This document shows, piece after piece, positions 1-15,005 of a stretch of DNA of 15,005 nt. Position numbers and translations under genes: made by a program. The notes beneath the pieces are model-generated. The model saw only the letters and a program-made list of their open reading frames with translations, did no database searches and was not told the origin of the DNA. The DNA is taken from contig CBDCXR010000001.1 of NCBI GenBank assembly GCA_965223845.1, forward strand, positions 1 to 15,005, given 5' to 3'. Positions within the stretch are counted from its first letter, which is position 1; each line of letters starts with the position of its first letter. This DNA is from Planctomycetota bacterium (lineage in GTDB: Bacteria; Planctomycetota; UBA8108; SXIK01).

Positions 1-1354
1 GACACGAACAGGATGAAACTTGTAGGTAGGATAGCCGCCATTCGATCCTTTTTGGCTTCTTACAGCGGAGATATACCAGGGACTATTCGCTATGCACGTC
101 AGGCGCTTGAGCATCTACCCGAACAAGAACGAGCAGGGCGTAGTACTGTTTTAATTGCCTTAGGGGATACATATGCTAGCCAGGGCCAAATGGCAGCAGC
201 GCACAAAGCCTGGTCAGATGCGCTGGCGACAGGCAGAGCTTCAGGCGATCATCTACCTGCTCATAATCGTCAATTCAAGACTAGCCGAGATCTTGAGACA
301 ACAAGGTCAGTTGCAGCAGGTCATAGATATCTGCGAGCACCAGTGGAAAAGCGCATATGAAAGTGACATTTCAGAATCGGCCGTCGTCGGTTGGTTATTA
401 GGGATATGGGGCGAGATTCTGGCTGAATTAAATGATCTAGATAGGGCCATCGATCAGGCGAAAAAAGGCGTAAAACTGACGGCACGTGGCGGGGATGTAT
501 TTTATGAAGTCATGAGCAACCTGAAACTGGTGAGAGTTCTATTTTCTAGGGGGGACATAACTGGCGTCGAAGATGTCATCCAAGCGATGGAGAATACCGC
601 TCGCGAACACGATATGCCGCTTTGGGCCTTGTGCCACTTATCAGCCTGGCAAGGGCGGGTATGGCTGGTACAAGGTAAACTTGGAGGTCGCATCCCAATG
701 GGTTGAAGAGCGTGGGTTGGATCCCGATGGAGAGCTTATATATCCATACGAAGTGGAGTATATCCTGTTTGCCCGTATCCTTATGGCTCAAGGGAAGTTT
801 GGATGAAGCGATCCACGCCTGTTGCAACGCCTGCTCGAGGCAGCAGAAGCAGGGGGACGTACATCAAGCGTGATCGAGCTTTTGATTCTTCAAGCGTTGG
901 CTGGGCATACGTCGGGGGCATGATACAACTCAGGCCATAACCTGGTTGGAAAAGGCCCTCACCCTGGCCGAGTCCAAATGGTTTCATCCGGATTTTTGTG
1001 GATGAAGGCCCGCCGATGGCTCGTTTGCTTTACGAAGCGCTTTCTCGCGGGACGGCTCCAGATTATGTTCAACGGCTATTAGCAGCATTTCCTATCGACG
1101 ATGCGGAACAGACGAGACCAGCGGACACGACAGATTCCTCAGCTACATTGATTGAGCCTTTGAGCGAGCGTGAAATCGAAGTACTCCAGCTCATCGCCGA
1201 GGGGCTGACCAATCAAGAAATCGCTAATAGGCTTTACCTCTCGCTCAATACAGTCAAGGTTCACACTCGCAATATCTACGGCAAACTCGATGCCCACCAC
1301 CGGGCGGATGCGGTGGCCAGGGCAAGGGCTTTGGGAATCTTCTCCTCCTCCTAA
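1..1354 (+). CDS. MalT-like TPR + LuxR-HTH transcriptional regulator, C-terminal part (5' end outside window), split by about 6-7 small indels
   Basis: Stitching ORFs 13-360, 173-706, 573-806 and 998-1354 plus the linking frames gives TPR-like helices (IRYARQALEHLP, ...LLQRLLEAAEAGGRTSSVIELLILQALA, LEKALTLAE-PNGFIRIFVDEGPPMARLL). These are followed by a LuxR HTH (LIEPLSEREIEVLQLIAEGLTNQEIANRLYLSLNTVKVHTRNIYGKL). Frame changes occur near 250, 680, 797-815 and 910-975. Confidence 0.88.
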
Positions 1355-1385
1355 TCGTCTTTGGCACATAAAACCAGTCAAACTG

Positions 1386-1418
1386 ACGGCCTGGTAGATA
1401 ACAAGCCGTTTTTTATTT
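1386..1418 (+). terminator. Possible imperfect intrinsic terminator after the LuxR gene
   Basis: ACGGC...GCCGT arms around an imperfect inner stem, directly followed by TTTTTATTT, 30-60 bp after the stop codon. Confidence 0.35.
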
Positions 1419-1434
1419 CCCTATCCAAGCCTGT

Positions 1435-1493
1435 AAATAACCCTCGAATAATACCCCAGGGGTATGACGCTAATACCATCTTGCGGCTATACT
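1435..1493 (+). promoter_or_regulatory. Putative sigma70-type promoter with a palindromic operator, upstream of the DUF4386-like cluster
   Basis: Perfect palindrome ATACCCC-A-GGGGTAT at 1451-1465. TAATACC repeats at 1449 and 1471, and related AATAACCC lies at 1436. ATGACG (1464-1469) and TATACT (1488-1493) are spaced 18 bp apart. Confidence 0.55.
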
Positions 1494-1558
1494 GAAGGTG
1501 TAAGATTTCAAACCAATCTCAGAATAGTCAAAGCCGCCTTGCTAAAGGAGAAAAAACG

Positions 1559-2356
1559 ATGGCTGTCAAAGAGAGTTTACAACTAATGGAGAAATCCACT
1601 TCAATCAGCAACGCATCAAACAAATATAAAGAAGAATCCAGAATAAACACACACAGAAAGACCGCAATTATTGTGGGTGTATTGTTCATCATTGCGACTG
1701 CTTTTCTGTTTATTGGAGAAGCTTTTTACAAACCTGTTCTAAGTTCTCCGGATTACCTGGAAATTGCTTATCCAAATCGAACAATTGTGATCATTGGCGT
1801 ACTACTTGAATTTATATGTGTCCTGGCAATGCCGCTCATAGCAGTCTTCGCGTTTCCTGTCCTCAAAAAACACAATGAAGCCTTGGCCCTGGGGTATGTC
1901 GTTTTCAGATCGCTTGAGGCGGTGATCTTAATCAGCGTGGCTGAAATCAATAAGCTGTCACTGATCGGTGTTAGTCAGGATTACCTAAATAGCGGAGGGG
2001 TGGACACTGCCTATTTTCAAACCATCGGTAGTACAATTCAGGCAGAAAATTACTGGGGCGATACAACAGGGCTGATCTACAATCTTGTGTTTATTTTCGG
2101 GGCTTTGATGCTCTATTCGGTACTGTATCAATCAAAGCTCGTGCCACGATGGATATCAGTCTGGGGTTTTATTGCTGCTGTCGCTTTGTTAATAGGTACG
2201 GTGCTGGCTTCATTTATTCACATCTCTCTGGCAATGGAGCTCTTCGTCGTCTTACCCATCGCTGTGCAAGAAATGGTGATGGCGGGATGGCTGATCGTAA
2301 AAGGTTTTAATCCATCTGTAATTCAGGTACAAGGTCATGTCAAACAAACAACCTAA
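1559..2356 (+). CDS. DUF4386-like multi-pass membrane protein
   Basis: About 6 hydrophobic segments with family-like motifs (RKTAIIVGVLFIIAT, HNEALALGY...R.LE, SKLVPRWISVWG, QEMVMAGWLIVKGFN). RBS AAGGAG lies upstream of ATG 1559. Confidence 0.8.
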   Translation: MAVKESLQLMEKSTSISNASNKYKEESRINTHRKTAIIVGVLFIIATAFLFIGEAFYKPVLSSPDYLEIAYPNRTIVIIGVLLEFICVLAMPLIAVFAFPVLKKHNEALALGYVVFRSLEAVILISVAEINKLSLIGVSQDYLNSGGVDTAYFQTIGSTIQAENYWGDTTGLIYNLVFIFGALMLYSVLYQSKLVPRWISVWGFIAAVALLIGTVLASFIHISLAMELFVVLPIAVQEMVMAGWLIVKGFNPSVIQVQGHVKQTT

Positions 2357-2614
2357 CCCAAAAACCGATCCAAATGAACCACGGGTCTATCAAACCAGGC
2401 TCAAGGGTCATCTGGGCCCGCAATGGACAGCGTGGTTTGGGGGCCTGAGCATCAGGCTGGAAGACAACGGCGATACGCTTTTAACCGGCCCGGTGGTCGA
2501 TCAGGCCGCGCATTGTACGGATTACTAAAAAAAGTGCGTGATTTAGGCATGCCCTTGCTTTCTGTCAATCGCGTTCAACTCAGTCAGGCAGATGCATCAG
2601 ATGTCAAACAGTAA
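2337..2614 (+). CDS. Small (~91 aa) conserved hypothetical protein, frameshifted near 2510
   Basis: ORF 2337-2528 (YQTRLKGHLGPQWTAWFGGLSI...TLLTGPVVDQAA) continues in ORF 2423-2614 (LYGLLKKVRDLGMPLLSVNRV). I recognise the joined protein as a small family often found near MalT-like LuxR and DUF4386 genes. Confidence 0.75.
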
Positions 2615-2646
2615 ATTGAGACAAGCATTTGAAGAGGAGAAAAACA

Positions 2647-3384
2647 ATGACGACCAAAGAAAGAATGAATACATACAGAAAGAACGCCGTAACGGCGGGC
2701 GTATTCTATATAGCGGCGACGGTTGCATCTAGCATAACTGTTATCATTATGACTTCTATGCTAGATGATCCGGATTATCTTGTTCGTGTTGCTGGAAATG
2801 AATTCCAAGTGATGATGGCCGCGCTCCTGATGTTAATTGATGTCGTTGCCGTTGTTGGCATCAGCATCGTGCTGTATCCAATCTTGAAAAAGCATATCGA
2901 AGCCTTAGCGCTTGGGTACGCTGCAGCCAGGGCAATTGAGGGCGTACTTTTTACAGTCTATGTCATCGGTATACTATCACTATTGACATTGAGTCAGGAA
3001 TTCGTCAAAGCAGGCGCGCCGGATGCTTCCTATTTTCAAACCGGAGGCGCGGTATTACGAGCAGCATCTGATTGGGCCTTCGCGCTTGGGCTACGACTTG
3101 CCTTCGGCGTATCTGCGTTGCTCCTAAACTATTCGCTATATCGAACAAGACTCGTTCCTCGCTGGTTATCTGCTTGGGGATTTGTTGGAGCCATCTTGGT
3201 ATTCGCCATACTCTTGTTTGAGTTTTTCGGCATCACTGTACTAGAAATCTCGGACATTCTCATAGCTGGGCAAGAAATGGTCTTTGCGGTTTGGCTAATC
3301 GTTAAGGGATTCAACTTATCGGTAATCGCTTCAGAGTCTGGAAGTATAGATGTGACCGGAACAACGAGCCGAACTACGACATAA
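2647..3384 (+). CDS. Second DUF4386-like multi-pass membrane protein (paralog of 1559-2356)
   Basis: Shares motifs with the first copy (LKKHIEALALGY, SYFQT, LVPRWLSAWGF, QEMVFAVWLIVKGFN). GAGGAG precedes ATG 2647, which I prefer to TTG 2629 as the start. Confidence 0.8.
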   Translation: MTTKERMNTYRKNAVTAGVFYIAATVASSITVIIMTSMLDDPDYLVRVAGNEFQVMMAALLMLIDVVAVVGISIVLYPILKKHIEALALGYAAARAIEGVLFTVYVIGILSLLTLSQEFVKAGAPDASYFQTGGAVLRAASDWAFALGLRLAFGVSALLLNYSLYRTRLVPRWLSAWGFVGAILVFAILLFEFFGITVLEISDILIAGQEMVFAVWLIVKGFNLSVIASESGSIDVTGTTSRTTT

Positions 3385-3407
3385 AACAGCATTCACGCGA
3401 CAACCGT

Positions 3408-3688
3408 AACTTTGGCTTGTTCGTGCTGACGACGTTTAGCAGCGATTCATTTATGTTGACCATACCATCTCACTCTAGCTTCCGACCACCTTGGTGCTAG
3501 TAGTCGCAACCCCCTCTCACGATTAGGCTGCCATCCTGCTAGGATGAGGTTTCATTGTCCCAGAGGCTTCGCACCTCACCGTTACGGGTGAGGTGCGCCC
3601 TGGCTGGTAGAGTACGGGTGGCAGAACACCCGGTTACATCCTGTCTTTTTCGGTTGTAACATCTTCTCACGCGACTTTCGTGTCGCAC
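3408..3688 (-). mobile_element. Truncated group II intron: 5' end and part of domain I only, no RT ORF, no domain V/VI
   Basis: The minus strand from 3688 reads GTGCGACACGAAAGTCGCGTGAG..., the GUGYG 5' consensus. It continues with domain-I-like TGTAACCGGGTGTTCTGCCACC, a GCACCTCACC-CGTAAC-GGTGAGGTGC stem-loop, GAAGCCTCTGGGACAATG, AGCAGGATGGCAGCCTAA and GGTCAACATAAATGAA...AAACGTCGTCAGC. The 3' limit is approximate. Confidence 0.75.
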
Positions 3689-3724
3689 GCGCTGGTGTGC
3701 GTTAAAGAAATAGGAGATATCTGA

Positions 3725-4196
3725 GTGAAGAGTCATAGTATCGAGGGGAAGCGGGGCAAATTCAGGATGTGCGGGCAGCGACCCGCCAGACGCTCGGTCC
3801 GGTTCGGGCCCAAGAACTACATCGCGCCTGTGAGATACTCGGTGTACAGCACACCCTTTGCCTCAACTATGGCGATGGGGCCTTGCAAAATGCTGATCCA
3901 GAGGCATTGACCAGACACATCACCCAAATTATCCGTACCTTTCGACCGGATGTGGTGATTACCTTTGGCCCAGACGGAGCCTACGGTCATCCTGACCATA
4001 TAGTCATCAGTGGAATCATCACCGAACGCAATTTTCAGTTGCGCCCGACACATTGCCCCTGGAGGTGCTGGGCGACTGGTTCGGCCGGGAGTGCTTTGTG
4101 CTCGCCCACCCCTCGATCCGCGCCATGAAGTCCCGGCCCTTTCGGGCAACGAAGATAAGGACTGAAACAGCTACGGGCCAAGGGGCCACCCCTTAA
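3725..4196 (+). pseudogene. PIG-L/MshB-family deacetylase with two internal deletions
   Basis: AGGAG RBS and GTG 3725 give MKSHSI. A second frame gives RGEAGQI...VRAQELHRACEILGV...LNYGDGAL...IRTFRPDVVITFGPDGAYGHPDH (3742-~4015). A third frame gives HRTQF...LGDWFGRECFVLA to TAA 4194-4196. The N-terminal HPDD(E) metal motif is absent. Confidence 0.8.
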
Positions 4197-4240
4197 GCGA
4201 AAACCGCTATCGCAGCCAGTCATTTGGCTCTGGCGGCTTG

Positions 4241-4267
4241 ATCCCCACCCCATATCAAAGTGGGGAT
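4241..4267. repeat. 8-bp inverted repeat between convergent genes, possible hairpin
   Basis: ATCCCCAC (4241-4248) and GTGGGGAT (4260-4267). No clear U-tract. Confidence 0.3.
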
Positions 4268-4422
4268 AGGTCCAGAGAACTGAGCATTGTCAAAGCCGGT
4301 CCGGGTCATCTTCGAGCTATGGCCATCGAAATTGCCTAATGTAGATTAATCAAAGGGAAGATTAAGAATGGTGAAAAAACTACCTGCATCTACCGCCTCA
4401 GGCAAACAGTAAAATCCATAAA

Positions 4423-5055
4423 TTATACAGTACCAGCCTCGTCCTCTACAACCAGAATCTTGATAAAGGTGTAGATCATATAAATCGTAACCACCTCAAA
4501 GACCAGCAAGCCGGGTAACATCAGATAGCTGAACCAGGTAACCAGACCTACTACAAACAGGCTGATGGGAAAGATAAAATGGGCGAGATTGCTATAAACA
4601 TTAAGCAGATTTAACCTTAGCGGTTGAAAGTAAAACCGAACCAGCCAGGGACCCTCTTGAACCAGGGTTGTTTTCCAATGATGGGCCGGCTGTCGGATAA
4701 AGATTGCCACCAACAGACCAGCTATCCACTCTATACCAATGATGAGCGGAGCCAAGGTTAGTCCTGACAACACCCAGACAAAGGTATGGGTCAATAAATC
4801 AATGGTTAACTCAAATACAGCTCCGAAGTTGGTCACATGGCCCAACTGTCGCGCTAAATAGCCATCGACGACATCCAGAATCAACAGACAAATAAAGAGC
4901 CAAACCGCAATTCCCCAACGTAGACCGCTGCCTATCGCCCAGCCCATGAAAGTATATAAATAGACGGTGACGACAGCCATAGTCAGCATGGCTAAACGCC
5001 CGTACCCCACCAGGTTGAAAGGATAGAGCAGGATATTTGAAGTCGTGAGCTTCAC
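4423..5055 (-). CDS. CDP-alcohol phosphatidyltransferase family protein
   Basis: Motif DVVDGYLARQLGHVTNFGAVFELTID, an N-terminal PFNLVGYGRL segment and multiple TM helices. The start is probably GTG 5055 (GAAGGGGG upstream). The ORF track starts at 5082. Confidence 0.85.
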   Translation of the reverse strand: MKLTTSNILLYPFNLVGYGRLAMLTMAVVTVYLYTFMGWAIGSGLRWGIAVWLFICLLILDVVDGYLARQLGHVTNFGAVFELTIDLLTHTFVWVLSGLTLAPLIIGIEWIAGLLVAIFIRQPAHHWKTTLVQEGPWLVRFYFQPLRLNLLNVYSNLAHFIFPISLFVVGLVTWFSYLMLPGLLVFEVVTIYMIYTFIKILVVEDEAGTV

Positions 5056-5129
5056 GCCCCCTTCAGACTGGTCTTCGGCCAATGATATTTCTCAAGAAAT
5101 CCAATTGATGAGCGGTACAAATCAGCTAT

Positions 5130-5492
5130 CTAACGAGGTCGTAAGCTAGCGGCCATAATACGTAATTGATGGAAGTCAATAGGCTTGAAAAGAACTGCCT
5201 CAACCTCTCCCCGAAGCATATTGGCCTTATTTAGGTCAGCCGAGGCCACAATAACCTTCGTTTCGACTAGCCGTTTGTCCGCCTGAATACGTTCCAGAAT
5301 CTCTTCCCCTGAAACTTGGGGCAGATGGAGGTCTAACACCACCAAAGCAGGCGTGGTTACTTTTAGTCTGGGCAAGGCAATGGCACCATTGTAGATGATT
5401 TCGGTTTCAAATCCGGCTTTCTGTACGGCAAAGGCGAAGATGTCGGCAAGTTTTGGATCATCTTCAATAATCAGGGCTAATGGGTTTGTCAT
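5130..5492 (-). CDS. Single-domain (CheY-like) response regulator
   Basis: IIEDD, VVLDLHLPQVSG (phospho-Asp), IVASA and FKP motifs. Start overlaps the kinase stop by 4 nt (ATGA). Confidence 0.92.
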   Translation of the reverse strand: MTNPLALIIEDDPKLADIFAFAVQKAGFETEIIYNGAIALPRLKVTTPALVVLDLHLPQVSGEEILERIQADKRLVETKVIVASADLNKANMLRGEVEAVLFKPIDFHQLRIMAASLRPR

Positions 5493-7477
5493 TCTGTTTG
5501 GTCCTGAATTAGGTTTAGTGGTAACAAGACGGTGAAGGTACTACCCTGTCCCACCTCACTGTCTAAGCTGACCTGTCCCCTCATCAGGGTGGCGAGCTGT
5601 TTGACGATAGATAACCCCAGACCCGTGCCATCATGCGCCCGGGTGACCGAACCATCCACCTGGCCAAATGGATCAAAGATATGGGCATGAAATTCTTCAG
5701 GGATGCCAGGACCGGTATCGGTGACCTGTAGTACCCAATGGGTGGCGTCAGTCGTACGGATGTGGACTTGCACCTCGCCTTGCTGGGTAAATTTGATGGC
5801 ATTACTCACCAGATTGACCAAGATCTGCTGCACCCGGATTGGATCGCCGGATAAGGTCGCCGGCACATCAGTAGCCACGTTGGTTGCTAGGTTTAACCCT
5901 TTGTTCCGAGCGAATATCTGCATCTTCGCCTGCATTTGCTCAACAACATGTCGTGGTGAGAAAGGTTCATGGCTCAAGGTCAATTTACCAGCCTGCAATT
6001 GACTTTGATCTAACAACTCATTGACCAACTTGGTCAGATAGTGGGCACTGTCTATAACATCTGAGATTTTCTCTGTCTGCTCATCAGAGAGGGGGCCGAA
6101 GAACTCCTCTGTCAGCATCTGACTGTAGCCCAGGATGGCTCCAAGCGGGGTACGTAGTTCGTGGCTCACTTTGGCTAGCAGTTCAGTCTTCAACCGGCTG
6201 GCCTCTAATGCTTGATCCCGGGCATGAGCCAGGGCCAGTTCAGACCTTTTTCTTTCCGTAATATCTACAACTTGAGCAATAAGATAATGTGGCTTTCCCT
6301 CTGCGCTACGAACAAAACCTACTTGCAAAATAATATAAATAGTCTGGCCACTTTTATGAATATAGCGCTTCTCCAACTGATAATTGGAGATTTCTTCCTG
6401 CTTTAGTTGTTGAAGGAAAGTCAAGTTATTGGGTAAATCATCGGGGTGAGTAATATCCATAAATGATTTTGTTAATAATTCCATGGGCGCATAACCAACC
6501 GTATCGGCGAATGCTTGATTAACTTGTTGGAACATGCCCTCTAAGGAAGTTATGGCCATACCCGTTGGGGCAAGCTCAAAGAGCAAACGAAATTGTTGCT
6601 CACGTTCACGTAGCGTTTCCTCAACCCGTTTGCGCTCTATAATCTCTATTTTAAGTTGTTGGTTGCTGTCCTCCGCTCGTTTGAAGAGATGATATGTACT
6701 GATGAGTAAGCCAACAATCACCATGACATAGCCCAGAATTTTTAAGATATGAGCAAGATTAAACATTACATCAAACAACTGGCTTGAAACGGCCATCGCC
6801 GGAAAATGCAAAAAAGTGTTTATAATCAGCGCTATGACCAACCAATGTGTAAAGCTGCTCTCCGTCCTAGAACCTTGACGTAAGATAGTCACGGCAGCAA
6901 ATAGAAAAAAGAGGGCGGGAATAAGCTCCCACGGGCGAGGAATTAATTGTCCTGGATAATAGACTTGTCGTGGCAAAGGCACAAACGTGAAGAAGAGAAA
7001 ACTCGCTAGAGTCAATCCGATGACAAGACTGTAGGTAAGTATTTCTGTAGCTCTATCTGTTGACGCAAAGATTTTCTGTTTGGGCCAGAGGTGCCAACCT
7101 ACCCCTAGAAATAGAGCTAAAAACACTCGTGAAGCCATCCAACTCCAGGGAATGAGAGAAGGGAGTGTCGTGGGGTAAGAAACGGGAAATGTAGTAGAGG
7201 TCACAAAGGTATGAAAACTATCCAGCATCGCAGTACCGAAAAACCCCGCGCCGACAAGCAAGAATATTAGATGCTTTTGACTATAGTAACGCACTAAAGC
7301 AATAACGCCGACGAACAAAGCCAAAAAGGTTGCTATTGATTCTAATACCGTATGAGTTCGAGCCGTAGTCTGCCATTGAACATTCTGTAGAGCAAAACTG
7401 CCTAATATAAGAATAAGGCTAAGAACAATATAAGCTACTACCCGATTTTGTACTTGTTGGTTTTGTTTCGTTTGCAT
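5489..7477 (-). CDS. Membrane sensor histidine kinase: MASE3-like ~7-TM N-terminus, PAS/PAC, HisKA, HATPase
   Basis: Hydrophobic N-terminus (HTVLESIATFLALFVG...FLLVGAGFFGTAMLDSFH) and PAS (FELAPTGM...ITHPDD...EKRYIHKSG...DITERK). Kinase boxes: H-box SHELRTPL, N-box QILVNLVSNAIKFT, G1 DTGPGI, F IFDPF, G2 GTGLGL. Confidence 0.93.
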   Translation of the reverse strand: MQTKQNQQVQNRVVAYIVLSLILILGSFALQNVQWQTTARTHTVLESIATFLALFVGVIALVRYYSQKHLIFLLVGAGFFGTAMLDSFHTFVTSTTFPVSYPTTLPSLIPWSWMASRVFLALFLGVGWHLWPKQKIFASTDRATEILTYSLVIGLTLASFLFFTFVPLPRQVYYPGQLIPRPWELIPALFFLFAAVTILRQGSRTESSFTHWLVIALIINTFLHFPAMAVSSQLFDVMFNLAHILKILGYVMVIVGLLISTYHLFKRAEDSNQQLKIEIIERKRVEETLREREQQFRLLFELAPTGMAITSLEGMFQQVNQAFADTVGYAPMELLTKSFMDITHPDDLPNNLTFLQQLKQEEISNYQLEKRYIHKSGQTIYIILQVGFVRSAEGKPHYLIAQVVDITERKRSELALAHARDQALEASRLKTELLAKVSHELRTPLGAILGYSQMLTEEFFGPLSDEQTEKISDVIDSAHYLTKLVNELLDQSQLQAGKLTLSHEPFSPRHVVEQMQAKMQIFARNKGLNLATNVATDVPATLSGDPIRVQQILVNLVSNAIKFTQQGEVQVHIRTTDATHWVLQVTDTGPGIPEEFHAHIFDPFGQVDGSVTRAHDGTGLGLSIVKQLATLMRGQVSLDSEVGQGSTFTVLLPLNLIQDQTE

Positions 7478-7485
7478 ATATGATT

Positions 7486-7522
7486 CCTTAGCAACAACAG
7501 ATCTCGCATTTTGTTGTTAAGG
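7486..7522 (-). promoter_or_regulatory. Intercistronic stem-loop covering the kinase RBS
   Basis: The mRNA reads CCUUAACAACAA-(13 nt)-UUGUUGCUAAGG-AAUCAUAU-AUG, a 12-bp stem with one mismatch whose 3' arm contains most of the AAGGA Shine-Dalgarno. Confidence 0.45.
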
Positions 7523-7544
7523 TTTGAACTGATCCAAACTTTCT

Positions 7545-8879
7545 CTATTCACTTGGCCGAATAATTGGGTTAGCGATTGTTCGATACGTTGAGGGCCAGA
7601 TAACCGCCATGTCATTTGAGTGTTGATTGGGTGCCGTATATTGAAGAAATAGTAATGGAACATCTGGCCATTGATGCCACATAAATTCGGGTACGTATCC
7701 ACCCGCTGGATTCTCAATTCCGTAGGGAAAACTGTATTGTCCTGAAGTGAGTTCAATATCTGCTGACTCTAGAGCCTTAATAATTGGATCAGGGTTTAGT
7801 GAACCGGCGCGATTAATAGCATCCGCTATCAGCCTTAACGAGTCATAGGCTTCAAAGGCATAAGGTTCAGGCCACCGATCAAACACCTCCTGATATCGTT
7901 GCACGAACCGGGCGCCTTCATCAGTAATGGTAGATCGCCATGGGCCGATTCTTGGTACAACAACATAAGCACCGTCGGGTACTTGTTGCCAATACTCTTC
8001 ATGGTTCAAGGCTACTTGGTTGGCAACCAGCATGGTCTGATCATTGGGGGCAAGACCCGCTTCAATAATCTGTCGTTGTAATCCATAAGATGTCTCTCCA
8101 GTCACCTTAACTAAGATTGCATCCGGCATAATCTCAAGAGCTCGAATGGCGTTTATAACCGATGAAAAATCACCCGTTGGTAGATCAACAAAAATGACTT
8201 CTGATGTAATGCCAAATTCAGGAAACCAGGTCTCTGCTTTGTCTATTTGCCCAACGCCATACTCAGTATTTTCGGCAATAATCGCAGCTGAAATAATGCC
8301 ATTACCATTGTAATCTCCAACATCGGCTAACCATTTAGCGTCCATCTGAGCGGTAAAAGTCGAGGTTGGTGCAATGCGAAAGACTTCTGGATATCCGGAG
8401 GCAGTGATATCGTCACTGTAGGTTTCAGCAAAAATAACAGGTATACGATATTGATGGGCAACCTCCATGACCGTCAAACCAACCGCACTATGATATTCAC
8501 CAACAATCGCAACGACACAATCTTGGGTAATCAGTTGCTCCGCGACCTCTGTGCCCTCCTCTGGCAAGCCTTTTGTATCGCCAACAATTACACGTAACTG
8601 TTTTCCAAGGACACCTCCAGCGGCATTGATATCTTCAATCGCAAAATTGAATGCGGTTTGCATAACTTGACCAGCTGATGCAGCACCTGGTTCCGAAAGT
8701 GGAATTGTAACCCCTATGACGATCTCATCTTCCTCCGTCACACTAGTCGGAGCACATCGTCCTGGGATTGATATAATATCCGTTGCTCCGTCGACGTCAC
8801 GCGGCGACGCTTGGCAAGCTGAAAGAAAAAAGGCGCTCAATGTAATCCATAGTATAACAATTGCAGTTTTCACTATCAT
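7545..8879 (-). CDS. LivJ/LivK-type (type 1) ABC substrate-binding lipoprotein
   Basis: Lipobox LSAC, plus IVIGVTIPLS, EDINAAGGVLGKQL...DTKG.PE, AIVGEYHS, FRIAP, ENTEYG and AYDSLRLIADAINRAGS. GGAGG RBS upstream. Confidence 0.9.
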   Translation of the reverse strand: MIVKTAIVILWITLSAFFLSACQASPRDVDGATDIISIPGRCAPTSVTEEDEIVIGVTIPLSEPGAASAGQVMQTAFNFAIEDINAAGGVLGKQLRVIVGDTKGLPEEGTEVAEQLITQDCVVAIVGEYHSAVGLTVMEVAHQYRIPVIFAETYSDDITASGYPEVFRIAPTSTFTAQMDAKWLADVGDYNGNGIISAAIIAENTEYGVGQIDKAETWFPEFGITSEVIFVDLPTGDFSSVINAIRALEIMPDAILVKVTGETSYGLQRQIIEAGLAPNDQTMLVANQVALNHEEYWQQVPDGAYVVVPRIGPWRSTITDEGARFVQRYQEVFDRWPEPYAFEAYDSLRLIADAINRAGSLNPDPIIKALESADIELTSGQYSFPYGIENPAGGYVPEFMWHQWPDVPLLFLQYTAPNQHSNDMAVIWPSTYRTIANPIIRPSE

Positions 8880-8894
8880 TTACCTCCATATGTG

Positions 8895-8963
8895 TAGGTC
8901 AGCCGTCGCCACGATAACCTTCGTCTCAACCAGCCGTTCATCCGTCTGAATATGTTGTAGATT
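8895..8963 (-). pseudogene. Remnant of a paralogous response regulator
   Basis: Ungapped alignment to 5232-5300 gives 56/69 identical nt by hand count. It encodes NLQHIQTDERLVETKVIVATADL versus ILERIQADKRLVETKVIVASADL. Confidence 0.85.
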
Positions 8964-9028
8964 TTGGGCTAAAAAATTCATCAACTAAATTTTGTCTTGA
9001 ACAAAGTAAATAGAAGGTGTTTTTGGTC

Positions 9029-9962
9029 TCATTTCCAGGCAATACTTTCAACCGCTTGCTGTAAATCTGCTTGAGCTCCCTGAATATAGATCATCGTTGT
9101 GTCGAGCGAGTCATGCCCCATAATCTGAGCCAGACGATGAAGAGGGACTTTCTCAGCCATCCGATAGCCAAAACGATGTTCGTAAATCACGGGGTTGTAA
9201 GTTTGAAATGCCAGCTTGTTGCACATATTTATGGATGATGAACCCAATCGCTCGCTGGGTCAGCTTGTCCTTTGTTCGTTGGGAGAGAAATAGATAATCG
9301 CTCTCTGTTGACCTCGTATTGAGATATTCTTGTAACACTTTACGGACGGTTATGTTGAGCGGTACCTCTCGATACTTATTGCGCTTACCCCACACCTTCA
9401 CCTGACCACGATGCTGTCGCAGGATGACATGCTTCAGTTTTAGGTGACACACCTCACTGACCCGCAGTCCAGTATGTAACATAAAAATAATGATGGTCCG
9501 ATCCCGTAAGGTACCGCTTGTTTTCACTGCCGCAATTAGGTTCTTCTCCTCCTGGTCACTCAGACGTCGTGGGGGATGCGGTGTTTCTTTAATCAACTGT
9601 ACTTCTTGGGCTGGATTATGTAAGATCATCCCTTTCTCAGTGGCCCATGTGAAGTACTTTTTCACGCTGATCAGATAACGATTCACCGTTGCCGGCTCCC
9701 GCCCCAATTCGTGTTGCAAATAATCTCGGTAGCGGGTTAGGGTCAGGGTAGATATTTGCTCTGGTGAAAAAAGTTGGAGAAGTTCCTGCCCTTGGACCCA
9801 ACTCTCCTCACACCAAATCATAAACAGGCGAACATCACCCACATAGCCTCGAATGGTTGCCATACTTAGATCAACCTTATTACGCAAATGACATTCAAAG
9901 TGGTCAAGGGCTTGTTGCCCAGTTGTTGATAAAACCCCCTTTGGCTGTTGTTTTGTTCCCAC
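9029..9962 (-). CDS. Tyrosine recombinase/integrase (XerC/D-like), +1 frameshift near 9180
   Basis: N-terminal SAM-like core-binding segment (SMATIRGY..D; PATVNRYLIS), then RDRTII..MLHTGLRVSE and GKRNKYREVPL. PRDLR joins HRFGYRM...LAQIMGHDSLDTTMIY in ORF 9029-9247 once one extra A is removed (CGA-A-CAT). Confidence 0.9.
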
Positions 9963-9979
9963 GATAGTGCCTTTAAAAA

Positions 9980-10027
9980 ATTAACGGATATAATCGAGTG
10001 ATATTATCTTATATTATATCCGTTAAT
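9980..10027. repeat. Perfect 15-bp inverted repeat upstream of the recombinase (candidate recombination or operator site)
   Basis: ATTAACGGATATAAT (9980-9994) and ATTATATCCGTTAAT (10013-10027), with an 18-bp spacer. Each arm contains TATAAT. Confidence 0.75.
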
Positions 10028-10184
10028 ATCATTTAATGGTAGTATGCCTGGGACCTTTTTCTTAGCTCTAAATCCTTAAAATTTGCCAGGCGATGATTGT
10101 GGCTGCCGTTAAACAAACCGCTTATCCTTAGCTTTAAGAAAAATTTATCGATATGCCCAAATACGAGCAGCGAATAATATCTTG

Positions 10185-10213
10185 CTGATTAGTAAAACGT
10201 CATATAGTATAAT
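10185..10213 (+). promoter_or_regulatory. Possible sigma70 promoter for the membrane SAM-domain gene
   Basis: TATAAT at 10208-10213 in AT-rich DNA. The -35 match is weak (CTGATT at 17 bp). Confidence 0.3.
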
Positions 10214-10264
10214 TAATCAATTTTGGTAAGGGGGGTAAAGAGCATCAAGGTATTGAAACAGGTC

Positions 10265-12742
10265 ATGAACAGTGCTTACCCTACCATATTTTTGATCTCT
10301 GCCGCTATGTTAGCCTTGCAGGTGGTTCTGACCCGCTTTTTTGCCCTGGCCCAGGGACATCATTTTGCTTTTATGACCATTAGTCTGGCCCTTTTAGGAG
10401 CGGGGGGCGAGCGGAACCTATCTATCGATATGGCAGCCGACGACAGACATCTGGCGTCATCACCTACAGCGCGGGGCGATCTTATTCTCTATTTCACTTC
10501 CCATTGCCTATTTGGTCACAAATTATCTTCCCTTTGATGCCTATCGCTTAGCCTGGGAACCGAGCCAACTGCTTTATCTGAGCCTCTATTATCTGTCCCT
10601 GACCATTCCCTTTTTTTTTGGCGGGCTGGTGATCGGAATAGCGCTGTCGGTTCAGTCAGAGCGGGCAGGTTCAACTTATGCGGTCAATTTGCTGGGGTCT
10701 GGCTTGGGGCCGCCGCTGGCCCTCCTGGCCCTGGCCACGGTTGGCGGGCCGGGGGCGGTCATCTTCTGTACCTTCCTTGGTTGGTTGGCCGTGGTCGCCG
10801 CACAGGGATCAGTTATAAGGGAGGAGCGGTTTGTCAAGAGGCCAATACAACGGTGGCTAAAGATCGCCGGATATAGTGCCATTACGATAATCCTCCTCAG
10901 CCTCACCCTCTACCCCCCGTCCCTCTTTGAGGTGCGCCTCACCCCCTACAAGTCGCTGTCTCAAGCGCAGCTCTATCCCGGTAGTGAGGTTGTTTTTCGG
11001 CAATGGAACGCCATTTCACGGGTCGATGTTCTGCAAAGTGAGGGCATTCGGTCGGCCCCAGGCTTGAGTTTTACTTATCCGGATGCGCTACCCCCGCAGT
11101 TGGGCTTGGTGATAGATGGGGATAATTTGGTCCCGATGAGTGGACCTGACCAAGCCAGGTTTACCGGCTATTTACCGCTCTCGCTGGCCTTTCAATTACG
11201 CCCTCAGGCCAACACCTTAATTCTGGAGCCGGGGGGTGGCTTGGCCGTTTTAACGGCTCGAGAACATGAAGCCGGACCGATCACGGTTGTGCAAAGTAAT
11301 CCTACGGCCCTGGCTGTCGTCCGTGAGTATGCGGGTGATGATAAGGGGAAGCTATATGATGACCCTGATCTAACCCTCATTATTGGTGAACCGCGCAGTT
11401 TCTTACGCCCGAACAGCCCAGCAATATGACCTGATTATGCTGCCCTTAACCGACACCTTTCATCCGGTCACGGCTGGCGCGTATACGTTGGGGGAAGATT
11501 ATCTGTATACGGTTGAAGCCTTTAGCGACATGTTGGACCATCTGGCCCCAGACGGTTTGCTCGTGGTAGAGCGTTGGCTGCAGCTACCCCCCAGCGAGAG
11601 CCTGCGGGTGTGGGGAACCGCTGTTGAGGCGCTGCGCCAAAGTGATCTTGGGGCAGACCCGGCTGCCCATCTGCTAGCCTTGCGCACCTTGCAAACATCG
11701 CTCGTTGTCGCCTCCCGCACTCCACTTTCAGCAGGTGATCTGACAGTGGCCCATAATTTTGCGGAGGAGTTACAATTTGATCTGGTTTGGCTACCGGGTA
11801 TCCAACCGGAAAGCGTCAACCGCTTCAGCAGGGTGCCGGATGCTCCTTATTACCACACTTTTTACCGAGCTACTGACCAGCCCAGACCCCGCTGATTTTT
11901 ACAGCCGGTATAGCTATGCCGTTGCCCCGCCCACGGATGACCATCCCTTCTTTTTTCACTTTTTTAAGTGGCAACAAACCTCCGAAATTGTACAAGCGTT
12001 AGGAAAAACATGGCAGCCTTTTGGCGGCAGCGGCTACCTGGTACTCGTTGTATTACTGATCTTGGTCATCGGACTATCAGCCGGACTGATCATTTTTCCG
12101 CTACTTTGGTTAAAAGCTGAAGGCCGGCCGGCCTCCAGCCCCGCTGATCGCCAGACCTCAGCTCCTAAGCTTCGTTATCTACTTTATTTCACCTTGTTGG
12201 GTCTCGGCTTCTTGTTTGTAGAGATTCCCCTGCTGCAACAGTTCATTCTATATCTGGGGCAGCCGACCTATGCTTTTACCGTGGTTGTGGCCGCTATCTT
12301 ACTCGCTGCCGGGGTGGGCAGCAACACCCTTTCGTCGCGCTTGGCGCTGCACATCGTGTTGCCCCTAATCATTCTCTTGACCATTGCCTATCCATTTTTG
12401 TTACCCTTACTTTTTGACGCAACCCTCCGTCTACCTTTTATTGGTCGCATCGTGGTCACCGGGCTAGCATTATTTCCGTTAGGAGCGCTATTAGGTATTC
12501 CATTTCCCCAGGAGGTGGCTTTAATCGGGAAAAATGCGCCAGGTTTGGTGCCTTGGGTATGGGCGGTAAACGGCTGTGCCTCAGTAGTTAGCGCGATTTT
12601 AGCGGCGATGATTTCGCTCACCTGGGGGTTTTCCATCGTCTTATGGAGCGGGGCGCTCATGTATGGTCTGGCCGGAATGACGATCTGGATCATCCATCAC
12701 TCTCGGGTAAAGGGTACAAACCTCACCCCACCCCAGTTGTAA
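10265..12742 (+). CDS. Large membrane protein with central spermidine-synthase-like SAM-binding domain (~825 aa), split by three +1 homopolymer insertions
   Basis: N-terminal TM block (LQVVLTRFF...HHFAFMTISLALLG; YAVNLLGSGLG) and a soluble domain (WNAISRVDV, LILEPGGG, EPRSFL, YDLIML, EDYLYTVEAFSDMLDHLAPDGLL, PPTDDHPFFF). C-terminal TM block (LGLGFLFVEIPLLQQFILYLGQPTYA; GIPFP; WVWAVNGCASVVS). Removing one base each at the G-run ~10405, C-run ~11409 and T-run ~11861 restores a single frame. Confidence 0.85.
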
Positions 12743-13511
12743 CGCACAATCTCATCACCGCGTCGTTCAATCAACCACAAACTTTGATAGCCACCCGGCG
12801 GACCAATGGGAATGACCATCTTCCCGCCGTCAGCCAACTGGTTGACCAACGGTTGGGGCACATGATCGGGGGCCGCCGTCACAATAATGGCCTCAAATGG
12901 GCCGGCCTCTGCCACCCCCCGTATCCATCAGCTTGTTTGGCCTTAATTTGGTCATAGCCGAGCTGATCAAACGTGTTTTGGGCCCGTTCCGCCAGTTCCG
13001 GGATAATCTCAATCGTATAAACCTTATCTGTCAGGGCGGCCAAGATGGCCGCTTGATAGCCTGATCCAGTGCCGATCTCCAGAACACGGTCACCGGGCTG
13101 GAGGTCGATTAGTTGGCTCATCAAAGCCACGATATAAGGCTGGGAGATGGTCTGCCCATAGCCAATGGGCAGGGGATGATCATTATAAGCCTCACTGTGG
13201 TAGTCAGTCGGCACGAATTCGTGGCGCGGCACCTGGCCCATGGCAGCTAACACGGTTGTATCAGATATATCACGCCCCTTAAGTTGTTGTTCAACCATGA
13301 TCTGCCGCTGCGTCTTATATGGATCGGCCAGAGCGATGGTTGATATGGTGGTTGGGGAAGCAACGATGAGCAGCGTTGGCGTCATAGGGACCAGTGGCGT
13401 TTCCGAAGCAAGTTCGGAGGGCCTACTGTCCAAGCAAGCGGTCAGGCTACCTCCTAAGAGGAGGGTGGCCACACCCAAAATCTGCGTCAAATTTTTGGCC
13501 CACATCTGCAC
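12697..13511 (-). CDS. pcm: Protein-L-isoaspartate O-methyltransferase with N-terminal lipoprotein signal, frameshift near 12913
   Basis: MVEQQLKGRDI, VPRHEFVP, AYNDHPLPIGYGQTISQPYIVALM, VLEIGTGSGYQAAILA and ADGYGGW join EAGPFEAIIVTAAPDHVPQPLVNQLADGGKMVIPIG...VRFVPF in ORF 12697-12915. The N-terminus has a Lys, a hydrophobic stretch and LTAC (Cys26). Confidence 0.9.
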
Positions 13512-13613
13512 TATCTAGAATCCTTTCCCTAAAAAAATCACTACAAATAGCTAATTAGGCGTAAAAAGCCGGGCTGTTCCAAAATAACCGCACTACTATT
13601 GCCTACGATCAGG

Positions 13614-13993
13614 CTACCGTGCCTCCCCAAAACGCAATCCCCAGGGTCTTTCGAGGCCAACAGCGGGGATTACATTTAGACTCTGAGGAAGTTCTGTGAC
13701 CAGACTGGTGAATGTGTCTTGTTCCTGGATGGTTACATAAGCACAACACCAACCCTGTTCTGTAAAACGCTTTTCCAATTGCGTGAGAAACTCTGTTTTT
13801 CCGTACCCTGCCGGGGCGGCTAACAGATAATACGCTGGGGCATACGAAGACAGAATCTCCCTTATTTCGTCCTCACGATTGGTAAAAGGAATAGGCTGGG
13901 TTTTTGACCTTCCAAAGCTTTTCGTTTTTCAAGAAATTGTAAACAACGCCGGTAAATCTCTATCAGTTCTTGAATATGATCCGTTTCCGGCAT
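13614..13993 (-). pseudogene. Truncated STAND-like P-loop ATPase, absent from the ORF track
   Basis: GAGGA RBS and ATG 13993 give MPETDHIQELIEIYRRCLQFLEKRKALEGQ. After a frame change at the A-run near 13903 it reads IPFTNREDEIREILSSYAPAYYLLAAPAGYGKTEFL... Walker A is at 13794-13817. TAG 13614-13616 comes before any Walker B. Confidence 0.7.
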
Positions 13994-14283
13994 AAACATC
14001 CTCGCTTATTGTAAAAGGTTAGCGGCACAACAGGTTTTGTTGCTATAAGTCAATTTGGGATGATGATTATTTTGAAAACGAGAAGGATTTGAAAGACAGA
14101 GGAAGTTCTTGCGAGGTGGGGTCAAATTCGGGCAATCGAGAGCTGTTAGCAGGTGGTAACTCTTGAATGGCAGACTTATTAAAGTAGCAAGTTCTAATCT
14201 AGAAAAGGAAAAATGAGGGGAATCCCCCTTTCTCAATTATAAACCAAGTATATTGTAGATACACTGGACAAATGAACTGTTTA

Positions 14284-14307
14284 TAAACTGGTTAAGTGAC
14301 CAGTTTA
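14284..14307. promoter_or_regulatory. Palindromic operator-like site in AT-rich intergenic DNA
   Basis: TAAACTGGT-TAAGTG-ACCAGTTTA: perfect 9-bp arms with a 6-bp spacer. Confidence 0.4.
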
Positions 14308-14487
14308 AGATATGACTCCAGAGCCAAACCTTAACCGTTATCTTCCACAATCACCTCGCCCTCAACGAGATCGAGGTTATAGGACAAGCTGCCGAACCCT
14401 TTGTCCCTTCTTACAGTTCGATTCAACTACCCATGATCCTTAAATGATCTTATTATCGACGCGGTTAGAGCAAAATAATTTAGAGGA

Positions 14488-15005
14488 TCAAAGGCAATGT
14501 TTTAGACGATCAGCCAAGATTTGGACCTGAGGTTTTTGAAGATCATAGCTTTATCCCAGGGATGTCATGAAGTTCTATTTCAGCCGCCCAGTCATCCCAT
14601 CCCATATGCGGGTCATACTCATACTCGGCGGATGCCTCATCTGTGGGGTTGAAGAGGGTTATTCGTCCGGAATAGTAGCGCAAAAAGGATGGGGTTTCGG
14701 GGGCTGATCTTGACTGTTGAGCAGAATTAGGAATAAACCTCCGAGTCATTCGCCGGACTCTATTGCCGACAAGCCTTAACAGGTATGTTATTTTTTTCCT
14801 TAGCGGAGTGTTTGAGAAATTTATCGAGATGGTCACGCGCCCTCTGGCCAAAACTTGGCAATCGTTTACGGATAGAACCTGATAAATAGGCATAAATGAT
14901 AGCTACCAGATCAACCGTCTGGCCTTGAGCCTGAAGTTGGTGGGCCATAGCAAAAGCGACTTCACCGCCATAGCAAAAACCAGCCAGCAGGTAAGGCCCC
15001 CTCCG
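14488..15005 (-). CDS. C-terminal thioesterase domain of NRPS/PKS type (gene starts beyond window), several frameshifts
   Basis: GPYLLAGFCYGGEVAFAMAHQLQAQGQTVDLVAII, then YSGRITLF...DPHMGWDDWAAEIELHDIPG, and after further shifts MIF..PQVQILADRLKHCL. The 3' end is approximate. Confidence 0.8.

Follow-up and report, generated by a model that had tools for sequence, protein, structure and literature searches.

Two converging genes in the window, the whole stretch of 15,005 nucleotides that was analysed, appear with a probability of roughly one half to represent a conserved two-gene module of Chloroflexota, some Actinomycetota and Armatimonadota, in which an exported protein-L-isoaspartate O-methyltransferase (PIMT) and a cofactor-carrying MFS partner would carry out extracytoplasmic protein repair. 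In the proposed mechanism, a lipoprotein signal and a flexible linker would hold the catalytic domain of the PIMT on the outer face of the cytoplasmic membrane, a task that would fall to a Cys-less N-terminal membrane anchor in some relatives. The second gene would encode a 14-helix transporter of the MFS fold, whose two extra central helices would hold a domain of about 370 amino acids on the same outer face; this domain has the SpeE fold, an AdoMet-type nucleotide-binding fold. The outward domain would dock the PIMT, the MFS part would move the methyl donor AdoMet, or remove its product, across the membrane, and the tethered PIMT would methylate isoaspartyl residues of surface-exposed proteins and so start their repair. 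The supply of AdoMet by the MFS part is what we infer. In its fullest form the proposal would describe the first AdoMet-dependent system outside the cytoplasmic membrane, with the MFS part exporting the donor and the SpeE-fold domain handing it over to a docked, lipid-anchored PIMT that repairs long-lived surface proteins; this form is tentative, and the odds are against it.

To our knowledge, isoaspartate repair has been described for the cytoplasm alone, where AdoMet is made. A full-text search outside subscription journals found no paper on an exported PIMT, a periplasmic AdoMet-dependent methyltransferase or this membrane family, and the present findings suggest a repair system outside the cell membrane that has so far gone undescribed. 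Extracytoplasmic proteins age too. Should the module work in this way, it would explain how bacteria repair isoaspartate in surface proteins and would show how a cytoplasmic cofactor can serve outside the cell. In MsrPQ, which repairs methionine sulfoxide in the periplasm, a membrane partner supplies the reducing power. The proposed module would resemble it in that the repair enzyme works beyond the cytoplasmic membrane and a membrane partner passes it a resource from inside the cell, whereas the families and the chemistry are unrelated and the resource here would be a methyl donor.

The locus and its frame breaks

The two genes and their parts lie at the following positions of the window.

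10265-12742, plus strand: MFS-fold membrane protein with an inserted SpeE-fold domain (four frames; tblastn of homolog P0123, residues 1-806)
10271-10817, plus strand: MFS N-lobe, TM1-6 (mapped from the AF2 model of homolog P0122)
10402-10407, plus strand: frame break 1 of the membrane gene (G6 run; G5 would restore the frame)
10854-10910, plus strand: extra helix TM7, predicted to lead out of the membrane (AF2 model mapping)
10911-12031, plus strand: SpeE-fold domain of about 370 amino acids, predicted extracytoplasmic (Foldseek, VIA-align, loop charge)
11408-11410, plus strand: frame break 2 of the membrane gene (C3 run; C2 would restore the frame)
11859-11863, plus strand: frame break 3 of the membrane gene (T5 run; T4 would restore the frame)
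12032-12124, plus strand: extra helix TM8, predicted to lead back into the membrane (AF2 model mapping)
12155-12700, plus strand: MFS C-lobe, TM9-14 (AF2 model mapping, VIA-align)
12697-12742: 3'-end overlap of the convergent genes (46 bp; read from the DNA)
12697-13511, minus strand: pcm, predicted lipoprotein-type membrane-anchored protein-L-isoaspartate O-methyltransferase (two frames; Pfam PCMT, tblastn)
12912-12920, minus strand: frame break of pcm (tblastn frame shift from -1 to -3 between 12912 and 12918)
13326-13433, minus strand: Pro/Ser/Thr-rich linker, residues 27-62 (alignment; variable in length and sequence)
13434-13511, minus strand: predicted signal peptide with lipobox L-T-A-C (Cys26 codon at 13436-13434; pattern reading)

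A preliminary description of this DNA had reported that the membrane gene and pcm converge and that their coding regions share 46 bp, positions which a reading of the sequence bears out. The 3' ends overlap likewise in 29 of the 46 adjacent pairs at related loci. Due to this convergent arrangement the two genes of the window cannot be co-transcribed, a point that the preliminary description had not raised and which counts against the module reading.

The same description had taken the PIMT core to be intact and had overlooked that both genes are frame-broken in the present record. Each break is an indel of one base at a homopolymer; the membrane gene has three of them and pcm has one. The former is spread over four frames (10265-10411, 10404-11408, 11410-11898, and 11861-12742). 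The pcm gene, whose frame is free of stops up to 13511 and which ends at 12697, is split into two pieces, both of which pass the Pfam PCMT cut-off of 20.3: 12879-13511 (131.7 bits, model positions 4-141) and 12697-12915 (67.1 bits, positions 138-207). Homolog P0004 covers 13505-12912 and 12918-12700 in a tblastn comparison, and a reading of the DNA there suggests that one base is missing beside or within a homopolymer.

The 15-kb contig resembles Anaerolineae sequence and is foreign to the assembly's main genome. It is an orphan with 48% GC, as opposed to 65% for the main contig of 7.87 Mb, and the completeness of the assembly is 91.74%. When the assembly was searched for a family member in its main genome, the only matches were the four pieces in the window and a single weak SpeE-like one (E 1.8e-6) in C4. 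Elsewhere on the contig a MalT-like regulator is broken into three frames and a tyrosine recombinase into two, and fragments of PIG-L, IS110, STAND-NTPase and thioesterase genes and of a group II intron are present. About 5.9 kb of other genes are intact.

It is unlikely that the window copy is a dead relic, a pair of true pseudogenes amid mobile-element debris with nothing functional here whatever the family does elsewhere. Four frame breaks within 3.2 kb would fit such decay, as would the other broken genes and the intron fragment on the contig, and the stretch of intact genes makes an uneven pattern for random error. Against this, all four breaks are single-base homopolymer changes, with no stop codon or other lesion, and the low GC, the small size and the isolation of the contig, together with the assembly completeness, fit a low-coverage, error-prone by-product. 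Moreover, every family-invariant residue is kept (139/139 in the membrane gene and 94/94 in pcm, the latter including all AdoMet and active-site motifs), although decay with four indels should have altered some. For this reason, sequencing or assembly error in a low-quality foreign contig is more likely than real decay.

The methyltransferase and its leader

Gene 1 encodes a true PIMT-family methyltransferase, as judged from its sequence. On NF001453, with its cut-off of 188, intact homologs (P0004, P0045, P0009 and locus copies) reach 224.1-276.1 bits; on TIGR00080, where the cut-off is 159.05, they reach 193.8-253.4 bits. The two window pieces reach 165.3 and 67.3 bits on NF001453, each under the cut-off because of the frame break. 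In alignments of 27 and 26 PIMTs, the stretches G-Q-T-I-S-Q-P, L-E-I-G-x-G-S-G-Y-Q-A-A and D-G-Y are invariant, as is the acidic residue after the second strand; we take these to be the cofactor- and substrate-binding stretches. The window-type enzymes thus belong to the same family as cytoplasmic Pcm (NF001453, TIGR00080, PF01135), with a full-length catalytic core and invariant motifs in the homologs. They differ from it by an added lipoprotein signal or anchor, a variable Pro/Ser/Thr-rich linker, and clade-specific surface residues at the predicted partner interface.

Leaders were called by an in-house pattern reading that follows the lipoprotein rule: a basic N-terminus, a short uncharged hydrophobic stretch, and a lipobox whose closing Cys lies among roughly the first 35 residues. 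The N-terminus of the window pcm reads as Lys6, an uncharged stretch and then L-T-A-C26, so that the lipobox leader is as the preliminary description had quoted it, with Cys as residue 26 counted from GTG 13511. Since residue 1 of homolog P0004 aligns with ATG 13505, this ATG is the likelier start, from which the Cys is residue 24; either way the start lies upstream of the lipobox rather than downstream. Lack of conservation of the leader had been named as a finding that would speak against an exported enzyme, and the Cys proved invariant in 27/27 aligned close homologs. The linker sits between this Cys and a conserved D-P-Y that opens the core in the same alignment.

Among adjacent PIMTs whose N-terminus is readable, every one of the 44 has a hydrophobic leader, which is followed by a Cys in 40 and is a Cys-less anchor in four, in contrast to just 1/40 unlinked PIMTs sampled from 301 Chloroflexota genomes. 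A comparison of leader-bearing and leaderless enzymes of this kind had been proposed, and it falls on the side of co-occurrence. Leader-bearing PIMTs form a mostly separate branch of the tree, with the leader label changing four times on 100 rows (shuffled mean 33). Lgt and LspA (PF01790, PF01252) score over their cut-offs in 5/5 pair-holding genomes (G001, G003, G235, G049, and G004). Export by the Tat route was considered from a reading of the leaders of adjacent PIMTs, in which paired arginines occur in a minority and are absent from most. A second, leaderless PIMT is encoded elsewhere on the chromosome of G001, and in G003 the open frame of a second PIMT spans just 228 aa. Extra leaderless PIMTs were also found beside the pair in five loci and in four unlinked genomes.

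PIMT-fold enzymes with dedicated partners or a dedicated substrate are found in the FxLD (TIGR04364) and ATP-grasp peptide maturase (TIGR04188) systems, which are cytoplasmic. A peptide natural-product type was rejected for the present enzymes: they score 133-147 (cut-off 320) and 103-127 (cut-off 380) on these models, respectively, and neither precursor-peptide nor maturase genes recur next to the pair in the 79 loci surveyed.

The membrane partner and the modelled complex

The neighbour of pcm had been described beforehand as a multi-TM protein with a central spermidine-synthase-like part, and both features stand for the plus-strand gene. The membrane family is large and unnamed: a search of 1.84 billion proteins yielded 5,198 cluster representatives at E <= 1e-30. 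An AF2 model of homolog P0122 (pLDDT 82.8, pTM 0.83) was compared with 48,161 chains by VIA-align. The membrane part matched NorA (28vj_B; Z 26.6, 331 aligned, rmsd 3.4) and VMAT2 (9kqa_A; Z 26.2), and the top 37 rows were all MFS-type transporters. The 12 core helices are alike in NorA, VMAT2, OxlT, MFSD10 and LtaA, with Z of 20-26.6 and 320-350 aligned residues. In sequence, seven full-length homologs matched no Pfam MFS model at E <= 0.01, and hhalign found no internal repeat between the two membrane halves (probability 1%, E 0.053). Two extra central helices are a feature of 14-helix MFS members. The partner differs from MFS transporters in carrying a folded domain of about 370 amino acids between these helices.

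The inserted domain matched 1uir in fold, both by Foldseek (1uir_A; E 6.7e-8, TM 0.55 on the target) and by VIA-align (Z 19.0, rmsd 3.7, 257 aligned, model residues 219-553). It takes full-length homologs or the fold to see the spermidine-synthase likeness; the four pieces of the gene in the window gave no Pfam or NCBIfam match at E <= 0.01. The seven full-length homologs reach 18.3-26.2 bits on PF01564, three of them above the cut-off of 22.9. On TIGR00417 the full-length homologs score 20-25 bits against a cut-off of 249.55, and NF002956 E-values run down to 1.7e-8, a weak sequence likeness. The fold is shared with SpeE, including the membrane-fused PRK03612, over about 260-330 residues, N-terminal beta domain included; the partner's domain differs from SpeE in being inserted centrally into an MFS protein, flanked by two helices and predicted outward, and in its catalytic positions. 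Profile alignment with 1uir sets the family E-P-G-G-G-L-A against V-G-G-G-E-G-A, in which the acidic residue is replaced, and L-P-L-T-D against I-D-L-T-D, in which the first Asp of D-x-x-D is replaced; the family conserves this Pro and the second Asp. The acidic residue of G-G-G-[D/E]-G and both Asp residues of D-x-x-D are catalytic in SpeE. A true aminopropyltransferase was rejected, as catalytic residues are missing. Because of these replacements, and because the ribose-binding position is variable, the outward domain may bind neither AdoMet nor dcAdoMet.

The topology was called from charge counts across loops. K+R stands at 17.5 in the N-terminus, the even-numbered loops and the C-terminus and at 2.1 in the odd-numbered loops, a bias that places the SpeE-fold domain outside. 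MFS transporters have an N-in/C-in layout, with which the charge-derived topology agrees. The SpeE-fold domain is therefore predicted to share the outer side with the PIMT. An MFS-fold transporter with a SpeE-fold domain predicted outward makes the idea of cofactor supply more concrete than it was in the preliminary description.

Complex modelling of the pair, which had been asked for earlier, was applied to the two outward-facing parts. The model passes with a score of 0.70 (runs 0.74, 0.70, and 0.66), whereas the best of three controls scored 0.00; the mark is reached by 58/80 solved complexes and 2/110 mismatched pairs. The partner is modelled with a pLDDT of 80 or more, and 45% or more of the contacts are common to the runs. 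In the modelled contacts, PIMT residues beside the active-site motifs lie on conserved loops of the outward domain, with positions 286 and 288 falling within a conserved D-G-D-N-L stretch. Leaderless PIMTs match the consensus of the leader clade at 0.33 of 33 interface positions, compared with 0.60 of 170 others. On the partner side, the fraction kept in a PIMT-less branch of the membrane family is 0.18 at 34 interface positions, compared with 0.36 at 331 others, and segment 528-532 is absent in 7/7 of its members.

A partner that is only a scaffold, placing the PIMT at the membrane surface, would fit an outward domain without the cofactor-contacting residues of SpeE. The donor would then be enzyme-bound on export, environmental, or unused by a binding-only PIMT, and the paired arginines of some leaders could hint at export in a folded state. 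However, most leaders lack such arginines, the MFS fold, which matches many transporters with Z above 20, favours transport, and the invariant AdoMet motifs of the PIMT favour cofactor turnover, which makes a pure scaffold decidedly unlikely.

Gene linkage and the PIMT-less branch

Linkage was surveyed at 79 membrane-gene loci with enough downstream DNA, adjacency being defined as within 300 bp downstream on the opposite strand; the sequences are related to one another, so the counts are not independent samples. A PIMT lies directly downstream on the opposite strand in 46/79 loci from several phyla, and no other neighbour family recurs in more than 7/79. The pair is adjacent in 18/18 of the best-scoring sampled genomes and co-directional in one genome. 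Where the membrane gene is unlinked, a leader-bearing PIMT is encoded elsewhere in 9/10 genomes. Conserved linkage of the two families, on which the preliminary description had staked its proposal, is thus borne out. Three results count against the module reading: 30/79 loci have no PIMT within the downstream flank surveyed, the linkage label changes 7-10 times on the membrane-protein tree, and the leader-bearing PIMT of genome G227 has no membrane-family neighbour. No member of the membrane family was found anywhere in the G227 genome.

The linkage could in principle be inherited gene order, with the leader serving as a cytoplasm-facing anchor and both domains inside, where ordinary cytoplasmic AdoMet would suffice. 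Most loci do come from one phylum and are related, and the topology is predicted from sequence and model. Yet the rest of the neighbourhood is unconserved, and the pair recurs in a different gene order, in other phyla, and genome-wide when unlinked. A basic N-terminus, a short hydrophobic stretch and then a lipobox Cys together form an export signature, and the charge bias of the partner also speaks against an inward domain. This cytoplasmic explanation is disfavoured by the present data and appears very improbable.

The PIMT-less branch, which had been overlooked earlier, was examined at seven loci. Three of these (L085-L087) sit in polysaccharide-synthesis clusters amid glycosyltransferases, acyltransferase-3, a Wzx-like flippase and chain-length proteins. 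Across the surveyed loci without a PIMT, the neighbours are diverse, and no alternative conserved partner was found. The existence of this branch implies that the membrane protein has a job of its own. Several unlinked loci of the main clade hold sugar-transferase, epimerase, GT2 or GT9 genes.

From this it could be argued that the membrane protein is mainly an envelope-modifying or transport protein, acting for example on polyamines or exopolysaccharide via its outward SpeE-fold domain, and that the anchored PIMT plays an accessory part in its maintenance or regulation. In one variant, the PIMT would methylate one specific Asp or isoAsp of the outward domain instead of repairing surface proteins in general. 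Asp-Gly and Asn-x sites readily form isoaspartate, and the complex model sets the surroundings of the PIMT active site on the D-G-D-N-L loop. The three polysaccharide clusters and the sugar-transferase, epimerase and GT genes near unlinked members point the same way. AdoMet would still be needed outside the membrane, however, so the main puzzle remains. An enzyme with one substrate would need no long flexible linker, which is present in 27/27 homologs, and the PIMT reaches the scores of a full equivalog of the repair enzyme. An accessory role is accordingly considered improbable. If the extracytoplasmic handover of a donor is true, the PIMT-less branch in polysaccharide clusters would point to a broader, so far unrecognised group of transporters supplying adenosyl-type cofactors for chemistry outside the cytoplasm.

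Convergent gene pair and its contig

Two genes of the window converge, namely pcm, which encodes a protein-L-isoaspartate O-methyltransferase (PIMT), and the gene of a multi-helix membrane protein. As the preliminary description had stated, their 3' ends overlap by 46 bp (pcm stop at 12697, membrane-gene stop at 12742). For pcm, the ATG at 13505 is a more likely start than the GTG at 13511. The features of the contig are:

1..360, 164..706 and 941..1354, plus strand: MalT-like regulator (TPR_MalT and GerE/LuxR HTH) in three frames (domain matches)
1559..2356 and 2629..3384, plus strand: two tandem, intact DUF4386 genes (Pfam)
3478..3633, minus strand: group II intron D1-D4-7 (RF02012; Rfam, 97.8 bits, full model)
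3739..4128: PIG-L fragment, near the group II intron
4166..4339: IS110 transposase fragment, near the group II intron
5130..8879, minus strand: intact cluster of Peripla_BP_6 binding protein, MASE3-PAS histidine kinase and single-domain response regulator (Pfam)
9153..9980 and 9029..9259, minus strand: XerC/D-type tyrosine recombinase in two frames, directly upstream of the membrane gene
10265 (ATG)..12742 (stop), plus strand: multi-helix membrane gene (tblastn with P0123)
10402..10407, plus strand: membrane-gene break, run of six G (DNA reading and tblastn)
11408..11410, plus strand: membrane-gene break, run of three C (DNA reading and tblastn)
11859..11863, plus strand: membrane-gene break, run of five T (DNA reading and tblastn)
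13511 (GTG) or 13505 (ATG)..12697 (stop), minus strand: pcm, PCMT family (Pfam, tblastn)
12912..12920, minus strand: pcm break (DNA reading and tblastn)
13614..13928, minus strand: STAND/AAA NTPase fragment, upstream of pcm
14760..15005, minus strand: thioesterase fragment, upstream of pcm

The PIMT core, which had been described as intact, was found not to be so in the window, where pcm lies in two frames. Positions 4-141 of the Pfam PCMT model match 12879-13511 (131.7 bits) and positions 138-207 match 12697-12915 (67.1 bits), while tblastn with the intact PIMT homolog P0004 runs from 13505 to 12912 in frame -1 and then from 12918 to 12700 in frame -3. The membrane-protein homolog P0123 matches in four frames (10265-10411, 10404-11408, 11410-11898 and 11861-12688), which cover residues 1-806 of its 823. 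The observation of the pair is real, and the local copy is frame-broken.

Each of the four lesions of the pair is a single-base change at a homopolymer, and no further defect was found. They are most probably indel errors (roughly four chances in five). Real decay, which would make both genes pseudogenes, is unlikely. It was considered because further genes of the contig are broken (the MalT-like regulator, the tyrosine recombinase, whose last catalytic part falls in the second frame, and the PIG-L, IS110, STAND-NTPase and thioesterase fragments), with about 5.9 kb of contig genes intact and a group II intron fragment present; in the Pfam-scanned frames neighbouring this intron, no reverse transcriptase match was found. 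True pseudogenes with four indels would, however, be expected to have lost some family-invariant residues. Read piecewise, the membrane gene retains all 139 residues invariant among 25 full-length homologs and pcm all 94 invariant among 26 PIMT homologs, and decay is therefore disfavoured relative to indel errors. Completeness of the assembly is 91.74%, yet rpoB on its main contig is intact.

The window, which is an entire contig of 15,005 bp, has 48% GC, as against 65% for the 7.87 Mb main contig of the assembly. The top matches of the intact binding-protein gene (7545-8879) are from Anaerolineae at 76% identity, and the nearest PIMT and membrane-protein homologs belong to Anaerolineae or Chloroflexota MAGs. 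These homologs mark the contig as foreign to the assembly's main genome, in which a search for the membrane family returned no member. The window is probably a contaminant or a fragment of a co-cultured organism.

Conserved linkage and a probably exported PIMT

When each species was represented by a single genome, a scan yielded 79 loci of the membrane family, mostly from Chloroflexota (Anaerolineae, Caldilineae, Dehalococcoidia, Chloroflexia), the others being from Actinomycetota, one Armatimonadota, one genome labelled Sysuimicrobiota and two archaeal bins. A PIMT gene is present in 50 of the 79 and lies on the opposite strand in every one. In 46 it lies downstream at no more than 300 bp from the membrane gene, and the 3' ends overlap in 29 of these adjacent pairs. 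Of the other 33 loci, four have a PIMT 0.7-4.9 kb away and three have less than 400 bp of downstream DNA. Since no other neighbouring gene family exceeds 7 of the 79 loci, the linkage is not general synteny. The conserved association of the two families anticipated in the preliminary description was borne out.

Of 301 evenly sampled Chloroflexota genomes, 39 yielded the membrane family and 183 a PIMT; the latter count includes G178 and G277 (two genomes flagged unpublished, which enter this count only). In all 18 genomes with a membrane match of at least 532 bits, a PIMT match lies directly beside it on the opposite strand. Conversely, none of the 15 genomes with full-length membrane matches of 414-512 bits has a PIMT beside it among the matches listed, outside which lie 59 weaker PIMT matches; at E <= 1e-30, PIMT is absent from 10 of these 15. 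Direct inspection of seven loci with a lower-scoring membrane gene found flanks without PIMT. This PIMT-less branch stands apart on the membrane-family tree (SH-aLRT 99). In three of its loci (L085, L086 and L087, from G268, G236 and G300) the membrane gene sits within co-directional polysaccharide-synthesis clusters containing GT4 and GT2 glycosyltransferases, acyltransferase-3, a Wzx-like flippase, GNVR and HlyD-type proteins and a B12-radical SAM enzyme.

Within the main branch (84 rows) the linkage label changes 7-10 times on the tree. Where a main-branch gene is unlinked, a high-scoring PIMT was found elsewhere in 9 of 10 genomes (four with a lipobox, four with a Cys-less anchor and one with its N-terminus cut by a contig end); in the tenth genome a PIMT was looked for and none was found. 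At L135 (G066:C245:1-3000) both genes share one strand, with a leader-bearing PIMT 3 bp upstream of the membrane gene, which is the same gene pair in a different order.

The intact PIMT homologs are 254-297 aa long and score 224-276 bits with NF001453 (cut-off 188), which rates them as full equivalogs of the repair enzyme, and their cofactor and active-site motifs are invariant. Their N-terminus comprises a basic end, a short hydrophobic stretch, a lipobox, a Pro/Ser/Thr-rich linker of variable length and then the core. The lipobox Cys is invariant in all 27 aligned sequences, so that the proposed lipoprotein-type leader is conserved at sequence level. Lgt and LspA were found in all five host genomes examined.

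Signal peptides were called by a pattern rule, not by SignalP. By this rule, all 44 PIMTs with a readable N-terminus, out of the 46 adjoining the membrane gene, carry a hydrophobic leader, followed by a Cys in 40; the other four (at L006, L010, L064 and L073) are Cys-less membrane anchors. Only 1 of 40 unlinked control PIMTs has a leader (G227), which agrees with the expectation that leader-bearing rather than cytoplasmic PIMT accompanies the membrane family. The control consisted of the first 40 PIMT matches by E-value in the 301 Chloroflexota genomes that were neither beside a membrane-family match nor already fetched. Second copies near pairs, G267:C125 and, for lying at contig edges, G066 and G102 were excluded.

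When 100 PIMT cores are placed on a tree, the leader label requires 4 changes, against a shuffled mean of 33, and 54 of the 55 leader-bearing rows fall within one group of 63 (SH-aLRT 96). A second, leaderless PIMT occurs elsewhere on the chromosome of G001, while the second PIMT of G003 has an open frame of just 228 aa. L080-L084 (G235, G251, G184, G166 and G121) carry an additional PIMT that has no leader, 0.2-3.5 kb upstream of the membrane gene. On the tree it groups as sister of the copy with the leader, which points to a local duplication in which a leader was gained or lost.

The sole leader-bearing PIMT without a membrane partner, at L134 (G227:C34), converges on genes resembling membrane decarboxylase subunits, as read from translated N-termini only.

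Fold and topology of the membrane partner

Full-length homologs of the membrane protein are about 780-870 aa. Pfam Spermine_synth matches them weakly (18.3-26.2 bits; 3 of 7 homologs pass the cut-off of 22.9), as do NCBIfam aminopropyltransferase models. An AlphaFold2 model of the homolog P0122 (pLDDT 82.8, pTM 0.83) consists of seven helices, a domain of ~370 aa and seven further helices. In a structure search against representatives, the membrane part matched NorA (Z 26.6, 331 aligned, rmsd 3.4) and VMAT2 (Z 26.2), with OxlT, MFSD10 and LtaA matching as well. The inserted domain (model residues 219-553) matched SpeE 1uir (Z 19.0, 257 aligned), a fold also supported by Foldseek (E 6.7e-8). 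The modelled structure thus upholds the earlier description of a multi-helix protein with a central spermidine-synthase-like domain.

Over 25 homologs, Lys and Arg amount to 17.5 in the N-terminus, even-numbered loops and C-terminus versus 2.1 in the odd-numbered loops; both termini are therefore predicted to lie inside and the inserted domain outside. This topology matches the usual layout of MFS transporters, the central loop here holding two additional helices.

The C-terminal tail of the membrane protein is variable and is coded opposite the conserved PIMT C-terminus (12697-12742). The likeness of the tails of the homologs P0128 and P0143 and the window in the membrane-family alignment may be a mere by-product of this gene overlap.

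Predicted complex and proposed role

The outward domain of P0143 (residues 212-600) was co-folded with the mature PIMT P0045 (residues 15-254) from the same contig. Three runs gave 0.74, 0.70 and 0.66 (median 0.70), against 0.00 for the best of three controls, in favour of the pairing earlier put forward for modelling. The partner pLDDT is at least 80 and at least 45% of contacts are common to the runs. The mark is reached by 58 of 80 solved complexes versus 2 of 110 mismatched pairs, counts that hold only roughly because our own alignments were used. We know of no solved PIMT-SpeE complex that the model might remember.

The predicted interface lies on conserved, clade-specific residues. They include the S-A-P-G-L and R-W-L-Q stretches in the outward domain and, in PIMT, the P-D-H and G-P-P-G-G-Y stretches, which are specific to its clade. 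Leaderless PIMTs show the leader-clade consensus at 0.33 over 33 interface positions versus 0.60 over 170 other core positions, while within the leader clade both sets are conserved at 0.70. Linked membrane proteins keep the interface like the rest (0.58 and 0.56 elsewhere), as do unlinked main-branch members (0.60 and 0.59). The PIMT-less branch has 0.18 at the interface versus 0.36 elsewhere, and segment 528-532 is missing in all seven of its members. On the PIMT side, modelled contacts include flanks of the cofactor and substrate motifs (100-102, 151-153 and 177-179).

An exported PIMT in a conserved pair is well supported. The analysis placed both proteins by family and fold, found the export signal conserved and the two genes specifically linked and co-occurring, and predicted a complex with controls. 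Cofactor supply by the partner is plausible, and both the MFS fold and the predicted complex make this proposal more definite. Both catalytic-type domains would lie outside the membrane and bind each other, the MFS part would carry AdoMet out or its product back, and the outward domain would serve as docking and hand-over point. PIMT could then methylate isoaspartyl residues on surface proteins. In the main rival the complex is retained, but the client of PIMT is the outward domain; in a second, the partner is a mere scaffold. Two points weaken the proposal: the existence of the PIMT-less branch indicates a separate function for the membrane protein, and as the two genes are convergent they share no transcript.

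The PIMT belongs to the known family; its predicted compartment and its partner are new. In a full-text literature search, with subscription journals outside its scope, nothing was found on PIMTs that are exported or periplasmic, on AdoMet-dependent methyltransferases of the periplasm or on an MFS-SpeE fusion. The case closest in logic to the proposed system is MsrPQ, in which a membrane partner feeds a repair enzyme in the periplasm. The partner is alike to MFS transporters by fold, but no MFS sequence model matched it; it is alike to SpeE by fold as well, but failed the catalytic-residue test of that family. In the profile alignment to SpeE 1uir, the acidic residue of G-G-G-E-G is missing from the outward domain, the first Asp of D-L-T-D is replaced by Pro, and the ribose-binding position is variable. 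On these grounds an aminopropyltransferase identity was rejected. Among 1.84 billion proteins, its family numbers 5,198 cluster representatives at E <= 1e-30, 11,133 at 1e-10 and 18,673 at 1e-3.
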